From positions 1-34,628 of the IMG/VR virus record IMGVR_UViG_2558860472_000005: a stretch of 34,628 nucleotides of DNA; one strand, 5' to 3'. Origin of the DNA: a virus (Duplodnaviria; Heunggongvirae; Uroviricota; Caudoviricetes). The notes beneath the pieces are model-generated. The model had not been told where the DNA came from. It made no database searches and saw nothing but the letters and a program-made list of their open reading frames with translations. How positions within the stretch are numbered: position 1 is the stretch's first letter; every line of letters starts with the position of its first letter. The position numbers were made by a program, and so were the translations under genes. This document shows, one piece after another, positions 1 through 34,628 of the stretch.

Positions 1-720
1 TTATAATTTAGCAAGCTCGTCAATCAATTGTGGGTTCTTTGACATAAAAGCTACATATGAGCTTCCTATCGTAGTGAGTTTGTAACCAGCATCACTTTCA
101 TAAATGAGTTTATTGCTTACTGGATACGAAATATATTTGATCCAATCCCAATCTGCGAAAGCTTCTTTATTATGATTTTTTGTTTTTTCAAAGAACTGAA
201 TAGCATCTTCTTTGCGGATATAACCACCATTGCTAGCAATTGTATAAAATAAGTCATATTGTGAGCGGAATAATACCTTGTTTATTTCAAAGTATCTTAC
301 AGCACTTTGCAAAAGAGATATTTCTCGTGCCAATAAATCAATTTTAATTTCATTGTCAGTATCTAGATCAGATGCTTGTTTCAATATGATTTGATATAAT
401 TCTTCACTGAATTCAGTTTTAAATTGTTCATGGTGTATTCTTATAGCTTCAATGCTCGTATTCTTTTGTAAGCTCGCCAAATTAGAATTTGAAGATTCTA
501 ATACTTCTGCTGTTTGTTTCTCTGCTATGAATTTTGCCGATATACCCGATAAAGTCGCGGATATTTCTGATAGCGTATTTTTAGAAAAAAAAGAACTGAC
601 AACTTCAAAAATTCGAGTTCGGAATCTGAATCCGATGATAAGAACAACAACTGGCCATGCAATGCTTTTTATCAGTTCAACGATTAGTTTCGGTGACCAA
701 CTACATACTAAATCTTCCAT
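1..720 (-). CDS. Hypothetical membrane-anchored protein (AT-rich accessory gene next to integrase)
   Basis: Complete 239-aa ORF with stop at 1-3; N-terminal hydrophobic helix (IAWPVVVLIIGF); strongly AT-rich unlike the phage core; no family recognised. Confidence 0.5.
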   Translation of the reverse strand: MEDLVCSWSPKLIVELIKSIAWPVVVLIIGFRFRTRIFEVVSSFFSKNTLSEISATLSGISAKFIAEKQTAEVLESSNSNLASLQKNTSIEAIRIHHEQFKTEFSEELYQIILKQASDLDTDNEIKIDLLAREISLLQSAVRYFEINKVLFRSQYDLFYTIASNGGYIRKEDAIQFFEKTKNHNKEAFADWDWIKYISYPVSNKLIYESDAGYKLTTIGSSYVAFMSKNPQLIDELAKL

Positions 721-919
721 TATCGCTCCTTTTACCTTAACTCTTATTGTGAAGTATCGCGTTTAAAAGCATGGCATTTCTGTTTGTTGCCTCACTTTCG
801 GTTATGCAAAATATAATACCTGAAAGATGTGAGTATCCCTACAATAGCCTGTTTTTGGCACATGCCTGTTTAGGTCTGTACCATAGCAATGCAAGGATAA
901 AATCTGAATTAATGCAATT

Positions 920-2104
920 TTAACCAGTTTTGATTTCCCCGTGTGGAACGACAATCCAATTAATGTGGTTTTGAGTGTAAATCTTAGTCGACTGAGCGTC
1001 GCTATGTGCCATTCGTCCTTGGGGATCGATACCCTGCTGATCGAAAAGATGCGCTGCCAGAGCTCTGATTTCATGAAAGGTTGGTCTTTCATCCATCGGT
1101 AGATTGTCGCATAAACCTAGCTTGTCTCGCGTTGCTGAAAACGATCGACTCAAATAGTCTGGTGCAACTTGTGTCGGATGTGAAACCTCTTTGCTTCGTT
1201 TAACTTGGCGTTCTGGGATTCTGTGAACGACAAACGGACTAGCCACATTATCTCGGCTATCGTCAATTATCCGTTTCAACTCTTCACCAATTGGTATTGC
1301 AACGTGTGACGCCTCTTTTTTTTGCACTTTTTGCCTGTGGATGTAAAGCGTCCCATATATGCCATTTTGTGGTTGTTCGAACCAGACACATCCACATATA
1401 CCGTCTTTAGGTTCGCGAATTGAGTAACGGATTCGCGATACTTCGAGTCGTGCATGTGTAGTTTGCAATGCTAGGTCCATTGCTGTTCTTAACCATGGTG
1501 CAGCGGCCTGCCTGATAGCTATAAAATGCTCGAGTGACAGGCGCCGTCTTTTCTTCTCATCAGTCCTACGCATTTTTTTTCTGATGGCCGGGTTATCCAG
1601 CATTAGTGATTCATCGACCGCATAAGAGAACAACTTTTTAAGAAAGCTGACCTTTCTGTTCTGCACATTTGCGGATGCGCTGGCATGATATTTGTTGATG
1701 TAGGTATTAACGTGTTCAAGTTCGATATCGCATGCCGGAACATTTACGAAAAACGCTTTTACGCGTAGAGCGTCATTTTTCCAGTCATCTAAGGTGCTCT
1801 GGGAAGGACGTTCGTCTTCGATAATCCGGGTCATTATGTGATCAACATGTTCAGCAAATGGTTTTGCTTCTCCGATAACACCGCCAGATTCTCTAATAAG
1901 ATTTTCTACTGATGGAGATAATTCTGCTCTCATCCTCAGGTTGTACTCTCTGGCGATTGCAATGGCTATTGCCCTATCCTTACCTATATTTTTCTTCTTT
2001 CCAGTAATAAGTGTGAATTTATAAACACCTCGATCTTTATCAAAAATCAGATAATCAGGAAGATGTCTGTATTCTTTTTTACGTGGCCTTGCCGCCATGG
2101 TCAC
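920..2104 (-). CDS. int: Tyrosine-type phage integrase
   Basis: 394 aa; C-terminal catalytic region with HEIRALAAH (His-x-x-Arg) and KIYTQNH (nucleophile Tyr) motifs; Xis-like gene immediately upstream on the same strand. Confidence 0.9.
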   Translation of the reverse strand: MTMAARPRKKEYRHLPDYLIFDKDRGVYKFTLITGKKKNIGKDRAIAIAIAREYNLRMRAELSPSVENLIRESGGVIGEAKPFAEHVDHIMTRIIEDERPSQSTLDDWKNDALRVKAFFVNVPACDIELEHVNTYINKYHASASANVQNRKVSFLKKLFSYAVDESLMLDNPAIRKKMRRTDEKKRRRLSLEHFIAIRQAAAPWLRTAMDLALQTTHARLEVSRIRYSIREPKDGICGCVWFEQPQNGIYGTLYIHRQKVQKKEASHVAIPIGEELKRIIDDSRDNVASPFVVHRIPERQVKRSKEVSHPTQVAPDYLSRSFSATRDKLGLCDNLPMDERPTFHEIRALAAHLFDQQGIDPQGRMAHSDAQSTKIYTQNHINWIVVPHGEIKTG

Positions 2105-2355
2105 CCCTCGTTTATTAACTTGCGAACAGCTTGACTAACCATTGAGTCGACTCCCCATTTTTCTGTTTCGCAGACAAAAACAGAACCGTCCACGATGCGT
2201 CCCATGAGTAGACCGTTCTCGACCCAACGTTTTATCGTTCGGTTGTCAGGAATTGAGCCATTAGAGAATTCACGGCGTCCCCATTGGCTCGCTTTCATTA
2301 GTTTTGCCATGGCTGTTTCTCCACTTAGCCCGCTGCACTCGGGCAGTAATATCAA
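2101..2355 (-). CDS. xis: Excisionase-like small DNA-binding protein
   Basis: 84-aa ORF overlapping the int start by 4 nt; small basic protein in the canonical xis position; true start may be the internal Met near 2311 (MAKLMKASQWGRREF...). Confidence 0.55.
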   Translation of the reverse strand: MILLPECSGLSGETAMAKLMKASQWGRREFSNGSIPDNRTIKRWVENGLLMGRIVDGSVFVCETEKWGVDSMVSQAVRKLINEG

Positions 2356-2371
2356 ATTCCAGTCCTGATAA

Positions 2372-2587
2372 TTAATTTTGTTCTCTGGTTGCTACCTGTT
2401 TTATTGGCCTGATGCTGTCCAGGATCAGACGGCGACGCATGTTTGGCGCACCCCAACGGTAACCAGTCTTTTTGTCGTAGGATTCACAACGTCCGGCAAC
2501 CCAGGACGTTTCAGTGGAATGTAATTTCATCCGCTTTTCACCGTCTCGGGTGATAACAATTCCTGTATGAGTTTTTATCACGCTCAT
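2372..2587 (-). CDS. Hypothetical phage early protein
   Basis: 71-aa ORF in the leftward early operon; 4-nt overlap with the upstream gene suggests translational coupling; no family recognised. Confidence 0.4.
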   Translation of the reverse strand: MSVIKTHTGIVITRDGEKRMKLHSTETSWVAGRCESYDKKTGYRWGAPNMRRRLILDSIRPIKQVATREQN

Positions 2588-2946
2588 TTCTTAGTCTCCG
2601 GTGCTTTCGGCATTACTGCCCAGTGAGTGATATTGACATTTTCAAGGTCCCCGACCTGAAATGTCCGCTGCCATTCTCCGGTTTCTTTTTGCCCCCATGT
2701 GTACCAGAGAGAACGCCAGCCAATCAGCCAGCCTTCTCCACTAGCATCAAATAACAGAACACTTTCATTTGCTGGTGGCAGTTCAGCTGACACTGGTATT
2801 ATTTTGTTTTCCAGTGCCGCACATTTAGCTTCAAGCGCGTTGAATTTACGTACTAGGTACTCAGCATTTGTTTCGTTCACTTTCAGATCTCGCGGTACAC
2901 ATTTCCCGCGAAGAAACCCTTCCATTTCGAAAACATTCATGCGCAT
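2584..2946 (-). CDS. Hypothetical phage early protein
   Basis: 120-aa ORF with phage-core composition, co-oriented and overlapping its neighbours; no family recognised. Confidence 0.45.
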   Translation of the reverse strand: MRMNVFEMEGFLRGKCVPRDLKVNETNAEYLVRKFNALEAKCAALENKIIPVSAELPPANESVLLFDASGEGWLIGWRSLWYTWGQKETGEWQRTFQVGDLENVNITHWAVMPKAPETKK

Positions 2947-3500
2947 TTGCGTAACTCCGATAACTCGTTAAAACGTTCCATAAACATCCCGTAGGCCTGG
3001 CCCGGTGCCAGTGGAATCACGTTGAACATCTCTGTTGCCGGGATGCCTTCCAGTACAGGCCAGAAAGAGCCATCATCAAGCCCGAGATCGCGGCGTTCGG
3101 TTGCCAGCATGATGAGATCGGCATATTTCACAGGCGTGCTCATAACCGGGGGTAACCCGTATTTTTCACGGATTACGGCGTCTATTTTTTCTTCCATCCG
3201 TTTATAGTCAGGAAGAAGGCGTTTCAGTGGAGCCGGGATGTCCTGGCAATACGCTTCTGTTGCATCATGCATTAACGCTTCAAAAGCAAATTCCTGCGGT
3301 ACCAGCTGGCTGCAAAGCACCGCATGTTGGGCGACGCTGTAGAAGTGTGAAAGATGTCCTGCAAAGCGACAGATATTTGAAAGGGAAACCGCGATATCGT
3401 TAATAACGATGTCGTCTTTATTTATCCTGTCATAATAAAAATGCTTCCCGGAAAAAGTTTTAATAAATGACATTTTGTTCTCCACGTATATGCGCTGCAC
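2937..3500 (-). CDS. HD-domain phosphohydrolase (prophage YfdR-like)
   Basis: H...HD metal-binding signature (SVAQHAV ... ALMHDATEAY); YfdR resemblance is from memory. Start may be the second Met at 3473. Confidence 0.7.
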   Translation of the reverse strand: MQRIYVENKMSFIKTFSGKHFYYDRINKDDIVINDIAVSLSNICRFAGHLSHFYSVAQHAVLCSQLVPQEFAFEALMHDATEAYCQDIPAPLKRLLPDYKRMEEKIDAVIREKYGLPPVMSTPVKYADLIMLATERRDLGLDDGSFWPVLEGIPATEMFNVIPLAPGQAYGMFMERFNELSELRKCA

Positions 3501-3540
3501 CGCGCTGAATTCGGGTAAAAGGAAGCCCTCACCGTCCGGC

Positions 3541-3960
3541 GATTATTGAGTCAATTACATTTCCATAAATGCCCCCGTAGGGGCGGTTAGTTTCTCCACA
3601 AAACAGAGAAGAACACCTGTGGTGGCAGCCGCCCGGATGGATTGGGTTATGAGCCCGTCGTCCGATGATGCTCTTCTCTGTTTTGTAAAAAGGACGGTAC
3701 CAGCCGGAAGCAAGGGTACAAGCTGGTACCGCCAAGACAACACACAGCATAAAGTTGTGGTGCCGGGTGCCTCCCGGTGCCTGGCGAAGGTTGTACACCA
3801 GACGGGTGGGTATCCACAGAAGGTCGACTGTCAGCCTCAACCTTAACCCGCGTGCGCTGAGCCGCATTCACCACAACGCTAAGGATTCTCTCTGGTTGAA
3901 AATACTTAGCTGTTATGTGCCTGCTTTTAGCCACATCAGGCGAGGTGGACCTGGTTATTC
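3541..3960. other. GC-rich structured non-coding region (candidate ncRNA or cis-acting leader)
   Basis: No protein-like ORF despite long overlapping ORFs on both strands; hairpin GCCCCCGTAGGGGC at 3571-3586; perfect 15-bp inverted repeat ACAAAACAGAGAAGA (3598-3612) / TCTTCTCTGTTTTGT (3672-3686); 10-bp stem CGGTACCAGC / GCTGGTACCG (3695-3731). Confidence 0.3.
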
Positions 3961-4017
3961 CCCAACAACAAGGATTCGGTATAATCTGGATATCCCAACA
4001 ACAGGTAGGAAGGAAAT

Positions 4018-4101
4018 ATGTACGTAGATAGCAATGAAAAATTTCATGTTCCGGTAAATCAGAGACCAGCACCGATCCCTGAGCCGAAACCTGAAATGTA
4101 A
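4018..4101 (+). CDS. Proline-rich micro-ORF a (27 aa)
   Basis: ATG preceded by strong SD AGGTAGGAAGGA; peptide MYVDSNEKFHVPVNQRPAPIPEPKPEM; shares an H-[VI]-P...P-x-P-[ES]-P-K motif with two downstream micro-ORFs. Confidence 0.35.
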   Translation: MYVDSNEKFHVPVNQRPAPIPEPKPEM

Positions 4102-4111
4102 GGGAATAGAG

Positions 4112-4591
4112 ATGACTCGAGACGATCTAGCATTCGATATTCATTATTCTTTCTTTCTTGAGAAAATGAATTACACCCTTTTAAATCGGATAGACAAGAG
4201 CATAACTCTTGTTCTCATTGTCTTGGGCTTTTCTGTTTTTGCGCCATATAGCAATATGTTTATTTTTGGCGCATCTGTAGCTATTTTGTCGGTGCTTCAA
4301 TTGGTATACCAATTTGGGCAGGAAGCTGGCTTATCAAAGGAACAGATGCGACAGTATAAAAGGTTGATTGTTGAGTTTTCCTCCCTTTCTGATGACGAAC
4401 TACGCACTCGGTTTTTAAAGGTTCAAGACGCTGATAGTAATCCATGGAGATCTTTACAAGATGCTGCGTTCAAACGGACCTGTATTGCGCTGGGACGTGT
4501 TGATGAGTCAGAAATATCATTCATGCATAGCGTTATCGCATGGTTTGCTGGAGATTTGCCTCGGTCAAAAAGGTGTAATAATGACAAATAG
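4112..4591 (+). CDS. Two-transmembrane-helix membrane protein (AT-rich cargo)
   Basis: 159 aa; SD AGGGAATAGAG upstream; two adjacent hydrophobic helices (ITLVLIVLGFSVFAP, MFIFGASVAILSVLQLVYQF) then a charged C-terminal domain; packed between micro-ORFs. Confidence 0.6.
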   Translation: MTRDDLAFDIHYSFFLEKMNYTLLNRIDKSITLVLIVLGFSVFAPYSNMFIFGASVAILSVLQLVYQFGQEAGLSKEQMRQYKRLIVEFSSLSDDELRTRFLKVQDADSNPWRSLQDAAFKRTCIALGRVDESEISFMHSVIAWFAGDLPRSKRCNNDK

Positions 4592-4697
4592 AATTCCCAT
4601 AATCCCTAACCATGTACCTCCAAAGCCCAGACCACCATCACCAAAGTCACACAGGCTTTATGAGTATGAATTAATAATGGATTCTATATTGAGATGA
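4581..4697 (+). CDS. Proline-rich micro-ORF b (38 aa)
   Basis: ATG overlaps the end of the upstream 2-TM gene; peptide MTNRIPIIPNHVPPKPRPPSPKSHRLYEYELIMDSILR; paralogous motif to micro-ORFs a and c. Confidence 0.3.
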   Translation: MTNRIPIIPNHVPPKPRPPSPKSHRLYEYELIMDSILR

Positions 4698-4701
4698 CCA
4701 A

Positions 4702-4791
4702 ATGAATGCATTTATATATACATGGAAAGAGGATCATATACCCTTAAAACCTCGTCCTTCACCGCCAGAACCGAAGCCAAAATCCCGTTAA
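4702..4791 (+). CDS. Proline-rich micro-ORF c (29 aa)
   Basis: Begins 5 nt after micro-ORF b; peptide MNAFIYTWKEDHIPLKPRPSPPEPKPKSR; followed by a terminator. Confidence 0.3.
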   Translation: MNAFIYTWKEDHIPLKPRPSPPEPKPKSR

Positions 4792-4823
4792 GTGTTGGGG
4801 ATCTCCAGATTGTTAAAGAGCGA

Positions 4824-4849
4824 AGCGTCCTATAGGGCGCTTTTTTGTT
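4824..4849 (+). terminator. Rho-independent terminator ending the plus-strand cargo operon
   Basis: Stem AGCGTCC / GGGCGCT (one G-U pair) with TATA loop, followed by TTTTTTGTT. Confidence 0.5.
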
Positions 4850-4960
4850 GCTAACGAATCATCCTGGACTTCATATGCCCCAGGCGGCTACTTCGTGGGC
4901 GTCCTGCCTGTTCGTTGTTTCGCTTGGGTACATTATGTATCTCAAAGGTACATTGTCAAG

Positions 4961-4986
4961 TATAAAAAAACCTGCCGAAGCAGGTT
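4961..4986 (-). terminator. Rho-independent terminator downstream of cI
   Basis: On the minus strand, stem ACCTGC / GCAGGT with 4-nt loop followed by a 7-T run; about 13 nt past the cI stop. Confidence 0.6.
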
Positions 4987-4998
4987 CATAAACATTGA

Positions 4999-5673
4999 TT
5001 AGGCTTTGATTTTGTATCTTCTTGGTTTTCCTGAGAAAATCACTGTACCAATTATAGAGCAATTACCGTTGATCTTAATGTAAGGCTCAGGCCAGTTTGG
5101 GTTTAACGCTTTGAGATAACGCTGTGTCCCATCTTCTATCAACCTTTTGAAGGTGGTTTCACCTGTATCGTGCATCAATGCAATAACGTCGTCACCGTGG
5201 CAGGCAGGTACTTCAGGATCGACAAAAATCATGTCTCCCGGGCGGTACTCATCAATCATTGAATCACCTATCACCCGCAAGATATAAGTCATTTCCCCAC
5301 AGGGTACAGGGCAGGGATACGTTTCTGCTGTGCTCAAATCAACCTCAGAATATCCAACTTCTTTCCATGCTCCGGCCTGTACCCATGATATGACAGGGAC
5401 TAATGTGATTTGTTTATTAGTGATTGAAACATCAGGTTTTTTTGTGATGTTCGTTGTCTGGTGTTCTTGATCGAGCCATCCGACAGGCAGGTCGAAACAT
5501 CTTTCGATGTGTCGTGCCATGCTGTCACCGATATTTTTAGTAGCACCATCTCCCATAAACCTGCTGGTCTGGGTTGGCTCGCGATCAATCATAGTGGCAA
5601 AGGAAGAATTCCCGCCAACACCATCTCTCAGTTTTCTGGCGTTAGACCGCCGGATGTCATGGATTGTTTTCAT
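4999..5673 (-). CDS. cI: CI-type repressor (HTH plus S24 LexA-like peptidase domain)
   Basis: 224 aa; C-terminal S24 signature (GDSM nucleophile Ser, downstream Lys in TTFKRL); candidate Ala-Gly autocleavage site (VQAGAW); divergent from the Cro-like gene. Confidence 0.85.
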   Translation of the reverse strand: MKTIHDIRRSNARKLRDGVGGNSSFATMIDREPTQTSRFMGDGATKNIGDSMARHIERCFDLPVGWLDQEHQTTNITKKPDVSITNKQITLVPVISWVQAGAWKEVGYSEVDLSTAETYPCPVPCGEMTYILRVIGDSMIDEYRPGDMIFVDPEVPACHGDDVIALMHDTGETTFKRLIEDGTQRYLKALNPNWPEPYIKINGNCSIIGTVIFSGKPRRYKIKA

Positions 5674-5688
5674 AACGAAATTAAAACC

Positions 5689-5760
5689 CTTGTACCGTTA
5701 AGGTACAAGTATCTTGAAGGTTCATTTTAATCATGTAATATGTACACCGGAGGTACATAT
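5689..5760. promoter_or_regulatory. cI-cro intergenic operator/promoter region
   Basis: Palindrome CTTGTACC-n5-GGTACAAG (5689-5709) and ATATGTAC-n7-GTACATAT (5738-5760); four GTAC cores in two pairs 11 bp apart; candidate rightward promoter -35 TTGAAG (5714-5719), -10 TAATAT (5736-5741). Confidence 0.45.
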
Positions 5761-5763
5761 TGT

Positions 5764-5964
5764 ATGAAAGCGTATTGGGACTCTTTAACCAAAGAACAGC
5801 AGGGCGAGTTGGCCGGAAAAGTTGGCTCAACACCTGGCTACTTACGGCTGGTTTTCAATGGCTATAAAAAAGCCAGTTTTGTGCTGGCTAAAAAACTTGA
5901 GCAATGCACGTCAGGTGCAATTACGAAATCTGACTTAAGACCGGATATCTATCCGAAAGATTAG
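5764..5964 (+). CDS. cro: Cro-like HTH regulator (YdaS/Cro family)
   Basis: 66 aa from ATG 5764 (ORF-track start 5740 less likely); divergent from cI; C-terminal ...ITKSDLRPDIY motif typical of this family. Confidence 0.7.
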   Translation: MKAYWDSLTKEQQGELAGKVGSTPGYLRLVFNGYKKASFVLAKKLEQCTSGAITKSDLRPDIYPKD

Positions 5965-5995
5965 CAGAACACTTTCAATTTTTAACCACAGAACG

Positions 5996-6565
5996 ATGAG
6001 GCTAATCGTGGGTAAGCATCACTGGAAAATAGAAAAACAGCCTGAGTGGTACGTGAAAGCTGTCAGAAAAACTATCGCGGCGTTGCCGGGTGGTTACGCT
6101 GAAGCGGCTGACTGGCTCGATGTAACAGAAAACGCTTTATTCAACCGCCTTCGTGCAGATGGCGATCAGATTTTCCCGCTGGGATGGGCAATGGTTTTAC
6201 AGCGTGCTGGTGGCACTCACTTCATTGCTGATGCTGTGGCGCAGTCTGCAAATGGCGTCTTTGTGTCTCTTTCTGACGTCGAGGATGTGGACAACGCCGA
6301 TATTAACCAGCGTCTGCTGGAAGTCATTGAACAGATCGGCAGTTATTCAAAACAGATTCGTTCAGCAATCGAAGACGGTGTAGTGGAACCGCATGAGAAG
6401 ACAGCAATTAACGACGAGCTGTATCTCTCAATTTCGAAGCTGCAGGAGCATGCAGCACTTGTCTACAAAATTTTTTGCATTTCAGAAAGTAATGACGCCC
6501 GCGAGTGTGCAGCTCCGGGCGTCGTGGCGTCGATTGCTTCTGGTTGTGGAGAAACTAACGCATGA
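5996..6565 (+). CDS. CII-like early regulatory protein (tentative)
   Basis: 189 aa directly downstream of cro in the cII position; family assignment from memory and uncertain; start may be internal. Confidence 0.45.
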
Positions 6566-6900
6566 ACAGTTTAACAACACACTACCGTCGCTCGCAACTG
6601 ATTGCGCTTCCTGTACCGGGTGGAAAAGCGAAGGTGGAATATTGCTATGCAGTGAATGTACCAGGTGACAGGGAAATTGTAACCCACAGCTTTGCAGAGT
6701 GGGCTGTGGGTGATTTCAACCGGCAGAAGGAGACAGTCCTTTGCGACAAGTTAACCGCTGGTTCAAAGATCACTACGGAGTGCCCGTCAGAGTCATTCGT
6801 TGGGAGCCGGAAACACAACGGGTTATCTACCTCCGCGAAGGTTATGAGCATGAATGCTTCAGTCCGCTCGAACAGTTTCGTCGTAAATTCAGGGAAATAG
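6562..6900 (+). CDS. Hypothetical protein; reading frame uncertain
   Basis: ATGA overlap with the upstream gene, but the C-terminal half is low-complexity; another frame has SD AAGGAGA plus TTG at 6741 and a more protein-like 59-aa product ending at 6920. Confidence 0.25.
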
Positions 6901-6909
6901 AGGTCGGTC

Positions 6910-7851
6910 ATGAGCACTAAATTAACCGGCTATGTATGGGATGGTTGCGCTGCATCAGGCATGAAGTTATCCAGCGTGGCAATTATGGCCCGCCTGGCTG
7001 ATTTCAGTAATGACGAAGGTGTGTGCTGGCCATCAATTGAAACCATTGCCCGTCAGATTGGCGCGGGGATGAGTACCGTCAGAACGGCTATCGCACGGCT
7101 GGAAGCAGAAGGCTGGTTAACGCGTAAGGCGCGTCGCCAGGGTAACCGCAATGCGTCGAATGTTTATCAGCTTAACGTTGCGAAGCTTCAGGCAGCGGCA
7201 TTTTCTCAACTGTCAGATTCTGACCCGTCAAAATCTGACGCATCAAAATCTGACCCGTCAAAATTTGATGCGTCGAAATCTGGCAAAAAAGCGGGTTTTC
7301 ACCCGTCAGAATCTGGCGGGGATCCGTCAGTAAAATCAAAACATGATCCGTCAGATAAAAAACCTTCTCGTCCGGACGCTTCGCAACCGGACACGCAGAC
7401 GGCTGAACAGGATTTTTTAACTCGCCATCCTGATGCGGTTGTATTCAGCCCTAAAAAGCGCCAGTGGGGAACGCAGGATGATTTGACCTGCGCACAGTGG
7501 CTCTGGAAAAAAATCATCGCCCTGTACGAGCAGGCCGCCGAATGTGACGGCGAGGTGGTTCGTCCCAAAGAACCGAACTGGACAGCCTGGGCAAACGAAA
7601 TTCGCCTGATGTGTGTGCAGGATGGTCGTAATCATAAACAAATCTGCGAGATGTACAGCCGCGTCAGTCGCGATCCGTTCTGGTGCCGTAACGTGCTCAG
7701 CCCGTCGAAGCTGCGGGAAAAATGGGATGAGCTTTCCCTGCGCTTATCGCCGTCCGTCAGCACGTACACCGAAAAACGCGAAGACCCGTACTTCAAATCC
7801 AGTTACGACAACGTGGACTACAGCCAGATCCCGGCAGGATTCAGGGGGTGA
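6910..7851 (+). CDS. Replication initiator (lambda O-like, N-terminal HTH)
   Basis: 313 aa; N-terminal HTH-like DNA-binding region; internal 15-bp direct repeats (iterons) encoding a DPSKSD/ASKSD peptide repeat, as in lambda ori inside gene O. Confidence 0.75.
   Translation: MSTKLTGYVWDGCAASGMKLSSVAIMARLADFSNDEGVCWPSIETIARQIGAGMSTVRTAIARLEAEGWLTRKARRQGNRNASNVYQLNVAKLQAAAFSQLSDSDPSKSDASKSDPSKFDASKSGKKAGFHPSESGGDPSVKSKHDPSDKKPSRPDASQPDTQTAEQDFLTRHPDAVVFSPKKRQWGTQDDLTCAQWLWKKIIALYEQAAECDGEVVRPKEPNWTAWANEIRLMCVQDGRNHKQICEMYSRVSRDPFWCRNVLSPSKLREKWDELSLRLSPSVSTYTEKREDPYFKSSYDNVDYSQIPAGFRG
7211..7362. repeat. Iteron array (candidate replication origin) inside the O-like gene
   Basis: About five contiguous 15-bp repeats (CCGTCAAAATCTGAC and variants) at 7211-7284, then three degenerate copies to 7362. 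Confidence 0.55.
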
Positions 7852-7853
7852 TC

Positions 7854-8342
7854 ATGAGTCTGTTAAATGACGTTCAGAAATTCATTGAAGCCCATCCTGG
7901 GTGTACTTCCGGAGACATTGCGGATGCTTTTGCAGGTTACTCACGGCAGCGCGTTCTGCAGTCTGCAAGCAAGTTACGTCAGAGTGGGCGTGTGGCTCAC
8001 CGTTGTGAAGGAGATACACGCAGACATTTCCCGCGCCTGACTGAGAGAGCGCAGGAGCCGGAACCACAACCAGTTCGTGAAACCAGACCTGTGCGCAATT
8101 TCTATGTCGGCACTAACGATCCCCGGGTGATTTTGTGCCTGACCCGCCAGGCTGAAGAACTGGAGTCAAGGGGCTTATACCGTCGTGCTGCAACCGTGTG
8201 GATGGCGGCATTCCGTGAAAGCCACTCCCAGCCAGAACGAAACAATTTTCTGGCGCGTCGTGAGCAGTGCTTACAGAAAAGCAGCAAGCGCGCTGCATCG
8301 GGTGAAGAGTGGTATCTGTCAGGGAATTACGTGGGGGCGTAA
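7854..8342 (+). CDS. PerC-family-like transcriptional regulator
   Basis: ATG 7854 with SD AGGGGG; ELESRGLYRRAATVWMAAF matches the PerC/Pch L-E-x-x-G-L-[WY]-R-R-A-x-x-W hallmark (from memory). Confidence 0.55.
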   Translation: MSLLNDVQKFIEAHPGCTSGDIADAFAGYSRQRVLQSASKLRQSGRVAHRCEGDTRRHFPRLTERAQEPEPQPVRETRPVRNFYVGTNDPRVILCLTRQAEELESRGLYRRAATVWMAAFRESHSQPERNNFLARREQCLQKSSKRAASGEEWYLSGNYVGA

Positions 8343-8668
8343 TGACGACGTTAACTCAATGCCAGCAGCAGGTGCTGGATATGCTGATTTCTTATCAGAA
8401 AGAGCGTGGCTTTCCGCCAACCAATCAGGAGGTGGCAACCATGGTGGGATACCGTTCGGTGAATGCAGCGGTGGAGCATCTTCGCGCACTGGAGAAAAAA
8501 GGCCTCATCACGATAAAGCGTGGCGTGGCACGGGGGATAACGCTTCATACCGCTGTGAAGGACGACGACAGCGAGGCGGTCGGGATTATCCGCGCACTGC
8601 TTGCCGGTGAGGAAAACGCCAGGCTGCGTGCAGCCCACTGGTTACATGAGAGGGGCCTGAAAGTATGA
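8342..8668 (+). CDS. LexA-like DNA-binding-domain protein lacking the peptidase domain
   Basis: 108 aa from ATG 8342 (TAATG overlap); N-terminus resembles the LexA winged-HTH domain (compare LexA MKALTARQQEVFDLI...PNAAEEHLKALARKG); no S24 domain follows. Confidence 0.7.
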   Translation: MTTLTQCQQQVLDMLISYQKERGFPPTNQEVATMVGYRSVNAAVEHLRALEKKGLITIKRGVARGITLHTAVKDDDSEAVGIIRALLAGEENARLRAAHWLHERGLKV

Positions 8669-9054
8669 AGCTGATTCTGCCTTTTCCGCCCAGCGTGAAC
8701 ACGTACTGGCGACACCCCAACAAAGGGGCGTTTGCTGGTAAGAGCCTGATAAGCGCGGCGGGGCGCAAATTCCAGAGCGCGGCGTGTGCAGCAATAGTTG
8801 AGCAGTTACGTCGTCTGCCAAAACCAACGTCGGCACCTGCTTCAGTGGAGATCGTGTTGTTTCCACCGGATAACCGGATCCGCGATCTGGACAACTATAA
8901 CAAGGCGCTGTTTGACGCCCTGACCCACGCGGGTGTGTGGGAGGACGACAGTCAGGTGAAAAGAATGCTGGTGGAGTGGGGGCCGGTTATCCCGGAAGGG
9001 AAGGTCGAGATCACTATCAGTAAGTACGAGAAAACGGCGGGTGCAGCCGCCTGA
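8665..9054 (+). CDS. rusA: RusA Holliday-junction resolvase
   Basis: 129 aa; PFPPSVNTYWRH N-terminus and DLDNYNKALFDAL ... EDDSQV catalytic-region motifs typical of RusA. Confidence 0.85.
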   Translation: MKLILPFPPSVNTYWRHPNKGAFAGKSLISAAGRKFQSAACAAIVEQLRRLPKPTSAPASVEIVLFPPDNRIRDLDNYNKALFDALTHAGVWEDDSQVKRMLVEWGPVIPEGKVEITISKYEKTAGAAA

Positions 9055-9073
9055 TTAAGAGGAGAAACGAAGT

Positions 9074-9871
9074 ATGAATAATCTGATGGTCATTGATGGT
9101 ATTGAAGTTCGTCGTGATGCTTATGGGCGTTACAGCCTGAACGATCTGCACAGGGCTGCCGGTTCTCAGGATAAGCATAAGCCTGCATTTTGGCTCCGCA
9201 ATGAGCAAACCGAACGTTTAATAAGCGAGTTGCAGATTTGCAACTCGGTCAATATAGAGCCAGTTAACGTTAGTCGTGGCGGAAATAACCAGGGGACGTA
9301 TGTCTGCAAAGAACTGGTGTATGCCTATGCAATGTGGATCAGCCCGTCATTCCATCTGAAGGTGATCCGTACTTTCGATATGGTAACCAGCGCACCGGAA
9401 AAATTATCCGGGCAGGCTGCTGACAAGATGCAGGCTGGTGTAATTCTGCTGGACTTTATGCGTCGGGAGTTAAACCTGTCTAACTCATCTGTGCTTGGTG
9501 CCTGTCAGAAACTCCAGGAGGCTGTTGGCTTACCGAATCTGGCACCGCGCTATGCCATTGATGCTCCTGCTGACGCGCCTGATGGCTCAAGTCGCCCCAC
9601 GCTGTCGCTGAGTGCACTGCTGAAACAGTATGGTATCCGCCTTACGGCTAATCAGGCATATCACCAGATGGTGAAGCTGGGGATCGTCGAGCAGCGCGAA
9701 CGATACAGCCGTACCTCGATTAACAACATCAAAAAATTCTGGTCGCTGACAGCGAAAGGCTGCATGTTCGGCAAGAACATCACCAGTCCCGCAAATCCGC
9801 GCGAGACGCAGCCGCATTTCTTCGAATCCCGATTCCCTGAGCTGTTAAAGCTGCTCGATACCGTTCATTGA
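9074..9871 (+). CDS. KilA-N domain protein (antirepressor-like)
   Basis: 265 aa; N-terminal VIDGIEVRRDAYGRYSLNDLHRAAG matches the KilA-N DNA-binding domain. Confidence 0.7.
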   Translation: MNNLMVIDGIEVRRDAYGRYSLNDLHRAAGSQDKHKPAFWLRNEQTERLISELQICNSVNIEPVNVSRGGNNQGTYVCKELVYAYAMWISPSFHLKVIRTFDMVTSAPEKLSGQAADKMQAGVILLDFMRRELNLSNSSVLGACQKLQEAVGLPNLAPRYAIDAPADAPDGSSRPTLSLSALLKQYGIRLTANQAYHQMVKLGIVEQRERYSRTSINNIKKFWSLTAKGCMFGKNITSPANPRETQPHFFESRFPELLKLLDTVH

Positions 9872-9872
9872 G

Positions 9873-10868
9873 GTGACTGTGAGAGCACTACTGACCCCTG
9901 AAATTGCCCCGCGTATGGGGATCGTATTGTTCAGACCAGGTTCAGAGCTGATGCCCCTGTTTATGCAGGGGCGTGTCCTGCTGGAGCCTGAGCCGGAACG
10001 TTATTCATCTTTCGCCAGTGGTGCCGTTCCGGCGGCATCACAACCGCTGGCGGATGATCCTGCCGTTCGGGCCGTGTTCCGCAATGAGGCAGTGATCCGT
10101 CGTGCTGGTGGCGTGGAATGTCTTGAAAGCTGGTTACTTCGTGAAAAAAGCTGTCAGTGGCCTCATTCCGACTGGCATAGCGAGAACATGACAACAATGC
10201 GACACGCGCCGGGCGCAATCCGTCTGTGCTGGCACTGTGATAATCAGCTGCGCGATCAGTTCACGGAACGGCTGGAATCAATGGCAACGGATAACTGTGC
10301 CCGCTGGGTGTTGTCTGTTGTGCGTCGGGATCTCGGTTTTGATGATAGTCACGTTGTGACAATGCCGGAACTGTGCTGGTGGCTGATTCGTAATGATCTG
10401 GCGGATGCCTTACCGGAAAGTGCAGCCCGTAAGGCACTGAGATTACCGAAGCCTGTTGTGCCGTCTGTTACCCGGGAAAGTGACCTTGTGCCTTCGGTTC
10501 CTGCCACCAGCATCATCCAGGATAAAGCGAAAAAGGTGCTGGCGCTGAAAGTGGATCCGGAGTCGCCGGAGTCTTTTATGTTACGCCCTAAACGTCGCCG
10601 CTGGGTTAACGAAAAGTACACGCGCTGGGTTAAGACGCAGCCGTGTGCATGTTGTGGAAAGCCTGCTGATGATCCCCACCACCTGATAGGTCACGGTCAG
10701 GGTGGAATGGGTACAAAAGCGCATGACCTCTTTGTGTTGCCTTTGTGCAGAAAGCATCACGACGAGCTGCATGCGGATACTGTGGCATTTGAAGATAAAT
10801 ATGGCTCTCAACTGGAGCTGATATTTCGTTTTATCGATCGTGCGCTGGCAACTGGCGTGCTGGCCTGA
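9873..10868 (+). CDS. DUF968-like phage protein with C-terminal Cys/His zinc-finger (HNH-like) motif
   Basis: 331 aa, GTG start; C-terminal CACCGK...[10 protein letters not shown]...CRKHHDELH cluster; usual position between RusA/KilA and Q. Confidence 0.55.
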
Positions 10869-10885
10869 TTTTGTGGAGAAAGTTG

Positions 10886-11257
10886 ATGCGTGATATTCAA
10901 ATGGTTCTTGAACGTTGGGGTGCATGGGTGGCAAATAATCACGAGGATGTCACTTGGTCGTCTATTGCTGCAGGATTTAAAGGACTAATCCCTTCAAAAG
11001 TAAAATCCCGCCCGCAATGTTGTGACGATGACGCGATGATCATTTGTGGGTGTATGGCTCGCCTGAAAAAGAACAACAGCGATTTGCACGATTTATTAGT
11101 GGATTACTATGTAGGAGGTATGACATTTATGGCGCTTGCCCGTAAACATGGGCGTTCTGATTGCTGGGTTGGGCGTTTATTGCAAAAAGCGGAAGGAGTA
11201 GTTGATGGTATGTTGATAATGCTAGATATTGAATTGGAAATGGAACGTAAAATTTAG
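10886..11257 (+). CDS. Late-gene antiterminator Q-like protein
   Basis: ATG 10886 with SD GGAGA; ERWGAWV and [21 protein letters not shown] motifs resemble Q family (from memory); immediately upstream of lysis region. Confidence 0.65.
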
Positions 11258-11486
11258 TTATGTTATGAATAAATAAATGCTAATGATTTTTGTAAGATAG
11301 CTCATTTTATGTCCATAGGTGATGTATGCATTAATATGATTAATTTGTCTCCTTATAAAAATAAGATTATGTAAATAATAACAAAGGGTGACATTATTAA
11401 GTGTTGCTTTTTCTTAGTAAGTTGTTATCCTACTTAAGGTTGAATGATATTGTATCGAATAAAGTTGCTTATATAGAATTATTTTT

Positions 11487-12014
11487 ATGTTATGGCTTAT
11501 TGAGTTAGTTAATAGGATGATTGAATCAATGCTTTCAAATGTAATTTTAAGTGGAGCTATGTCCACGTTATTGGCTGCATTTCTAATTTTTGTGTTTAAG
11601 GAGTATATAAAAAGGCCACCTAATTTTTCAGGGGTGTTTGAGATCGAGTGTAAAACGCTAAAATCATCATATAATTCATATGTAAACCTAACTACATTCT
11701 ATACATTAGTGTTGATTTGTGATAATAACACTATAGAAGGACATATTGAAAAAATAAAAGATATCGAAAATGATGGGTATGAAAGAAAATATATTGGCGT
11801 GCATCGCAATATTGGCGATGTCAATGGTGTAATTAAAAGAAATTACTTAAGACCTAACCATGCTTCGTTGAATATAAAAATGCATGGTGATAAGAGGGAT
11901 TATACTATTATGCTATATTTTAAGAAGGTGAATACGAAAAATATGAAAGGAACTTTTTTATCTACTGCTGCAGATTCTTCTGGAGATGTTAAGTGGCAGC
12001 GAAAAAATTTTTAA
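11487..12014 (+). CDS. Hypothetical membrane-anchored protein (AT-rich cargo, first gene of pair)
   Basis: 175 aa; N-terminal TM helix (VILSGAMSTLLAAFLIFVF); very AT-rich; 22-nt overlap with the next gene; no family recognised. Confidence 0.5.
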   Translation: MLWLIELVNRMIESMLSNVILSGAMSTLLAAFLIFVFKEYIKRPPNFSGVFEIECKTLKSSYNSYVNLTTFYTLVLICDNNTIEGHIEKIKDIENDGYERKYIGVHRNIGDVNGVIKRNYLRPNHASLNIKMHGDKRDYTIMLYFKKVNTKNMKGTFLSTAADSSGDVKWQRKNF

Positions 12015-12637
12015 TTTATTTACTGTCGTTGCCATATTTAATAATGGCTTCGATTATCATAAAGCTTAAAGTTAAAAGTATAATTGATGATTATGAGAAA
12101 TGTACTACTTATATTTACTGTAACTCGAAGAAATATAATAACATTTCTCCTGTTATGATTGATATATTAAGGTTAGCAGAGGATCATCGACAATTATTGC
12201 ATAGAGGGATTGACCCCATTGCAATCATTAGAACTTTTTATCTGAGGATATTTAAAAATATACACCAAGGAGCGAGCACTATAGAACAGCAGTTTGTGAG
12301 AACTATAACTAAAAGATACGAAAAAACAATACGTAGAAAGATAAGAGAGCAGATATTGGCTATATTGATTAGAAATGTATCAACTCCAGATGATATATGT
12401 AAGTGTTATCTTTCTTGTTGTTACTATGGCTATGGAACTTATGGGATAGATAATCTTTTAAAAAAGAAACAAAATATCAGTGATTTTGATATTGTTGCAA
12501 TGATTAAATATCCATTCAGGGGAGAAGTTGTTTCAGTTACAGAGGAACGATTTAAACATAGGTCGCTCTATCTTTCCACTTTATATAAATTAAATGCACA
12601 AAGGGATATGATTTTTTTGCGAAAATATAGTGGGTGA
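11993..12637 (+). CDS. GT51 (peptidoglycan glycosyltransferase/transglycosylase)-like domain protein, membrane-anchored
   Basis: 214 aa from GTG; hydrophobic N-terminus; four GT51 motifs in order and native-like spacing: EDHRQLLHRGID, GASTIEQQ, RRKIREQ, YLSCCYYGYGTYG; both putative catalytic Glu present. Confidence 0.7.
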   Translation: MAAKKFLIYLLSLPYLIMASIIIKLKVKSIIDDYEKCTTYIYCNSKKYNNISPVMIDILRLAEDHRQLLHRGIDPIAIIRTFYLRIFKNIHQGASTIEQQFVRTITKRYEKTIRRKIREQILAILIRNVSTPDDICKCYLSCCYYGYGTYGIDNLLKKKQNISDFDIVAMIKYPFRGEVVSVTEERFKHRSLYLSTLYKLNAQRDMIFLRKYSG

Positions 12638-12834
12638 TTATGTTAAGTGTATTTTATTATGTGTCAAAAAGTTTAGTCATCTCTGCTTAATGTATAATCG
12701 TGAATGTTTTTATTCAGATTTTATGCATGTCAAGTTGATGAGTGCCGTCGACATAAGATATGGGGATAATGAATAGTTTACAATCGTAAATAATAGAATA
12801 TCCTGTTAAAAGTGGTTACTTCTCCACGCAGCTT

Positions 12835-12865
12835 AAACCCGCCGTCGAGCGGGTTTTGTCGTTTC
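12835..12865 (+). terminator. Rho-independent terminator upstream of holin (tR-prime-like)
   Basis: Stem AAACCCGC / GCGGGTTT with 6-nt loop followed by a T-rich tract; about 145 bp upstream of the holin start. Confidence 0.45.
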
Positions 12866-13008
12866 TGGGTCTGGGGATTCCTTGGTCCTAGCCTATCCCG
12901 CAGTTATCCATTAACTCGGCTTCTTTGACGTTTCCGCTTCTGATTTGCGGTACATGATGTTTCCTCAATTTGCACCTGCTGTATCAGCGAGGTGAGAGAT
13001 AACTACAA

Positions 13009-13335
13009 ATGCCTCATAACCCAAATACCTGGCTGGAGTTGGTCCAGAGCTGGTGGCGTGGAGACACACCGCTGGGCGCAGTGATTATGTCGATCGTTAT
13101 GGCTGGTTTACGTATTGCCTATTTTGGCGGCGGTGGCGGATGGAAACGAAAAACACTCGAAATTTTGCTCTGTGGCGCTCTGACGCTGACATTTGCATCC
13201 GCTCTTGAGTATGTCGGATGGCCTAAATCACTTTCTGTTGCCATTGGTGGTGGTGTTGGGCTGATCGGTGTCGATGCTATTCGTGGGGCAGCAATGCGAG
13301 TAATCGGTAACAAATTTGGTAGCTCGAAGGAGTAA
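13009..13335 (+). CDS. S: Holin (lambda S family)
   Basis: 108 aa; three hydrophobic segments and charged C-terminus; directly upstream of an R-like endolysin. Confidence 0.85.
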   Translation: MPHNPNTWLELVQSWWRGDTPLGAVIMSIVMAGLRIAYFGGGGGWKRKTLEILLCGALTLTFASALEYVGWPKSLSVAIGGGVGLIGVDAIRGAAMRVIGNKFGSSKE

Positions 13336-13338
13336 TTT

Positions 13339-13815
13339 ATGCAGGCACTAAATTCCCAGCGTAAAGCTTTCCTTGATATGGTGGCATGGTCAGAAGGAAC
13401 GGATAACGGGCGACAACCGACACGTAACCACGGTTATGACGTTATTGTTGGTGGTGAACTGTTTACTGATTACTCCGATCATCCTCGCAAACTTGTCACG
13501 CTAAACCCCAAACTCAAATCAACAGCCGCCGGACGTTACCAGCTTCTTTCACGTTGGTGGGATGCTTACCGTAAACAGCTTGGTTTGAAAGACTTCTCCC
13601 CCAAAAGCCAGGACGCTGTGGCATTGCAGCAGATTAAAGAACGTGGCGCTTTACCGATGATTGATCGTGGTGATATTCGTCAGGCTATCGACCGTTGCAG
13701 CAATATCTGGGCTTCGTTGCCGGGCGCTGGTTACGGTCAGTATGAACATAAAATTGGTGACCTGATTGCCAGGTTTAAAGAGGTTGGCGGGGTGGTAAAT
13801 GAAGTTGAGCTATAA
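13339..13815 (+). CDS. R: Endolysin, lambda R-type lytic transglycosylase
   Basis: 158 aa; near-identical over most of its length to lambda R as recalled (NQRKAFLDM.AWSEGTDNGRQ.TRNHGYDVIVGGELFTDYSDHPRKLVTLNPKLKST...). Confidence 0.95.
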   Translation: MQALNSQRKAFLDMVAWSEGTDNGRQPTRNHGYDVIVGGELFTDYSDHPRKLVTLNPKLKSTAAGRYQLLSRWWDAYRKQLGLKDFSPKSQDAVALQQIKERGALPMIDRGDIRQAIDRCSNIWASLPGAGYGQYEHKIGDLIARFKEVGGVVNEVEL

Positions 13816-14260
13816 GCTAGTTATCGCTGCTTTCTTCGTTACTATTATTGGTTCTTTCATCTGGTCAGCGAATCATTACCACAATCAAGCCATTGAATAC
13901 AAAAAGCAGCGCGACGAAAACGCTATGGCATTACATTCGGCTATGGCGACGATCTCTGATATGCAGAAGCGTCAACGTGACGTAGCTGAACTTGACGCCA
14001 GATACACAAAGGAGCTTGCTGATGCTAACACGACTCTCGAAAGTCTCCGTACTGATGTCTCTGCTGGTCGTAAGCGCTTGCAATTCGCCGCCACCTGTGC
14101 AAAGTCAACGACCGGAGCCAGCGGCATGGGCTATGGAGAAAGTCCAAGACTTACAGCTGATGCTGAACTCAATTATTACCGCCTCCGAAGTGGGATCGAC
14201 AAGATAACTGCACAGGTTAACTACTTGCAGGAGTACATCAAGACACAGTGCCAGAAATGA
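13799..14260 (+). CDS. Rz: Rz i-spanin
   Basis: 153 aa; N-terminal TM anchor, coiled-coil body; strong similarity to lambda Rz (AVNHY...QRD.NA...DMQ.RQRDVA.LDA.YTKELADA). Confidence 0.9.
   Translation: MKLSYKLVIAAFFVTIIGSFIWSANHYHNQAIEYKKQRDENAMALHSAMATISDMQKRQRDVAELDARYTKELADANTTLESLRTDVSAGRKRLQFAATCAKSTTGASGMGYGESPRLTADAELNYYRLRSGIDKITAQVNYLQEYIKTQCQK
14022..14207 (+). CDS. Rz1: Rz1 o-spanin lipoprotein (embedded in Rz, alternate frame)
   Basis: ATG 14022 with SD AAGGAG; signal peptide with lipobox-like VSAC; proline-rich mature region (NSPPPVQSQRPEPAAW); nested in Rz as in lambda. Confidence 0.75.
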   Translation: MLTRLSKVSVLMSLLVVSACNSPPPVQSQRPEPAAWAMEKVQDLQLMLNSIITASEVGSTR

Positions 14261-14332
14261 ATCTATAGATGACACTCCACGTTCGTATAAGATAATGCTA
14301 AATTACTATTAGCTTAATCACAGGAGACGGAC

Positions 14333-15196
14333 ATGGAAAGAGGTGTGGTATTTAGTGCATGCGAATTACTTAAAACCGAGGATGGAAAAGGCATCCGTAC
14401 AGGTAAATGGATTAGTCAATTAGAAATAAACTATCTATGTCTTTATTGGGATAAACTAGTTTCACCCACTAATAATATTATACATACAGCATTAAATAAC
14501 GAGGATGAATTAGAAAAATGTGGATTGCTAACCAGACCGGTATATAGACATCATGGTTGTTTTGATGGCCAATATATGGCGGATTTTTATGCTGAAACTC
14601 ATGCCAAAACAATAGATATACTTAGGCATGCGGATTCTTCTGTCGATTGGCGCATGCATTTTTTAAGTGACCAAATAAACTTGGTGCCTGAATTATCTAG
14701 AACCTCAGAAGTGATACGTTTTGAGCTAGCAAATTTATTACCCGTTCCCACAGAAGATGTGCACCTACATGATATTCTTGATTTCAAGGAAAGAAGAAAA
14801 CCTGAATTAATCGCTTTACATGAATATCTTGATGAGCTTTACTTGGAAATAAAACGTTCTGGTGATATCAATCTTCAGAAAGCAAAAGCTCTTTCTAATC
14901 TTAAACAAGCAATAAAGGATATCGAACGCTTAAATTGTGAAGTGTGGAAAAGTCCAATAAAATTTAGCATCTCTACTTCTTTTGAGTTCGATTTTTCACA
15001 AATATTTAGTCTGGCGGGAACTGTTTTATCTATGTCAGTAGATTATCCTTATAATGTTATTGGAGGGGTAAGTAGTTTGGCTTGTTTTTTGGGAGGATGC
15101 ATAAAAATAAAGCCGCAATTTCAACAAGTGTTATCATTAGGTAATGATAAATTAGTTTACATAAGCAAAGGAAAATCGGAGGGTATTATTTCCTGA
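14333..15196 (+). CDS. Hypothetical protein (AT-rich cargo between lysis and packaging modules)
   Basis: 287 aa; AT-rich; hydrophobic C-terminal segment (FSLAGTVLSMSV...GGVSSLACFLGG); no family recognised. Confidence 0.5.
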   Translation: MERGVVFSACELLKTEDGKGIRTGKWISQLEINYLCLYWDKLVSPTNNIIHTALNNEDELEKCGLLTRPVYRHHGCFDGQYMADFYAETHAKTIDILRHADSSVDWRMHFLSDQINLVPELSRTSEVIRFELANLLPVPTEDVHLHDILDFKERRKPELIALHEYLDELYLEIKRSGDINLQKAKALSNLKQAIKDIERLNCEVWKSPIKFSISTSFEFDFSQIFSLAGTVLSMSVDYPYNVIGGVSSLACFLGGCIKIKPQFQQVLSLGNDKLVYISKGKSEGIIS

Positions 15197-15272
15197 TTTT
15201 TGATTCTCATAATCAATGAATGTTTTTTGTGAATATACTTATTTTAACCCTATAAATAATCAAGGTAATAAA

Positions 15273-15623
15273 GTGCCTCCTCGTATCCCGAAAGCCTGCC
15301 GTGCTCGAGGTTGCCGTAATACCACCACAGACCCGTCAGGCTACTGCGAAAGCCACAAAAGCGAAGGCTGGAAGCAATACAAGCCAGGCCAGTCCCGACA
15401 CCAGCGCGGTTATGGTTCGAAATGGGATGTTATCCGTGAACGTGTGCTCAAGCGTGACAAAGGCCTGTGTCAGTTGTGTTTGCGTGCCGGTGTGGTGCGT
15501 GAGGCGAAAACCGTTGACCACATCATCCCTAAAGCACATGGCGGCACTGATGCCGACAGTAATCTGCAGAGTCTGTGCTGGCCGTGTCATAAGGCGAAGA
15601 CGGCCCGTGAACGGTTGAAGTAA
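15273..15623 (+). CDS. Phage HNH endonuclease (terminase-associated)
   Basis: Zinc-finger/HNH motifs (CRARGC...C, DHIIPKAHGGTD, NLQSLCWPCH); probable GTG start at 15273 rather than the AT-rich ATG at 15216; sits before terminase small subunit. Confidence 0.75.
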   Translation: MPPRIPKACRARGCRNTTTDPSGYCESHKSEGWKQYKPGQSRHQRGYGSKWDVIRERVLKRDKGLCQLCLRAGVVREAKTVDHIIPKAHGGTDADSNLQSLCWPCHKAKTARERLK

Positions 15624-15649
15624 GAACCAGTTCCCACTGCCAGAGGGGA

Positions 15650-15709
15650 GGGGCGGGTCAAATCCCTGTGACCTGACGTCTTCCGGACTGCCCGCCCCAT
15701 CGTTTTTTT
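15650..15709 (+). other. GC palindrome with T-run between HNH and terminase (terminator-like; possible cos-proximal element)
   Basis: Perfect 8-bp arms GGGGCGGG / CCCGCCCC separated by about 33 nt, followed by a 7-T run. Confidence 0.3.
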
Positions 15710-15748
15710 ATACCCGCGAAAAATGAAATTTAACCAGGAGTGCCGCAT

Positions 15749-16243
15749 ATGGCTGGAACGGCGGGGCGTTCCGGGCGTCGCCCCAAGCCAACGGCGCGCA
15801 AGGCGCTGGCCGGAAACCCCGGCAAGCGAGCCCTGAACAAAGATGAACCTGTTTTTACGCCCATCAAAGGTGTTGAGCCACCGGAGTGGTTCGCTGAAGA
15901 AGATCTCCCTCTCGCCACGATCATGTGGCAACTGACAACCAAAGAACTCTGCGGTCAGGGCCTGCTGTGCGTGACTGACTTGGCGGTACTTGAGCGGTGG
16001 TGCGTGGCCTACGAGTTCTGGCGACGTGCCGTGAAAAATATTGCCAGACAGGGCAACACCATCACCGGTGCAATGGGTGGCATGGTCAAAAATCCGGAGC
16101 TGACCGCCAAGAAAGAACAGGAGTCCGAGATGAGCAGCACGGGGGCAATGCTCGGACTCGACCCCAGCAGCCGCCAGCGTCTGATTGGCCTGGCGGGGCA
16201 GAAGAAAGCCACTAACCCGTTTCTGAAAATCATCGAATCATGA
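15749..16243 (+). CDS. Terminase small subunit
   Basis: ATG 15749 with SD AGGAG; 164 aa; directly precedes and overlaps large terminase; family assignment from memory. Confidence 0.8.
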
Positions 16244-17973
16244 GCCGGAAATCTTACCCCAACGTAAATGCTGCCAATCAGTATGCCCGTGATGTCGTGC
16301 GCGGAAAGATTGTGGCCTGCCAGTTTGTGATTCAGGCCTGCCAGCGCCATCTTGATGACCTGATGGCGGAAAAAAGTAAGTCGTTTCGTTACCGCTTCGA
16401 CAAGGACCTGGCTGAACGGGCCGCCAAATTTATTCAGCTGTTGCCGCACACCAAGGGTGAGTGGGCATTCAAGAGGATGCCCATCACGCTGGAGCCGTGG
16501 CAGCTCTTTGTGATCTGCTGTGCGTTTGGCTGGGTCAATAAAGGGTCCCGGCTGCGCCGCTTCCGGGAGGTGTATACCGAAATCCCCCGTAAGAACGGCA
16601 AATCGGCAATCTCTGCCGGTGTCGCCCTGTATTGTTTTGCCTGTGATAACGAGTTTGGCGCGGAAGTGTATTCCGGTGCCACGACAGAGAAACAGGCGTG
16701 GGAAGTCTTTCGTCCGGCGCGACTGATGTGTAAACGCACACCCATGCTTACGGAAGCGTTCGGGATTGAGGTTAACGCCTCAAACATGAATCGTCCGGAG
16801 GATGGCGCGCGGTTTGAACCGCTGATCGGTAACCCCGGTGATGGATCATCACCCCACTGTGCGGTGGTGGATGAATATCACGAGCACGCCACCGATGCGC
16901 TTTACACCACGATGCTTACCGGGATGGGGGCGCGACGTCAGCCACTGATGTGGGCCATTACTACTGCCGGGTACAACATTGAAGGGCCGTGCTACGACAA
17001 GCGGCGGGAAGTTATCGAGATGCTCAACGGCTCGGTACCCAACGATGAACTGTTCGGGATCATCTATACCGTTGACGAAGGTGACGAATGGACCGACCCG
17101 CAGGTGCTGGAAAAAGCCAATCCAAATATTGGGGTGTCGGTTTACCGTGAGTTTTTGTTAAGTCAGCAACAGCGTGCGAAAAATAACGCCCGTCTGGCAA
17201 ACGTCTTTAAAACAAAACACCTCAATATCTGGGTGTCGGCGCGTTCGGCGTATTTCAACCTGGTGAGCTGGCAGAGCTGCGAGGATAAATCACTTACCCT
17301 TGAGCAGTTCGAGGGGCAGCCGTGCATTCTGGCCTTTGACCTGGCGCGTAAGCTGGATATGAACAGCATGGCGCGACTTTATACCCGCGAGATTGACGGT
17401 AAAACGCATTACTACAGTGTGGCCCCGCGTTTCTGGGTACCGTATGACACGGTGTACAGCGTCGAGAAAAATGAAGATCGCCGGACCGCCGAACGCTTTC
17501 AGAAATGGGTGGAAATGGGCGTCCTGACCGTTACCGATGGTGCAGAGGTGGATTATCGCTACATCCTCGAAGAGGCCAAAGCGGCGAACAAAATCAGCCC
17601 GGTCAGCGAGTCACCCATCGACCCCTTCGGGGCGACCGGGCTCTCACATGACCTTGCTGATGAAGACCTGAATCCCGTCACTATCGTCCAGAACTTCACC
17701 AATATGTCCGATCCGATGAAAGAGCTGGAAGCAGCGATTGAATCGGGACGTTTTCATCATGACGGCAATCCCATCATGACCTGGTGTATCGGCAACGTGG
17801 TCGGCAAAAACATGCCGGGTAACGATGATGTGGTGAAACCCGTCAAAGAGCAGGCGGAAAACAAAATTGACGGTGCAGTTGCGCTGATTATGGCGGTTGG
17901 CAGAGCCATGCTGTACGAGAAAGAAGACACGCTGTCTGACCACATTGAGTCCTACGGGATCCGCTCGCTTTAA
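16240..17973 (+). CDS. Terminase large subunit
   Basis: 577 aa; ATPase region (PRKNGKS Walker A-like) and C-terminal nuclease region; position before portal. Confidence 0.9.
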
Positions 17974-17984
17974 CTGAGGTAATT

Positions 17985-18167
17985 ATGATCATGCTGATTC
18001 TCGCGCCTCTGGTGGGCGTGCTGGGTGCGCTTTTGCTGGCATATGGTGCCTGGCTGATTTATCCCCCGGCGGGTTTTGTTGTTGCCGGGGCGCTGTGCCT
18101 GTTCTGGTCGTGGCTGGTGGCGCGATATCTCGATCGTACACAGCTGTCTGTCGGCGGAGGTAAATAG
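17985..18167 (+). CDS. Small hydrophobic membrane protein
   Basis: 60 aa, two predicted TM helices, tightly packed between terminase and portal. Confidence 0.4.
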
Positions 18168-19408
18168 TGTTCTTTTCGGGATTATTTCAACGAAAAAGTG
18201 ACGCGCCGGTGACCACGCCAGCAGAGCTGGCGGATGCCATCGGGTTGTCATACGACACCTATACCGGAAAGCAGATCAGCAGCCAGCGGGCCATGCGACT
18301 GACGGCGGTTTTTTCCTGCGTCAGGGTGCTGGCAGAGTCGGTCGGGATGTTGCCCTGCAATCTGTATCACCTGAACGGCAGCCTGAAAGAGAGGGCCATC
18401 GGCGAACGTCTGCATAAGCTGATCTCCACGCATCCCAATGGCTATATGACGCCGCAGGAGTTCTGGGAGCTGGTGGTCACCTGTCTGTGCCTGCGGGGAA
18501 ACTTTTACGCCTACAAAGTGAAAGCATTTGGCGAAGTGGCTGAACTGCTGCCCGTCGATCCCGGCTGTGTGGTACCGAAGCTTAACAGTAGCTGGGAGCC
18601 GGTCTATCAGGTCACATTCCCGGATGGCTCCACGGATGTACTGAGCCAGGAGGATATCTGGCATGTGCGCACGCTGACGCTGGACGGACTGGTGGGGCTG
18701 AATCCCATCGCCTATGCCCGCGAGGCAATATCGCTGGCGGCAGCGACCGAAGAGCACGGGGCCAGACTGTTCAGCAATGGCGCGGTGACGTCGGGTGTGT
18801 TGCGTACAGAGCAGACGCTGTCAGATCAGGCTTATGAGCGCCTGAAGAAAGATTTTGAGGAGCGTCACACCGGGCTTGGCAATGCTCACCGCCCGATGAT
18901 CCTTGAGATGGGGCTGGATTGGAAGTCGATGGCGCTGAACGCCGAGGACAGCCAGTTCCTGGAAACCCGCAAGTTTCAGCTTGAAGAAATCTGTCGTCTG
19001 TTCCGGGTGCCGTTGCACATGGTGCAGAACACCGATCGCGCCACCTTCAACAATATCGAAGAGCTGGGGCTGGGATTTATCAACTATTCACTGGTGCCGT
19101 ATCTGACCCGCATCGAGCAGCGGATCAACACCGGACTGGTTCGAAAAAGTAAGCAGGGCGTTTATTACGCCAAATTTAACGCCGGGGCGTTACTGCGCGG
19201 GGATATGAAGTCCCGTTTTGAAGCCTACGCCACCGGGATCAACTGGGGAATTTACTCTCCCAATGACTGCCGCGACCTGGAAGATATGAATCCGCGTCCC
19301 GGTGGGGATGTCTATCTCACACCGATGAATATGACCACGAAACCCTCCGATGGCAGTAAAGCCGGTAAGCAGAAGGATAACGCCAATGCAGACGAAACAA
19401 CGTCTTGA
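18167..19408 (+). CDS. Portal protein (HK97 family)
   Basis: 413 aa; position after terminase and before prohead protease; sequence resembles HK97-type portals (from memory). Confidence 0.85.
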   Translation: MFFSGLFQRKSDAPVTTPAELADAIGLSYDTYTGKQISSQRAMRLTAVFSCVRVLAESVGMLPCNLYHLNGSLKERAIGERLHKLISTHPNGYMTPQEFWELVVTCLCLRGNFYAYKVKAFGEVAELLPVDPGCVVPKLNSSWEPVYQVTFPDGSTDVLSQEDIWHVRTLTLDGLVGLNPIAYAREAISLAAATEEHGARLFSNGAVTSGVLRTEQTLSDQAYERLKKDFEERHTGLGNAHRPMILEMGLDWKSMALNAEDSQFLETRKFQLEEICRLFRVPLHMVQNTDRATFNNIEELGLGFINYSLVPYLTRIEQRINTGLVRKSKQGVYYAKFNAGALLRGDMKSRFEAYATGINWGIYSPNDCRDLEDMNPRPGGDVYLTPMNMTTKPSDGSKAGKQKDNANADETTS

Positions 19409-20036
19409 TGTACCGCTGAGTCTGAAATCTGTCAGTGACTCCGGTGAGTTTGAAGGGTATGGCTCCGTCTTTGGTGTAAAGGACAGCCACGATGATGTGG
19501 TGATGTCCGGGGCATTTGCTGCTTCCCTGCGGGCGTGGAGTGACAGAAAAGCGTTACCTGCGCTGCTCTGGCAGCACCGCATGGATGAACCCATCGGTGT
19601 TTACACCGAAATGAAGGAAGACGATGTCGGGCTTTACGTCAGGGGACGGTTGCTTATTGATGATGATCCCCTCGCAAAACGCGCACATGCACACATGAAG
19701 GCCGGTTCGTTAACCGGCCTTTCTATTGGGTACGTCCTGAAAGACTGGGAATACGACCGGAGCAAAGAAGCCTTTCTGCTGAAAGAAATCGACCTCTGGG
19801 AAGTCAGCCTGGTGACGTTCCCGTCTAACGACGAGGCGCGGATCAGCGACGTCAAGAACGCACTGGCCCGCGGGGAAATCCCCGAACAGAAAAAAATCGA
19901 AAGAGTCCTGCGTGATGTCGGACTCTCCCGTACCCAGGCCAAAGCATTCATGGCCGGGGGCTATGGCGCACTGTCCCTGCGCGACGCTGAGGATGTGGGC
20001 TCTGCACTGAATGCACTGAAAAATCTGAACTTCTAA
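19386..20036 (+). CDS. Prohead maturation protease (HK97 family)
   Basis: ATG 19386 (track ORF from 19350); sits between portal and capsid; family assignment from memory. Confidence 0.8.
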   Translation: MQTKQRLDVPLSLKSVSDSGEFEGYGSVFGVKDSHDDVVMSGAFAASLRAWSDRKALPALLWQHRMDEPIGVYTEMKEDDVGLYVRGRLLIDDDPLAKRAHAHMKAGSLTGLSIGYVLKDWEYDRSKEAFLLKEIDLWEVSLVTFPSNDEARISDVKNALARGEIPEQKKIERVLRDVGLSRTQAKAFMAGGYGALSLRDAEDVGSALNALKNLNF

Positions 20037-20050
20037 TCAGGAGAAATACG

Positions 20051-21256
20051 ATGGCGGTTGATATTAAAGATGTCGAACAGGTCGCGCAGGAGCTGCAGCA
20101 GAAGTTTGACGACTTCAAAGCAAAGAACGACAAGCGCGTGGATGCGATTGAGCAGGAAAAAGGTAAACTTGCCGGGCAGGTGGAAACCCTGAACGGGAAA
20201 CTCAGCGAGCTGGAAAATCTCAAAAGCGACCTTGAAAAAGAGCTGCTTGAGCTGAAACGTCCGGCAGGTGGTGCGCAAAATAAACTGGCCACCGAGCATA
20301 AAGAAGCGTTTGTGGGCTTCCTGCGTAAAGGCCGTGAAGATGGTCTGCGCGATCTGGAGCGCAAGGCATTGCAGGTGGGCACCGATGAAGACGGTGGCTA
20401 TGCCGTGCCGGAAGCACTGGATCGCAACATTCTCACCCTGCTGAAAGATGAAGTGGTGATGCGCCAGGAAGCCACGGTGATCACTGTTGGCGGTTCCGAC
20501 TACAAAAAACTGGTGAATCTGGGCGGCACGGCTTCCGGATGGGTGGGCGAGACTGACGCGCGCTCCCAGACTGCCACCTCAAAACTGGGACTGATTGAAC
20601 CTTTCATGGGGGAAATCTACGGCAACCCGCAGGCCACCCAGAAAATGCTGGACGATGCCTTCTTCAACGTGGAGGCCTGGATCAACAGCGAGCTGGCAAC
20701 CGAATTTGCCGAACAGGAAGAAATTGCCTTTACCTCAGGCGATGGCACCAAGAAGCCGAAAGGGGTCCTGGCGTATGAATCCACTGATGAAACCGATAAG
20801 GTCCGGGCGTTCGGCAAACTTCAGCATATTGTATCCGGCGAAGCGACGGCGGTGACCGCAGACGCCATTATCAAACTGATTTACACGCTGCGTAAGGCAC
20901 ACCGCACTGGCGCGAAGTTCATGATGAACAACAACAGCCTGTTTGCCATCCGTCTGCTTAAAGACAGCGAGGGTAACTATCTGTGGCGTCCGGGGCTGGA
21001 ACTGGGGCAGCCGTCCTCTCTGGCGGGTTACGGTATCGCTGAAAACGAACAGATGCCGGATATCGCCGCTGATGCGAAAGCCATTGCATTTGGTAACTTC
21101 AAACGGGGTTACACCATCGTTGACCGTATCGGCACCCGCATTCTGCGTGACCCGTACACCAATAAACCGTTTGTCGGTTTTTATACCACCAAGCGCACCG
21201 GCGGGATGCTGGTCGATTCGCAGGCCATCAAACTGCTGAAGATTGCAGCGGCGTAA
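20051..21256 (+). CDS. Major capsid protein (HK97 fold) with N-terminal coiled-coil delta domain
   Basis: 401 aa; N-terminal about 100 aa coiled-coil scaffold-like region (KLSELENLKSDLEKELLELK) followed by capsid domain. Confidence 0.85.
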   Translation: MAVDIKDVEQVAQELQQKFDDFKAKNDKRVDAIEQEKGKLAGQVETLNGKLSELENLKSDLEKELLELKRPAGGAQNKLATEHKEAFVGFLRKGREDGLRDLERKALQVGTDEDGGYAVPEALDRNILTLLKDEVVMRQEATVITVGGSDYKKLVNLGGTASGWVGETDARSQTATSKLGLIEPFMGEIYGNPQATQKMLDDAFFNVEAWINSELATEFAEQEEIAFTSGDGTKKPKGVLAYESTDETDKVRAFGKLQHIVSGEATAVTADAIIKLIYTLRKAHRTGAKFMMNNNSLFAIRLLKDSEGNYLWRPGLELGQPSSLAGYGIAENEQMPDIAADAKAIAFGNFKRGYTIVDRIGTRILRDPYTNKPFVGFYTTKRTGGMLVDSQAIKLLKIAAA

Positions 21257-21305
21257 TCACTCAGGGGCGCGGAACCGCGCCCCCTGTTCTGACGGGTGAA
21301 GAATC

Positions 21306-21506
21306 ATGATCCTGAAACAAGATCTGAAATGGTCACCGGACGGTATGCGTGTTGAGGTCATTCGGGCCGGTGAGTATGACGACGGGGCGCTTCCTGCCCG
21401 GGTGCAGGAGATTGCACTTCAGGCCGGGTTAGCAGAGCGCGGAATCAGTGCAAAAAGCAGTAAAGCGGCAAAAGAGAAAAAAGCCACGACCAGTAAAGAG
21501 GGCTGA
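21306..21506 (+). CDS. Hypothetical small head-module protein
   Basis: 66-aa ORF between capsid and connector genes, Lys/Ala-rich C-terminus. Confidence 0.4.
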   Translation: MILKQDLKWSPDGMRVEVIRAGEYDDGALPARVQEIALQAGLAERGISAKSSKAAKEKKATTSKEG

Positions 21507-21508
21507 GT

Positions 21509-21832
21509 ATGCTTCTGACAATGGAAGAGATTAAAGCCCAACTCCGGCTGGATGAGGATTTCGATGCTGATGACCGCCATCTGCAACTGCTGGCCTGTGC
21601 GGCACAAAAGCGGACGGAAACGTATCTGAACCGGAAGCTCTATGCACCGGATGAAACCATTCCGGACAGCGATCCGGACGGGCTGCACCTGCCGGATGAT
21701 ATTCGTCTGGGGATGCTGATGCTTATCAGCCATTTTTACGAAAACCGCTCGTCGGTTACGGAAGTGGAGAAACTCGACATGCCGCAGAGTTTTGGCTGGC
21801 TTGTCGGCCCGTACAGGTACTTTCCGCAATGA
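21509..21832 (+). CDS. Head-tail connector (gp6-like)
   Basis: 107 aa; position and sequence (MEEIKAQLRLDEDFDADD...) typical of gp6-like connector proteins. Confidence 0.7.
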   Translation: MLLTMEEIKAQLRLDEDFDADDRHLQLLACAAQKRTETYLNRKLYAPDETIPDSDPDGLHLPDDIRLGMLMLISHFYENRSSVTEVEKLDMPQSFGWLVGPYRYFPQ

Positions 21833-22239
21833 AAATTCGTCAGGCGCAGACCAGCGCAACCTACATTCTGCCGGACCCCGGTGAACTGAATAAACGCGTC
21901 CTGATCCGCCTGCGGGTGGATATGCCCGCGGATAACTTTGGCGTGGAGCCTCAATACCCGGTTACGTTCCGGACATGGGCGAAGGTTATCCAGACCAGTG
22001 CCACCACCTGGCAGGAAACCGCGCAGACCGGGGACGCCATCACCCATTACATCACCATTCGTTACCGCCGGGGGATCACCGCTGATTATGAGGTGGTCTG
22101 CGGTGACAGTGTGTACCGGGTGAAACGTCAGCGCGATCTGAACGGGGCGCGGCGCTTTCTGCTGCTGGAGTGTACGGAGCTGGGCGAATGTAGGCAGAGT
22201 CACGGAGGCAACAATGACGACTTCCTTTTTGCACGTTGA
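21829..22239 (+). CDS. Head closure / head-tail adaptor protein
   Basis: 136 aa; overlaps neighbours in operon; call by position and size. Confidence 0.6.
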   Translation: MKIRQAQTSATYILPDPGELNKRVLIRLRVDMPADNFGVEPQYPVTFRTWAKVIQTSATTWQETAQTGDAITHYITIRYRRGITADYEVVCGDSVYRVKRQRDLNGARRFLLLECTELGECRQSHGGNNDDFLFAR

Positions 22240-22720
22240 TTTTCAGCAGCCCGCGGAGATGCGCTTTAACCGCGCCCGTGTCCGGCGGGCGTTTGTCACG
22301 ATTGGTCAGCGTCATATGCGTGATGCCCGTCGGCTGGTGATGCGCCGTGCGCGGTCGGCACCGGGTGAAAACCCCGGTTATCAGACCGGACGCCTGGCTC
22401 GTTCAATTGGTTACATGGTACCCAGAGCCAGTAAACATCGCCCTGGTTTTATGGCACGTATAGCCCCTAACCAGCGTAATGGAGAGGGAAACCGCCGTAT
22501 CATCGGTGATTTTTATCCGGCTTTTTTGTTCTATGGCGTGAGGCGAGGGGCAAAGCGTCGTCGCAGCCATCATCGTGGTGCATCCGGTGGCAGCGGCTGG
22601 CGACTGGCTCCACGTAATAACTTCATGGTGGAAACGCTTGAAAAGAACCGCAGCTGGACACGCTATTTTCTGGCGCGGGAATTGCGTAAATCACTGAAGC
22701 CGGAGCGACGACACAGATGA
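22214..22720 (+). CDS. HK97 gp10-family virion morphogenesis protein
   Basis: SAPGENPGYQTGRLARSIGY matches the gp10-family motif (from memory). Confidence 0.6.
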   Translation: MTTSFLHVDFQQPAEMRFNRARVRRAFVTIGQRHMRDARRLVMRRARSAPGENPGYQTGRLARSIGYMVPRASKHRPGFMARIAPNQRNGEGNRRIIGDFYPAFLFYGVRRGAKRRRSHHRGASGGSGWRLAPRNNFMVETLEKNRSWTRYFLARELRKSLKPERRHR

Positions 22721-23277
22721 AACTGACGCCTGTTATTGCTGCACTGCGTGCCCGCTGTCCGTATTTTGAAAACCGGGTTGCAGGCGCGGCCCAGTTCAAA
22801 AATCTGCCGGAGGTCGGAAAGCTGAAACTCCCGGCGGCATATGTTGTACCGGGTGATGATTCTCCGGGAGAAAACAAAAGCCAGACCGACTACTGGCAGG
22901 AGCTGAAAGAGGGTTTCTCCGTGGTTGTCATACTGAGTAACGGGCATGATGAGCGCGGTCAGTTTGCCTCGTATGATGTGGTGGACGATGTCCGGCAGAT
23001 GCTCTTTAAGGCTCTGCTGGGCTGGAACCCGGAGGCGTGCGGTAACCCGATTACCTATGACGGCGGCACGCTGCTGGATCTGAATCGTCATGAGCTGATT
23101 TATCAGTTCGATTTTTCGGTCATCAGCGAGCTGACCGAAGACGATACCCGCCAGCAGGATGATCTGAACAGTCTGGATGAACTGCAAACGCTGGCGATTG
23201 ATGTTGATTATCTCGAGCCCGGTAACGGGCCTGACGGCGATATCGAACATCACACCGAAATAACCCTTCCTTCCTGA
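22717..23277 (+). CDS. Tail-associated protein (completion/terminator-like), uncharacterised
   Basis: 186-aa ORF immediately upstream of sheath gene; call by position only. Confidence 0.5.
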   Translation: MKLTPVIAALRARCPYFENRVAGAAQFKNLPEVGKLKLPAAYVVPGDDSPGENKSQTDYWQELKEGFSVVVILSNGHDERGQFASYDVVDDVRQMLFKALLGWNPEACGNPITYDGGTLLDLNRHELIYQFDFSVISELTEDDTRQQDDLNSLDELQTLAIDVDYLEPGNGPDGDIEHHTEITLPS

Positions 23278-23285
23278 GGATCCTC

Positions 23286-23456
23286 ATGTTTGTCAAACCT
23301 GTTAAAGGGCGGTCAGTTCCTGACCCTACCCGCGGCGACCTTTTGCCCGCCGAAGGGCGAAATGTTGACGAGAACAACTACTGGCTGCGCCGTGAAGCAG
23401 CGGGTGATATCCGGCGCGTGAATAAAAAGGTGAATACCGATGACGATAAGCTTTAA
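23286..23456 (+). CDS. Small conserved phage protein (below ORF-track cutoff)
   Basis: 56-aa ORF MFVKPVKGRSVPDPTRGDLLPAEGRNVDENNYWLRREAAGDIRRV...; resembles a small protein seen upstream of sheath genes (from memory). Confidence 0.4.
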   Translation: MFVKPVKGRSVPDPTRGDLLPAEGRNVDENNYWLRREAAGDIRRVNKKVNTDDDKL

Positions 23457-24936
23457 CACCATTCCGTCGAATACGCTGGTTCCGCTGTTTTATGCGGAAA
23501 TGGATAACCAGGCGGCGAATACTGCACAGGACAGCGGGGCATCGTTGCTGATTGGTCACGCCAATAACGGTGCAGAGATTGTTGCCAACAGTCTGGTGCT
23601 GATGCCGTCGGCAGACTATGCACGCCAGATTTGTGGTGCGGGAAGTCAGCTGGCGCGTATGGTTGAGGCTTATCGCCAGACCGACCCGTTTGGCGAGCTG
23701 TATGTGATTGCCGTTCCGGAAGCCACAGGCGCGGCGGCAACGGTTACGCTGACGGTGACCGGGGCGGCAACCGAAACCGGCACGGTGAATGTTTATGTGG
23801 GACGTACCCGCGTGCAGGCACCGGTGACCAACGGCGATAACGTCACGACGATTGCCAGCAGTATCCAGGATGCCATTAATGCCGTCCCGGCCCTGCCGTT
23901 TACGGCCTCATCTTCGGCAGGCGTGGTCACGCTGACCGCGCGTCATAAGGGGCTTTGCGGGAATGAAATTCCTGTCAGCCTCAATTACTACGGCTTTGGT
24001 GGGGGCGAAGTGCTGCCAGCGGGCGTACAGATTGCTGTGGCGACGGGGAGCGCCGGAACGGGCGCTCCGGTTCTCACCGGCGCGGTGGCTGCAATGGCGG
24101 ATGAGCCGTTTGATTATATTGGCCTGCCGTTCAACGACACGGCCTCCGTTAACACGCTGGTGACAGAGATGAACGATACCAGCGGTCGCTGGAGCTATGC
24201 GCGTCAGCTGTATGGTCATGTGTATACGGCAAAGATCGGCACGCTGTCAGAACTGGTGACCGCAGGTGACCAGTTTAACCAGCAGCACATTACCCTGGCG
24301 GGATACGAAAAAGAGACCCAGACGCCTGCCGACGAGCTGGCGGCAAGCCGTACCGCCCGCGCAGCGGTGTTTATTCGCAACGATCCGGCACGTCCCACGC
24401 AGACCGGTGAGCTGGTGGGTATGCTGCCTGCGCCGAAGGGGAAACGGTTCACGATGACCGAACAACAGACCCTGCTGTCTCATGGCGTGGCAACGGCGTA
24501 TGTCGAAAGCGGGGTGCTGCGCATTCAGCGTGATGTCACCACGTACAGGAAAAACGCTTACGGTGTTGCGGATAACAGCTACCTCGACAGCGAGACGCTG
24601 CATACCAGCGCGTATGTGCTGCGCAAACTGAAATCCGTCATTACCAGTAAGTACGGGCGTCACAAGCTTGCCAGCGACGGTACCCGCTTTGGTCCCGGTC
24701 AGGCGATTGTCACACCGGCGGTGATCAAAGGGGAACTGCTGGCAACCTACCGTCAGCTTGAGCGTGCGGGGATCGTGGAAAACTACGAACTGTTTAAGCA
24801 GTACCTGGTTGTGGAGCGTGATGCCAGCGATCCGAACCGCCTGAACACGCTGTTCCCGCCTGACTATGTTAACCAGTTGCGTGTCTTTGCCGTGGTTAAC
24901 CAGTTCCGTCTTCAGTATTCAGAGGAGTCTGCATAA
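23440..24936 (+). CDS. Tail sheath protein (Mu L-like)
   Basis: 498 aa; size, position before tube gene, and C-terminal region typical of contractile tail sheaths. Confidence 0.8.
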   Translation: MTISFNTIPSNTLVPLFYAEMDNQAANTAQDSGASLLIGHANNGAEIVANSLVLMPSADYARQICGAGSQLARMVEAYRQTDPFGELYVIAVPEATGAAATVTLTVTGAATETGTVNVYVGRTRVQAPVTNGDNVTTIASSIQDAINAVPALPFTASSSAGVVTLTARHKGLCGNEIPVSLNYYGFGGGEVLPAGVQIAVATGSAGTGAPVLTGAVAAMADEPFDYIGLPFNDTASVNTLVTEMNDTSGRWSYARQLYGHVYTAKIGTLSELVTAGDQFNQQHITLAGYEKETQTPADELAASRTARAAVFIRNDPARPTQTGELVGMLPAPKGKRFTMTEQQTLLSHGVATAYVESGVLRIQRDVTTYRKNAYGVADNSYLDSETLHTSAYVLRKLKSVITSKYGRHKLASDGTRFGPGQAIVTPAVIKGELLATYRQLERAGIVENYELFKQYLVVERDASDPNRLNTLFPPDYVNQLRVFAVVNQFRLQYSEESA

Positions 24937-25292
24937 TGGCCCGTATCGGGGGAACCTGTTATTTCAAAATTGACGGTCAGCAGCTATCGCTGACCGGCGG
25001 CATTGAGGTGCCCATGAACAGGACGGTCAATGATGACATCATCGGCCTGGACGGTTCAGTGGACCGCAAGGAAACTCACCGTGCGCCTTATGTCAAAGGG
25101 ACCTTCAAGGTGCCGAAGAATTTTCCGGTGAGCAAAATCACCTCGTCTGATGAGATGACCATCACTGCCGAGCTGGCGAACGGTCAGGTCTATGTATTGT
25201 CGTCCGCCTGGCTGCACGGCGAAGCGAACCATAATGCCGAAGAAGGCACGGTTGATCTTGAGTTCCACGGTGAAGAAGGGGATTACCAGTAA
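24936..25292 (+). CDS. Tail tube protein (Mu M-like)
   Basis: 118 aa directly after sheath. Confidence 0.7.
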   Translation: MARIGGTCYFKIDGQQLSLTGGIEVPMNRTVNDDIIGLDGSVDRKETHRAPYVKGTFKVPKNFPVSKITSSDEMTITAELANGQVYVLSSAWLHGEANHNAEEGTVDLEFHGEEGDYQ

Positions 25293-25561
25293 TGAAAGAG
25301 CTTGAGTTAAAGAAACCGATTATCGCTCATGGTGAGACACTCTCCGTACTGGAGTTTGATGAACCCACCGGGAAGGATGTCCGCGAGCTGGGGTATCCCT
25401 ACCAGATGAATCAGGATGAGTCCGTCAGACTTCTGGCGCATGTGGTGTCGAAATACATTGTGCGGCTGGCGAAAGTGCCGCAAAGCTCTGTCGACCAGAT
25501 GTCTCCGGCAGACCTGAATGCAGCGGCGTGGCTTGTGGCTGGTTTTTTCCTCCAGGCCTGA
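25292..25561 (+). CDS. Tail assembly chaperone (short form)
   Basis: 89 aa between tube and tape measure; -1 frame ORF extends to 25710 (frameshifted long form). Confidence 0.65.
   Translation: MKELELKKPIIAHGETLSVLEFDEPTGKDVRELGYPYQMNQDESVRLLAHVVSKYIVRLAKVPQSSVDQMSPADLNAAAWLVAGFFLQA
25543..25549 (+). other. Programmed -1 ribosomal frameshift slippery site in tail chaperone
   Basis: Heptamer TTTTTTC with zero-frame codons TTT TTC; -1 frame continues FFPPGLTAEY... to 25710, overlapping the tape-measure start. Confidence 0.5.
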
Positions 25562-25702
25562 CGGCTGAATACCTCACTGATCGCTTCTTTGACTGCGCCA
25601 GCTACTGGCGCATTAATCCCTTCGAATTGCTGAATATGCCGATCAGTGAAATTCCCTTGCTGGTCAGTCAGGCAAACAGGATAGAGCAGGAGAAACGCAC
25701 AC

Positions 25703-27538
25703 ATGGCTGAATTTGAGCTTAAGGCGTTGATCACCGGTGTCGACAGGCTTTCTCCCGCGCTGTCGAAAATGCAAAAGAAAATCCGGGGATTTAAACGCCA
25801 GGCGGAAGAAGCGTCACAGGGTGGGCTGGCGCTTGGTGGCGGACTGGCAGCGGGGCTGACGCTTTCCCTGAAATCTTATGCCGATCAGGAAAACGCCGCT
25901 ACCGGGCTGAAAGTCGCCATGATGGATGCGAACGGCGAGGTTGGAAAGAGCTTTCAGGACATCAATAAACTGGCTATTGGCCTGGGTAACCAGCTACCCG
26001 GTACAACGGCTGATTTCCAGAACATGATGCAGATGCTGGTGCGTCAGGGGATCCCGGCAGAAAACATTCTGGGTGGTGTGGGTAAAGCGACAGCTTATCT
26101 TGCGGTACAACTGAAAAAAACACCGGAAGCGGCTGCCGAGTTTGCCGCAAAGATGCAGGATGCTACCGGAACGGCCTCAGAAGACATGATGGGGCTGTTC
26201 GACACAATTCAGAAGGCGTTTTATCTGGGCGTTGACGACACCAACATGCTGTCATTCTTCACTAAAACCAGCTCTGTTCTGAAGATGGTGAATAAGGACG
26301 GTCTTCAGGCTGCACAGAGTCTTGCCCCCATCAGTGTCATGATGGATCAGATGGGGATGAACGGGGAGTCGGCAGGTAATGCCCTGCGAAAAGTTATCCA
26401 GTCCGGATTAAGCGTTAAGAAAATCAGGGACGTCAATAAAATCATGGCCCGCCAGAAACTCGGGGTACAGCTCGATTTTACTGATGGCAAAGGGAGTTTT
26501 GGTGGTCTTGATAACATGTTTAAGCAACTGGCAAAGTTGCGAAAACTGACCGACGTTAAGCGAACAGGCGTACTTAAGGCAATATTTGGTGATGATGCCG
26601 AAACCCTTCAGGTGGTCAATGCACTAATCGATAAAGGAAAGGATGGCTACGATCAGATCCAGCAGAAGATGAATAAACAGGCCAGCCTGAATAAACGTGT
26701 TCAGGCACAGCTTGGTACGCTGTCCAACCTGTGGGAGGCAATGACGGGGACCGCAACTAACGGCCTTGCGGCTATTGGCGGCGCATTTTCTGGTGACGCC
26801 AAAAATATCACGCAATGGCTGGGGGAGTTGGGGGAAAATTTCACGAAGTTTGCGGATGAAAATCCCCGGGTTATTCGCGGCGTCGTCGGGCTTGCTGCCG
26901 GTCTTGCGGTTCTGAAACTGGGATTGATGGGCGTGGGCAGTGCCATCAGTATTGTCAGCAGGATTATGTCGATGACGCCGATTGGCGTGATTGCGACGGC
27001 GATAGCCCTGGCTGCGGGATTAATTATCACTAACTGGGATGTTGTCGGACCTTATTTCAAGAAGCTCTGGGAAACCATTAGTCCTTATTTTGAGGCTGGC
27101 TGGGAACTTCTGAAGAAGGTTTTTGCCTGGTCGCCGCTGGGGATGGTGATCAATAACTGGGGACCGGTTGTTAAGTGGTTTCAGGATATGTGGGATAAGC
27201 TGAAGCCGATTATTGAATGGTTTACCGACAGTTCCGGTGACACGGTCGATGCCATTAACTCGGCGCAGTGGGGCGCGGGTGCTTATGATGCTTATGGGAC
27301 GGGAATACCGGCGCGGGGATACACACCTTATCCGGCGGTAGATCTGGCTCAGGCAAACAACGCCTCCGATGCCACAGGCCCGAATCCCTTCATGATTAAC
27401 AAAGCTTCTGCGCCAAAAGTTGACGGTGAGATCAAGGTCTCTTTTGTGAATTCGCCTCCGGGTATGCGGGTTATGGAAACGCGATCCAGCGGTTTTGATA
27501 TGAATCACGATGTTGGCTATACGCATATTGGCAGATGA
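25703..27538 (+). CDS. Tail tape measure protein
   Basis: 611 aa; Ala/Gly-rich with hydrophobic central segments and C-terminal Trp-rich region; follows chaperones. Confidence 0.85.
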   Translation: MAEFELKALITGVDRLSPALSKMQKKIRGFKRQAEEASQGGLALGGGLAAGLTLSLKSYADQENAATGLKVAMMDANGEVGKSFQDINKLAIGLGNQLPGTTADFQNMMQMLVRQGIPAENILGGVGKATAYLAVQLKKTPEAAAEFAAKMQDATGTASEDMMGLFDTIQKAFYLGVDDTNMLSFFTKTSSVLKMVNKDGLQAAQSLAPISVMMDQMGMNGESAGNALRKVIQSGLSVKKIRDVNKIMARQKLGVQLDFTDGKGSFGGLDNMFKQLAKLRKLTDVKRTGVLKAIFGDDAETLQVVNALIDKGKDGYDQIQQKMNKQASLNKRVQAQLGTLSNLWEAMTGTATNGLAAIGGAFSGDAKNITQWLGELGENFTKFADENPRVIRGVVGLAAGLAVLKLGLMGVGSAISIVSRIMSMTPIGVIATAIALAAGLIITNWDVVGPYFKKLWETISPYFEAGWELLKKVFAWSPLGMVINNWGPVVKWFQDMWDKLKPIIEWFTDSSGDTVDAINSAQWGAGAYDAYGTGIPARGYTPYPAVDLAQANNASDATGPNPFMINKASAPKVDGEIKVSFVNSPPGMRVMETRSSGFDMNHDVGYTHIGR

Positions 27539-27590
27539 CGGAACCAGATATAATTTGTCTTTAAGTTTGTTATCAACTGAAGGGAAATCT

Positions 27591-27968
27591 ATGGGTCTGT
27601 TACATGCCATTATAGGTAATGCCGGTGAAATTAATGCATCAGATGCACAACAGGAATTAGGGGCTGTTTTAGGTGAGGGAGAAAATGTCGAACTTGCCTA
27701 TAAACTCATTCGTGACCAAATTATTCTGACTAACAGAAGGTTAATTTTTATTGATAAGCAGGGTGTCACAGGGAAAAAAGTAGAGTATCGTTCGATTCCT
27801 TATAAATCTGTGACAAACTTTTCTATTGAAACCGCCGGGCATCTTGATCTTGATGCTGAAATGAAGATCTGGATTTCTGGTATTGCAGAACCGATAAAAA
27901 AACAGTTCAGTAAAGGAGCAAACATTTATAAATTGCAGGCTCATCTGGCTCAAAAAATAGCAGGGTAA
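27591..27968 (+). CDS. Bacterial PH-domain (bPH_1/YjqA-like) protein, AT-rich cargo in tail operon
   Basis: 125 aa from ATG 27591 with SD AGGGA; LTNRRLIFIDKQGVTGKKVEYRSIPYKSVTNFSIETAG...LDLDAEMKIWISG matches bPH family (from memory); AT-rich; own terminator. Confidence 0.6.
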   Translation: MGLLHAIIGNAGEINASDAQQELGAVLGEGENVELAYKLIRDQIILTNRRLIFIDKQGVTGKKVEYRSIPYKSVTNFSIETAGHLDLDAEMKIWISGIAEPIKKQFSKGANIYKLQAHLAQKIAG

Positions 27969-27994
27969 ACCTTACATTAATTTATGTCTTTCAT

Positions 27995-28016
27995 GCCCAC
28001 TTCGGTGGGCTTTTTT
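27995..28016 (+). terminator. Rho-independent terminator after the PH-domain gene
   Basis: Stem GCCCAC / GTGGGC with TTCG loop followed by TTTTTT; lies just upstream of the next tail gene start. Confidence 0.6.
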
Positions 28017-28031
28017 ATATCCGGAGTTTAT

Positions 28032-29360
28032 ATGACGTGGAAAGACAGGCTTCAGGACGCGTCATTTCGCGGTGTGCCGTTTAAGGTTGAAGAAGAAAGT
28101 GCGGGAACAGGTCGCCGTGTGGAAACACACGAATATCCGAACCGCGACAAACCCTATACCGAAGATCTGGGAAAAGTCACTTTCCGCCCGTCCATCACGG
28201 CTTATGTGGTGGGCGATGACTGCTTTGACCAGCGCGATCGCCTGATTGACGCGCTGAATAAACCCGGTCCCGGCACGCTTGTCCATCCGACTTACGGTGA
28301 GCTGAAAGTCTGTGTTGACGGGGAAGTTCGGGTCAGCACATCGAAGAGTGAAGGGCGTATTGTCCGCTTTGACCTGAAGTTTGTCGAAGCGGGAGAACTC
28401 TCTTACCCCACTTCAGGTGTGGCGACGGCGCAGACGCTGATGTCATCCTGTTCTGCACTGGATGACTGCATCAGTGACAGTTTCAGTGGTTTCAGTATCG
28501 ATGGCGTGGCGGATTTTGTGCAGAACGACGTCGTCGGTAATGCCAGCACAATGCTTGGGTATGTTTCTGATGCGATGAAAGTGGTGGATTCTGTCGTATC
28601 GGATGCCGCCAGACTGTTGCAGGGGGATATCTCGGTACTTCTGCCTCCGCCATCGTCAGGCAAAAACTTCGTTGAGCAGGTGCAGAAAATGTGGCGTACC
28701 GGGAAACGCCTTTATGGTAACGCCAGCGACCTGGTCACCATGATCAAGACGCTTTCCGGTGTCAGCCTTGGCAGCGATCTGCAACCGCGCGGCGTCTGGA
28801 AAACGGTCAGTAAAACCACCGCCAAGGCTACGCAGCAGCGTAACGTGGTTGCCAGCACCCTTCGTACGACCGCAATCAGCGAAGCGGCGTATGCCATCAC
28901 CCGATTGCCTGCGCCAACAACTTCCGCGGTGATGCAGAATGCCGCAGTGGGGCAGTCAACAACACCCGCGCAGAGCACCGGCTGGCCTTCCGTCACGCAT
29001 CCGGCACTGAACAATGCACCGGCGGTGAAAAACACGGTTGACCTGCCAACGTGGGAAGAACTGACTGACATTCGCGACACACTGAATACGGCAATTGATA
29101 AGGAGTTGTCCCGTACAACCAGTGATGCGCTGTTTCTGGCACTGCGCCGGGTGAAAGCAGATCTGAATGCGGATATCAACACGCGCCTTGAACAGTCTGC
29201 ACGGATCATTCAGCGCACGCCGGATGAGGTCTTACCCGCGCTGGTGCTGGCGGCGACCTGGTTTGATAACGCGGCGCGTGACGCGGACATTATCCGGCGT
29301 AATGCCATTACGCATCCCGGCTTTGTGCCGGTGATCCCTCTGAAGGTGCCAGTGCAATGA
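28032..29360 (+). CDS. Mu N-like DNA circularisation protein
   Basis: ATG 28032 with SD GGAG (track start 27984 would include the terminator hairpin); follows tape measure as in Mu. Confidence 0.7.
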   Translation: MTWKDRLQDASFRGVPFKVEEESAGTGRRVETHEYPNRDKPYTEDLGKVTFRPSITAYVVGDDCFDQRDRLIDALNKPGPGTLVHPTYGELKVCVDGEVRVSTSKSEGRIVRFDLKFVEAGELSYPTSGVATAQTLMSSCSALDDCISDSFSGFSIDGVADFVQNDVVGNASTMLGYVSDAMKVVDSVVSDAARLLQGDISVLLPPPSSGKNFVEQVQKMWRTGKRLYGNASDLVTMIKTLSGVSLGSDLQPRGVWKTVSKTTAKATQQRNVVASTLRTTAISEAAYAITRLPAPTTSAVMQNAAVGQSTTPAQSTGWPSVTHPALNNAPAVKNTVDLPTWEELTDIRDTLNTAIDKELSRTTSDALFLALRRVKADLNADINTRLEQSARIIQRTPDEVLPALVLAATWFDNAARDADIIRRNAITHPGFVPVIPLKVPVQ

Positions 29361-30436
29361 ACGATAACGTCACGCTACGGGTAAATGGCCGGGAGTGGAA
29401 TGGCTGGACATCGGTGCGCATCGGTGCCGGTATTGAACGGCTGGCGCGGGATTTCAGCGTGGAGATCACCCGCCAGTGGCCGGGAGATGAGGGTATCACC
29501 ACGCTTCAGCCGCGCATTAAAAATGGTTCAAAAGTGGAAGTGCTGATTGGTGATGAGCTGGTGATCACCGGCTGGGTGGAGGCGACCCCCGTTCGTTACG
29601 ATGCCCGTTCGGTCAGCACAGGTATTGCCGGACGTAGTCTGACTGCTGACCTGATTGACTGTGCAGCCGAACCGACACAGTTTAACGGACGATCGCTGGT
29701 ACAGATTGCGCAGGCGCTTGCTGCGCCTTTCGGCATTGAGGTGGTGAACAGCGATGCGCCGTCGGGTGTTATTCCGGATGTCCAGCCTGATCACGGTGAA
29801 ACGGTGATCGAGGTGATCAACAAAATACTCGGTCAGCAGCAGGCGCTGGCTTATGACGACCCGCACGGCAGGCTGGTGATTGGTGGTATTGGCTCAACGC
29901 GGGCACATACCGCGCTGGTACTTGGGGAAAACATCCTTTCCTGTGATACGGAGAAGAGTATCCGGGAGCGGTTTTCAGTTTACCAGGTGGCGGGGCAGCG
30001 TGCCGGAAACGACGATGATTTCGGTGAGGCCACCACCACCGCGCTGCGGGCCCGCACAGAGGACGCATTTATTGCCCGTTACCGTCCGATGTATATCAGG
30101 CAGACAGGGCAGGCTACGGGGGCAGGCTGTATTGCCCGTGCGGACTTTGAAGCCCGACAACGGGCGGCGCGGACGGATGAAACCACCTATGTGGTGCAGG
30201 GCTGGCGACAGGGTAACGGTACGCTGTGGCAGCCTAACCAGCGGGTGATTGTCTTTGATCCGGTCTGTGGTTTCGACAATACCGAACTGCTTGTTTCGGA
30301 AGTCACGTTTACTCAGGACCAGAACGGCACCCTGACGGAAATCCGTGTCGGCCCGCCTGATGCTTATCTGCCTGAACCCGAAGCCCCCGGCGCGCGGAAA
30401 AAGAAAAAAGCCAGAGTACAGGAGGACCCGTTCTGA
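29357..30436 (+). CDS. Mu P-like tail/baseplate protein
   Basis: 359 aa; position between N-like and gp45-like genes. Confidence 0.7.
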   Translation: MNDNVTLRVNGREWNGWTSVRIGAGIERLARDFSVEITRQWPGDEGITTLQPRIKNGSKVEVLIGDELVITGWVEATPVRYDARSVSTGIAGRSLTADLIDCAAEPTQFNGRSLVQIAQALAAPFGIEVVNSDAPSGVIPDVQPDHGETVIEVINKILGQQQALAYDDPHGRLVIGGIGSTRAHTALVLGENILSCDTEKSIRERFSVYQVAGQRAGNDDDFGEATTTALRARTEDAFIARYRPMYIRQTGQATGAGCIARADFEARQRAARTDETTYVVQGWRQGNGTLWQPNQRVIVFDPVCGFDNTELLVSEVTFTQDQNGTLTEIRVGPPDAYLPEPEAPGARKKKKARVQEDPF

Positions 30437-30984
30437 TGAGGACGATTGAAGCCATGCAGCGACAACTCCTCGGCCTGATTGGGCGGGCCGTGGTGAAAAG
30501 CATCAGTGCCGCCACGAAATGTCAGACCGTGGATGTGTCCCTGATTGCCGGTGAACCCAAAGCCGGGGTTGAACATCTTGAACCCTACGGTTTTACCGCA
30601 AGGGCAAACAGCGGTGCGGAAGCGGTGGTGTTGTTTCCGGATGGCGACCGTTCTCATGCGGTGGTTGTTACGGTGTCGGACCGTCGCTACCGCCTGAAAG
30701 GGCTGCAGACTGGGGAGGTGGCTGTCTATGACGATCAGGGGCAGTCCGTGACGCTGACCCGGGAGGGGATCGTGGTGGACGGTGCAGGTAAAACGATCAC
30801 GTTTCGCAATGCGCCTAAGGCACGTTTTGAAATGGGCCTGGAAGTGACAGGACAGGTGAAAGACCTGTGCGACTCCGGCGGCACCACCATGTCAGCGATG
30901 CGGCTTGCCTATAACGGGCATCGTCACAGAGAGAACGGTCAGGGCAGTAACACCGACAAACCTGATAAAGCGATGGAGGCATGA
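30436..30984 (+). CDS. Baseplate assembly protein V (Mu gp45-like spike)
   Basis: 182 aa; family resemblance from memory; position. Confidence 0.75.
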   Translation: MRTIEAMQRQLLGLIGRAVVKSISAATKCQTVDVSLIAGEPKAGVEHLEPYGFTARANSGAEAVVLFPDGDRSHAVVVTVSDRRYRLKGLQTGEVAVYDDQGQSVTLTREGIVVDGAGKTITFRNAPKARFEMGLEVTGQVKDLCDSGGTTMSAMRLAYNGHRHRENGQGSNTDKPDKAMEA

Positions 30985-31409
30985 TGGAACTGTGGCTGAC
31001 GGTGAACGGTAAACGCACCTGCGCCAGCGCACCGCTGGATCCGCTGACCCGCGCCGTGGTGATTTCCCTGTTTACCTGGCGGCGGGCGGAGCCTGATGAC
31101 AACGCCGACGTCCCGATGGGATGGTGGGGGGATACCTGGCCTGCGGTACAGAATGACCGTTACGGCTCCCGACTGTGGCTGCTTCAGCGCAGCAAACTGA
31201 CCAATCAGCTGGTGCAGACGGTAAGGGGGTATATCCGCGAATGCCTGCAATGGATGATTGATGACGGCGTGGTGTCCCGTATTGATCTGGATATCCGCCG
31301 CACCGGGATTAATGAACTGGGTAACAGTATCACTCTCTGGCGTCGTGACGGACCGGTAATGATTTCTTTTGATGATCTGTGGAGTGCGATAACGCATGGC
31401 GGACAGTGA
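30981..31409 (+). CDS. Baseplate protein (Mu gp46-like)
   Basis: 142 aa; position between V-like and J-like genes. Confidence 0.65.
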   Translation: MMELWLTVNGKRTCASAPLDPLTRAVVISLFTWRRAEPDDNADVPMGWWGDTWPAVQNDRYGSRLWLLQRSKLTNQLVQTVRGYIRECLQWMIDDGVVSRIDLDIRRTGINELGNSITLWRRDGPVMISFDDLWSAITHGGQ

Positions 31410-32454
31410 ATTTCAGCGCCCGACGCTGGCAGAAAATATCAGTATGCTCCGTAACGATTTATTCGCCAGGCTGGACGTCAGCGACACGCTCCGGCGCATG
31501 GATGAAGACGTGCGGGCAAAGGTGTATGCGGCGGCGCTGCATACGGTTTACGGGTACATCGATTATCTGGCAATGAACATGCTGCCTGACCTGTGCGATG
31601 AGTCCTGGCTGGCGCGACATGCTGCGATGAAACGGTGTCCGCGCAAGGGGGCCACGACTGCCAGCGGGTATATGCGCTGGGAAGGCGTCAGCGATGGCCT
31701 GAAGGTGACCGCCGGGAGTGTTATTCAGCGCGATGACCTGGTTCAGTACACGGCAACTGCCGATGCAACCAGCGCCGGTGGTGTCTTGCGCGTGCCGATC
31801 GCCTGCTCAAGTGCAGGCGCGGTCGGTAACGCTGACGACGGTACGTCATTAATCCTGGTCACGCCGGTTAATGGTCTGCCGTCTTCCGGCGTGGCAGACA
31901 CTCTGACAGGTGGATTTGATACTGAAGATCTGGAAACGTGGCGCGCCCGCGTCATTGAGCGGTATTACTGGACGCCTCAGGGCGGGGCTGACGGGGACTA
32001 TGTTGTCTGGGCTAAAGAAGTGCCCGGCATTACCCGCGCATGGGCATACCGTCACTGGATGGGAACGGGGACTGTCGGTGTGATGATTGCCAGCAGTGAC
32101 CTGATTAATCCCATTCCGGAAGAATCAACGGAAACGGCGGCAAGACAACATATCGGGCCACTGGCCCCGGTGGCAGGCTCTGATTTGTATGTGTTCAGGC
32201 CGGTGGCGCATACGGTGGATTTTCATATCCGTGTGACGCCAGATACACCGGAAATACGGGCTGCCATCACCGCGGAGTTGCGTTCGTTCCTGTTGCGTGA
32301 TGGTTATCCGCAGGGAGAACTGAAGGTGTCGCGTATCAGTGAAGCGATTTCCGGTGCGAACGGGGAATACAGCCATCAATTGCTTGCACCGGCGGAAAAT
32401 ATCTCCATTGCAAAAAATGAACTGGCGGTTCTGGGGACGATTTCATGGACGTGA
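31396..32454 (+). CDS. Baseplate J-like protein (Mu gp47-like)
   Basis: 352 aa; size and position. Confidence 0.75.
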
Positions 32455-33029
32455 CAAACGATGATTACATCCGTCTGTTGTCGGCACTGCTGCCGCCCGG
32501 TCCGGCGTGGTCAGCCAGCGATCCGGCGATTGCCGGTGCGGCACAGTCATTAACCCGCGTTCATCAGCGTGCGGATGCCCTGATGCGGGAGCTGGATCCG
32601 CGCACCACCACCGAACTGATAAATCGCTGGGAGCGTCTGTGCGGCCTGCCGGATGAATGTATTCCCGCAGGAACACAGACCCTTCGCCAGCGTCAGCAAC
32701 GACTGGATGCGAAGGTTAACCTGGCGGGCGGCATCAATGAGGATTTTTACCTTGCACAGCTTGCTGCCCTGGGCAGACCAGACGCCACCATCACGCGATA
32801 CGACAAAAGCACGTTCACCTGCTCATCGGCCTGTACTGACGCGGTGAATGCGCCGGAATGGCGGTATTACTGGCAGGTCAACATGCCAGCCGCCACCAAC
32901 AGCACCTGGATGACATGTGGCGATCCCTGTGATTCCGCGCTGCGTATCTGGGGCGACACCGTCGTCGAATGTGTGCTTAACAAACTCTGCCCTTCGCATA
33001 CCTACGTAATTTTTAAATATCCGGAGTAA
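32445..33029 (+). CDS. Tail protein (Mu gp48-like)
   Basis: 194 aa; position before tail fibre. Confidence 0.65.
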
Positions 33030-33032
33030 TCC

Positions 33033-33803
33033 ATGCATCGTATAGACACGAAAACCGCGCAGAAGGATAAGTTCGGCGCGGGTAAGAACGGTTTTACCCG
33101 TGGTAACCCCCAGACTGGCACGCCTGCCACCGATCTGGATGATGACTACTTTGACATGTTGCAGGAGGAGCTTTGCAGCGTGGTGGAGGCATCCGGTGCC
33201 AGCCTGGAGAAGGGGCGGCACGATCAGTTGCTTACCGCACTTCGCGCGCTGCTGTTAAGCCGCAAGAATCCGTTTGGCGATATCAAATCGGATGGCACGG
33301 TGAAAACGGCTCTCGAAAACCTTGGTTTGGGAGAAGGTTCGGCATTACCCGTTGGTGTGCCTGTTCCGTGGCCTTCCGCCACTCCGCCAACAGGCTGGCT
33401 GAAATGCAACGGTGCGGCATTTTCTGCTGAAGAATACCCGGAACTGGCAAAGGTTTACCCGACAAATAAATTGCCTGATTTACGCGGTGAGTTTATTCGT
33501 GGCTGGGATGACGGACGTGGTATTGATGCTGGACGAGCTTTATTGAGCATTCAGACAGGGATGCTGGAAAAGCACCGCCATATTGTTGTAGCCAATGATG
33601 GTTATGACACACAAGATGAATGGGAACTGGCTACGATTTTCAAAAAAACATACACACAAGGACGGGGGCTTGATGCCACAAATACAGGAGGGAGTCTGAT
33701 CCCATCACCGACACTTCATTCACGAGGGAGTATCGGTAATACTGGCGGGAGTGAAACCCGTCCACGAAATATTGCATTTAACTATATCGTGAGGGCTGCA
33801 TAA
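33033..33803 (+). CDS. Tail fibre protein (constant N-terminus plus variable C-terminus)
   Basis: 256 aa; N-terminus typical of enterobacterial prophage tail fibres; invertase crossover site lies inside the gene. Confidence 0.75.
33311..33336. other. Serine-invertase crossover site (hix/gix/pix-like) inside tail fibre gene
   Basis: TCTCGAAAACCTTGGTTTGGGAGAAG, a 26-bp imperfect palindrome matching the Hin/Gin site family (compare hixL TTCTTGAAAACCAAGGTTTTTGATAA, from memory). Confidence 0.55.
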
Positions 33804-34405
33804 TGGATAACGCTGTATTAAATAGCGAGCTTATTGCCACGAAGGCGGGGAATATTACCGTCTATAACTATGATTGTGAAACTCGGGAATATATTTCCAC
33901 ATCAACTGAATATCTTGCTGTGGGTGTCGGTATTCCGGCATGTTCCTGTCTGGAGGCACCTGGCATATACAAGGCTGGTTATGCAATTTGTCGCTCTGTG
34001 GATTTAAATTCATGGGAATATATGCCAGACCATCGCGGTGAAATCGTCTATAACACCGAAACGGGAGACGCCAAAGAAATCACAGCTCCGGGTGATTACC
34101 CCGAAAATACAACCACTATCGCCCCGTTAACGCCATACGATAAATGGGATGGTGAGAAATGGGTGACCGATACTGAGGCACAGCATTGCGCCGCAGTAGA
34201 CGCGGCAGAAGCACAGCGTCAGTCACTGATTGATACTGCAATGGCTTCCATCAGTCTGATTCAACTGAAATTGCAGGCCGGGCGGAAGCTGACGCAGGCA
34301 GAAACCACCCGACTTAACGCTGTGCTGGATTACATTGACGCGGTGACGGCAACAGATACCAGCACCGCGCCGGATGTCATCTGGCCTGAACTGCCGGATG
34401 CGTAG
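33803..34405 (+). CDS. Tail fibre assembly protein (Tfa)
   Basis: 200 aa directly after tail fibre gene; typical Tfa N-terminus and conserved C-terminal motif (...LDYIDAV...TSTAPDVIWPELP). Confidence 0.8.
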   Translation: MDNAVLNSELIATKAGNITVYNYDCETREYISTSTEYLAVGVGIPACSCLEAPGIYKAGYAICRSVDLNSWEYMPDHRGEIVYNTETGDAKEITAPGDYPENTTTIAPLTPYDKWDGEKWVTDTEAQHCAAVDAAEAQRQSLIDTAMASISLIQLKLQAGRKLTQAETTRLNAVLDYIDAVTATDTSTAPDVIWPELPDA

Positions 34406-34628
34406 GCCATTCAATATCTGGCGCACCGGAAGTATCGACCAGTTCCAGTGCGTCCAGGTAATCCAGCCACAAATTATATTGCGCCAGTTCGTCACCTTTC
34501 AGACGACCAATAGCCGCTTTACCAGGCCATTGTTTACTGTTCATATAATCGTTGGCCTGATTAATCAATTGCTGCTTCTCCAATTCGGCTGCAGCAATTT
34601 GTTCCTCATGTGTTGGTGGTGGAATTTC
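34377..34628 (-). CDS. Alternative tail fibre assembly protein, inverted copy (C-terminal part; truncated by window edge)
   Basis: Minus-strand frame open to the window end; C-terminus ...LWLDYLDALELVDTSGAPDIEWPTHP parallels the plus-strand Tfa; the two 3' ends overlap by 29 bp. Confidence 0.65.
   Translation of the reverse strand, partial: EIPPPTHEEQIAAAELEKQQLINQANDYMNSKQWPGKAAIGRLKGDELAQYNLWLDYLDALELVDTSGAPDIEWPTHPAVQAR

Follow-up and report, generated by a model that had tools for sequence, protein, structure and literature searches.

The stretch of DNA analysed here (referred to throughout as the window; 34,628 nucleotides from a virus) opens with a complete open reading frame (ORF) of 239 amino acids, which occupies positions 1..720 on the minus strand, begins at an ATG and has its stop codon as the window's first bases. 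The product corresponds to RefSeq entry WP_023568684.1, a 'hypothetical protein'. A Shine-Dalgarno sequence, AGGAG (726..730, minus strand), can be read straight from the sequence 5 nt upstream of the ATG, and alignment of homologous upstream regions shows that GGAG or GGGG is kept at this ribosome-binding site. The neighbouring gene (920..2104, minus strand) encodes a lambda-type tyrosine integrase, recognised through matches to the Pfam families Arm-DNA-bind_1 and Phage_integrase; the 239-residue gene lies 200 bp past its 3' end and is co-directional with it. The G+C content of the ORF is 32.5%, compared with 43.5% for the integrase gene and 50.4% for the window as a whole, and falls to 25% at third codon positions. 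Such a departure in composition from the phage backbone is characteristic of morons, and copies of the gene elsewhere have 32-37% G+C regardless of host. The first-pass annotation of this DNA, in which a complete and very AT-rich ORF just outside the integrase 3' end had been described, was therefore accurate on completeness, composition and position.

AT-rich DNA can yield spurious ORFs on either strand, and several small overlapping ORFs are indeed predicted alongside this one, so that a chance ORF in an AT-rich spacer, or a decaying pseudogene, had to be considered. However, homologues keep a constant length of 239 residues down to 36% identity, and pairwise dN/dS values among five enterobacterial copies are 0.14-0.24, both of which mark the ORF as more than a chance one. 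In addition, the C-terminal domain of an AlphaFold2 model folds confidently, with pLDDT above 90, and the AGGAG ribosome-binding site is in place. The homologues, the predicted fold and the dN/dS values together refute a spurious or decaying ORF, to which we attach only a minute probability, and indicate that the gene is real and under purifying selection.

The proL prophage and its cargo slot

Seven complete E. coli genomes hold positions 1-2200 of the window at an identity of at least 99.5%, in a prophage inserted in the tRNA-Pro gene proL, between yejO and yejM. In one of them, EC_J_9, the genes on one side run ccm-narP-yejO, then the 239-residue gene, then the integrase; some 35 kb away follow tail fibre genes, a GmrSD-type enzyme, a dinI remnant, tRNA-Pro and yejM. 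The prophage is bounded by a 57-bp direct att repeat, made up of the last 49 nt of tRNA-Pro, at its 3' end, and 8 further nt. The attL copy adjoins yejO (locus L001, positions 7708-7764, equivalent to window -292..-236) and the other lies inside the intact tRNA-Pro at the far end of the prophage. A tRNA search found no tRNA within the window, and no Rfam match was obtained across its whole length.

The first-pass annotation had offered two origins for the gene, namely host or island DNA beyond attL, or cargo carried at the phage end. A host origin might be suspected from the position of the ORF at the very edge of the window and from a composition unlike that of the remaining phage. Nevertheless, the attL repeat occupies the stretch 236-292 bp leftward of window position 1, farther out than the ORF by 236 bp, so that the gene is on the prophage side of attL. 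The empty proL site of E. coli K-12 has only 102 bp from proL to yejO and no such gene. Nor is this a conserved host gene found at empty sites: it occurs in no more than 10 of the 5426 complete E. coli genomes, seven at proL and three at ssrA. The position of attL, the empty K-12 site and the rarity in E. coli thus refute the first of the two origins, the probability of which we consider practically nil, and uphold the second: the gene is phage cargo, not host DNA. We hold its anatomy and its cargo status, taken jointly, with high confidence.

Some copies of the prophage appear to be decaying. In that of EC_J_9, a KilA-N gene is split by an IS3 element (L001 17074-18200), and the annotation marks several early genes as frameshifted or partial.

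Comparison with sister proL prophages locates the gene more closely. What these have in common on the left is the host flank, attL and, as far as window -107/-104, some 125 bp of phage arm; they are homologous again from window 868-929, with the integrase shared; between the phage arm and the integrase they are unrelated to one another and carry at least five different inserts. The right edge of the variable region accordingly falls at 858..919, where homology to the sister prophages is about to resume (868 to 929). Besides the 239-residue gene (window and L001), the inserts comprise a 583-residue ORF (L002 5979-7730), a 289-residue ORF on the opposite strand (L003 6923-7792), a 283-residue ORF (L037 3047-3898) and, in L036 and L038 (1282-3862), ORFs of 255 and 127 residues with a recombinase remnant and a DUF2971 gene. 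The 583- and 289-residue ORFs, the only two of these inserts scanned, gave no Pfam or PADLOC match. Since unrelated inserts lie between common flanks, the interval between attL and the integrase is a swap slot, and the 239-residue gene occupies this variable slot between the attL-proximal arm and the integrase. The description of the phage end as a typical site for defence or lysogenic-conversion genes is supported by this diversity. The slot is well bounded in E. coli proL prophages, from window -106 to about 868-920, and with at least four other unannotated inserts is where more accessory or defence genes might be sought.

The opposite end of the prophage also bears accessory genes. On the attR side in EC_J_9 (L004 4503-6392) lies a gene for a 629-residue GmrSD-type enzyme, a type IV methyl-directed restriction enzyme (PADLOC mREase_IV, 1407 bits; Pfam GmrSD_N and GmrSD_C), which, together with a frameshifted dinI-like gene, separates the tail-fibre genes from attR. 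Once the phage is circular, the 239-residue gene and the GmrSD enzyme gene would be neighbours across attP; with the enzyme on its other flank, attP is bracketed by accessory genes.

Other candidate cargo may be seen within the window. Positions 11487-12637 (plus strand), the stretch of lowest G+C content (29-33%), contain adjacent AT-rich ORFs of 175 and 214 residues. Both have a hydrophobic helix at the N-terminus, and they are flanked by an ORF at 10871-11257 and by apparent lysis genes (a small hydrophobic ORF at 13009-13335 and those following). Judging gene roles from the translations, this looks like a second cargo slot. A 287-residue ORF of about 35% G+C (14333-15196, plus strand), lying between an ORF at 13799-14260 and a small Cys/His-rich ORF at 15216-15623, is possibly another moron. 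Finally, a 152-residue ORF coincides with a dip to 37.6% G+C (27510-27968, plus strand) and is inserted, in an unusual spot for cargo, between a 611-residue ORF at 25703-27538 that looks like a tape-measure gene and the next long ORF, at 27984.

A single-gene cassette on many carriers

In three E. coli genomes (2014C-3075, SCU-301 and 6EVA; loci L034 and L035), a 73%-identical copy of the gene lies directly downstream of an integrase at ssrA. The integrative, mobilisable element at L034 has its own integrase, a MobQ relaxase and a DUF4755 gene; that at L035 is truncated by IS1. The ssrA-island integrase is unrelated to that at proL (19% identity, E = 0.013), and homology between the two elements extends over exactly window 2..857, i.e. 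the ORF plus 137 bp upstream, and nothing beyond. The 5' region that moves with the ORF (721..857, minus strand) includes a conserved element, GTAGGGATACTCACAT..TTTCAGGTATTAT, kept in five of six aligned upstream regions and containing a -10-like TATTAT at 813-818 (minus strand). We infer that this element is a promoter; a consensus promoter scan called no promoter or terminator on the minus strand. In MINF_2E (NZ_LR890651.1), one of the seven carriers at proL, the match to the window breaks at position 745, where an IS3-family transposase is encountered. This insertion, about 25 bp upstream of the ATG, falls between the ORF and the conserved 5' element and probably cuts the gene off from its putative promoter.

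Thirteen Klebsiella plasmids, about 110-340 kb in size, carry further copies. One was examined and is a phage-plasmid, since its other genes include those for a tail fibre, a large tail protein, a primase and DnaB. An Aliamphritea copy adjoins yet another integrase at a prophage edge, and four IMG/VR contigs carry copies, one between Bro-N and UmuDC and one 1.5 kb from an integrase. Others lie in an ICE-like TrbI region and in islands close to tRNA-Pro and tmRNA. An all-against-all BLASTP comparison of 245 neighbouring ORFs from 17 loci revealed no conserved neighbour, and the ORFs that come next downstream in Thalassolituus bear no relation to those in Aeromonas. On these sequence comparisons, the gene and about 137 bp of its 5' region are a self-contained single-gene cassette that is found on unrelated mobile elements and in defence islands.

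The company that the gene keeps was surveyed in 145 ORFs within 5 kb at 19 loci. Matches to PADLOC models comprised Lamassu LmuB/LmuC, TIR-TM, bSEFIR, PDC-M40B, PDC-S31, PDC-M06B, mREase_IV and PbeA, a raw list without a background control from which only four hits were mapped to specific loci, among them Lamassu LmuB/LmuC to Oceanimonas, TIR-TM to Enterobacter and PDC-M40B to Thalassolituus. Among the same ORFs, Pfam identified six integrases and six transposases.

Predicted architecture and superfamily

The hydropathy profile of the protein (Kyte-Doolittle, 19-residue window) has a single peak, of 2.18 at residues 12-30, and no second one, bearing out the N-terminal transmembrane helix that had been proposed. 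We place the helix at residues 12-32 (625..687, minus strand). The positive-inside rule was applied to its flanks: Lys and Arg are more numerous on the C-terminal than on the N-terminal side in all 32 close homologues and in 55 of 61 distant members of the superfamily described below, which predicts an N-out/C-in topology with the rest of the protein cytoplasmic. From its sequence, the protein is thus predicted to be a bitopic inner-membrane protein whose stalk and winged helix (see below) face the cytoplasm.

An AlphaFold2 model was obtained from a 32-sequence alignment, with a mean pLDDT of 76.6. The membrane segment forms part of a helix spanning residues 10-47 (pLDDT about 58-68). It is followed by a hairpin at residues 48-66, with strands at 48-56 and 59-66, modelled at low confidence (pLDDT below 50); this coincides with a conserved motif, SE.SA..SG.SAKF (523..579, minus strand). 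After a disordered linker at residues 67-89, again of low confidence, comes a helical stalk at residues 90-165 (226..453, minus strand; modelled as helical over 90-163, pLDDT 82-96), whose long helix, 123-163, ends in an invariant FRSQ. The remainder, residues 166-239 (4..225, minus strand), is modelled as a winged-helix (wHTH) domain with pLDDT of 88-96, a putative recognition helix WDWIKYISYP and a wing YKLT..G. Three helices and a beta-hairpin wing, the defining elements of this fold, are all present in the predicted domain. In the model, then, the order of parts would be a short external N-terminus of about 10 residues, transmembrane helix, juxtamembrane motif, flexible linker, stalk and Sso10a-like winged helix.

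Conservation is concentrated in certain of these parts. Within the membrane helix, at least 90% of 61 distant members retain W22-P23, and a near-invariant pair of this kind is unusual for a passive anchor. In the juxtamembrane motif, E52 and G59 are invariant and S51, S54, A55, A62, K63 and F64 nearly so; the stalk, an acidic segment (net charge -5), has F151, R152, S153 and Q154 without variation. For the soluble part as a whole the pI is 5.2 and the net charge -5, again acidic, and the presumed recognition helix is aromatic, with one basic residue only. Double-stranded DNA binding is for these reasons doubtful; the winged helix is no less likely to bind a protein or some other ligand.

The gene had been called an orphan, wrongly. 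Close homologues form 75 clusters, nearly all exactly 239 residues long, all 'hypothetical' and all from Gammaproteobacteria: Enterobacterales, Aeromonas, Vibrio, Alteromonas, Pseudoalteromonas, Oceanimonas, Thalassolituus and Halospina. When 1.84 billion representatives were searched with a profile, 948 matched at E <= 1e-3, about 950 superfamily representatives in all, with 156 of them left at 1e-10 and 41 at 1e-30. Most members of this superfamily, which reaches Scalindua and Verrucomicrobiales, have 200-260 residues and the same layout as the 239-residue protein, and those of this typical length lack any fused enzymatic or effector domain. No homologue bears a name other than 'hypothetical protein' in the source annotations.

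Searches of curated libraries with the 239-residue protein were uniformly negative. Pfam gave only DUF7659 at E = 0.037, below threshold; PADLOC-DB v2.0.0 gave no family at E <= 10; the best PHROG matches, at E = 0.13 and 0.16, were to unrelated families and not significant; and NCBIfam gave nothing significant. By sequence, the PDB returned only FliQ or ATP-synthase subunit b, matches that reflect membrane-helix or stalk composition and were rejected, and Sso10a, the best profile match (E = 0.2). Foldseek comparisons against BFVD and the PDB produced generic winged-helix matches only, none of them at E < 0.001. The accession of the protein was not found in a full-text literature search or in the DefensePredictor supplementary files, and the literature search revealed no described defence system with a transmembrane-plus-winged-helix architecture. 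The statement that no family is recognisable consequently stands as regards curated libraries; it does not as regards the C-terminal domain, a predicted winged helix.

Possible function and relation to known systems

Taken together, the properties above suggest that the protein is a plausible stand-alone phage-exclusion or defence factor at the inner membrane. In such a scheme, the gene would be expressed in the lysogen from its own putative promoter, and its product would act alone in exclusion or defence on the inner side of the membrane. A component of the incoming phage, whether DNA ends or an ejected or tape-measure-type protein, would be recognised by the winged-helix head. Genome entry or establishment might thereby be blocked; alternatively, the conserved transmembrane and juxtamembrane segments might oligomerise and the membrane collapse, in a form of abortive infection.

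Certain observations count against any anti-phage or anti-MGE role. The protein matches no PADLOC, PHROG or NCBIfam model and has no enzymatic or known effector domain. Some homologues are found among ordinary chromosomal genes, downstream of the trp operon in Aeromonas and next to pnp at locus L031. Neither a megablast search with window 1-2200 nor a tblastn search with the protein found a match in 50,697 sequenced phage genomes. Weighing these points, we propose such a role tentatively, at somewhat under an even chance, and offer either specific mechanism, entry block or membrane collapse, as a low-probability suggestion.

The protein might instead serve its own element as a membrane-tethered DNA-binding factor, either tethering or partitioning DNA or regulating integration, excision or lysogeny. 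The 17 loci, however, share no conserved partner or target gene, and the integrases adjoining copies of the gene are unrelated. Sister prophages with the same integrase lack the gene, which is hence dispensable for integration and maintenance. The acidity of the soluble domain and a recognition helix poor in basic residues fit DNA binding badly, and the 10 or so residues outside the membrane leave no signal-sensing module. A factor of this kind seems unlikely to us, and a more particular version, an accessory factor of the integrase, is ruled out by the unrelated adjoining integrases and the geneless sister prophages.

A further possibility is a role in lysogenic conversion or host physiology, directed at an inner-membrane host protein, envelope stress or persistence, or else an addiction-like toxic membrane protein. 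Conversion genes, too, typically lie in cargo positions, are AT-rich and encode membrane-anchored products, the winged helix may bind protein rather than DNA, and the non-island chromosomal contexts of some homologues could be accommodated. On the other hand, the genes that recur nearby belong to defence systems and mobile elements and not to virulence or the envelope; there is no conserved antitoxin-like partner; and in E. coli the gene is rare and sporadic. We regard this explanation as distinctly improbable.

If a defence role is correct, the gene represents a new single-gene family missed by PADLOC, Pfam, NCBIfam and PHROG models, and one of unusually minimal architecture, with a membrane anchor and a winged helix and no enzyme. 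More speculatively, and with less confidence than we attach to a defence role as such, its product may belong to a widespread and unnamed superfamily of immune or exclusion factors that consist of one protein and are borne by mobile elements, and would be the first member to be recognised. The superfamily would comprise some 950 clusters at 50% identity, ranging from Gammaproteobacteria to Planctomycetota and Verrucomicrobiota and possessing nothing more than a transmembrane helix with a conserved Trp-Pro, a stalk and an Sso10a-like winged helix. Its members would halt incoming phage or plasmid genomes at the inner membrane without an enzyme, by capturing an entering component or by winged-helix-triggered permeabilisation. 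Should the gene have no anti-phage effect, it would be an ordinary prophage moron.

For the winged-helix fold, which is predicted with high confidence, a point of comparison is the Pfam family HTH_45 (PF14947). Of 61 superfamily relatives, 41 match it at E <= 0.01, two of them (P0140, 28.8 bits; P0131, 26.9 bits) exceeding the gathering score of 25.5, whereas the window's 239-residue protein itself has no match above threshold. The wing motif Y-x-(I/L)-T-x-x-G aligns with that of Sso10a. Sso10a, though, is a soluble, basic, archaeal chromatin protein, in contrast to the membrane-anchored, acidic, bacterial protein found here on mobile elements. Winged-helix transcription factors of the MarR or PadR type also differ: there is no family match, and the present protein is anchored in the membrane and has neither a testable ligand-binding or dimerisation signature nor a conserved target operon.

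Prophage superinfection-exclusion proteins provide possible functional parallels. The genes for SieA of P22, Sie2009 of lactococcal phages and Ltp of Streptococcus thermophilus TP-J34 lie beside the integrase or repressor gene, and Ltp, an extracellular lipoprotein, has helix-turn-helix-like repeats that bind a phage protein, not DNA. Like these, the protein described here is small, membrane-anchored and encoded at the lysogeny end of a temperate phage. Homology to them is nevertheless lacking, to judge from the insignificant PHROG matches and the negative search of phage genomes already mentioned, and its winged-helix domain is predicted to be cytoplasmic where Ltp is extracellular.

In PdpSau of Staphylococcus aureus prophages and AbiP of Lactococcus, each a single-gene abortive-infection protein, a membrane helix at the N-terminus is combined with a nucleic-acid-binding domain in the cytoplasm (PMC10127798). 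Several features are shared: each is a lone gene without a partner, carried as accessory cargo by mobile elements or prophages, and encodes a protein of about 240-280 residues in which an N-terminal transmembrane helix precedes a cytoplasmic domain of a commonly nucleic-acid-binding fold class, the bulk of the 239-residue protein being likewise predicted to be cytoplasmic. Yet no sequence similarity was detected, there being no PADLOC or Pfam match, and their domain is a positively charged OB-like one as opposed to an acidic winged helix on a helical stalk. The genes are also differently placed, pdpSau in the lysis module and the present gene at the junction of att and integrase.

SNIPE, lastly, is a nuclease bound to the membrane, and it cuts phage DNA as this is being injected (PMC13190303). 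It too is the product of a single gene, in which an N-terminal anchor sets a cytoplasmic module in place to meet phage DNA or the tape-measure protein at genome entry. The 239-residue protein differs in its small size and in lacking, by Pfam and PADLOC, both the DUF4041 and the GIY-YIG nuclease domains of SNIPE, so that any action at entry must proceed without DNA cleavage. By analogy, the protein may act in the manner of PdpSau, AbiP or SNIPE without belonging to any of their families and, if it does have a defence role, would extend to a non-nucleolytic case the recently described notion, illustrated by SNIPE, that bacteria police the site of phage genome entry.

Follow-up and report, generated by a model that had tools for sequence, protein, structure and literature searches.

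The segment at positions 3541 to 3990 of the window (the whole 34,628-nt stretch of viral DNA that was analyzed) lies between the immunity repressor gene, cI, and the first leftward genes, and a plus-strand cargo operon follows on its right. Its features are listed in Table 1 together with the leftward promoter, the control region of the cargo, and the protein gene that a leftward transcript reaches first after the segment, whose likely start is an ATG at 3473 preceded by GGAGAA.

Table 1. Positions of the features within and around the segment from 3541 to 3990
Feature	Positions	Strand	Basis or remark
YfdR-like HD 5'-deoxynucleotidase gene, first downstream protein gene	2937..3473	-	phrog_318, 3.8e-111
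Small GC hairpin GCCCC-UAC-GGGGC	about 3570-3585	-	Junction of mosaic modules
Structure I1	3593..3691	-	25-bp outer stem around a three-way junction
tRNAfMet anticodon stem-loop mimic (candidate) CGGGCUCAUAACCC	3644..3657	-	Tip of I1
Intrinsic terminator	3687..3733	-	13-bp GC-rich stem 3733-3721 / 3705-3693, then U5 (3691-3687)
Conserved single strand UUUAUGCUGUGUGUUGUCUU	3734..3753	-	Unpaired in folds; presumed seed and RNase E entry site
STnc100/PasD-like multi-helix domain	3754..3877	-	RF02076 match, covariation
Hairpin P0, GCUAAG-U-AUUUUC ... GAGAAU-C-CUUAGC	3878..3910	-	Minimum-free-energy and centroid structures
Conserved block ACCACC..GCCUGAUGUGG..AAAAGCAGGC	3912..3950	-	Kept across phages; 97% with phiES15
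Cargo control region	3950..4010	.	Two CTGG-N13/14-CCAG copies (CCCAACAAC motif) flank TATAAT
boxA consensus CGCTCTTTAACAA	4810..4822	-	About 105 nt downstream of PL
PL-like promoter TTGACA-16-CATAAT	4932..4959	-	11/12 promoter matches; directly after cI terminator
cI terminator	4987-4968		Adjoins PL

Composition, coding capacity, and strand

The original prediction, made from the letters alone, had described the segment as GC-rich, highly structured, and noncoding. We found it to be GC-rich only to a moderate degree and not strikingly so, with a G+C content of 0.51 to 0.575 over 3501 to 3900 against 0.42 in the left flank and 0.385 to 0.435 in the right flank. The structure does go beyond chance: as minus-strand RNA, positions 3560 to 3950 fold at -165.6 kcal/mol (z = -5.7; equaled by 0 of 100 shuffles), and the plus-strand fold is weaker (z = -4.0).

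Five ORFs of 62 to 141 aa, distributed over both strands, overlap the segment. Since the K-12 homologue is annotated as the gene ymfH, the sequence in strain GE3, which is identical, was called a "frameshifted hypothetical protein" by PGAP, the SfII annotation includes a 112-aa ORF, and residues 60 to 96 of K-12 YmfH match a 62-position PHROG, the segment could be read as a gene for a YmfH-like hypothetical protein, possibly frameshifted in the window copy. A gene of this kind would keep its frame and show protein-like substitutions, and the window ORFs do neither. Comparison with the homologues in ST64B, sal3, and Scandinavium reveals, for each ORF, many indels whose lengths are not multiples of three, along with 1 to 5 in-frame stops; substitutions fall evenly over the codon positions (e.g., 13/19/14), with no third-position bias, and none of the five ORFs is conserved. 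Furthermore, the reading frame differs among the window, SfV, and e14; the 112-aa and 141-aa ORFs of the window recovered no Pfam or PHROG family; and the conserved columns coincide with covarying RNA helices (see below). We regard the protein reading as extremely unlikely, and the segment is noncoding DNA, as had been claimed. A U-run 3' of a hairpin occurs on the minus strand only, placing the RNA signal on that strand; it would therefore be a product of the CI-controlled leftward promoter PL.

Probable source and path of the leftward transcript

A leftward early transcript from cI had been proposed to pass through the segment. The segment does lie in such a path, but the likely source is a separate CI-operated promoter, PL, which follows the cI terminator. 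The operator motif TGTAYC-N5-GGTACA occurs twice at PL (4936-4952 and 4916-4934), and three further copies lie at 5691-5757; the cI-cro spacer has the same motif. The same promoter is present in an Stx2c phage, where a leader of about 570 nt follows it. The boxA consensus has one exact match in the window (0.08 expected at no more than one mismatch) and stands at the head of a leftward leader of roughly 1.4 kb that is without translation. Exact copies were found in 13 of the 354 loci fetched, and in seven loci checked against the seed, boxA lies 0.8 to 1.1 kb upstream of the small-RNA module on the same strand, with locus L197 not fitting.

Terminator prediction found none on the minus strand from PL to 3733. 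Two points count against a PL leader, namely, a weak hairpin with UUU at 4843-4822 on the path from PL to the element and the roughly 900 nt of antisense cargo that the transcript has to cross. To be weighed against it as well, the small RNA may have a promoter of its own near 3950, where a scan and inspection by eye gave no convincing sigma-70 match; the window variant does have a sigma-54-like spacing, which a 1-nt insertion disrupts elsewhere among the variants, and this candidate was rejected.

The leftward transcript also crosses the cargo control region. The segment had been placed just upstream of the plus-strand cargo, and its right edge indeed abuts and, over about 3912-3990, probably overlaps that control region. 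A perfect TATAAT at 3981-3986 on the plus strand is followed by a strong Shine-Dalgarno sequence and a 27-aa ORF at 4018, and in related loci, e14 ymfI among them, the opposite-strand gene begins at the position matching 3950-4010. The neighboring conserved block contains a hairpin (GCCUG/CAGGC) that covaries in other loci (GCCCGG/CCGGGC and GCCUGA/UCAGGC) and may form a predicted pseudoknot (CCAC/GUGG). The block may serve the leftward leader as an RNA element, the opposite-strand cargo as a TTCACC-N16-TATNCT promoter, or both; the latter arrangement is seen in e14, SfV, and others. Searches of the cargo proteins with defense-system models recovered no matches.

A probable small-RNA module with STnc100-like and DicF-like parts

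An Rfam search, named as a check in the original prediction, aligned the STnc100 model (RF02076) over its full length (model positions 1 to 206) to 3907-3684, a stretch in which P0 precedes the multi-helix domain. The score in the 901-nt search was 39.6 bits (E = 5.6e-7), below the gathering threshold of 47 bits, and a scan of the whole window at gathering thresholds did not report STnc100. The same model gave 39.5 bits in SfII and SfV, 35.1 in ST64B, and 34.4 in Qin, with 149.5 bits for a true copy. That true copy comes from an Stx2c phage, in whose late region it lies, and shares a 22-nt identity with the window domain. The domain is closed by a helix of GUUGUGGUG (3877-3869) and CACCACAAC (3762-3754), and its interior holds an invariant GGUGAAU junction, internal hairpins, and a CCGGG-AGGCA-CCCGG hairpin (3777-3763). 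Covariation, likewise named beforehand as a check, supports the stems: in an alignment of 13 diverse sequences, one true STnc100 included, the closing helix and terminal hairpin are 97.6% paired, and both sides have changed in 12 of the 20 pairs, a result reached in 0 of 500 shuffles.

The window element thus has the consensus architecture of STnc100 and PasD, with a 5' hairpin, a helix-closed multi-helix domain with the GGUGAAU junction and CCGGGAGGCACCCGG hairpin, a single strand, and a 3' terminator. In contrast, its internal hairpins, seed, and terminator are others. STnc100 and PasD are stand-alone, Hfq-associated prophage sRNAs of late regions (downstream of stx2 or near Q and LpxR), whereas the window element and its counterparts in all syntenic phages belong to the early-left operon. 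STnc100 occurs beside tRNAs and stx in the late region (PMC12370729), and the true copy in locus L005 (19482-19693) is placed in this way. Identity with PasA to PasD, of which PasD is a late-region sRNA, was rejected: none of their Northern probe sequences occurs in the window, even with 5 substitutions allowed. A search of genome contigs with the pattern CACCACAAN{3,8}TGCTGTGTG was too unspecific for use; of the matches examined, only 2 were real, one in E. coli and one in Scandinavium.

The single strand that follows the domain is a one-base variant of the common GCUGUGUGUAGUCUU. Within it, UGCUGUGUG does not vary among all 7 BLAST-derived homologues, even where the upstream domain is a different one, and a search with an unrelated pattern recovered 136 loci, of which about 75 have the seed class of the window. 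In a set of 120 loci, the search pattern itself accounts for part of the invariance of the seed, and unbiased sampling of loci gave at least two seed classes. A complement of the seed was not found elsewhere in the window. In other loci, 53 distinct hairpin sequences stand 3' of the same single strand. In the window, a hairpin of -23 kcal/mol occupies this place, and the 10-bp perfect stem with a 17-nt loop that had been noted at 3695-3704 / 3722-3731 is confirmed as part of it. The terminator at 3733-3687 is a homologue of the DicF terminator and has the pattern UUGGCGGUAYCAG...CCGYCCUUUUU in common with it; the stem belongs to the intrinsic terminator of a DicF-like module and not to an antiterminator.

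The DicF model (RF00039) itself scored 17.1 bits (E = 0.71) for minus-strand positions 3692-3746; its gathering threshold is 48 bits, and K-12 DicF reaches 76.7 bits. The likeness to the dicBF locus of Qin in K-12 lies in the parts: a place in an operon of the PL type directly past the immunity repressor, a Rho-independent terminator at the 3' end (UUGGCGGUAYCAG...CCGCCCUUUUU), a structured domain upstream with an STnc100-like domain in the locus, and the lack of an evident promoter of its own. The 5' single-stranded targeting part differs (UGCUGUGUGUUGUCUU here, UUUCUGGUGACGUUU in DicF), 7 of the 16 aligned positions being identical, and the energies of seed-ftsZ duplexes are no better than those of shuffles, in what is a weak test. 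The module order differs as well. In K-12 Qin, a type-2 domain comes first, DicF second, and the STnc100-like domain (34.4 bits) third, ahead of dicB; in the window, I1 with its tRNA-like tip takes the 3' position that dicB has in Qin. The leaders of F1055 and the Stx2c phage have the Qin type-2 domain before the window-type terminator.

An element in the same position, with the repressor on one side and the first leftward genes on the other, was found in SfII, SfV, ST64B, phiES15, phiNP, F1055, and e14, and of 5,426 complete E. coli genomes about half have a match. The K-12 copy, in prophage e14, is the annotated ymfH, a member of the SOS-induced ymfH-xisE-intE operon (PMC2634741, PMC12132413); its most conserved hairpin has lost 1 nt, and therefore not every copy need be functional. 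Minimal loci keep the seed and terminator and have no domain, and homologous loci vary in how domain and terminator are ordered. From such comparisons, the domain, seed, terminator, and processing stem look like exchangeable modules that recombine independently. Other phage RNAs did not account for the segment. Roberts, Allison, and Verma reportedly described a P4-like transcription-termination immunity of SfV in 2007; in SfV, ST64B, and the Stx2c phage, C4 and isrK belong to the PR operon, and the window has no covariance-model match to P4 CI/P1 C4 immunity RNAs (RF01695) or isrK (RF01394). The svsR/co293-like sRNA (PMC12803456) sits elsewhere, at the 3' end of cI, and K-12 C0293 has no significant match in the window.

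Two cis-acting alternatives bear on the same features. Protein-independent antitermination, one of the functions proposed originally, would make the domain a put-like RNA that carries an N-less leftward operon past terminators. The element does lie downstream of PL in phages showing no N gene beside PL, its invariant loops (GGUGAAU and GGAGGCACC) suggest a specific binding partner, and a terminator directly 3' has to be passed for downstream expression. Yet local matches to the nun-putL-cI interval of HK022 did not exceed 15 nt (E of at least 0.19), and the two-site arrangement of putL and putR, after PL and PR, is not seen: the element occurs once in the window, with no second copy in the PR operon. 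In Qin a related domain follows the DicF terminator, late regions carry it as the sRNAs STnc100 and PasD, and the minimal loci do without it. The only antitermination-like signal observed, the boxA near PL, is outside the segment. We consider a put-like function very unlikely. The second alternative, a riboswitch-like or protein-binding attenuator that sets read-through of the terminator and has no role in trans, would be in keeping with the invariant junction and loops and with the succession of helix-closed domain, short linker, and intrinsic terminator, which is the order of a transcriptional riboswitch. It would not be in keeping with the varying order of domain and terminator or with the linker, which is kept as sequence and not as a pairing partner; in addition, an alternative antiterminator pairing is absent from the predicted folds, and the nearest relatives are trans-acting sRNAs. 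We hold an attenuator to be unlikely.

Structure I1 and a probable leader of the PL operon

The perfect 15-bp inverted repeat reported earlier is present (3598-3612 / 3672-3686, 59 nt between the arms), and its arms extend to 18 nt with 94% complementarity (3598-3615 and 3669-3686). As a description, it needed correction, since the repeat is the core of the 25-bp outer stem of I1, a structure that begins at the U-tract of the terminator and ends in GGAGA. Over 33 pairs, I1 is 97.7% paired as minus-strand RNA (87.7% as plus-strand RNA; 42 to 58% in slid controls), and both sides have changed in 7. The third structure reported, the GC hairpin, is also present; homology blocks 3480-3584 and 3573-3735 overlap there, and SfV, ST64B, F1055, and phiNP have hairpins of other sequence at its position.

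Such junctions invite a reading at the DNA level, in which the repeats are operators, mosaic recombination junctions, or promoter elements of the cargo and the RNA structure is incidental: homology blocks break exactly at the hairpins at 3573-3584 and about 3735, and the right end (3912-4010) resembles a promoter/operator of the opposite-strand cargo. Over 3593-3877, several observations argue for RNA instead. Compensatory changes keep the pairing, 68 G-U cells of the I1 alignment would become A-C mismatches if read on the other strand, the hairpin with its U-run is directional, and the Rfam covariance model for STnc100 matches over its full length. We consider the DNA-level reading, with incidental RNA structure, very unlikely.

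RNase III processing stems are known in the early leaders of lambda (the N leader and sib). I1 resembles them in being a long, nearly perfect duplex within an untranslated part of the PL transcript that adjoins the first downstream cistron; unlike them, it has the terminator U-tract, a conserved three-way junction, and a tRNA-like hairpin. We presume it to be an RNase III site on read-through transcripts.

We interpret the segment from 3541 to 3990 as a noncoding folded leader of the PL operon, made as minus-strand RNA, with a probability of about 0.65; among the functions first suggested, an ncRNA or leader is the best reading of the region. The leader likely releases a DicF-type small RNA upon prophage induction. 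Once CI is inactivated, PL would fire, and RNA polymerase would pass boxA, run antisense through the plus-strand cargo, and transcribe the chain of RNA modules. The domain, single strand, and terminator would form one sRNA unit of about 190 to 220 nt, probably trimmed by RNase E to about 60 nt, as the AU-rich single strand suggests and by analogy with DicF, which has 190-nt and 53-nt species and a maturation that includes an RNase III step. The single strand would probably pair with host mRNAs with the help of Hfq. On transcripts that read through, the 25-bp stem would form from the U-tract as a predicted and most likely RNase III site, and a cut there would part the sRNA from the downstream mRNA, which runs from the yfdR-like gene onward and ends with int.

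If this is right, a widespread "hypothetical protein," K-12 ymfH included, is to be re-read as a composite regulatory RNA, and the STnc100/PasD domain becomes linked to the dicF locus. A 2016 survey found DicF to be absent from phage genomes (PMC5069750). The window-type element occurs in the inducible phages SfII, SfV, and ST64B, and DicF-type sRNA modules, with at least two further seed classes, would be standard equipment of the PL operon in phages like these and thus more than relics of cryptic prophages.

The tip of I1 is an unexpected part of the element. Its 14 nt are identical to nt 29 to 42 of E. coli tRNAfMet (metZ), a match that 0 of 2,000 shuffles reach, and comprise three G-C pairs and the loop CUCAUAA. 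The flanks are not tRNA-like (their similarity was reached by 1,860 of 3,000 shuffles on the left and 280 of 3,000 on the right), and the acceptor, D, and T arms of a complete cloverleaf are absent. A tRNA gene or remnant was rejected accordingly, with ARAGORN finding no tRNA gene in the region and no significant similarity to tRNAfMet beyond the 14-mer. Mimics of tRNA anticodon arms are known from mRNA leaders such as the E. coli thrS operator; like these, the tip is a leader hairpin with the anticodon-arm identity elements of one tRNA, but a gene for a cognate protein (MetRS or IF3) is absent downstream, as is the rest of the tRNA. One reading, which we consider doubtful though worth stating, is that the tip deliberately imitates the anticodon arm of the initiator tRNA and is produced at an early stage of induction or infection. 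PIN toxins of the VapC/MvpT type, found in Shigella, Salmonella, and E. coli, cleave the anticodon loop of tRNAfMet, and a mimic could possibly act as a decoy or sensor for arm-recognizing factors of this kind; as a decoy for such toxins it would be an RNA antidefense device. Alternatively, it could be a ligand of the 30S P site/IF3 that tunes initiation. In either case, the RNase III cut of the stem would free it as a small RNA about 60 nt long, and the anticodon-arm copy offers a testable lead on how a temperate phage might touch translation initiation or tRNA-targeting toxins. Across the copies of I1, the loop CUCAUAA is found in 127 of 148, and its CAU triplet is kept in all but two.

A structured minus-strand RNA in a probable PL leader

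The region 3541-3990, part of an E. coli lambdoid prophage of the SfII/SfV/ST64B/e14 type, is a real, conserved, structured RNA region of the minus strand. We read it as a mosaic leader of the PL operon that includes a chimeric sRNA of the STnc100/DicF type whose seed is distinct, a stem for processing, and a mimic of the initiator-tRNA anticodon arm; its components are known kinds, newly varied, and we do not claim a separate new class. Several E. coli chromosomes are 100% identical to the window over the queried stretch (3480-4030). All the structural features of the original prediction were found in the sequence, namely, an 18-nt inverted repeat (3598-3615/3669-3686; 94% complementary, with a perfect 15-bp core and arms 59 nt apart), a 10-bp perfect stem (3695-3704/3722-3731) with a 17-nt loop, and a GC hairpin at 3570-3585. 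The G+C content reaches 0.51-0.575, compared with 0.39-0.44 on either side, and 3560-3950 folds far above dinucleotide shuffles (z = -5.7 on the minus strand and -4.0 on the plus strand).

Features of the element and its surroundings
Feature	Coordinates	Strand	Remarks
int	920-2104	(-)	small leftward genes next
YfdR-like 5'-deoxynucleotidase	2937-3473	(-)	
Credible gene absent	3474-4017		~540 nt
GC hairpin	3585-3571	(-)	exactly on mosaic junction
Structure I1	3691-3593	(-)	
Terminator	3733-3687	(-)	
20-nt single strand (seed)	3753-3734	(-)	
Multihelix domain	3877-3754	(-)	
Hairpin P0	3910-3878	(-)	
Conserved block	3950-3912	(-)	minus-strand reading
27-aa proline-rich ORF	4018-4101	(+)	strong SD; low-GC cargo
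159-aa ORF	4112-4591	(+)	hydrophobic stretches; low-GC cargo; phrog_6315 (function unknown)
Plus-strand terminator of cargo	4822-4843	(+)	
Leftward promoter PL	4959-4932	(-)	
cI terminator	4987-4968		
cI (ymfK-like)	4999-5673	(-)	
cro	5740-5964	(+)	

The suggested leftward transcript is supported by three lines of evidence. First, it is only on the minus strand that the 10-bp stem, which lengthens to 13 bp, has U5 after it. Second, in 20 homologues of the 25-bp stem of I1, 97.7% of the cells are paired on the minus strand versus 87.7% on the plus strand, where 68 G-U cells become A-C mismatches. Third, PL (TTGACA-16-CATAAT) bears the motif TGTAYC-N5-GGTACA, which also occurs three times in the cI-cro spacer, so PL is CI operated. 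In an Stx2c phage, an identical promoter and cI terminator lead directly into a leader of ~570 nt whose end, immediately before the first gene, is formed by the same terminator and 25-bp stem. In the window and several related loci, PL is separated from the element by an inserted cargo gene on the opposite strand; a simple terminator scan predicted no minus-strand terminators in this interval, and RNA started at PL would run antisense to each of the two cargo ORFs of the window. A perfect boxA, CGCTCTTTAACAA (4822-4810, minus strand; the sole copy in the window), lies ~105 nt downstream of PL, directly after the hairpin that terminates the plus-strand cargo. Exact copies occur in 13 of 354 fetched loci; in the seven checked against the seed, boxA precedes the sRNA module by 0.8-1.1 kb on the same strand, a placement that locus L197 does not fit. 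This boxA may serve to keep Rho off the long untranslated leader.

The element is overlapped by five ORFs (62-141 aa), some of which have been annotated, as "hypothetical protein, frameshifted" (strain GE3), SfII_35, or ymfH (K-12). Aligning each ORF to homologues of 69-88% identity (ST64B, 118970_sal3, a Scandinavium prophage, and phiNP) revealed numerous indels not in multiples of three, one to five in-frame stops in at least one homologue for nearly every ORF, and substitutions evenly distributed among codon positions, on which grounds we reject a protein-coding gene and uphold the view that these ORFs are not protein-like. Moreover, the reading frame in use differs among the window, SfV, and e14, and the 112-aa and 141-aa window ORFs matched no Pfam or PHROG family. 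The homologue in the K-12 prophage e14, ymfH (b1142; L254 5070-5381, minus strand), is 89% identical over window positions 3586-3893 and has the common seed and terminator, with a 1-nt deletion in the GGAGGCACC hairpin and a tRNA-like loop altered to UUAAUAA. The "putative protein YmfH" is probably not a protein gene, and ymfH-type "genes" can be reread as RNA, a view that we regard as new. In K-12, "ymfH" belongs to the SOS-induced ymfH-xisE-intE unit (PMC2634741; PMC12132413), which fits induction from PL.

STnc100- and DicF-type modules

A whole-window Rfam scan at gathering thresholds reported no hits. A permissive scan, following the covariance-model check proposed earlier, gave a full-length match to STnc100 (RF02076) at 3907-3684 on the minus strand; its score of 39.6 bits (E = 5.6e-7) falls short of the gathering cutoff of 47. 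In the Stx2c phage, a bona fide STnc100 (149.5 bits) occupies the late region and has a 22-nt identity to the window. We aligned 13 diverse domains, drawn from early-left copies of E. coli, Salmonella, Cronobacter, and Scandinavium phages, dicF-type loci (including K-12 Qin), and a true STnc100; GGUGAAU and GGAGGCACC are invariant among them. The closing helix and the first and last hairpins covary, with both-side changes at 12 of 20 pairs and 97.6% of cells paired; none of 500 shuffles reached the observed values, and slid controls were 23-48% paired. On this comparative evidence, the multihelix domain is STnc100-like. STnc100 itself is an expressed prophage sRNA, positive by Northern blotting in EHEC (PMC5331693), and PasD is an Hfq-dependent relative (bioRxiv 10.64898/2026.05.13.724894; PMC8550237); both are located in late regions, unlike the window element.

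The DicF model matches weakly, at 17.1 bits, exactly at the single strand and terminator. Alignment with K-12 DicF showed clear homology of the terminator (UUGGCGGUAYCAG...CCGYCCUUUUU) but a different 5' single strand. In K-12 Qin, the same parts are rearranged: a "type-2" domain within the 137 nt preceding DicF, DicF, an STnc100-like domain in the dicF-dicB spacer (L250 2933-3142, plus strand; 34.4 bits over the full-length model), and dicB. The type-2 domain precedes a window-type terminator in the F1055 and Stx2c leaders. DicF and STnc100 parts appear to be exchanged as modules in active phages, which we also regard as new. Among 113 distinct sequences picked by using the seed as the search pattern (111 from the fetched loci, the window, and the Stx2c phage), one and the same 16-nt single strand precedes 53 different hairpin sequences, all of which end in a U-run. 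Two other samples are less biased: among BLAST-derived homologues, UGCUGUGUG is invariant in all seven, and among copies retrieved with the I1 loop, GCUGUGUGUAGUC(U/C)U occurs in ~75 of 136, a second class, ACAACAGCCACUGCUUUG, in 43, and others in a few. DicF lacks an internal promoter and is cut from the PL-like dicBp transcript, as a 190-nt species by RNase III and a 53-nt species by RNase E (bioRxiv 10.1101/2023.04.14.536235), and by analogy, the window element would mature from its PL-type transcript by the same route. Separately, Salmonella and Citrobacter leader variants (L007, L008, and L009; columns ~134-175 of alignment A1) contain a T-arm-like motif, GCTGGTTCGATTCCAG; ARAGORN called no tRNAs in these leaders.

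An ncRNA or a leader, both among the options originally offered, accords with the conserved, covarying minus-strand structure. Protein-independent antitermination of the put type, as in HK022, is made unlikely by the absence of similarity to HK022, the single copy of the element, and the variable place of the domain relative to terminators. A riboswitch-like attenuator is likewise unlikely, as no alternative pairing is predicted and the module order is not fixed. Among known RNAs, we ruled out a P4-type immunity RNA, which sits elsewhere in related phages; the Pas sRNAs, whose probe sequences are absent from the window; and svsR/co293, which belongs to another locus. The isrK and C4-type (P4/P1-like) immunity RNAs lie in the PR operon, within annotated protein genes, in SfV (L004 6464-6652), ST64B (L002 5732-5920), and the Stx2c phage (L005 9494-9682), with none in the window.

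The I1 stem and its tRNA-like tip

The 15-bp repeat is the core of the 25-bp stem, whose 5' arm opens with the U-tract of the terminator and whose 3' arm closes with GGAGA. Across 20 distinct sequences, 97.7% of the 33 pairs of I1 are kept (slid controls, 42-58%), with both-side changes at seven pairs, one of them a G-C to C-G flip seen in seven sequences. The covariation analysis called for earlier supports both I1 and the domain helices, and its strand specificity contradicts a solely DNA-level role for 3593-3877. We infer that formation of the stem requires read-through transcripts and that it is a textbook RNase III substrate.

The tip of I1, CGGGCUCAUAACCC (3657-3644), shares a 14-nt identity with nt 29-42 of the E. 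coli initiator tRNA, covering the defining features of the initiator anticodon arm, its three G-C pairs and CUCAUAA loop; none of 2,000 shuffles reached this length. Of 148 copies, 127 have CUCAUAA as the loop, a count biased upward by partial retrieval with a hairpin-covering pattern, and CAU is lost in just two. The remainder of the initiator tRNA is absent. The literature searched yielded no precedent for such a mimic, which we regard as new. A passage in PMC10264068 cites VapC/MvpT toxins of Shigella and Salmonella as cleaving tRNAfMet in this loop, which makes it conceivable that the tip acts as a decoy.

The right end and the flanking cargo

Two CTGG-N13/14-CCAG repeats with the core CCCAACAAC (3950-4010) surround a perfect plus-strand TATAAT (3981-3986). 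In e14, SfV, and other loci, the conserved block holds a putative TTCACC-N16-TATNCT promoter facing the cargo gene of the opposite strand (in K-12, ymfI), whose start is ~30-60 nt from the block; a single copy of the repeat overlaps this promoter in related loci. From its sequence, the repeat pair looks like the operator of some regulator. The GCCUG/CAGGC hairpin of the block covaries (GCCCGG/CCGGGC and GCCUGA/UCAGGC). Adjoining the block in SfV is the start of an unannotated 81-aa ORF with a good SD (L004 3915-4160, plus strand), where the GenBank annotation shows the minus-strand orf33 and a terminator instead.

Neither cargo ORF of the window (4018-4101 and 4112-4591) has a Pfam or PADLOC match. 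A 239-aa ORF (1-720, minus strand), also without a match to either, adjoins int at the prophage end and has a very low G+C content (~0.30-0.33); it is probably a further cargo gene. An insertion absent from the window, the IS66-family element ISEc23, sits between the yfdR-like gene and the leader in strain GE3 (L001 2456-4872), where it cuts the RNA element off from its downstream genes.

Follow-up and report, generated by a model that had tools for sequence, protein, structure and literature searches.

Positions 3961-4849 on the plus strand of the window (the whole 34,628-nucleotide stretch of DNA that was analyzed) hold a tightly coupled operon made up of a proline-rich micro-ORF (a), a gene for a protein with two transmembrane segments (2TM protein), two further micro-ORFs (b and c), and a terminator. 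The features of the operon and of the DNA on either side of it are as follows.

3916..3949, plus strand: first part of the conserved upstream block, TGTGCCTG-CTTTTAGCCACATCAGGCGAGGTGG, with GCCTG/CAGGC inverted at 3919-3941
3961..3970, plus strand: direct repeat 1, CCCAACAACA; the second copy of CCCAACAACA, direct repeat 2, is at 3994-4003
3980..3985, plus strand: TATAAT, a -10-like hexamer and candidate cassette promoter
3983..4002, plus strand: left arm of the cargo-bracketing inverted repeat, AATCTGGATATCCCAACAAC, complementary to 4792-4811 and including direct repeat 2
4018..4101, plus strand: micro-ORF a, 27 aa, MYVDSNEKFHVPVNQRPAPIPEPKPEM, with Shine-Dalgarno (SD)-like AGGAAGGA at 4007-4014
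4112..4591, plus strand: 2TM protein, 159 aa, WP_000196297.1 (annotated as hypothetical)
4581..4697, plus strand: micro-ORF b, 38 aa, MTNRIPIIPNHVPPKPRPPSPKSHRLYEYELIMDSILR, with an 11-nt overlap with the stop of the 2TM gene
4702..4791, plus strand: micro-ORF c, 29 aa, MNAFIYTWKEDHIPLKPRPSPPEPKPKSR, starting 4 nt past b
4792..4811, plus strand: right arm of the bracketing inverted repeat, GTGTTGGGGATCTCCAGATT, followed by conserved GTTAAAGAGC
4822..4849, plus strand: intrinsic terminator, GAAGCGTCC-TATA-GGGCGCTT plus T6, with the hairpin at 4822-4843 and then the T-run
4916-4932 and 4936-4952, minus strand: oL operators, operator-like TGTAC-N7-GGTACA, matching the three at oR (5691-5757)
4959-4932, minus strand: leftward promoter pL, TTGACA-16-CATAAT, directed antisense through the cassette

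The hexamer, direct repeats, four reading frames, and terminator that an earlier note on this DNA had listed were each found where it had placed them. Its description of a self-contained cassette opposed to the early genes also held: the data support a self-contained plus-strand cargo operon that is antisense to the early-left genes.

No recognizable -35 element lies upstream of the TATAAT hexamer. At the same place relatives have TAATCT, GATAAT, TATTAT, or TATATT, lambda has TAAACT, and the Hafnia phage Pocitis76 has TATAAA/TAAAAT; the perfect hexamer of the window results from a 1-nt insertion. The two direct repeats co-vary between lineages, being CCCCAACAGTCA in loci L042 and L059 and ACCCCTACAG in lambda and Pocitis76, and are spaced at a constant 33-34 nt. 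Both arms of the bracketing inverted repeat likewise co-vary across lineages, and the right arm is also found 3' of other cargo, in PhiR29_1 and SfIV. The cassette terminator is kept in relatives. A search of Rfam gave just a sub-threshold STnc100 match, outside the cassette.

The oL operators and pL (4916-4959) lie between cI and the cassette, which places the cassette inside the pL operon. The earlier note had identified the locus with the position of rexAB in lambda; this was wrong, since oL/pL separates cI from the cassette. As judged by its antisense location within the pL operon, behind a sieB-type upstream block, the position of the cassette is the sieB slot and not the rexAB slot. The upstream block is more conserved as DNA than the coding genes (40 loci) and is common to phages with other cargo. 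The block in the window is identical at 29 of 32 bases to that 5' of lambda sieB, and the same block precedes sieB in lambda and in Pocitis76. RNAalifold predicted 10 pairs in the block, none of them with covariation, and an RNA structure was for this reason rejected. The cargo of the slot is variable, with unrelated soluble proteins in SfIV and PhiR29_1 and a BssS-family gene (a biofilm regulator, not a defense gene) in Salmonella phage F1055. These loci show the lambda sieB slot to be a site of cargo exchange, marked by its promoter block, by the pair of direct repeats, and by an inverted repeat that brackets the cargo and co-varies; it offers a simple genomic handle for further exclusion genes. 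The cassette is antisense to a repressor-controlled early operon in lambdoid and P2-like hosts alike, an arrangement that has been called typical of accessory loci in prophages (PMC7067206).

RexAB is similar to the cassette in being a prophage-expressed module beside the immunity region that includes a membrane protein thought to depolarize the cell. However, rexAB occupies the interval from cI to oL and shares the transcript of cI, whereas the cassette is on the other strand, past pL/oL; there is no homology, and RexA is a 279-aa sensor rather than a microprotein. RexAB (the RexA sensor plus the 4-TM RexB) was rejected as a match on account of this position, and no PHROG, Pfam, or PADLOC match to the Rex proteins was obtained.

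The SieB/Esc system of P22 and lambda (PF14163) shares the slot and orientation of the cassette, being in the pL operon, antisense, and downstream of the repressor-controlled pL. It also shares the homologous upstream block, in which two direct repeats frame a -10-like box, and its product is a small inner-membrane protein made from the prophage, the location predicted for the 2TM protein. In the SieB system Esc antagonizes the membrane protein, and an antisense RNA, sas, is involved (PMC12197685, PMC7067206). Esc is an internal-start product, however, whereas the cassette has separate proline-rich micro-ORFs, and the 2TM module, unlike SieB, also occurs in P2-like phages. Homology of the 2TM protein to SieB was rejected: the protein has no Pfam match, and aligning the family profile with Pocitis76 SieB in hhalign gave a probability of 0.3%. 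Pocitis76 SieB itself matches PF14163 at 3.7e-21.

The 2TM protein has hydrophobic segments at approximately residues 30-47 and 51-68, separated by a 3-residue loop, and basic residues flank the TM pair on both cytoplasmic sides. The AF2 model is all-helical, with a pLDDT of 72.7. The protein is thus predicted to be a SLATT-like hairpin with a cytoplasmic helical domain of ∼90 aa, which is the SLATT architecture of two adjacent TM helices followed by a cytoplasmic α-helical region. It falls in phrog_6315 (function unknown), its sole PHROGs match, and was matched by no Pfam family and no PADLOC model. The earlier note had pointed to two TM segments and to SLATT as a family to be checked. The two segments were confirmed; the affinity to SLATT was found in distant relatives but not in the window protein itself. 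NCBIfam SLATT_4 was weakly matched by 20 of 64 distant family members (E ≤ 0.05; best 2.7e-5), and three homologues in UniRef are named SLATT. The window protein matched no SLATT model in NCBIfam, the single match being a sub-threshold one to TIGR04402 (E = 0.01), and the Pfam SLATT models matched none of the 64 members.

The 2TM family comprises 243 representatives at 50% identity, and its full-length members are nearly all stand-alone proteins of ∼150-180 aa. The partner of known SLATT proteins is an enzyme producing a nucleotide or cDNA signal (bioRxiv 10.64898/2026.04.29.721553). The 2TM family resembles them in the two-TM hairpin with its cytoplasmic helical extension, in the weak sequence affinity of some members, and in its mobile-element and conflict contexts. 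It differs in that the 2TM operon contains no enzyme, the sole partners being microproteins of ∼21-70 aa. In ∼20 inspected loci the neighbors of the 2TM gene were phage immunity and early genes, and no signal-generating enzyme (SMODS, SLOG, reverse transcriptase, or TIR) was present. The link between a microprotein family and a stand-alone SLATT-like effector suggests control of a membrane effector without a signaling enzyme.

The cassette, carried here by an E. coli prophage, was found in 53 of 5,426 complete E. coli genomes, every time within a prophage, and its patchy distribution is strictly tied to prophage immunity regions. Homologous cassettes number 66 distinct examples in at least 10 enterobacterial genera. 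A scan of genome contigs for related loci gave three loci. Viral scans with single distant 2TM proteins found no relative for two of three queries; the third (P0090) led to one locus, L090. Distant carriers are the P2-like Fels-2, P2-like Hafnia and Pectobacterium prophages, Yersinia vB_YenM_42.18, Providencia PSTNGR2lys, EKP1, and L090. 2TM relatives of 25-35% identity, on unrelated phage backbones, keep the upstream proline-rich micro-ORF 2-12 nt before their start, and the other cargo in the slot (SfIV, PhiR29_1, and Pocitis76) is without micro-ORFs. Comparison of these loci shows the micro-ORFs to be associated exclusively with the 2TM family and not with the slot. The combination of a 2TM protein with proline-rich microproteins is a good candidate for a new phage-exclusion or toxin module. 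The literature searched, which did not extend to the prophage defense screen of Brenes and Laub (2025), contained no description of it.

The peptides encoded by micro-ORFs a, b, and c share the motif H-[VI]-P..[KRQ]-x-R-P-x-P-x-P. The K-P-R-P string that the earlier note had ascribed to all three is present in b and c, but peptide a has N-Q-R-P. Peptide a also has no Pro-Pro doublet and resembles the type found in the P2-like clade (FHV..RPAPxPxPEP). The regular expression H[VILM]P.{1,3}[RKQ]P.P.{0,1}P had exactly three matches in the six-frame translation of the 34.6-kb window, one per micro-ORF, compared with 0.01 matches in each Markov-shuffled window; this expression was composed after the motif had been seen, so that the independent evidence is the conservation at other loci. 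Peptides b and c have the same residue at 7 of 11 motif positions, with a different codon at 5 of these 7; in the aligned codons the second base is shared in 10 of 11 cases and the third in 5 of 11. For a and c, the third base is shared in 3 of 15 codons. These codon comparisons confirm the earlier observation that the peptides are alike while their DNA is dissimilar.

In homologous cassettes the stop codon of the proline-rich upstream micro-ORF lies 6-20 nt (mostly 8) 5' of the 2TM start; in the window it is 10 nt before the ATG. One to three downstream micro-ORFs are present per cassette, and the total number of copies ranges from 1 to 4 per locus. The screening pattern detected the upstream micro-ORF in 58 of the 66 distinct cassettes, and it misses real cases, at least one of the eight negatives (L006) carrying such an ORF. 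An SD-like site lies ahead of 94% of the upstream micro-ORFs, 91% of the 2TM genes, and 58% of the downstream micro-ORFs, whereas the figure for background positions is 15%; the SD duplex of micro-ORF a has an energy of -6.5 kcal/mol. Pooled pN/pS was about 0.37 in frame (0.36-0.39; pS about 0.75-0.8), whereas the two remaining frames gave 1.1-2.2. The prolines draw on all four of their codons, and positions other than proline (His, the aliphatic residue, and Lys/Arg) are conserved too. The selection on the peptide that had been proposed from the window was borne out by this substitution pattern and by the retention of the micro-ORFs as peptides across the 66 cassettes. The comparative data support the view that the micro-ORFs are paralogous genes selected at the peptide level. 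With them, prophage biology gains a family of microproteins that is conserved and all but unannotated: the micro-ORFs have no RefSeq annotation, and Pfam and PHROGs searches with eight micro-peptides returned no match.

L002 and L012/L013/L076 have a single, fused ORF in place of separate micro-ORFs b and c. In Pectobacterium (P0022) a peptide orthologous to b is fused in frame to the C terminus of the 2TM protein, a fusion that was seen in two different flanks. The AF2 model of this natural fusion has a pLDDT of ∼62 at the proline-rich tail compared with 43-47 in the linker, a modest rise.

The reading that we favor, although tentatively, is that the cassette, in the sieB-type slot of a lambdoid prophage, is a lysogen-expressed accessory ("moron") operon for exclusion or abortive infection, with a SLATT-like membrane effector and polyproline-II microprotein partners. 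The 2TM product would be an inner-membrane effector with both ends in the cytoplasm. The microproteins would take up extended polyproline-II conformations and bind the cytoplasmic part of the 2TM protein, serving as gating or antitoxin-like subunits, or being what an invading phage perturbs. In the healthy lysogen this binding would silence a membrane-permeabilizing effector; on superinfection the balance would be lost, and the effector would abort the infection or exclude the phage. On induction of the resident prophage, the derepressed pL would transcribe antisense across the whole cassette and shut it down, which would give self-immunity. Protein-protein interaction, membrane toxicity, an anti-phage role, and antisense silencing are what we infer for the cassette. 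SLATT proteins are predicted pore-forming effectors of defense systems (bioRxiv 10.64898/2026.04.29.721553), and SieB is a membrane abortive-infection protein whose antagonist is the small polypeptide Esc (PMC12197685). The arrangement is also reminiscent of type II toxin-antitoxin systems, mobile-element operons in which translation of a larger, potentially toxic gene is coupled to that of a small gene upstream. However, the candidate antitoxin here would be only 24-43 aa, with no DNA-binding fold, and extra copies are located downstream. The system is small (about 0.9 kb) and present in the tractable strains E. coli 042 and Salmonella LT2 (Fels-2), so that these hypotheses are directly testable.

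A serious alternative to such an effector operon, or an additional function of it, is a cis-acting translational role. In this case the micro-ORFs would be sensors, hard-to-translate leaders and trailers rich in proline (upstream, in proline plus acidic residues), with peptides that have no function of their own. The number of ribosomes initiating on the coupled 2TM gene would be set by how fast the micro-ORFs are translated or aborted, and this in turn by EF-P, ABCF factors, Mg2+, or tRNA-Pro charging (on ABCF factors and hard-to-translate sequences see PMC11162784). We regard this as possible but on balance unlikely. The short coupled ORF directly upstream that is expected of a leader is present, with gaps of 6-20 nt, or 2-12 nt in the distant clades, and the downstream ORFs are joined by overlaps and a 4-nt gap. 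The proline-rich stretch finishes 1-6 codons 5' of the stop, so that a ribosome paused there would sit over the ribosome-binding site of the next gene. Of the lambdoid upstream peptides, 29 of 31 have a Pro-Pro doublet, as do 51 of 52 downstream peptides; it is the frequency of these doublets, together with the placement of the motif over the next ribosome-binding site, that makes the cis-acting role a serious one. The acidic tails of upstream peptides (PKPKDEDD, PPKPDDSD) are like those of the Pro/acidic translation-aborting leaders of the Salmonella mgt loci (PMC8092293), and the mgtL/mgtP leaders, with EF-P stalling, are likewise very short Pro-rich/acidic ORFs directly 5' of a regulated gene (PMC8092293, PMC11162784).

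Nevertheless, peptide a and the whole P2-like clade have no Pro-Pro doublet, yet the H-hydrophobic pair and the PxPxPxP periodicity are kept, and the peptide is conserved beyond its prolines. One to three extra copies come after the gene to be regulated, a place at which no leader is needed, and the in-frame 2TM-peptide fusion is tolerated. No attenuator structure was found, nor any alternative mRNA pairing in the 5' block. The variable copy number, the stable fusion, and the periodicity kept without doublets make it seem that the product of the micro-ORFs, beyond the mere act of translating them, matters.

The cassette might instead provide a lysogenic-conversion membrane function outside phage defense, in stress tolerance, in modulation of the envelope or biofilm, or in control of the prophage's own lysis-lysogeny physiology. 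Sharing of the slot with the BssS-family gene of F1055 and with the soluble proteins of SfIV and PhiR29_1 is consistent with this, as is the absence of any match to known defense models. The sieB-type promoter block and slot, the SLATT-like effector architecture, and a patchy distribution tied strictly to prophage immunity regions argue against it, and we consider it improbable.

The peptides also invite comparison with the proline-rich antimicrobial peptides (PrAMPs) oncocin, apidaecin, metalnikowin, and Bac7. A bolder proposal, which we rate as a long shot, is that the microproteins (∼21-70 aa) of temperate enterobacterial phages form a new cytoplasmic class and act as endogenous PrAMPs on the ribosomal tunnel or DnaK, or would be the first microprotein "keys" to gate a SLATT-type pore, in an abortive-infection system that has a polyproline-II peptide as sensor and regulator in place of an enzyme or a nucleotide signal. 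More doubtful still, and very unlikely in our view, is a scheme in which the peptides themselves are the effectors, as cytoplasmic PrAMP mimics aimed at the exit tunnel or DnaK, with the 2TM protein as a helper, immunity, or release factor. The peptides are short and ∼30% proline, as PrAMPs are. Those encoded downstream have a cationic character, with a median net charge of +3, and a PRPP core after an aromatic-like and an aliphatic residue; their H[VI]PP[KR]PRPP core compares with YLPRPRPP in oncocin and YIPQPRPP in apidaecin, and PrAMPs made inside E. coli inhibit it (PMC10862732).

The loose PrAMP likeness seen by the earlier note is still speculative. The PRP motif occurs in b and c and, overall, in 46 of 52 peptides of the downstream type. 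Peptide a is without it, as are all 31 peptides of the upstream type, the most widely conserved part of the module, whose net charge has a median of -1. The PrAMP combination of cationic charge with a Tyr flanking the PRP (YL, YR, or YI; PMC10862732) is not found in the peptides, which have His for Tyr with one extra spacing residue. His is present in all 81 distinct motif cores, by construction, as the extraction pattern required it. The motif decays to generic PxPxP in distant clades, and a low-complexity Pro/Arg likeness easily arises by chance. Unlike PrAMPs, the peptides are phage-encoded and made in the bacterial cytoplasm, where a constitutive translation inhibitor would cost a lysogen.

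That the micro-ORFs are not genes, the proline motif coming from C-rich RNA or DNA signals or from chance, would fit their missing RefSeq annotation and the absence of window peptides a, b, and c from a collection of 15 billion proteins, but it is hardly credible and is already contradicted by comparative data: substitutions follow a frame-specific pattern, conservation extends to the start codons and SD sites, the peptide is kept across genera at saturated synonymous sites, shuffled windows all but lack the motif, and two relatives have coding-sequence annotations (QPB11296.1, UKL15127.1), with one in NCBI (TCL06857.1).

A lambdoid E. coli prophage makes up the window, and its plus-strand cassette is placed between cI and the early-left genes. 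Each element of the cassette layout described in the earlier note was found at its coordinates in the window:

978-2144, minus strand: integrase
3961-3970 and 3994-4003, plus strand: direct repeats CCCAACAACA
3980-3985, plus strand: TATAAT, flanked by the two CCCAACAACA copies
3983-4002: left arm of an inverted repeat, AATCTGGATATCCCAACAAC, including direct repeat 2 and overlapping the end of the -10 box
4018-4101, plus strand: micro-ORF a, 27 aa
4112-4591, plus strand: two-transmembrane (2TM) ORF, 159 aa
4581-4697, plus strand: micro-ORF b, 38 aa, its ATG inside the end of the 159-aa ORF
4702-4791, plus strand: micro-ORF c, 29 aa, starting 4 nt past b
4792-4811: right arm of the inverted repeat, GTGTTGGGGATCTCCAGATT, directly before a conserved GTTAAAGAGC and then the terminator
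4822-4849, plus strand: terminator, hairpin and T-run
4916-4952: two oL operator-like 17-bp sites, TGTAC-N7-GGTACA, matching three at oR
4959-4932, minus strand: leftward promoter TTGACA-16-CATAAT, overlapping the oL sites
4999-5673, minus strand: LexA-type repressor ymfK/cI
5691-5757: three oR operator-like 17-mers between cI and cro
5764-5964, plus strand: cro/ymfT, then replication, Q, lysis, head, and tail genes

The RefSeq annotation of the cassette holds the 159-aa protein only (WP_000196297.1, hypothetical).

A regular expression for the core shared by the three micro-ORF peptides gave three matches when the whole window was translated in six frames, all of them within a, b, and c, and 0.01 matches per shuffled window; the expression was post hoc, so that the comparative test is the real one. 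Identical residues among these peptides mostly use different codons, and at third codon positions the agreement is no higher than random, bearing out the earlier remark that the DNA is dissimilar. Homologous loci drawn from genomes, assemblies, and IMG/VR comprised 66 distinct cassettes. A screening pattern found the upstream (a-type) micro-ORF in 58 of them, an undercount in that at least one of the eight misses (locus L006) has an upstream micro-ORF overlooked by the pattern. Its stop lies 6-20 nt, mostly 8 nt, before the 2TM start. All loci except one (L088) have one to three matching micro-ORFs 3' of the 2TM gene. The upstream-type consensus is ..[DE]Y.E[KR]-H-[MLV]-P-x-[KR]-Q-[RK]-P-P-x-P-P-K-P with an acidic tail after it, and the downstream-type consensus, H-[VI]-P-P-[KR]-P-R-P-P-x-P, is basic.

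Over an 11-codon core, pooled pairwise pN/pS was 0.39 upstream and 0.36 downstream versus 1.1-2.2 in the other two frames of the same DNA, with synonymous sites almost saturated (pS 0.75-0.79) and part of the measured conservation imposed by anchoring the core on H.P. The dN/dS comparison proposed in the earlier note thus supports its suggestion of selection on the peptide. An SD-like site lies ahead of 94% of the upstream micro-ORFs, 58% of the downstream ones, and 91% of the 2TM genes, compared with 15% of background positions. From the comparative conservation, the frame-specific pN/pS, and the SD-like sites, the micro-ORFs are predicted, on strong comparative evidence, to be protein-coding genes overlooked by annotation. 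The window's three peptides do not occur among 15 billion catalogued proteins, nor do they hit any Pfam or PHROG family.

The 2TM protein has hydrophobic helices at residues ~30-47 and ~51-68, joined by a three-residue link, and a helical C-terminal part of ~90 aa. Its family comprises 243 representatives at 50% identity, and nearly all full-length representatives are stand-alone proteins of ~150-180 aa. None of these micro-ORFs is present in SfIV, PhiR29_1, or Kati, which have the same flanks and other cargo; the micro-ORF association is with the 2TM gene. Relatives with identities as low as 25-35% occur in phages of quite different kinds, namely P2-like Fels-2, P2-like prophages of Hafnia and Pectobacterium, Yersinia vB_YenM_42.18, Providencia PSTNGR2lys, EKP1, and one IMG/VR contig. 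All have a Pro-rich micro-ORF with its stop 2-12 nt before the 2TM start (in Fels-2, the peptide is MSDSDNFHVLPRPAPAPKPEPGQDKK). Because these distant relatives all keep the upstream micro-ORF, the ancestral unit is, as judged from sequence comparison, a single proline-rich microprotein plus the 2TM protein. They have no downstream micro-ORFs, which were seen in lambdoid loci only. In Pectobacterium, within two different genomic flanks, the downstream peptide is fused in-frame to the 2TM C terminus; elsewhere, b and c form a single fused ORF.

The Fels-2 2TM gene and micro-ORF (NC_010463.1 30343-30801, plus strand; locus L091) are unannotated, and the same DNA is annotated instead as an opposite-strand ORF, STM2733.1.Fels2, probably a mis-call. 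In P2-like prophages with the distant module (L096-L099, ~4423-5459), a gene for a ~470-aa AAA_15/AAA_21 ATPase, possibly another defence gene, follows the CI repressor gene.

The earlier note had placed the cassette where lambda carries rexAB. This assignment did not hold: the oL sites, which are two of the window's five operator-like 17-mers, and the leftward promoter put pL/oL between cI and the cassette, and the upstream block is that of sieB. Across 40 loci, the ~90-nt block 5' of micro-ORF a is conserved above the level of the genes, and it also precedes other cargo. The same block precedes sieB of Hafnia phage Pocitis76, a gene matching PF14163 at 3.7e-21, and lies upstream of lambda sieB (NC_001416 34394-34499), where the first part is identical at 29/32 positions and two 10-nt direct repeats, 34 nt apart, surround a -10-like box ahead of the sieB ATG. 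The blocks compared were window 3916-4005, lambda (L103) 495-600, and L101 2498-2610. In lambda, sieB is a plus-strand gene within the pL operon, between N and ral. We therefore assign the cassette to the sieB slot, with pL transcription predicted to run antisense through it. The P2-like phages, too, carry the module antisense to their early lytic operon. To lie antisense among lytic genes is regarded as a typical trait of accessory loci in prophages (PMC7067206). Alternative cargoes are:

L102 2108-2359, Salmonella phage F1055: BssS-family protein
L023 2619-3053, SfIV_36: 144-aa protein without family
L024 ~2632-3135, PhiR29_1: coiled-coil and zinc-ribbon protein

With several cargoes behind the same upstream block, the slot is a general site of cargo exchange.

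The direct repeats take the forms CCCAACAACA, CCCCAACAGTCA, and ACCCCTACAG across lineages, both copies changing in concert at a constant spacing of 33-34 nt, which suggests one common binding factor that recognises both. We take ACAAGGAT of repeat 1 and the SD-proximal AAGGA to resemble CsrA GGA sites. No covariation was found for RNA structure in the upstream block. All versions keep a -10-like hexamer in the equivalent position; the perfect TATAAT of the window, a plausible candidate cassette promoter, is the product of a one-base insertion.

The inverted repeat brackets the variable cargo, and its two arms co-vary from lineage to lineage. Duplexes of an arm with its own partner have a mean of -20.2 kcal/mol versus -17.6 for mismatched partners; 0/10,000 permutations reached the observed value, and in variant lineages the own partner ranked 1st to 4th of 29. 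This right arm is also found after other cargo (PhiR29_1, SfIV). The repeat could allow the two ends of the cargo mRNA, 5' and 3', or those of antisense pL RNA, to pair; it could alternatively be an RNase III site or a DNA-level cassette boundary.

The best-supported reading, which we hold tentatively, is an exclusion or abortive-infection module expressed in the lysogen. A SLATT-like membrane protein would be the effector, polyproline-II microproteins would bind and regulate it, and upon the prophage's own induction pL antisense transcription would silence the cassette. The SieB/Esc/sas system, in the same slot, is a close functional analogue (PMC12197685). That the peptide products matter is argued by the conserved non-proline positions, the varying micro-ORF copy number, the natural fusion to the 2TM protein, and a PxPxP periodicity kept even in peptides that have lost the Pro-Pro doublets. 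The main rival, which we consider rather unlikely, is that the micro-ORFs serve as leader and trailer ORFs that are hard to translate and tune 2TM synthesis, like mgt leaders and control of the IRD/EF-P type (PMC8092293, PMC11162784). It is favored by the tight coupling to the 2TM gene, by a motif only 1-6 codons ahead of the stop, and by Pro-Pro doublets that are almost universal among the lambdoid peptides. It is compatible with the effector-regulator reading, not exclusive of it. A lysogenic conversion function outside defence, to which the BssS-family cargo points, seems improbable. The likeness to proline-rich antimicrobial peptides raised in the earlier note goes no further than a PRPP core confined to the downstream peptides. 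The Tyr typical of that class (PMC10862732) is a His here, and we regard such a role as very doubtful.

No published description of the module was found in the libraries and papers searched, one relevant screen lying outside them. We infer a known kind of function, a prophage membrane exclusion effector of SLATT-like fold in the sieB slot; the microprotein partner family is new.

Elsewhere on the pL transcript, just past the cassette, a sub-threshold Rfam match to STnc100 sRNA (RF02076; 3684-3907, minus strand; E 1e-6; 39.6 bits, with the gathering score at 47) overlaps what RefSeq annotates at 3555-3874 as a "frameshifted hypothetical protein"; instead of a pseudogene, the region may represent a structured leader RNA belonging to the early-left operon. 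E. coli GE3 (L001 2036-4452) has ISEc23 (IS66-family) between yfdR and the cassette, within the early-left region, where it would interrupt the pL operon at the insertion point. The same prophage has two further candidates for accessory (moron) loci, small minus-strand genes opposed to the late and lysis operons: one at 12580-13017 after Q and one at 16304-16624 after the lysis genes.

Follow-up and report, generated by a model that had tools for sequence, protein, structure and literature searches.

Do two small regulator-like genes lying directly behind the replication gene of an Escherichia coli prophage act on the host, one by activating virulence genes and the other by occupying SOS boxes, or do they serve the phage itself? 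The question was raised by a first-pass annotation of the window (the whole stretch of 34,628 nucleotides analysed here), which described positions 7854-8668 as a pair of overlapping genes encoding a PerC-like regulator and a LexA DNA-binding domain without a peptidase. The first gene is an orthologue of yfdN of E. coli K-12. The second encodes a LexA-family protein without the peptidase domain, for which the label LexN is used here.

Two early genes of a common prophage

The window is a lambdoid prophage of the CPS-53/SfII/SfIV/mEp460 type, with the following features.

920-2104, minus strand: integrase
4999-5673, minus strand: CI-type repressor with a Peptidase_S24 domain (Pfam Peptidase_S24, 92.8 bits)
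5996-6565: CII/YmfL-like gene
6910-7851, plus strand: O-like replication initiator, adjoining gene 1 upstream (PHROG 391 "replication initiation O-like", E 6e-135; Pfam HTH_36)
7854-8342, plus strand: gene 1, yfdN orthologue (97% identical to K-12 YfdN b2357; PHROG 1324, E 7e-78; Pfam PerC, 36.3 bits)
7854-8057, plus strand: N-terminal region of YfdN, aa 1-68, a probable winged helix-turn-helix (weak PHROG/NCBIfam matches)
8145-8300, plus strand: PerC-family domain of YfdN, aa 98-149 (Pfam PF06069), carrying the motif AEELESRGLYRRAATVW at 8160-8201
8342-8668, plus strand: gene 2, LexN, 108 aa (Pfam LexA_DNA_bind, 68.4 bits; PHROG 362 end to end)
8342-8551, plus strand: LexA-type winged helix-turn-helix of LexN, aa 1-70 (AlphaFold2, Foldseek, alignment)
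8561-8650, plus strand: C-terminal helical hairpin of LexN, aa 74-88 and 93-103 (AlphaFold2 model, conservation)
8665-9054, plus strand: RusA Holliday-junction resolvase (Pfam RusA)
9074-9871: KilA-N protein
9873-10868: DUF968/HNH protein
10871-11257: antiterminator Q

Lysis genes, the terminase and HK97-type head and tail genes follow 3' of antiterminator Q. The S24 domain of the repressor makes it probable that the prophage can be induced by the SOS response. A PADLOC search for a defence or anti-defence role returned sub-threshold noise only.

Both genes lie on the plus strand within the early rightward operon, directly 3' of the O-like replication gene, and the placement that had been claimed for them is correct, rep ending at 7851 and yfdN starting at 7854. 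The ATG of yfdN at 7854 has a GGGGG Shine-Dalgarno sequence in front of it and yields a product of 162 aa; an alternative GTG start at 7848, which is used in RefSeq relatives and overlaps the rep stop codon, yields 164 aa. The two genes do overlap as described, the extent being one base only, at which the LexN start codon (ATG at 8342) meets the yfdN stop codon (TAATG). At its other end, the LexN stop overlaps the rusA start by 4 nt (ATGA). A consensus-based scan found no promoter-like site on the plus strand between the rep gene and rusA. The lack of an internal promoter, together with the overlapping stop/start junctions, would place yfdN and LexN on the early rightward transcript. The run from rep through yfdN and LexN to rusA would be uninterrupted and translationally coupled, and YfdN and LexN would be made only after cleavage of the S24-type repressor or upon infection. 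DFI-seq fragments from the homologous region of strain UTI89 have been listed as urine-induced (PMC5404293), so that some expression of yfdN and LexN in lysogens is possible.

Neither gene is new, both having been annotated before; they belong to the ordinary early gene set of a prophage that is very common in E. coli. A search of 5426 complete E. coli genomes located the 1.3-kb segment that holds yfdN and LexN in 2689 of them, with 3397 of its 3409 places on chromosomes, which puts the two genes, present in about half of the complete genomes, among the commonest prophage genes of this species. The segment also occurs in 50 deposited phages, including SfII, SfIV, mEp460 and Stx2/Stx2c-converting phages; Shigella serotype-converting phages and the Stx2 and Stx2c phages of O157 are thus among its carriers. 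In the deposited phages, the products are labelled "PerC family transcriptional regulator" and "LexA DNA binding domain protein / transcriptional repressor"; the labels across SfII, SfIV, mEp460, the Stx2 phages and RefSeq E. coli genomes are "PerC family" for the first product and "LexA family" or "LexA DNA binding domain protein" for the second.

Two known relatives are instructive for the arrangement of the locus. First, genes 42 and 44 of Shigella phage SfII, annotated as "PerC transcriptional activator family protein" and "LexA DNA binding domain protein / transcriptional repressor", and their equivalents in SfIV, mEp460 and the Stx2/Stx2c phages share 96-97% DNA identity with the window. 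A dam methylase gene lies between the two genes in SfII, mEp460 and most of the others but is absent in SfIV and in the window. Second, K-12 YfdN (b2357, in the cryptic prophage CPS-53) is 97% identical over 164 aa to the protein of the window and is encoded in the same place, 3' of the replication-gene remnant yfdO. Unlike the window, CPS-53 has its LexA-like gene deleted and carries a truncated dam (yfdM) downstream of yfdN. The annotation of K-12 YfdN is still "uncharacterized".

The view that the two regulators form a pair did not hold when their neighbourhood was followed across 204 IMG/VR loci with LexN relatives, which are 41-99% identical to the protein of the window. In these loci yfdN lay upstream of LexN in 146 of the 204 (by clade, 76/80, 0/10, 66/80 and 4/34). 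The gene rusA followed LexN with the same 4-nt ATGA overlap in 169 (in the same order of clades, 76/80, 10/10, 77/80 and 6/34), and a DUF968 gene was near LexN in 190 (71/80, 10/10, 76/80 and 33/34). LexN is thus tied less closely to yfdN than to rusA and DUF968. Among the close relatives, a dam methylase gene separates yfdN and LexN in 53 of 80; in SfII and most relatives it occupies 650 bp, reaching exactly from the yfdN stop to the LexN start. Because this dam cassette is absent from the window and present in most relatives, the direct contact of yfdN and LexN in the window represents a cassette polymorphism. K-12, furthermore, has kept yfdN and lost LexN. The adjacency of the two genes is incidental and does not speak for a functional pairing.

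A link of YfdN to the replication protein, as an analogue of a helicase loader, was also considered and found no support, as the replication genes in front of yfdN differ at least in part. Matches of mEp460 and Stx2 phages to the window start only 75 nt upstream of yfdN, and rep of the window type was detected in 53 of 80 loci, compared to 76 of 80 for yfdN.

Domains of YfdN and LexN

Both domain assignments of the first-pass annotation were borne out, with Pfam scores far beyond chance for each gene. YfdN matched the Pfam PerC family (PF06069) through aa 98-149 with 36.3 bits (gathering score 22.6; E 6.7e-9), and its C-terminal 82 aa scanned alone scored 38.3 bits. The hallmark motif LESRGLYRRAATVW is encoded at 8160-8201, as had been noticed. 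In an alignment of YfdN with two plasmid PerC-family proteins (one an 88-aa protein of an E. albertii plasmid, the other from an IncF plasmid) and a distant phage YfdN, the pattern AEELExxGxYRRAAxxW ... R ... C was common to YfdN and the plasmid proteins, at an identity over the PerC domain of about 35-42% with marginal E-values. A comparison with the ANR family (NF033650) gave 22.2 bits for the C-terminal domain, which is below the cut-off of 32, and membership of YfdN in that family was rejected on this score.

YfdN does not have the PerC-domain-only architecture, as it has about 95 additional aa at its N-terminus, joined to the PerC domain by a Pro/Glu-rich linker. PHROG 1324 covers the protein in full length, while other PHROGs match either the N-terminal 103 aa only or the C-terminal 83 aa only; these separate matches indicate that YfdN is a protein of two modules. 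The N-terminal region scanned alone had no match in Pfam and had weak matches to PHROG 1687 (MarR-type, E 6.6e-5) and to NCBIfam BilQ (E 0.0033). It is a probable DNA binder of the winged-helix type, as far as such remote resemblances allow. The plasmid PerC-family proteins are small by comparison (88 and 114 aa in the two that were fetched), whereas YfdN has 162 aa and the winged-helix-like domain at its N-terminus.

In LexN, residues 1-65 matched the whole of the Pfam model LexA_DNA_bind (PF01726, 1-65 of 65; 68.4 bits, E 4.5e-19), and the entire protein (aa 1-108) matched PHROG 362 (1-106 of 106, E 1e-58). The score of 70.3 against TIGR00498, the NCBIfam equivalog model of LexA, remained below its cut-off of 110.95. 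The resemblance to LexA, which spuriousness in an alignment would have undone, is genuine: LexN is 41% identical to residues 1-86 of E. coli LexA, and the best Foldseek match of its model was chain 3jso_B of a LexA-DNA complex (rmsd 0.8 Å over 68 columns, 47% identity). A Pfam scan for Peptidase_S24 in LexN gave no match, and the protein stops at residue 108. LexN is therefore not cleavable by RecA-stimulated self-cleavage, as had been proposed, because the S24 domain that would carry it out is missing.

A single-sequence AlphaFold2 model of LexN was poor (pLDDT 63.6), and the model used here was built from an alignment of 30 sequences (pLDDT 82.9). Its winged part comprises helices 6-22, 28-35 and 40-52 and strands 56-58 and 66-68. 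A low-pLDDT linker (71-74) leads to a confident helical hairpin made of residues 74-88 and 93-103. Compared to E. coli LexA (PDB 3JSO, 1LEA), LexN has the same winged helix-turn-helix fold, the wing R64-G65-I66 and all but one of the five DNA-contact residues. It differs in having no S24 catalytic and dimerisation domain (Ser119, Lys156 in LexA), in having V where LexA has E44, and in its C-terminal module, the hairpin, which LexA does not share.

The hairpin tail had no family in Pfam when scanned alone. It is retained down to about 40% identity in prophages of Cronobacter, Klebsiella, Enterobacter, Salmonella and Atlantibacter. Among 30 diverse members A97 and L101 never vary and A93 hardly does, and broad hydrophobic faces or stripes run along the helices of the tail. 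This monomer model suggests a putative module for oligomerisation or partner binding. An exhaustive HMMER and profile search showed that the wider LexN family consists of proteins of 105-135 aa, each a LexA domain with the hairpin, in prophages of Salmonella, Citrobacter, Hafnia, Cronobacter, Klebsiella, Enterobacter, Kosakonia and Atlantibacter. Predicted viral structures, too, often include LexA-domain-only proteins of 70-150 aa.

The sequence LLAGE of LexN aligns with VAAGE of LexA, which contains the Ala84-Gly85 cleavage site, in the E. coli clade. The Ala-Gly of LexN varies across the family and sits inside a predicted helix, and no catalytic domain is present. The idea that LexN is a paralogue of the phage's own repressor, acting as a Cro-like competitor, was rejected as the DNA-binding part of the S24 repressor shares no similarity with LexN. 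A comparison of LexN with YfdN likewise showed no similarity.

Targets of LexN

The explanation that we favour for the locus as a whole, if tentatively, is that yfdN and LexN are conserved accessory genes of the early operon, expressed on induction or infection, with LexN a clade-specific regulator and YfdN a modulator. The mechanism assigned to each of the two genes is somewhat more doubtful than this general account. LexN would oligomerise through its hairpin and regulate the lytic programme by binding DNA in a sequence-specific manner. The site that it binds would be specific to the phage or the clade, and LexN would be no general stand-in for LexA on the boxes of the host SOS regulon. With regard to what LexN binds, such a phage- or clade-specific site comes first, as a possibility we lean towards, followed by mimicry at SOS boxes, which is rather doubtful, and by a role as an accessory of RusA or DUF968, which is unlikely.

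The comparison of recognition helices bears most directly on this ranking. LexA contacts DNA through S39, N41, A42, E44 and E45 (PMC3091678), and LexN of the window has S39, N41, A42, V44 and E45 at these places, with V44 as the exception. A survey of 101 LexN-family clusters yielded 22 distinct recognition helices, in which S39 never varies and N41 occurs in 21. None of the 22 has Glu at position 44; at position 45 there is Glu in 12 of them, Asp in five, Leu in two and Thr, Ala and Gly in one each. Enterobacteriaceae, the hosts of all these phages, share the same SOS box. The variation at positions 44 and 45 despite this single host SOS box, alongside conserved synteny and a conserved tail, argues that SOS-box recognition is not the shared function of the family, since mimicry as a common task would be expected to hold the two positions fixed.

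A precedent for a phage-specific site is provided by gp6 of GIL01, a tectivirus of Bacillus thuringiensis. [quoted passage not shown] Like LexN, gp6 is phage-encoded and has only the DNA-binding domain of LexA, and its production falls early in the lytic programme (PMC6182141). Unlike LexN, it is primarily a winged helix without the hairpin tail, and its phage and host are unrelated to those considered here. The resemblance is one of architecture; site binding and promoter activation are what is known of gp6. Literature searches for a characterised LexA-domain-only phage protein of enterobacteria found none.

The main weakness of the preferred model is the missing candidate operator in the phage. 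A search of the inverted repeats between 4500 and 13100 for a LexN operator yielded no candidate and returned only the cI/cro operators, the iterons of the origin and terminator-like stems. CTGT/ACAG palindromes at spacings of 0-24 in both orientations showed no excess over chance in the window, and SOS boxes in the window (exact CTGT-N8-ACAG, a relaxed 20-mer consensus and CTG-N10-CAG) were likewise not above chance.

The second reading, which had been put forward in the first-pass annotation, takes LexN as a RecA-proof surrogate of LexA that would occupy CTGT-N8-ACAG boxes after host LexA has been cleaved and, while the phage grows lytically, would switch off again the SOS genes, or else those antirepressors and colicins of competing elements that LexA controls. 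From its sequence we consider this reading possible for the clade of the window but improbable as a whole, as the family-wide comparison disfavours it. Several features fit it well. [quoted passage not shown] The order of DNA-binding domain, linker and putative oligomerisation module parallels the layout of LexA, LexN has no S24 domain, and the prophage that encodes it is probably SOS-inducible. Furthermore, the phage is without an SOS-like box, so that a binder of CTGT would act elsewhere. Against these points, E44 is replaced in every member of the LexN family and position 45 is other than Glu in 10 of the 22 helix variants. The spacing of half-sites would depend on the geometry of a putative LexN dimer, and gp6 demonstrates that this degree of identity to LexA need not mean binding to LexA boxes (PMC6182141).

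In its farthest-reaching form, this reading would have LexN dimerise through the hairpin and re-occupy SOS boxes after induction, as a widespread anti-SOS device in about half of the E. coli genomes searched, which we regard as slightly less probable again. Such a device, if real, would shut off host SOS functions and the LexA-controlled antirepressors, colicins and defence genes of rivals during phage replication. Binding of LexN to SOS boxes would make it a phage-encoded switch that is not inducible by DNA damage, and it would bear on competition among prophages, on the antibiotic-triggered induction of Stx phages and on SOS-driven mutagenesis.

A third reading sees LexN not as a transcription factor but as the DNA-binding subunit of a recombination and repair module together with RusA and the DUF968/HNH nuclease, in which the winged helix would serve general or structure-directed DNA binding and the hairpin would dock a partner enzyme. 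This reading appears unlikely. The ATGA overlap with rusA in 169 of 204 loci, even in lineages only 41-50% identical to LexN of the window, the nearby DUF968 gene in 190 of 204, and a tail that is better conserved than the base-contacting positions of the helix are in its favour. The coupling is weak evidence, however, since overlapping stops and starts are usual in this operon (rep/yfdN, yfdN/LexN), and in the P0256-type clade the tail persists although a rusA of the window type or the L174 type was detected in only 10 of 34 loci. RusA and DUF968 genes are also found in prophages without LexN, and we know of no partner that RusA needs; both points count against the accessory role.

YfdN and virulence activation

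In the account that we favour, YfdN would bind DNA through its N-terminal domain, and its PerC/ANR-like helical domain would make protein-protein contacts that modulate transcription. Members of the ANR family (Aar and its relatives) are small helical regulators that contact AraC-type activators and H-NS (PMC5570504); the C-terminal domain of YfdN is a weak match to this family.

The alternative that YfdN acts like PerC and PchABC and turns on ler and LEE virulence regulons in the lysogen is, from the sequence evidence, very unlikely. The first-pass annotation had described PerC/Pch proteins at large as virulence activators, which stands for some members (PerC, PchABC) and fails for others. 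Like EPEC PerC and EHEC PchA/B/C, YfdN has the PerC domain, above the Pfam threshold, and the AEELExxGxYRRAA..W motif; Stx2 and Stx2c phages of O157 carry the module; and yfdN was deleted from K-12 as a precaution ahead of ler reporter assays (PMC5931665). Activation of LEE1, however, is documented for PerC and PchABC only (PMC5931665), with which the kinship of YfdN is one of sequence. In O157, only the group 1 Pch proteins strongly activate ler, with PchE giving less than 2-fold and PchD no activation (PMC5931665); PchE acts rather as a repressor of curli and adhesion (PMC6265319, PMC7369912). Among phage-inducible chromosomal islands (PICIs), EcCIMP1 encodes a PerC-family protein that represses LEE1, and the corresponding proteins of two others are without effect (PMC11773190). 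With PchD and PchE minimally active and the PICI proteins null or repressing, membership in the PerC family is no predictor of LEE activation.

Features of YfdN itself also weigh against a virulence role. Its PerC domain is divergent (about 35-42% identity to plasmid PerC-family proteins), it has the extra N-terminal domain, and its gene sits in a lytic early operon. The known carriers of yfdN, moreover, include K-12, UTI89 and Shigella phages. To our knowledge, K-12 and Shigella are without the LEE.

Two published phenotypes give indirect hints only with regard to yfdN: a library fragment of UTI89 carrying a small ORF, rep and yfdN2 caused filamentation on over-expression (PMC6206680), and an ASKA clone of yfdN altered glycogen staining (PMC2853380).

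Gene linkage of the LexA-like gene and the dam insertion site

The LexA-like gene is linked more tightly to rusA and to a DUF968/HNH gene than to yfdN. Its stop codon overlaps the start codon of rusA in an ATGA (8665-8668 in the window) at 169 of the 204 IMG/VR loci with relatives of the protein (L003-L207), and this overlap spans lineages whose LexA-like proteins share just 41-50% identity with that of the window. A DUF968/HNH gene lies near the LexA-like gene in 190 of these 204 loci.

Presence of a dam methylase cassette is polymorphic, and its site is precisely where yfdN stops and the LexA-like gene starts. The window and SfIV lack the cassette; SfII, mEp460, UTI89, and 53 of the 80 close viral loci carry it. 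Two UTI89 regions have also appeared in published screens: fragments of the homologous rusA/LexA-like/dam/yfdN1 region were listed as urine-induced in DFI-seq (PMC5404293), and filamentation followed over-expression of a fragment that spans yfdN2, the replication gene and an ORF of 74 aa (PMC6206680).

Comparison loci for the junction and the screens
8340-8344, yfdN/LexA-like junction; dam methylase cassette at L002 6741-7394
L208 (UTI89 4997073-4999597), filamentation fragment region

Resemblance to the LexA cleavage site

The LexA-like protein carries ALLAG at residues 85-89 (8594-8608). In the alignment of its E. coli clade, "VAAGE" of LexA (the cleavage-site region, Ala84-Gly85) pairs with "LLAGE" of the LexA-like protein. 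Other clades do not conserve the Ala-Gly, which falls within a predicted helix. "LLAGE" may be a relic of a full-length LexA ancestor, or may have arisen by chance.

Putative origin and immunity operators

Within the O-like replication gene, GTCAAAATCTGAC-type repeats cluster at 7212-7274 in both direct and inverted orientation, and their translation is the repeated peptide SDxSKSD. This cluster is very probably the iteron-type replication origin, comparable to that in lambda O. The interval separating the repressor gene from the rightward early genes holds palindromes that probably serve as immunity operators and bear no relation to LexA boxes.

Palindromes
5689-5709, CTTGTACC/GGTACAAG
5731-5767, TCATGTAATATGTAC/GTACATATTGTATGA

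Moron-like ORFs and the KilA-N gene

The KilA-N protein (9074-9871) gave a weak PADLOC match, over a short stretch, to the candidate defence model PDC-S22 (E 9e-7), which probably reflects no more than a shared KilA-N/Bro-type domain. Moron-like ORFs are present at 11487-12637 and 14333-15196. In L001, the closest genome, the position of the DUF6236 ORF is instead occupied by iss on the opposite strand.

Moron-like and neighbouring ORFs
11487-12014, no family match, between Q and holin
11993-12637, transglycosylase-domain ORF, between Q and holin
13799-14260, ORF at the Rz position
14333-15196, DUF6236 ORF, downstream of the Rz-position ORF

Follow-up and report, generated by a model that had tools for sequence, protein, structure and literature searches.

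The question raised by this locus is why a lambdoid prophage should carry, between its Q and holin genes, a gene pair encoding a membrane protein and a glycosyltransferase of the GT51 family. The window, meaning the whole stretch of DNA that was analysed, comprises 34,628 nucleotides of the IMG/VR virus record IMGVR_UViG_2558860472_000005, and an earlier note made from the sequence alone had drawn attention to an AT-rich two-gene cassette at positions 11258 to 12637. This cassette is present as claimed, on the + strand, as a foreign insert carrying two overlapping genes (orfA and orfB). The GC content was found to be 0.26-0.32 in all 400-nt windows between 11200 and 12800, compared with 0.46-0.59 in the flanks. 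The Q gene (PF06530, E 2.9e-51) stops at 11257 and the lambda-family holin gene (PF05106) starts at 13009, while homology to other prophages starts again at 12774; the insert thus runs from about 11258 to about 12773 and does not end at 12637. Its left end is an AT-rich leader that separates orfA from the stop codon of Q (11258..11486, + strand, GC 0.26-0.29), and its right end an AT-rich trailer (12638..12773, + strand, GC about 0.30). The leader may contain a promoter. It showed no homology to relatives of the cassette, a promoter scan upstream of orfA returned no passing consensus promoter, and no intrinsic terminator was predicted between Q and orfA. As the cassette is co-oriented with Q and preceded by no predicted terminator, it is perhaps expressed only on induction.

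The two genes, orfA (11487..12014, 175 aa) and orfB (11993..12637, 214 aa, GTG start), both lie on the + strand and overlap by 22 nt in different frames, an overlap that recurs in relatives. A GGAG Shine-Dalgarno sequence for orfB, read from the sequence inside the 3' end of orfA (11982..11985, + strand), lies 7 nt ahead of the GTG at 11993. Together with the overlap, this bears out the translational coupling that had been proposed for the pair.

The identity of the second protein was established first by profile. Pfam Transgly (PF00912) matched residues 46-154 of orfB (E 1.6e-23) with a score of 83.4 bits, the cutoff being 27, and was present in 102/102 homologues; the alignment spans profile positions 17-126 of 178, the C-terminal third being divergent. 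The AlphaFold2 (AF2) model (pLDDT 92.3) had as its best Foldseek matches in the PDB the glycosyltransferase domain of Aquifex PBP1a (3nb6 and 2oqo) and S. aureus MtgA (3vmt), all with a probability of 1.0 and TM scores of 0.55-0.67 (E 5.4e-6 for 3nb6). Alignment with the solved PBP1a glycosyltransferase domains was near-gapless and placed E63 and E119 on both catalytic Glu residues. Conservation was then assessed across 68 relatives with 29-68% identity to orfB. Motif 1, E63-D-H-R-x3-H-x-G-x-D74 (12179..12214, + strand), which contains the first catalytic Glu and aligns to the PBP1a ED motif, is invariant at E63, D64, R66, H70, G72 and D74, whereas the Phe of the canonical form (EDxxFxxHxG) is not conserved in this subfamily. 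Motif 2, G93-A-S-T-I-E-Q-Q100 (12269..12292, + strand), is invariant at G93, S95, T96, I97, Q99 and Q100, and motif 3 (RKxxE), R115-K-I-R-E119 (12335..12349, + strand), which contains the second catalytic Glu, at R115, K116 and E119. Motifs 1 and 2 are a constant 30 residues apart and motifs 2 and 3 a constant 22, and the Gly of motif 4 and the Arg of motif 5 are also kept. Ordered GT51 motifs with native-like spacing and both catalytic Glu residues had been read from the letters alone, and this reading is upheld by the profile score, the PBP1a alignment and the invariance among relatives; the profile search and structure prediction suggested at that time as checks returned a significant GT51 match and a GT51 fold. 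With an active site so complete and so strongly conserved, orfB most likely has lipid II as its substrate, binding it and turning it over.

The protein nevertheless differs from the known enzymes of its family. It shares with MtgA and the class A PBP domains the motifs, the fold and an N-terminal hydrophobic helix (residues 6-24, 12008..12064, + strand), which has a conserved central Pro, a Kyte-Doolittle (KD) 19-mer mean of 2.07 and TM-grade hydrophobicity in 75% of the 68 relatives. It departs from them in its invariant, subfamily-specific EDHR and in the STIEQQ form of motif 2, where Glu (E98, kept in at least 90% of relatives) replaces the usual Thr of GxSTxTQQ. Furthermore, the subfamily is mobile and rare, not core, and in all cases a transmembrane beta-barrel protein is encoded beside it or fused to it. 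An MtgA orthologue was ruled out by the TIGR02070 equivalog model (44.9 bits against a cutoff of 182.65), which was outscored on orfB by NCBIfam models of the PBP1a family (83.6 bits). A lytic transglycosylase (SLT) was likewise ruled out, PF00912 being a synthase family and the fold matches being synthases. The protein was accordingly classed as a compact monofunctional GT51 of a distinct subfamily.

The partner, annotated by PGAP as a hypothetical protein, had been described as a single-TM protein of unknown fold. The first part of this description holds, as orfA has a single strongly hydrophobic segment at residues 19-37 (KD 19-mer mean 2.4), VILSGAMSTLLAAFLIFVF, followed by KEYIKR (11541..11597, + strand). 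The second does not, since the AF2 model confidently predicts (pLDDT 92.7) this TM helix followed by an eight-stranded beta-barrel at residues 49-171 (11631..11999, + strand). The first 16 codons are not kept in relatives and DNA homology runs from 11536 onward, so that the true start is possibly the ATG at 11529, giving a protein of 161 aa. In the model, the C-terminal barrel is similar to the one with which the CBASS effector Cap15 binds its ligand, and such a partner, a Cap15-like TM beta-barrel protein, shifts the interpretation of the cassette towards an immune-effector-type module. Eight-stranded up-and-down barrels are common, and de novo barrels, PagL and avidins scored similarly to Cap15 in the fold comparison. 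At the sequence level, only the UniRef names of two relatives point to the S-2TMbeta family. No match to orfA was found in Pfam or PADLOC (both at E up to 1), PHROG or NCBIfam, and six relatives searched against Pfam at E up to 10 matched no model, S_2TMBeta included. A profile built from 83 relatives recovered no Cap15 chain from PDB sequences at E up to 10; its sole match there was a chance ribosomal one. The family itself is sizeable, with 312 clusters in a word-indexed profile search and 896 representatives at 50% identity in a full HMM search.

According to published work (PMC12657218), S-2TMbeta proteins, among them Cap15 and OptE, disrupt membranes in a ligand-gated manner, each being paired with a single enzyme gene. 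Comparison with these proteins gave one structural likeness, the predicted soluble C-terminal eight-stranded barrel of the Cap15 receptor-domain type, and several differences. No sequence model linked orfA to them, whether in Pfam, PADLOC or the PDB profile search; orfA and most of its relatives have one TM helix, unlike the obligate two-pass element of S-2TMbeta proteins; and the partner is a GT51, rarely an amidase, and not a CD-NTase or mCpol, with no cyclase adjacent. In the present module the barrel gene comes first and the enzyme gene second. The lack of an S_2TMBeta or PADLOC match, the mostly single TM helix and the missing nucleotide cyclase were noted as points against reading the module as a defence system.

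The pairing of the two proteins was found to extend well beyond this prophage. At every examined locus of the orfA family a GT51 gene lies directly downstream, usually overlapping, and the pair was seen in E. coli, Yersinia, Enterobacter, Leclercia, Pseudomonas, Rheinheimera, Thiomicrospira and Allochromatium, as well as in a sponge-associated MAG and a Chitinophagaceae MAG, a range from Enterobacteria to Bacteroidota. Barrel and Transgly domains occur in a single chain in four 50%-identity clusters, and barrel and Amidase_3 in one. Within E. coli the cassette was present in only 3 of 5,426 complete genomes. Among 50,697 sequenced phage isolate records no orfA homologue was found, and in IMG/VR only 4 contigs gave a hit, at prophage ends near tail-fibre genes; on these two counts a typical phage gene was ruled out. 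The module resides mostly outside prophages, in defence islands, in small islets and on a plasmid.

The DNA on the holin side of the insert bears on a role in lysis, which had been among the functions originally proposed. A conserved segment 5' of the holin gene (12774..12857, + strand) contains, as judged from homology and promoter-like hexamers, a probable late promoter region together with a terminator-like hairpin (12835-12856). This segment, whose promoter function is putative, delimits the cargo slot and does not belong to the module. A query of the segment plus holin matched 2,788 of 5,426 E. coli genomes, and the segment alone matched lambda-like phages, DLP12, CFT073 and, in part (window positions 12799-12900), SfII. 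In other prophages the slot between Q and this segment holds unrelated cargo: DLP12 carries the porin gene nmpC at the same site (quuD-essD), from the Q gene to the conserved segment upstream of the holin, and SfII carries the PADLOC candidate PDC-M53A. The other cargos seen lie on the opposite strand, whereas the present cassette is co-oriented with the phage genes, and it differs from them further as a two-gene module of enzyme and barrel that also exists independently of phages. Its foreign composition and the varying content of the slot between otherwise related prophages support its placement at a cargo site. Membership of the late or lysis operon was ruled out by the position of the promoter/terminator segment and by the variable cargo elsewhere. 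As the cassette lies upstream of a probable late promoter, in a variable slot, and has defence-gene neighbours at other loci, its proximity to the lysis genes is best regarded as incidental.

It could still be argued that the phage tunes its own lysis with the GT51 pair, which would cap or remodel peptidoglycan, or sequester lipid II, and so time the action of holin and endolysin. The location between Q and S, the orientation along the phage transcript and the lack of a predicted terminator from Q to orfA would all suit such a role. However, the cassette sits upstream of the conserved segment in a slot that elsewhere holds unrelated genes, orfA homologues are absent from the sequenced phage isolates, and most members of the family are found in non-phage contexts. 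Furthermore, the cassette is still intact in the prophage of strain FDAARGOS_1277, even though its Q has become a pseudogene and an IS3 insertion is present. Modulation of lysis timing, whose link to the cassette is positional only, is therefore unlikely, and lysis tuning is considered the most improbable of the explanations weighed here, with very little to recommend it. Of the functions that the earlier note had listed, exclusion or defence and interference with lipid II remain viable.

Neighbouring genes were examined for signs of such a function. One locus (L012) has a type I RM system, a type IV-like HNH gene and ParDE as neighbours, and another (L017) a PARIS-like AriA ATPase and an AbiJ-domain gene; among 92 neighbours at 8 loci there were many raw PADLOC hits, which included type IIG RM, type II RM, Vsr, NucC and PDC-S32. 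The Yersinia module lies at the end of a P2-like prophage, one copy is carried on an IncF plasmid, one islet splits a V-ATPase operon and one copy adjoins a beta-lactamase-family gene. Several loci have ordinary neighbours only, metabolic genes in some cases. No PADLOC-DB 2.0.0 model matched orfA or orfB at E up to 1, and a literature search found no description of the module as a defence system or of a GT51 enzyme in defence. The proposal that the system is undescribed is thus supported, with no system match in PADLOC, PHROG or NCBIfam and no paper found.

Toxin-antitoxin (TA) genes (ParDE, HigBA-like Gp49/HTH_37, HipA and DUF4160) are frequent neighbours of the module, which raises the prospect that the pair is itself an addiction module, with orfA as a small membrane toxin and orfB as its neutraliser, or the reverse, stabilising the mobile element that carries it. 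Two small, overlapping and translationally coupled genes with a sporadic, mobile distribution would agree with this. However, stable fusions into one polypeptide are atypical for TA pairs, and a mere antitoxin would need no strictly conserved, full glycosyltransferase active site, so that this reading is regarded as improbable. A TA role would not preclude one in abortive infection.

The remaining explanations turn on which side of the membrane each protein occupies. Across 83 orfA relatives, the mean number of Lys and Arg residues around the TM helix was 0.29 on the N side compared with 2.86 on the C side, a positive-inside bias that predicts an N-out/C-in orientation, and in a minority of variants the conserved TM helix is preceded by a signal peptide at the N terminus or by a second TM helix. 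With the charge bias, these variants and the fold analogy taken together, the barrel is predicted to face the cytoplasm. The N-terminal helix of orfB, on the other hand, has positive charges on its N side, the classical N-in anchor signal found in periplasmic MtgA and PBPs, and this distribution would place the GT51 domain in the periplasm, with enzyme and barrel on opposite sides of the membrane.

A periplasmic GT51 domain would suit a further possibility, that the pair has no part in immunity and is an accessory wall synthase of the periplasm, with the membrane protein as its dedicated partner. Mobile elements would then have spread it because it remodels or reinforces peptidoglycan, with possible benefits in tolerance of envelope stress or antibiotics, or in superinfection exclusion through an altered wall at the point of phage entry. 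With its anchor signal included, orfB has all that a working monofunctional GT51 needs, and GT51 and Amidase_3 enzymes are both normally periplasmic wall enzymes. The metabolic genes around some copies, the copy next to a beta-lactamase-family gene and the presence of non-defence morons such as nmpC in prophage slots of this kind are also in keeping with it. Against this stand the three independent indications of a cytoplasmic barrel and the very patchy distribution in E. coli, and a conflict system would better account for the AT-richness and for the RM, PARIS and Abi genes lying nearby. The fusion proteins pose a further difficulty, as P0343 and P0374 (barrel and GT51) and P0259 (barrel and amidase) have no TM segment between barrel and enzyme, which would put the GT51 domain in the cytoplasm as well. 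On balance, an accessory synthase is thought unlikely.

Several further features of the relatives speak to a cytoplasmic enzyme. The orfB-type N-terminal helix is degenerate in the fusion proteins, and the 544-aa GT51 partner at locus L043 has neither a TM segment nor a signal peptide (best 19-mer KD 1.22). The GT51 domains are Cys-rich with no bias towards even numbers (37 odd versus 30 even), a parity that weakly favours a reducing compartment. The fused and TM-less variants are accordingly those in which orfB-type domains, unlike MtgA and the class A PBPs, are predicted to lie on the cytoplasmic side, and from these the GT51 of the module may face the cytoplasm, a placement opposed by the charge rules for orfB.

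Given a cytoplasmic location, it was considered whether the enzyme could be the effector and the TM-barrel protein its sensor or regulator. The GT51, or Amidase_3 in one lineage, would then polymerise or strip lipid II at the cytoplasmic face, trapping the undecaprenyl carrier, stopping wall synthesis and killing or arresting the infected cell. The fusions lacking an intervening TM segment, the TM-less 544-aa enzyme, the predicted cytoplasmic barrel and, weakly, the Cys parity are consistent with this, as are the strict conservation of catalytic residues and the swapping of the enzymatic domain between a small GT51, a 544-aa GT51 and Amidase_3, all acting on MurNAc-peptide substrates. However, we know of no GT51 acting at the cytoplasmic face, and orfB and 75% of its relatives keep a TM-grade N-terminal helix with positive charges on the N side. 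In the L043 variant, moreover, Arg replaces the Glu of motif 3, which would be odd in a catalytic weapon, and the precedents of Cap15 and OptE put the lethal activity in the TM-barrel protein. An enzyme-as-effector mechanism is consequently rated as another unlikely explanation.

The reading preferred here, held tentatively and at somewhat short of even confidence, is that the cassette is a mobile cargo module of the anti-phage, abortive-infection type, in which the barrel would read lipid II chemistry. By analogy with pairs of a small-molecule enzyme and a TM beta-barrel effector, namely the CBASS CD-NTase with Cap15 and the Panoptes OptS with OptE, orfA would be anchored by its one TM helix with the eight-stranded barrel in the cytoplasm, and the orfB GT51 would process the MurNAc-peptide precursor, lipid II. 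The barrel would sense the lipid II substrate or product, and when infection perturbed the state of lipid II the TM-barrel protein would damage the inner membrane. In this scheme we infer the defence function, the ligand gating, the identity of the executioner and the membrane side of the GT51 alike. It draws on the obligate pairing, the fusions, the invariant active site, the predicted cytoplasmic barrel, the mobile and defence-related surroundings and the published Cap15 and OptE precedent. Besides the points already named, the commonness of eight-stranded barrels, the loci with ordinary neighbours, the periplasmic topology predicted for orfB and an expression perhaps confined to induction count against it. 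A more far-reaching reading, in which a whole family of GT51 domains acts at the cytoplasmic face, tethered or fused to a Cap15-like barrel, and the two together serve immunity by reading or consuming lipid II where it is made, must be considered doubtful.

To our knowledge, GT51 enzymes have been known only as housekeeping wall polymerases of the outer face and as antibiotic targets. With the present locus, the slot between Q and the late promoter of lambdoid prophages gains a defined cargo, and orfB, with its catalytic part of about 150 residues, would offer a compact GT51 for enzymology and for work on inhibitors. At 1.2 kb and of E. coli origin, the module lends itself to direct tests of all the claims made for it. 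If the far-reaching reading is true, orfB and its kin would be the first GT51 enzymes to face the cytoplasm, the module would be the first defence system with a peptidoglycan synthase at its core, and the cell-wall precursor pool would be either the signal or the target of an abortive-infection system. A mobile, conflict-associated GT51 subfamily obligately coupled to an immune-effector-like membrane protein would extend the logic of an enzyme plus a ligand-gated TM-barrel, as in CBASS and Panoptes, from nucleotides to cell-wall chemistry, and it would suggest that cells may keep watch on their lipid II pool, or sabotage it, when infected.

Within the lambdoid (SfII/e14-like) E. coli prophage of the window, the GC content falls to 0.26-0.32 between Q (PF06530, E = 2.9e-51; stop at 11257) and the lambda-family holin (PF05106; start at 13009), as against 0.46-0.59 in the flanks. 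This gap holds two genes, orfA (11487-12014, + strand, 175 aa) and orfB (11993-12637, + strand, 214 aa, GTG start), which overlap by 22 nt in separate frames, with a GGAG motif 7 nt upstream of the orfB GTG. Of 5,426 complete E. coli genomes, only 3 contain the cassette DNA (99.9% identity), and PGAP labels the products there as 'hypothetical protein' and 'transglycosylase domain-containing protein'; the exact orfB protein is recorded on 560 contigs. The 90%-identity protein cluster containing orfB also includes the 175-aa orfA sequence, probably because overlapping or mis-called genes misled the clustering. In E. coli FDAARGOS_1277 (L001; coordinates for this strain's features, 3826-5039 and 14629-15000), an IS3 element is inserted near the prophage integrase and an internal stop has led to annotation of Q as a pseudogene; the cassette is still intact and 99.9% identical.

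The product of orfB is a genuine GT51. Pfam Transgly (PF00912) scored 83.4 bits against a cutoff of 27, and residues 51-154 aligned nearly gap-free with the glycosyltransferase domains of PBP1a (phmmer, PDB sequences), placing E63 and E119 as the motif 1 and motif 3 Glu. The AF2 model (pLDDT 92.3) found its closest PDB matches in the Aquifex PBP1a GT domain and S. aureus MtgA. Orthology to MtgA itself was ruled out (44.9 bits against a cutoff of 182.65), and the orfB subfamily carries the signatures EDHR and STIEQQ. Three GT51 motifs keep constant spacing across 102 homologues, and in an alignment of 68 sequences with 29-68% identity to orfB, the residues E63, D64, R66, H70, G72, D74, R80, G93, S95, T96, I97, Q99, Q100, R103, R115, K116, E119, G146, P174, and R190 are invariant. 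This conservation, together with the profile and fold matches, argues that the active site is under purifying selection and that catalysis, or at minimum substrate binding, is very likely retained. The earlier note had described an AT-rich pair between Q and the holin with a GT51-like second protein; the former was borne out by the GC dip, the reading frames, and their overlap, and the latter by the Pfam score, motif spacing, and invariant E63 and E119, the Transgly search and structure prediction that it had suggested as checks both returning GT51.

In the window, the cassette fills a slot between Q and a segment of about 85 nt (12774-12857) which contains promoter-like hexamers and a terminator-like hairpin and which, with the downstream holin, was matched in 2,788 of 5,426 E. 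coli genomes. Across E. coli prophages (loci L031, L032, L047, L048, and L049), this slot is a variable cargo site: DLP12 carries the nmpC porin there, CFT073 an ompC-like porin, YPE12 three hypothetical genes, FT130 a pair of nucleoid-associated proteins, and phage SfII the genes SfII_49/50, of which SfII_50 hits PDC-M53A, a PADLOC candidate (2e-32). As the slot precedes a conserved promoter-like segment and holds other cargo elsewhere, the cassette lies upstream of the probable late promoter, and only its location connects it with the lysis genes. The linkage to lysis drawn earlier was thus reduced to one of position, and a role in lysis timing, despite the neighbouring holin, is hardly credible. 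A second low-GC cargo gene (14333-15196; GC 0.32-0.36) directly follows the Rz-like lysis gene and encodes a 287-aa DUF6236 protein (Pfam E = 1.8e-31; PHROG 23128, unknown function) with no match in PADLOC or NCBIfam; its position is taken by iss, on the opposite strand, in the FDAARGOS_1277 and YPE12 prophages and by bor in DLP12.

The orfA protein, a predicted transmembrane (TM) helix followed by an eight-stranded beta-barrel, had no match in any sequence library searched; a word-indexed profile search gave 312 clusters for its family, and a full HMM search gave 896 representatives at 50% identity. Cap15 of CBASS and OptE of Panoptes, which it resembles, are ligand-gated membrane disruptors (PMC12657218). 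Because sequence-level tests were negative and the barrel fold is common, this likeness is held to be architectural, with homology not proven. The first 16 codons of orfA (11487-11535) are unlike those of its relatives, whose N-terminal helix differs (23 residues), and DNA homology to them begins only at 11536; an alternative ATG at 11529, with AGGA upstream at 11514-11517, may be the true start. The gene directly 3' of every orfA-family gene examined encodes a GT51, mostly in overlap, and the two gene types form one unit. Paired loci span Enterobacteria, Yersinia (partner 36% identical to orfA), Pseudomonas syringae, Rheinheimera, Thiomicrospira, Allochromatium, sponge-associated MAGs, and a Chitinophagaceae MAG. 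The Rheinheimera MAG carries two copies on one contig (L020 and L021), about 27 kb apart in differing neighbourhoods; the coordinates and HMM scores of both genes agree exactly between the copies, and a gene of the beta-lactamase family (PF00144) comes after one of them.

Elsewhere, the module was located in a P2-like prophage, at its integrase end; in the company of type I RM, a type IV-like HNH, and ParDE; next to an AbiJ-domain gene and at 2.6 kb distance from an AriA ATPase of PARIS-like type; within a split MalK-like gene alongside an AAA ATPase and IS66; on an IncF plasmid; and, with a DUF4160 gene, as an insertion that interrupts a V-type ATPase operon between the genes for subunits A and B (L029 8001-9187, Allochromatium vinosum CP001896). 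The 92 neighbouring proteins from 8 further loci include matches to the PADLOC models of RM types IIG and II, Vsr, NucC, AriA, and PDC-S32. No orfA homologue was present in 50,697 phage-isolate records. Across the loci examined, the pattern appears typical of conflict systems. By analogy, each protein resembling a known family, the combination would be a module of the enzyme plus Cap15-like effector type, and a defence-type module of one enzyme and one ligand-gated TM-barrel effector is tentatively preferred. The GT51 would process lipid II, the barrel would read the substrate or product, and infection would alter that state, whereupon the TM-barrel protein would damage the membrane. An accessory wall synthase and its partner, with no part in immunity, are an unlikely alternative, and a toxin-antitoxin-like module is less likely still. 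The combination matches no system catalogued in PADLOC, and no description was found in the literature, most subscription journals lying outside the search; the earlier view of the system as undescribed stands within that scope, which is short of proof of novelty.

Fusions further point to a single unit. Barrel and Transgly are joined in a single chain in 4 representative clusters, and one cluster, found on two independent metagenome contigs, joins the orfA-type TM and barrel straight to Amidase_3 (N-acetylmuramoyl-L-alanine amidase) without an intervening TM (P0259, 383 aa; L035 3336-4487 and L036 244-1395); no GT51 gene adjoins it. The main rival to the defence model swaps the roles, the barrel sensing and the GT51 or amidase destroying the precursor pool; this could draw on the amidase fusion, as the preferred effector role of the barrel draws on Cap15, and is improbable. 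In a distant branch (L043 1405-3039; also L044 and L045), the partner of the barrel protein is 544 aa long; its C-terminal GT51 domain carries Arg where motif 3 normally has Glu, and its N-terminal ~370 aa have no Pfam match. ORFs of 87 aa and 76 aa flank the L043 gene, and IS21 and HipA genes adjoin.

The charge bias around the orfA-family TM (K+R 0.29 on the N side versus 2.86 on the C side), together with the signal peptide or additional TM ahead of the conserved TM in longer variants, places the barrel, by prediction, in the cytoplasm, as in Cap15. In the orfB family, 75% of proteins have an N-terminal helix of TM grade, and the positive charges lie on its N side, which predicts an ordinary N-in, periplasmic GT51. 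However, no membrane-spanning segment separates barrel and GT51 in the fusions P0343 and P0374, the 544-aa partner has neither TM nor signal peptide, and the GT51 domains are Cys-rich without even-number bias. The TM-less links of the GT51 and amidase fusions, the TM-less partner, and the Cys pattern suggest that some family members, at least, hold their GT51 domain at the cytoplasmic face; in the case of the orfB encoded by the window, a periplasmic location by the charge rule and a cytoplasmic one by the fusion and variant evidence are both plausible. A cytoplasm-facing GT51 would, if true, be unprecedented, and its use in immunity, a rather doubtful prospect at present, would be categorically new.

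Follow-up and report, generated by a model that had tools for sequence, protein, structure and literature searches.

The window discussed here is the whole stretch of viral DNA that was analysed, 34,628 nucleotides in length, and its host element is an e14/P27-like prophage, with homologues of ymfK, ymfL, ymfR, and ymfQ annotated in the sister prophage L001. A lysis cassette made up of a holin (13009-13335), an endolysin (13339-13815), and, as its final gene, the Rz spanin gene (13799..14260, + strand; Pfam Phage_lysis, E 3.9e-38) is followed by a cargo cassette of about 1.0 kb (14261..15272, + strand), which comprises a 72-bp leader, a gene of the DUF6236 family (14333..15196, + strand, ATG start, 287 aa, stop codon included), and a 76-bp trailer. 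The right boundary is formed by an HNH endonuclease gene (15273..15623, + strand; Pfam HNH, E 3e-16) with a GTG start, the RefSeq start in L001, and the packaging module lies beyond it, with TerS at 15740-16243 and TerL at 16240-17973. The original prediction, made from the sequence alone, had placed an AT-rich cargo gene between the lysis cassette and the packaging module, and this location is borne out by the genes on both sides.

The limits of the cassette come from a comparison with E. coli sister prophages (L002-L007) whose flanks are 88-97% identical. On the left, homology to the sister prophages stops at the Rz stop codon (14258-14260; blastn breakpoints at 14250-14260 against L002 and L003), and on the right, blastn homology to L002-L007 resumes at 15271-15274, at the HNH start. 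The slot between the Rz and HNH genes is empty in L006, where the HNH gene lies 27 bp after Rz1, and it holds a GrlR-like gene in L004, an Iss/Bor gene in L007 (PF06291 profile match), and orphan genes in L002, L003, and L005. With the DUF6236 gene absent or replaced in these relatives, the slot is a cargo slot of the bor type, just as had been supposed. Across 5,426 complete E. coli genomes, only 31 carry the DUF6236 gene, while the flanking genes are found in thousands.

Lambda Bor and E. coli Iss are the classical moron 3' of Rz. The iss gene of L007 sits exactly at the DUF6236 position, with flanks 94-97% identical, and the two have in common that they are AT-rich accessory genes which the phage can dispense with. 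However, Bor/Iss is an outer-membrane lipoprotein of 97 aa whose gene lies on the opposite strand, whereas the DUF6236 product is 287 aa long, has no signal peptide, and is encoded on the late-operon strand, and there is no sequence or structural kinship between the two proteins.

The moron concept for lambdoid phages (HK97/lambda) reportedly comes from Juhala, Hendrix and colleagues. Similar to the lambdoid morons, the DUF6236 cassette adds a gene between two neighbours that are themselves conserved; it is present in this prophage and missing or exchanged for other cargo in L006 and in L002-L005 and L007, respectively, with a patchy distribution, a deviant base composition, and a predicted promoter of its own. 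It differs from them in having no intrinsic terminator 3' of the gene: no intrinsic-terminator-like site was found in 15197-15272, and reading the sequence there reveals just a 6-bp hairpin made of A and T alone, with a run of T behind it. The cassette at 14261..15272 is a moron, i.e., a self-contained accessory unit in an e14/P27-like temperate phage. Another cargo slot of these phages, the one between the Q and holin genes, is occupied in L001 by KwaA and KwaB of the Kiwa system, so cargo slots in e14/P27-like phages do carry defence genes.

The expected AT-richness of the gene is confirmed by its GC content of 0.344 (GC3 of 0.24), compared with 0.504 for the window and 0.47-0.59 for the flanking lysis, HNH, and terminase genes; the cassette as a whole forms a GC trough of 0.32-0.36. 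The same holds family-wide: in 77 of 80 loci the DUF6236 gene has a lower GC than the DNA that flanks it, the mean deficit being 0.10, and we read this lower GC as an apparent signature of foreign DNA. AT-rich cargo genes are often subject to silencing by H-NS. An AGGAG ribosome-binding site (14322..14326, + strand), identified by reading the sequence, lies 6 nt 5' of the ATG in an unstructured leader (the predicted RNA fold of 14305-14345 has an energy of -2.4 kcal/mol and a z-score of 0.57), and an Rfam scan found no RNA family within the cassette.

That this is a real gene is supported by its homologues, which fall into 88 clusters when grouped at 90% identity and into 1,731 when grouped at 50%. 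The ORF is intact in 120 of the 121 loci fetched, which we take as a probable sign of selection. The probability that the ORF is non-functional, either a gene remnant in decay or an accidental ORF within AT-rich filler, is negligible: 287 codons in DNA of 34% GC are very unlikely to arise by chance, the 1,731 clusters share conserved motifs, and the E. coli copies, at least 99% identical, differ by 7 synonymous and 6 non-synonymous changes, with the synonymous change per site being higher. The conservation of the family effectively refutes this reading.

The product had been described as an orphan of no recognisable family, and this proved wrong. It matches Pfam PF19749 (DUF6236) over aa 24-229 with 110 bits and an E value of 1.8e-31 (gathering threshold 26.2 bits), and, with aa 1-285, the entire profile of PHROG 23128 (all 288 positions) with an E value of 4.2e-142. 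RefSeq labels the same gene "DUF6236 family protein" (WP_021556491-type), and the product is at least 99% identical to the copies that bear this name in the 31 complete E. coli genomes. PF19749 is also matched by all 42 divergent relatives searched. The Pfam match spans only positions 74-268 of the 324 in the profile, which points to an enterobacterial phage subfamily that either lacks the N- and C-terminal parts of the model or has diverged in them. The remote-homology search that had been proposed as a check returned a clear family, of which the protein is a full member, and the Pfam, PHROG, and RefSeq names carry no function. The Pfam scan of the 287-aa protein gave no match besides DUF6236, and this includes the Bor profile (PF06291) and any lysis family; NCBIfam gave no match, and the PDB searched by sequence profile gave none below E 0.26. 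Megablast against isolated phages returned nothing and tblastn only 4 distant hypothetical proteins. We found no papers on DUF6236, PF19749, WP_021556491, or phrog_23128, and the literature on lambdoid hotspots yielded analogues only. The family has no solved structure.

Upstream of the gene, the conservation of the leaders marks out a candidate promoter core, GATAATGCTAAATT (14291..14304, + strand). Its columns A, A, T, G, T, and T are invariant in 11 leaders whose proteins are 45-72% identical. The core contains a -10 hexamer, GATAAT (14291-14296, + strand), which overlaps an extended -10 element, TG-c-TAAATT (TG at 14296-14297 and hexamer at 14299-14304, + strand). A weakly supported -35-like hexamer, ATGACA (14269..14274, + strand; 10/12 consensus matches), lies 16 nt 5' of GATAAT and is not conserved family-wide. 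Among 38 non-redundant phage-type loci, 29 have the pattern TGnTAnnnT, compared with 3.9 predicted by shuffles and 2.2% in control ORFs, and it is present in 18 of the 27 loci outside the set that defined the motif; in 24 of the 29 loci it ends 29-34 nt 5' of the ATG. A generic sigma-70 (-35/-10) scan gave no family-wide enrichment, and the promoter signal came only from the conservation-based extended -10 analysis. From this conservation, the cassette is predicted to bear its own -10/extended -10 sigma-70 promoter. With this predicted promoter and the RBS, the gene should be transcribable from a repressed prophage, and we consider its expression in the lysogen fairly probable. The predicted promoter and the gene also appear to have been kept together across phages of several genera, which goes beyond the original moron definition.

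Relatives that are 40-72% identical occupy the same slot, directly 3' of the lysis cassette and co-oriented with it, in phages whose lysis genes and terminases are unrelated. The endolysins of these lysis cassettes belong to at least 4 unrelated families and the holins to at least 6, and the terminases 3' of them are of at least 5 types. More distant members adjoin the integrase and tail fibre genes in phage Mulock, lie at the end of a prophage, a Vibrio element, or stand solitary on the chromosomes of marine and soil bacteria with no phage genes around them; the family ranges from enteric prophages to bacteria of marine, soil, and sediment habitats. No partner gene was found for the chromosomal copies, whose 124 neighbours match 125 Pfam families with none recurring more than 3 times, nor was a conserved antitoxin-like partner ORF found next to the DUF6236 gene. 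Domain fusions are likewise missing, with every homologue having PF19749 alone. Taken from these genomic contexts, the DUF6236 gene appears to act as a portable, autonomous single-gene unit among enterobacterial prophages.

This arrangement bears on the possibility that the gene is a late accessory of lysis or egress, co-transcribed with the holin, endolysin, and spanin genes, which tunes the timing of lysis or acts at the envelope. In all enterobacterial and Providencia contexts examined, it is the next gene after the spanin genes, co-oriented with them and 48-230 bp away, no terminator lies between it and either the lysis or the terminase genes, and the C-terminal segment of its product is moderately hydrophobic. 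However, the diversity of the endolysins and holins that accompany it means that no single specific lysis partner is possible, and the gene is dispensable, as seen from the empty slot in L006 and the few carrier genomes. Its own conserved predicted promoter, the location of its distant members, at the integrase or tail-fibre end of phages or on chromosomes where phage genes are lacking, and a product without a signal peptide, lipobox, or homology to known lysis proteins also count against a role in lysis, and we regard such a role as improbable.

The protein itself begins with an N-terminal Rossmann-like alpha/beta domain (aa 1-143; 14333..14761, + strand) in which G4, L37, W39, D40, P45, W106, P137, and P139 are conserved; its N-terminus, MERGVVFSACELLK, has no signal peptide and no lipobox. 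A long helical hairpin follows (aa 145-204; 14765..14944, + strand), with the most conserved motif of the protein, ILEFKERR, and then YLDELY and S-x-D. Next is a moderately hydrophobic segment rich in Gly, Ala, and Ser (aa 220-258; 14990..15106, + strand), in which two short hydrophobic stretches are parted by DYPYN, and the alignments show a conserved C-terminal tail (aa 262-287; 15116..15193, + strand) with a near-invariant Y276 in K-L-x-Y-(L/I). The hydrophobic C-terminal segment that had been noted in the sequence does exist, but its hydrophobicity is marginal: with Kyte-Doolittle averaging over 19 aa it peaks at 1.5 (aa 241-259), short of the usual transmembrane threshold of 1.6. In the family, the position of the segment is conserved, the peak averages 1.48, and the threshold is reached by 22 of 80 members. 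The AF2 pLDDT is below 50 for aa 223-255. The segment may be a membrane-active or oligomerisation element.

A structure search had also been proposed as a check. The N-terminal domain is modelled confidently, and the model places it in the Rossmann-like fold class, with fold-level matches that include the CARF sensors Can1, Csm6, and Cam1. Foldseek against the PDB gave no match at E 1e-3 or better. The likeness to the CARF sensor-effectors of type III CRISPR systems (the membrane effector Cam1, Csm6, and Can1) is one of fold class only, at 7-14% identity, and enzymes and PIN domains match the DUF6236 fold equally well or better. Unlike these systems, the DUF6236 protein has no CARF sequence motifs and no cyclic-oligonucleotide synthase encoded nearby, and its hydrophobic segment is C-terminal and marginal. 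Two other readings of the domain were rejected by eye, PIN because no acidic residue ends strand 1 and PD-(D/E)xK because the ExK sits in a helix.

The original prediction had suggested that single genes of this kind often encode abortive-infection or exclusion proteins, and had named outcomes that would speak against it: either clear kinship with a structural or lysis-accessory protein, or the lack of a phenotype together with frequent pseudogenisation in relatives. No homology to structural or lysis proteins was found, and pseudogenes are rare (1 of 121 loci). A defence or exclusion function is our best guess for the DUF6236 gene, to be held tentatively. Consistent with it are the solitary gene, its conserved predicted promoter, its AT-richness relative to the flanks, its cargo positions, and the Kiwa system in the other slot of a sister prophage. 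Counting against it are the missing PADLOC match, the marginal membrane segment, and the fact that a defence-island test of the neighbours of the chromosomal copies showed no clear enrichment of defence genes; the known occupants of the slot, Bor/Iss and the GrlR-like gene, are also non-defence genes. In PADLOC-DB v2.0.0, which has no model for the family, no defence-protein HMM matched the 287-aa protein at E values up to 1, and the 42 divergent relatives gave only isolated matches of about E 0.01 to "2TM effector" models. Such faint single-member matches (2TM effector, glycine zipper, and MafB, from PADLOC and lenient Pfam searches of the 42 members) were not accepted as evidence.

Some of the same observations would fit a lysogenic-conversion or host-physiology factor, i.e., an enzyme or regulator of the cytoplasm which binds a nucleotide or cofactor and alters the metabolism, envelope, or stress behaviour of the host. 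The slot is filled by Bor/Iss and a GrlR-like gene in sister prophages, no defence model was matched, and the conserved polar residues D40, D105, K152, R155, H163, D167, Y170, D178, and Y276 could make up an active site. Against this, there is no recognisable catalytic motif, no Pfam or NCBIfam match besides the DUF, and no metabolic operon context; a role specific to virulence fits poorly with the presence of the family in bacteria of marine, soil, and sediment settings, and it is more typically conflict genes that are AT-rich, single, and patchily distributed. We consider a host factor of this sort rather unlikely.

Selfish or counter-defence cargo, whether a toxin-like addiction module or an anti-defence protein directed against host immunity, would also be a single, AT-rich, patchily distributed gene in a cassette that moves between phages, and would match no defence model. 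Lambdoid-phage anti-defence genes are typically early genes, however, and do not lie behind the lysis cassette as this gene does. There is no conserved antitoxin-like ORF alongside, and solitary chromosomal copies outside phage contexts are hard to square with anti-defence. This makes selfish or counter-defence cargo a decidedly improbable explanation.

The explanation that best covers the observations overall, put forward with less than even confidence, is a self-promoted moron with a role in protecting the lysogen. In this scheme, the candidate promoter and strong RBS would allow the DUF6236 gene to be transcribed from the repressed prophage, and the Q-antiterminated late transcript would also read through it. 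The product would be one cytoplasmic 287-aa protein that works without a partner and guards the lysogen from other phages, by superinfection exclusion or abortive infection. The Rossmann-like N-terminal domain and the conserved basic helical hairpin might sense a ligand or phage product, and this sensing might free or rearrange the Gly/Ala-rich hydrophobic C-terminal segment, which would then act on the inner membrane. We regard this sensor-to-membrane mechanism as speculative and, taken by itself, unlikely.

Abortive-infection or defence proteins encoded by single genes of temperate phages, with no partner, are known from HepS of Gifsy-1 (PMC13043305), BstA (PMC8585504), and Lit of e14, and in the case of Lit the host is an e14-type prophage, as for the DUF6236 gene. 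However, HepS was set aside as unrelated to DUF6236, and the DUF6236 protein has no HEPN, BstA/KilA-N, or Lit-protease homology, so the likeness to these systems is one of genomic lifestyle only.

Cargo genes of temperate phages are a main reservoir of undiscovered bacterial immunity and lysogenic-conversion functions, and the DUF6236 gene gives a handle on a large family, with about 1,700 clusters when grouped at 50% identity, which is absent from the 2023 defence database. The clonable unit is exactly delimited (14261..15272 of the window, predicted promoter included), conserved residues are available for mutation (D40, W39, W106, K152, R155, D178, and Y276), and natural isogenic controls are at hand in sister prophages that have either iss or nothing in the slot. 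The DUF6236 cargo gene makes a sensible candidate, still to be proven, for a new anti-phage gene of the single-protein kind. A broader view, which we find rather doubtful, is that DUF6236 represents a widespread and unrecognised form of single-protein anti-phage immunity, in which a CARF-like sensor and basic hairpin would detect a phage ligand or protein and a glycine-zipper-like C-terminus would be turned against the inner membrane, and which would have spread in the Enterobacteriaceae as a promoter-plus-gene cassette targeting the lysis-packaging junction. Should the gene not serve defence, it would provide a well-delimited moron example for the regulation of prophage accessory genes. If it is a defence gene, it would constitute a new single-protein system and would also give a documented case of a cassette which retains its promoter as it moves among phages whose lysis and packaging modules are unrelated.

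The ORF at 14333..15196 on the + strand has an ATG start and 287 codons, and it lies in a sharp GC trough: values fall to 0.32-0.36, from 0.47-0.51 in the lysis genes to the left, and rise again to 0.54-0.59 in the HNH and terminase genes to the right. The gene itself has a GC content of 0.344 and a GC3 of 0.24, compared to a GC content of 0.504 for the window. Upstream are a lambda-type holin (13009-13335), a GH104/GH24-type endolysin (13339-13815), and Rz (13799-14260), and downstream are an HNH endonuclease (15273-15623, with a GTG start at 15273 per RefSeq), a P27-type small terminase (15740-16243), and a large terminase (16240-17973). The ORF call, GC figures, and neighbour annotation all agree with the coordinates, AT-richness, and lysis/packaging position given in the original prediction. 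The closest annotated genome is that of E. coli 30EVA1, whose e14/P27-like prophage (L001) combines a head of the HK97 type with a contractile tail of the Mu type and is integrated at tRNA-Thr beside proA. The left end of the window (1-800) is likewise AT-rich (GC 0.31-0.35) and carries, on the minus strand, a 239-aa ORF (1..720) immediately beyond the integrase gene (920-2104, also on the minus strand), whereas the L001 integrase adjoins tRNA-Thr; the prophage in the window may therefore have integrated at another site than L001, or may lie next to an island.

The product had been said to have no recognisable family, which proved to be wrong. It matches Pfam DUF6236 (PF19749; 110 bits, E 1.8e-31) and, from end to end, PHROG 23128 (E 4e-142), and RefSeq names the same gene "DUF6236 family protein". 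A word-indexed search retrieved 88 clusters at 90% identity, mostly from Enterobacteriaceae and 45-73% identical, with more remote ones from Providencia, Pseudoalteromonas, and Psychrobacter, and an exhaustive profile search of 1.84 billion representatives retrieved 1,731 clusters at E <= 1e-3 (399 at E <= 1e-30), with nearly all members being 270-310 aa long. PF19749 stands alone in every homologue with precomputed domains, and thus no domain fusions were found. The residues conserved family-wide (G4, L37, W39, D40, P45, W106, P137, P139, I148, L149, F151, K152, R155, D178, E203, and Y276) sit in the motifs LYWD..P, DW, LPVP, ILEFKERR, S-x-D, and a C-terminal L-x-Y. Neither NCBIfam nor PADLOC v2.0.0 has a model for DUF6236, and a literature search for DUF6236, its accession, and its PHROG found no paper. 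The original prediction had named frequent pseudogenisation in relatives, along with a lack of phenotype, as counting against it; instead, the ORF is intact in 120 of 121 DUF6236 loci. Near-identical E. coli copies vary at 13 sites, of which 7 are synonymous and 6 non-synonymous, and differ at 0-1 positions in leader and trailer. That the ORF is simply non-functional is hardly credible.

The proposal that the gene occupies the kind of cargo position where lambda carries bor was borne out by sister E. coli prophages whose flanks are 88-97% identical to the window. The interval between Rz and HNH is empty in one of these (L006, with Rz1 followed by HNH 27 bp on), holds the bor homologue iss on the opposite strand in another (L007, confirmed as PF06291), and is filled by a GrlR-like gene in L004 and by orphan genes in L002, L003, and L005. 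Homology to all sister prophages ends at 14260, the Rz stop codon, and restarts at 15271-15274, the HNH start, and we therefore delimit the cassette as 14261..15272, with 72 bp of leader ahead of the gene and 76 bp of trailer behind it. Copies with >= 99% identity occur in 31 of 5,426 complete E. coli genomes, chromosomal in every case, while the flanking lysis and packaging genes match in ~3,570.

Other parts of the prophage also have the look of cargo spots. A second, even more AT-rich island (11150-12800, GC 0.27-0.31) fills the Q-holin slot and carries two + strand ORFs, the first (11487-12014) encoding a 175-aa orphan without a Pfam, PHROG, NCBIfam, or PADLOC match, and the second, overlapping one (11993-12637) encoding a 214-aa protein with a peptidoglycan glycosyltransferase domain (GT51, PF00912, E 1.6e-23), which is unusual for a phage. 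This island is found in only 3 of the 5,426 E. coli genomes; its two genes may together form a cargo unit or a candidate defence system. At 12835-12856 (+), between the island and the holin gene, a strong hairpin (AAACCCGC...GCGGGTTT) runs into a T-rich tail; this terminator-like element looks like the tR'-type sites that Q antitermination overrides. A third AT-rich cargo spot (GC 0.375 at 27601-28000), flanked by the tape-measure gene (25703-27538) and by the gene for DNA circularisation (27984-29360), holds a 152-aa ORF at 27510-27968 (+); L001 has a different gene at this junction, an "OB-fold protein" on the opposite strand.

We viewed four divergent homologues in their own genomes. In Klebsiella (47% identity; L011-L013), the gene follows holin_8, holin_3_7, and a GH108 endolysin and precedes HNH and a P27-type terminase; in Providencia (42%; L014), it follows a LydA-type holin, an M15 peptidase, and LysC and precedes Terminase_2 / Terminase_6C; in Salmonella (48%; L017, L018), it follows holin_8, holin_3_7, and a GH19 endolysin and precedes Nu1 / GpA; and in Enterobacter (28-33%; L015, L016), it follows a T4-type lysozyme and precedes an integrase and then the portal. 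All four thus lie directly 3' of the lysis cassette on the same strand, despite lysis genes and terminases that are unrelated between the phages. The Enterobacter prophage is the most divergent prophage context, and its Phage_integrase tyrosine-recombinase gene directly 3' of the DUF6236 gene (L015:8972-9976, L016:8971-9975) sits between the lysis and head modules, an odd location for an integrase that may reflect a nested mobile element or recombination module.

A wider set of 49 genome loci and 64 viral loci was reduced to 87 non-redundant loci, and the Pfam families of the three nearest same-strand ORFs per side were tallied for the 47 phage-type loci. Upstream were holins (Phage_holin_3_7 (8), 3_1 (4), 2_1 (3), 2_3 (3), holin_8 (1), and 3_3 (1)), endolysins (GH108 (7), GH19 (7), Phage_lysozyme (6), and M15_4 (2)), and the spanin Rz (5); downstream were HNH (8), GpA (6), TerL_ATPase (6), Terminase_4 (6), DUF1441 (4), DUF2280 (3), Terminase_6C (3), Nu1 (2), and Terminase_3 (2). 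An invariant position behind the spanins would suit a late lysis accessory, but the gene is dispensable, promiscuous toward lysis systems, equipped with a putative promoter of its own, and also found outside phages, making this role improbable.

More distant DUF6236 members occupy other cargo sites, such as between integrase and tail fibre in Klebsiella phage Mulock and at the extreme end of a Vibrio prophage, and a solitary chromosomal gene is found in Pseudoalteromonas, Psychrobacter, Marinobacter, Janthinobacterium, Sinorhizobium, and others. The 124 nearest neighbours at 40 chromosomal loci match 125 Pfam families, none of which recurs more than 3 times, and we therefore find no partner gene. 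Defence-model matches among these neighbours (one type IIG R-M enzyme, one PD-Lambda-1, and a few PDC candidates) are too few to call an enrichment. Selfish or anti-defence cargo is another reading, and one we consider very improbable. The gene is lower in GC than its flanks in 77 of 80 loci (mean difference 0.10), in hosts ranging from 35% to 65% GC.

An alignment of leaders from 11 loci, with protein identities of only 45-72%, revealed a common block, GATAATGCTAAATT, with invariant columns at the A, A, and T of GATAAT and at the TG, T, and final T of TG-c-TAAATT, which are the positions that count in the -10 hexamer and the extended -10 promoter (TGnTATAAT) of sigma-70. In the window, a -35-like ATGACA (14269-14274) is followed by GATAAT as the -10 hexamer (14291-14296), the extended -10 TG (14296-14297), TAAATT (14299-14304), AGGAG (14322-14326), and the ATG at 14333. 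Within the region from -70 to -11, TGnTAnnnT was found in 29 of the 38 non-redundant loci of phage type (3.9 expected from composition-matched shuffles), including 18 of the 27 left out of motif derivation, whereas just 10 of 457 control ORFs (2.2%) from the same loci have it; in 24 of the 29 it ends 29-34 nt 5' of the start codon. It is not enriched 5' of 21 non-enterobacterial chromosomal copies (3 vs 2.1 expected), nor did a generic -35/-10 scan show enrichment. The leader is unstructured and matches no Rfam family, and no terminator was found 3' of the gene. From the conserved promoter motif, we infer that the gene probably has its own transcription in the lysogen and is also read through by the Q-antiterminated late transcript, behaviour that defines a moron. 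Several relatives (L078:1921-1941 and equivalent positions in L019 and L097) have CAGGCA-N9-TGCCTG, a perfect inverted repeat, across the -35 region immediately 5' of the conserved -10 block. This repeat, which the window leader lacks, could be a repressor operator, in which case expression would be regulated in those phages.

The full-length AlphaFold2 model, built from 35 sequences, has a pLDDT of 69 and a pTM of 0.70, with good confidence for aa 1-220 and values < 50 at aa 223-255 and 270-287; residues 1-143 modelled alone reach a pLDDT of 85.9 and a pTM of 0.81. In the predicted layout, an N-terminal alpha/beta domain leads into a long helical hairpin (aa 145-204), which bears the motif conserved best; a strand follows, then a hydrophobic stretch rich in Gly/Ala/Ser (aa 220-258), and finally a conserved tail with Y276. 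Foldseek returned nothing from the PDB at E 1e-3 or better, the top matches being Csm6 (E 0.024) and Cad1 (probability 0.6), and a sequence profile found no relative there. Such searches inform on fold class only, and they establish it as a Rossmann-like three-layer sandwich of ligand-binding type but point to no superfamily. The enzyme-like matches, together with the other known occupants of the Rz-HNH slot, would favour a non-defence conversion factor or enzyme, which we regard as rather unlikely.

The predicted hydrophobic C-terminal segment is present but weak, with a best 19-residue Kyte-Doolittle window of 1.5 at aa 241-259. The peak recurs at the same family position (about aa 235-260; mean 1.48, at least 1.6 in 22 of 80 members) and would suit a hairpin acting on the membrane as well as an element that is buried or serves oligomerisation. 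Inside this segment, codons 249-251 (15077-15085) carry three adjacent non-synonymous changes, L249F, A250S, and C251Y, in other near-identical E. coli copies, with the remaining differences in the gene mostly synonymous; the window allele gives a hydropathy peak of 1.5 vs 1.25 in the others.

It is firmly established that the gene is real and under selection and that it forms a one-gene accessory cassette, from a family that is catalogued but uncharacterised, lying in a bor-type cargo slot with exact boundaries and with a promoter motif conserved together with it. Our best functional reading, held tentatively and at somewhat less than even confidence, is a lysogen-expressed, partner-free protein protecting against other phages, because a solitary, patchy, AT-rich distribution, a prophage cargo-site location, a predicted promoter of its own, and a sensor-like domain combined with a hydrophobic segment are all typical of conflict genes, and because the Q-holin slot of the sister prophage L001 bears a complete Kiwa system (KwaA+KwaB). 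More speculatively, and doubtfully, the Rossmann-like sensor and basic hairpin would control a membrane-active C-terminus. The DUF6236 annotation was already known and the idea of a moron is old; new here are the limits set for the cassette, its positional conservation across unrelated phage modules, and the conserved promoter motif. As a candidate for a new family of single-protein defence genes, the gene is well defined and can be tested cheaply.

Follow-up and report, generated by a model that had tools for sequence, protein, structure and literature searches.

We analyzed a small AT-rich gene that interrupts the tail operon of an SfV/SfII/SfI-like prophage, contained in a 34,628-nt stretch of DNA (IMG/VR record IMGVR_UViG_2558860472_000005 at its full length, hereafter the window). 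On balance, the evidence favored reading this gene, which we call bPH, as a moron: an optional, horizontally acquired cassette occupying a slot between the tape measure (TMP) and Mu N-like (N) genes, whose soluble PHb1 product would be made in the lysogen and whose transcription would be joined by Q-dependent read-through after induction. The window combines a lambdoid early region with a Mu-like contractile tail, and its head and tail genes were 96-98% identical to those of the Shigella phages SfII, SfV and SfI. The features on which the analysis rests are collected in Table 1. A search of the entire window with Rfam at the gathering threshold gave no match, and no tRNA genes were found.

Table 1. 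Coordinates of the bPH cassette, its borders and related features in the window
Feature	Position	Strand	Remarks
Q antiterminator gene	10871..11257	+	Pfam Phage_antitermQ, E 2.9e-51
Tail tape measure gene	25703..27538	+	Pfam PhageMin_Tail, E 1.5e-26; left border of the slot
Candidate sigma-70 promoter	27528..27554	+	TTGGCA 27528-33, 15-nt spacer, TATAAT 27549-54; predicted
Segment missing from SfII, SfV and SfI	27539..27973	+	~433-435 nt; -10, leader, RBS and bPH ORF
bPH ribosome-binding site	27579..27585	+	GAAGGGA; ends 5 nt before the ATG; read from the sequence
bPH cargo gene	27591..27968	+	ATG 27591, TAA 27966-27968; 125 aa, 13.7 kDa, pI 8
3'UTR stretch common to the SfII/SfV empty allele	27974..27994	+	~60-65% identity, a weak similarity
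Intrinsic terminator	27995..28016	+	GCCCAC-TTCG-GTGGGC + T6; stem-loop 27995-28010, T-run 28011-16
Mu N-like DNA circulation/baseplate gene with RBS	28023..29360	+	DNA_circ_N, E 3.2e-34; right border of the slot

The original prediction had described an AT-rich gene for a 125-aa bacterial PH-domain-like protein, inserted between the tape measure and Mu N-like genes and followed by a clean terminator about 15 nt ahead of the next tail gene. The coordinates and description of the gene were correct, both neighbors had Pfam hits, and the T-run of the terminator ended at 28016 with the ATG of N at 28032. When the HMM check for bPH_1 that had been proposed was carried out, the bPH product matched PF08000 (bPH_1, formerly DUF1696) at full length, with a score of 163.2 bits against a cutoff of 27.7 bits (E 3.1e-48); the match spanned residues 3-122 of the protein and positions 2-121/122 of the profile. 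The protein also hit phrog_7115 (E 6e-54), a family with no assigned function. The GC content was 0.36-0.37 across 27550-28000 and 0.38 in the gene itself, as compared to 0.52-0.58 on either side, so that bPH has the deviant base composition of a moron (0.36-0.38 against 0.52-0.58). On the right border, GGAG at 28023-26 precedes the ATG of N at 28032, and this start context was kept in all relatives and alleles. A mechanical ORF call placed the start of N at 27984, which would overlap the hairpin; it was rejected in favor of the ATG at 28032, which is conserved in relatives.

Comparison with relatives lacking the insertion, as had been suggested, located its boundaries. In a local blastn of the window against SfII, homology (97.5%) stopped at 27534 and restarted at 27996, leaving 461 nt in the window where SfII has 28 nt (span 2901 against 2468 nt). 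A stretch of ~433 bp is missing at precisely this site from SfII, SfV and SfI and from the majority of E. coli prophages that have this tail module. Only the promoter -10, leader, RBS and ORF differ from SfII, while ~21 nt at the 3'UTR end and the hairpin are common to both. The 3'UTR similarity comes from a by-eye comparison of the junction sequences, ACATTAATTTATGTCTTTCATG against AAATTAATCTGTTAATGAGT. Since the hairpin and these ~21 nt are shared, the junction is compatible with either origin of the empty allele, which may be ancestral or may be a deletion scar of the bPH cassette; either fits. No direct repeats flanking the cassette were found, which indicates that there was no target-site duplication. 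The borders carry an inverted repeat of 10 nt (27544-53 / 28015-24), which is not kept in Edwardsiella cassettes and is probably a chance occurrence; with direct repeats lacking as well, a transposon-like insertion was rejected.

We also determined how often the slot carries bPH. The TMP-N region was present in 1,099 of 5,426 complete E. coli genomes and the bPH cassette in 28, in all cases at this slot, so that ~97% of E. coli prophages sharing this tail module are without the gene; four of the 28 copies were split by IS1. Most relatives have no gene between the tape measure and N, which sets bPH apart from the core Mu-like tail and baseplate genes, and its absence from close relatives at the same position is as expected of a moron. 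The claim that bPH is cargo rather than a core tail gene was thus upheld, the gene being missing from SfII, SfV and SfI and from 61 of the 80 closest loci.

The same slot holds at least four further unrelated low-GC genes. Their products are a signal-peptide-bearing protein of 164 aa (85 E. coli genomes), a 225-aa protein with a lipoprotein-like N-terminus (55 genomes), a TM-anchored OB-fold (tRNA_anti-like) protein encoded on the minus strand (79 genomes) and a 176-aa TM-anchored protein. The slot was empty in 61 of the 80 closest N-gene loci of IMG/VR; the 176-aa gene occupied it in 12, the 164-aa gene in six and the OB-fold gene in one. About one quarter of slot copies are occupied by one of at least five alternative genes, with bPH the rarest allele (28 genomes). 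None of the five slot genes matched a family of known function. The alternation of unrelated low-GC cargoes in one slot marks it as a moron hot spot, and since the minus-strand allele is not expressible from the late transcript, the slot hosts autonomous, independently transcribed units. A leader apparently shared by the bPH and 164-aa cassettes (ATAATTTGT..CTTTAAGT..TGAAGGGA) was equaled in 32 of 2,000 shuffles (p ~0.016) and was dropped as too weak; no such similarity was found in the other slot cassettes.

The original prediction had credited bPH with its own terminator. The hairpin has a predicted free energy of -11.8 kcal/mol and is the only strong terminator-like site on the plus strand of the 20-kb late region, in which raw terminator-pattern counts were no higher than in shuffled sequence. 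A terminator does lie immediately downstream of the gene, as in morons, though the hairpin is also found in the empty allele and is not cargo-borne. Every plus-strand allele, the empty one included, had a GC hairpin whose T-run stops 14-16 nt short of the start codon of N, and a homologous hairpin at the same distance from N was found in all 61 empty alleles sampled. The attribution to bPH therefore failed: the terminator belongs to the slot, and in itself it provides no evidence for an autonomous unit. The empty-allele hairpin (CCCAC-TCCG-GTGGG-A-T6) is marked as a terminator in the SfII GenBank record; the 225-aa allele has CCCGC-TTCG-GCGGG, the 176-aa allele GCCACCT-...-AGGTGGC and the 164-aa allele a longer stem, CCCGCCA...TGGCGGG. 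When ten alleles were aligned, 90% of cells were paired, as compared to 32-51% in slid controls, and two stem pairs had compensatory changes; the covariation score was reached by none of 500 shuffles. Conserved pairing and covariation argue that the hairpin is a selected, constitutive part of the junction between TMP and N in SfV-type phages rather than something peculiar to the cargo. In SfIV the tape measure gene differs, and TMP and N are joined across only 24 nt without the hairpin.

Late genes of SfV-like phages are driven by Q antitermination (PMC3851460), and read-through of the terminator in lytic growth is expected because the prophage carries Q. The Edwardsiella phage EPP-1, which has bPH and an identical hairpin, forms clear plaques and tailed particles, and SfII, SfV and SfI are isolated phages that bear the homologous hairpin. 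Virions are thus made despite an identical or homologous hairpin, which does not block the downstream tail genes lytically. For transcription in the lysogen, TTGGCA/TATAAT (Table 1) appears to be the sole plausible sigma-70 promoter of the cassette. Our consensus scan missed this candidate because its spacer has the suboptimal length of 15 nt instead of 16-18 nt. The E. coli-type and Edwardsiella-type bPH cassettes have reached saturation at synonymous sites (pS 0.72-0.76), and the sequence between conserved blocks has diverged, yet the blocks TATTGGCAGAT, GATATAA, TATCAA and GGAAGGG, the last covering the RBS, are invariant between the two types. The last codons of the tape measure gene (..I-G-R-stop) include the -35-like TTGGCA, and part of its conservation could be due to coding constraint since it lies inside coding sequence.

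The nearest relatives of bPH were found in Edwardsiella (88-91% aa identity), and those whose flanks were examined occupied the same position in SfV-like phages or prophages. Between the E. coli and Edwardsiella lineages, bPH has diverged at synonymous sites to the same extent as the backbone tube and chaperone genes, and its pN/pS was 0.07-0.085, relative to 0.15 for the tail tube and 0.20 for the chaperone; the ORF was intact at 125 aa in both lineages. Backbone-like synonymous divergence together with low pN/pS indicates that the cassette has long been part of this phage group and is strongly constrained by purifying selection; it is neither a chance recent acquisition nor a remnant in decay. 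An E. hoshinae prophage had flanks 97-99% identical to the window and yet an Edwardsiella-type bPH (89%), a mismatch that points to allele exchange by recombination. The next homologues, at 72% identity and below, are stand-alone chromosomal genes of Enterobacterales, Vibrionaceae, Firmicutes, Bacteroidota and other phyla. Around 50 such loci (150 ORFs) we found no conserved partner, the 173 Pfam families having at most five members each, and no defense-gene enrichment or defense island, the few PADLOC hits being mostly GTPase cross-matches. The top neighbor family count (five) reflected lineage-specific EngA synteny.

The original prediction had also labeled the protein membrane-associated, a label that does not suit this subfamily. 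We found no hydrophobic or TM segment and no signal peptide in bPH (maximum 19-aa Kyte-Doolittle hydropathy 0.58), and PHb1 proteins are soluble, dome-shaped pentameric (C5) rings with a mostly acidic site formed by two adjacent protomers (PMC2817789). The paper describing these structures makes a case against the proteins binding membranes directly and favors a protein partner (PMC2817789). A phmmer search against the PDB matched the Shewanella PHb1 structures 3DCX and 3HSA at full length (E ~1e-39), with identity of ~60% as counted in the printed alignment and 46-51% by Foldseek. In the AF2 model (pLDDT 82), the strands fall within residues 33-107 and residues 112-124 form a helix, and the model superposed on 3DCX with a TM-score of 0.81-0.87; bPH thus fits the group 1 PHb1 pattern of a single ~125-aa PH domain, a seven-stranded sandwich with a C-terminal helix, without a membrane segment. 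All eight residues of the PHb1(sl) acidic site are retained (D42, D55, Q57, K63, E80, D86, D88 and E90), and in a 37-sequence alignment seven of them were invariant and E90 nearly so. From this likeness we infer a pentameric ring for bPH. The Shewanella proteins (3DCX, 3HSA; Xu et al. 2010) share its architecture, its eight site residues and the lack of a membrane segment, and differ in being encoded by stand-alone chromosomal genes, whereas bPH sits in a prophage tail-operon cassette. The Foldseek hits in the PDB were limited to structural-genomics entries of 2007-2009 and remote PH domains of eukaryotes, none of them a complex that would inform on function.

Clues to function came from other phages that carry the family. 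Phage PHb1 genes were noted in the lysogeny modules of ul36 and Min1 by Xu et al. 2010 (PMC2817789). We found that the Lactococcus ul36 gene lies on the repressor strand in the order int-ORF124-...-cI, that a Vibrio 186-like phage has the order cI-PHb1-SIR2-int, with a SIR2 protein matching pAgo-associated/PDC-S65 defense models, and that Peptostreptococcus-type prophages have HTH_3 - SLFN/AlbA_2 - bPH - integrase, again on the repressor strand. These lysogeny-module genes, together with the envelope-type sister cargoes of the slot, make a lysogen-expressed accessory role most likely. The lysogen would probably benefit by excluding or tolerating other phages, or by being protected against envelope stress. 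The PADLOC-DB v2 defense HMMs gave no hit to bPH at E <= 1, NCBIfam gave none either, and the 164-aa, 225-aa and OB-fold slot cargoes (the set scanned, without the 176-aa protein) had no PADLOC match. Unlike its four sister cargoes and known Sie proteins, bPH lacks envelope targeting. Our literature search found no functional study of PF08000/DUF1696/PHb1; in the SNIPE paper, PH domains come up only where some homologues carry them at the N-terminus for membrane targeting, and the svsR/NC-SV paper was discarded as a source on bPH because it concerns another prophage.

We weighed the moron reading against the view that bPH is a passenger of the late operon, with no working promoter, expressed only from the Q-antiterminated late mRNA and serving a lytic role in anti-defense, host takeover or assembly. 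The gene points the same way as the late operon and lies close to the tape measure gene, its promoter-like element is weak (15-nt spacer, unflagged by the scan), the terminator is a backbone feature that occurs without cargo, and the clear-plaque phage EPP-1 keeps bPH, all of which would suit a passenger. Such a role is harder to reconcile with the other contents of the slot, among them a gene in minus orientation and several for envelope proteins of the kind typically seen in lysogenic conversion. It also fits poorly with three other lineages of temperate phages, in which PHb1 belongs to the lysogeny module and lies on the same strand as the repressor, and with the non-coding -10 block GATATAA, which is invariant across highly diverged cassettes. 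We consider it rather unlikely.

It is very improbable that bPH is a core gene encoding a structural or assembly component of the tail. Its location between two tail genes is what one would expect of such a component, all four SfV-like Edwardsiella loci recovered have it, and it has diverged at synonymous sites as much as the backbone; the Edwardsiella loci are, however, a biased sample, because they were found through a bPH search. Set against this are the many phages and prophages described above that lack the gene, the 50-72% identical homologues that stand alone in the chromosomes of many phyla, and the five-fold ring of PHb1 as compared to the three- or six-fold symmetry of tails. We give equally little credence to a neutral hitch-hiker or decaying remnant without current function. 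Its rarity among the slot alleles and the IS1 interruptions (4/28) could be taken as signs of decay, but the low pN/pS at saturated synonymous sites and an ORF that is intact in both lineages, with all conserved-site residues kept, speak for continued selection.

Under the moron reading, host RNA polymerase in the lysogen would start at the weak sigma-70 promoter of the cassette and transcribe bPH alone, and the unmodified polymerase would stop at the slot terminator, leaving the baseplate genes silent. Once the prophage is induced, polymerase that has been modified by Q and arrives from the late promoter would pass the terminator, so that the tail genes are expressed and bPH is co-transcribed as a passenger. 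The protein most likely forms a cytoplasmic, pentameric, dome-shaped ring like its Shewanella homologues, and this ring would act through a protein partner at the conserved acidic inter-subunit site. A broader and quite doubtful proposal is that soluble PHb1 rings constitute a recurrent class of prophage immunity factors in Gram-negative and Gram-positive hosts, expressed in the lysogen and acting in cytoplasmic superinfection exclusion. The pentameric dome would then cap or sequester a component on the cytoplasmic face that incoming phages need (for example a host partner, or the DNA conduit formed by tape measure and inner membrane), and exclusion would take place from inside the cell without an envelope protein. 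A secondary and likewise tentative element is that the TMP-N junction of SfV-like phages may be a dedicated cassette dock, in which the conserved terminator insulates the baseplate genes and forms a fixed right border at which cargoes are exchanged. PHb1 structures have been solved since 2008, and bPH is a Gram-negative, tail-operon case of the recurring association of PHb1 (DUF1696) with temperate phages; an E. coli prophage copy with natural presence, absence and IS-disrupted alleles offers a tractable route to PHb1 function.

Temperate phages and satellites have accessory and defense hot spots, such as those of P2/P4. The TMP-N slot resembles these in being a fixed site between conserved genes at which unrelated low-GC cargo alternates among near-identical phages, and differs in that the cargoes scanned (bPH and three others) match no PADLOC defense model. 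We regard it as a newly delineated polymorphic cargo site in very common E. coli/Shigella SfV-like prophages. The lysogeny-module PHb1 proteins (ul36 ORF124, Microbacterium Min1 ORF77, the Vibrio 186-like and Peptostreptococcus-type proteins, and bIL285 ORF2) belong to the same family (36-58% identity) and are likewise accessory genes of temperate phages; they lie in the repressor-integrase module, a region expressed in lysogens, whereas bPH lies in the late tail operon. In the accessible sections of the source, bIL285 ORF2 ('sie285') is a TM-PHb fusion with an N-terminal membrane region at the lactococcal Sie position, and those sections report exclusion activity for sie309 and sie312 only, neither shown to be PHb (PMC6127208).

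The arrangement had been called unusual, an assessment that does not stand, since a promoter/terminator-bounded low-GC gene in a late operon is the definition of a moron (PMC3594210); the architecture of bPH, with its candidate promoter, is that of a classical moron and is ordinary for temperate phages. The first-described moron, HK97 gp15, itself adjoins the tape measure gene (PMC3594210). Like bPH, gp15 (Juhala/Hendrix 2000; Cumby et al. 2012) is a small gene of deviant GC beside the tape measure gene in the tail operon of a lambdoid temperate coliphage, is bounded by a promoter (a candidate one in bPH) and a terminator, is missing from close relatives and has cellular homologues outside prophages. 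The two differ in that gp15 is an inner-membrane (YebO-like) protein with demonstrated superinfection exclusion whereas bPH is a soluble PH-domain protein, so that bPH does not share the membrane or envelope nature of Sie-type proteins (HK97 gp15, SieA and lactococcal Sie). They also differ in position, gp15 lying upstream of the tape measure gene and bPH downstream, with a terminator that is found in cargo-free relatives as well.

The junction between the tape measure gene (TMP) and the Mu N-like gene (N) of SfV-like prophages was found to be a polymorphic cargo slot, in which we identified at least five alternative low-GC genes. Besides bPH, these encode a signal-peptide protein of 164 aa, a lipoprotein-like protein of 225 aa and two TM-anchored proteins, one of 176 aa and the other, on the minus strand, with an OB fold. 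Four of the five cargoes show envelope targeting. IS1, IS4 and IS5 insertions occur in the same slot. Among the 80 closest relatives, ~24% of the slots carried a cargo. Three of the four non-bPH cargoes (the 164-aa, 225-aa and OB-fold proteins) were scanned against the PADLOC models and gave no match.

Cargo-free SfII- and SfV-type phages retain, midway through the late operon, a strong intrinsic terminator between TMP and N. It was present in all 61 of the empty alleles (61/61), and its stem carries compensatory changes across alleles. In the empty slot it is possible that the terminator insulates the baseplate genes in lysogens; stabilization of the mRNA 3' end and service as a docking border for cassettes are likewise possible roles. 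A reading frame of N opened at the longest-ORF ATG would cross the terminator hairpin. The GenBank records of SfII and SfV place the start of N at this same ATG. A conserved RBS and start lie further downstream, in agreement with the RefSeq PGAP annotations, and the starts placed upstream of them probably arose as artefacts of annotation.

Coordinates of the features in the window and in the compared loci (L-numbers; positions count within each locus)
Feature	Window	Compared loci
TMP–N cargo slot	27539-28031	L003, L004, L068-L070, L096
Terminator between TMP and N	27995-28016	L001 2552-2590; L091-L170
Longest-ORF start of N (ATG 27984) and following stretch	27984-28031	L001 2558
Conserved RBS and start of N	28023-28034
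TMP, with its E. coli HH107 counterpart	25703-27538	L002 704-2659
E. hoshinae NBRC 105699 prophage		L011 1810-8843
EPP-1 TMP–bPH gap		L005 3849-4000
E. coli TUM18781 pMTY18781-3		L008
Second low-GC island	11100-12700
175-aa protein	11487-12014
214-aa Transgly protein	11993-12637
Vibrio phage lysogeny operon		L072 2740-6902
Peptostreptococcus-type prophages		L086-L090

In the prophage of Edwardsiella hoshinae NBRC 105699, the tail genes flanking the slot were 97-99% identical to those of the window at the amino acid level, that is, E. coli-like, while bPH was only 89% and the tape measure protein 86% identical. This difference indicates a localised recombination by which the 3' end of TMP and the cargo allele were exchanged between genera. 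In Edwardsiella phage EPP-1, the annotated TMP ends ~150 nt upstream of the bPH start, yet an in-frame relic of the E. coli-type TMP C-terminus (..HDAEHTSIGR-stop) can still be recognised in the gap, and it includes the -35-like TTGGCA. Possible explanations are a premature stop, a frameshift and a mis-annotation.

Two further E. coli carriers of bPH were noted. The HH107 prophage is near-identical to the window apart from its TMP, which exceeds that of the window by 120 nt (1956 vs 1836 nt). The tape measure is thus polymorphic in length, and the longer gene would predict a longer tail. In strain TUM18781, the bPH-carrying SfV-like element pMTY18781-3 has been annotated not as a chromosomal prophage but as a circular plasmid of 70 kb. 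It may represent a phage-plasmid or an excised form, or else have arisen as an assembly artefact.

The SfII sequence that separates the Q antiterminator from the lysis genes is replaced in the window by a second low-GC island (GC 0.29-0.31). Two proteins are encoded there: one of 175 aa, which belongs to no known family and has a hydrophobic N-terminus, and one of 214 aa with a transglycosylase (Transgly) domain. The island is probably another moron in the classic post-Q position.

PHb1 genes were also found in the lysogeny modules of other phages. Vibrio phage 10N.286.45.B12_PE001 has an operon, lying wholly on one strand, of cI repressor, PHb1 (45% identical), SIR2-domain protein and integrase in this order, in which the 612-aa SIR2-domain protein matches the short-pAgo-associated SIR2 and PDC-S65 models. 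Peptostreptococcus-type prophages from IMG/VR share a conserved order of HTH_3 repressor, 510-aa Schlafen AlbA_2/HATPase_c_4 protein, bPH (57-58% identical), 178-aa unknown protein and tyrosine integrase; one variant has a DUF6414 protein in place of neighbouring genes, and another an extra RNase_T-BRCT exonuclease.
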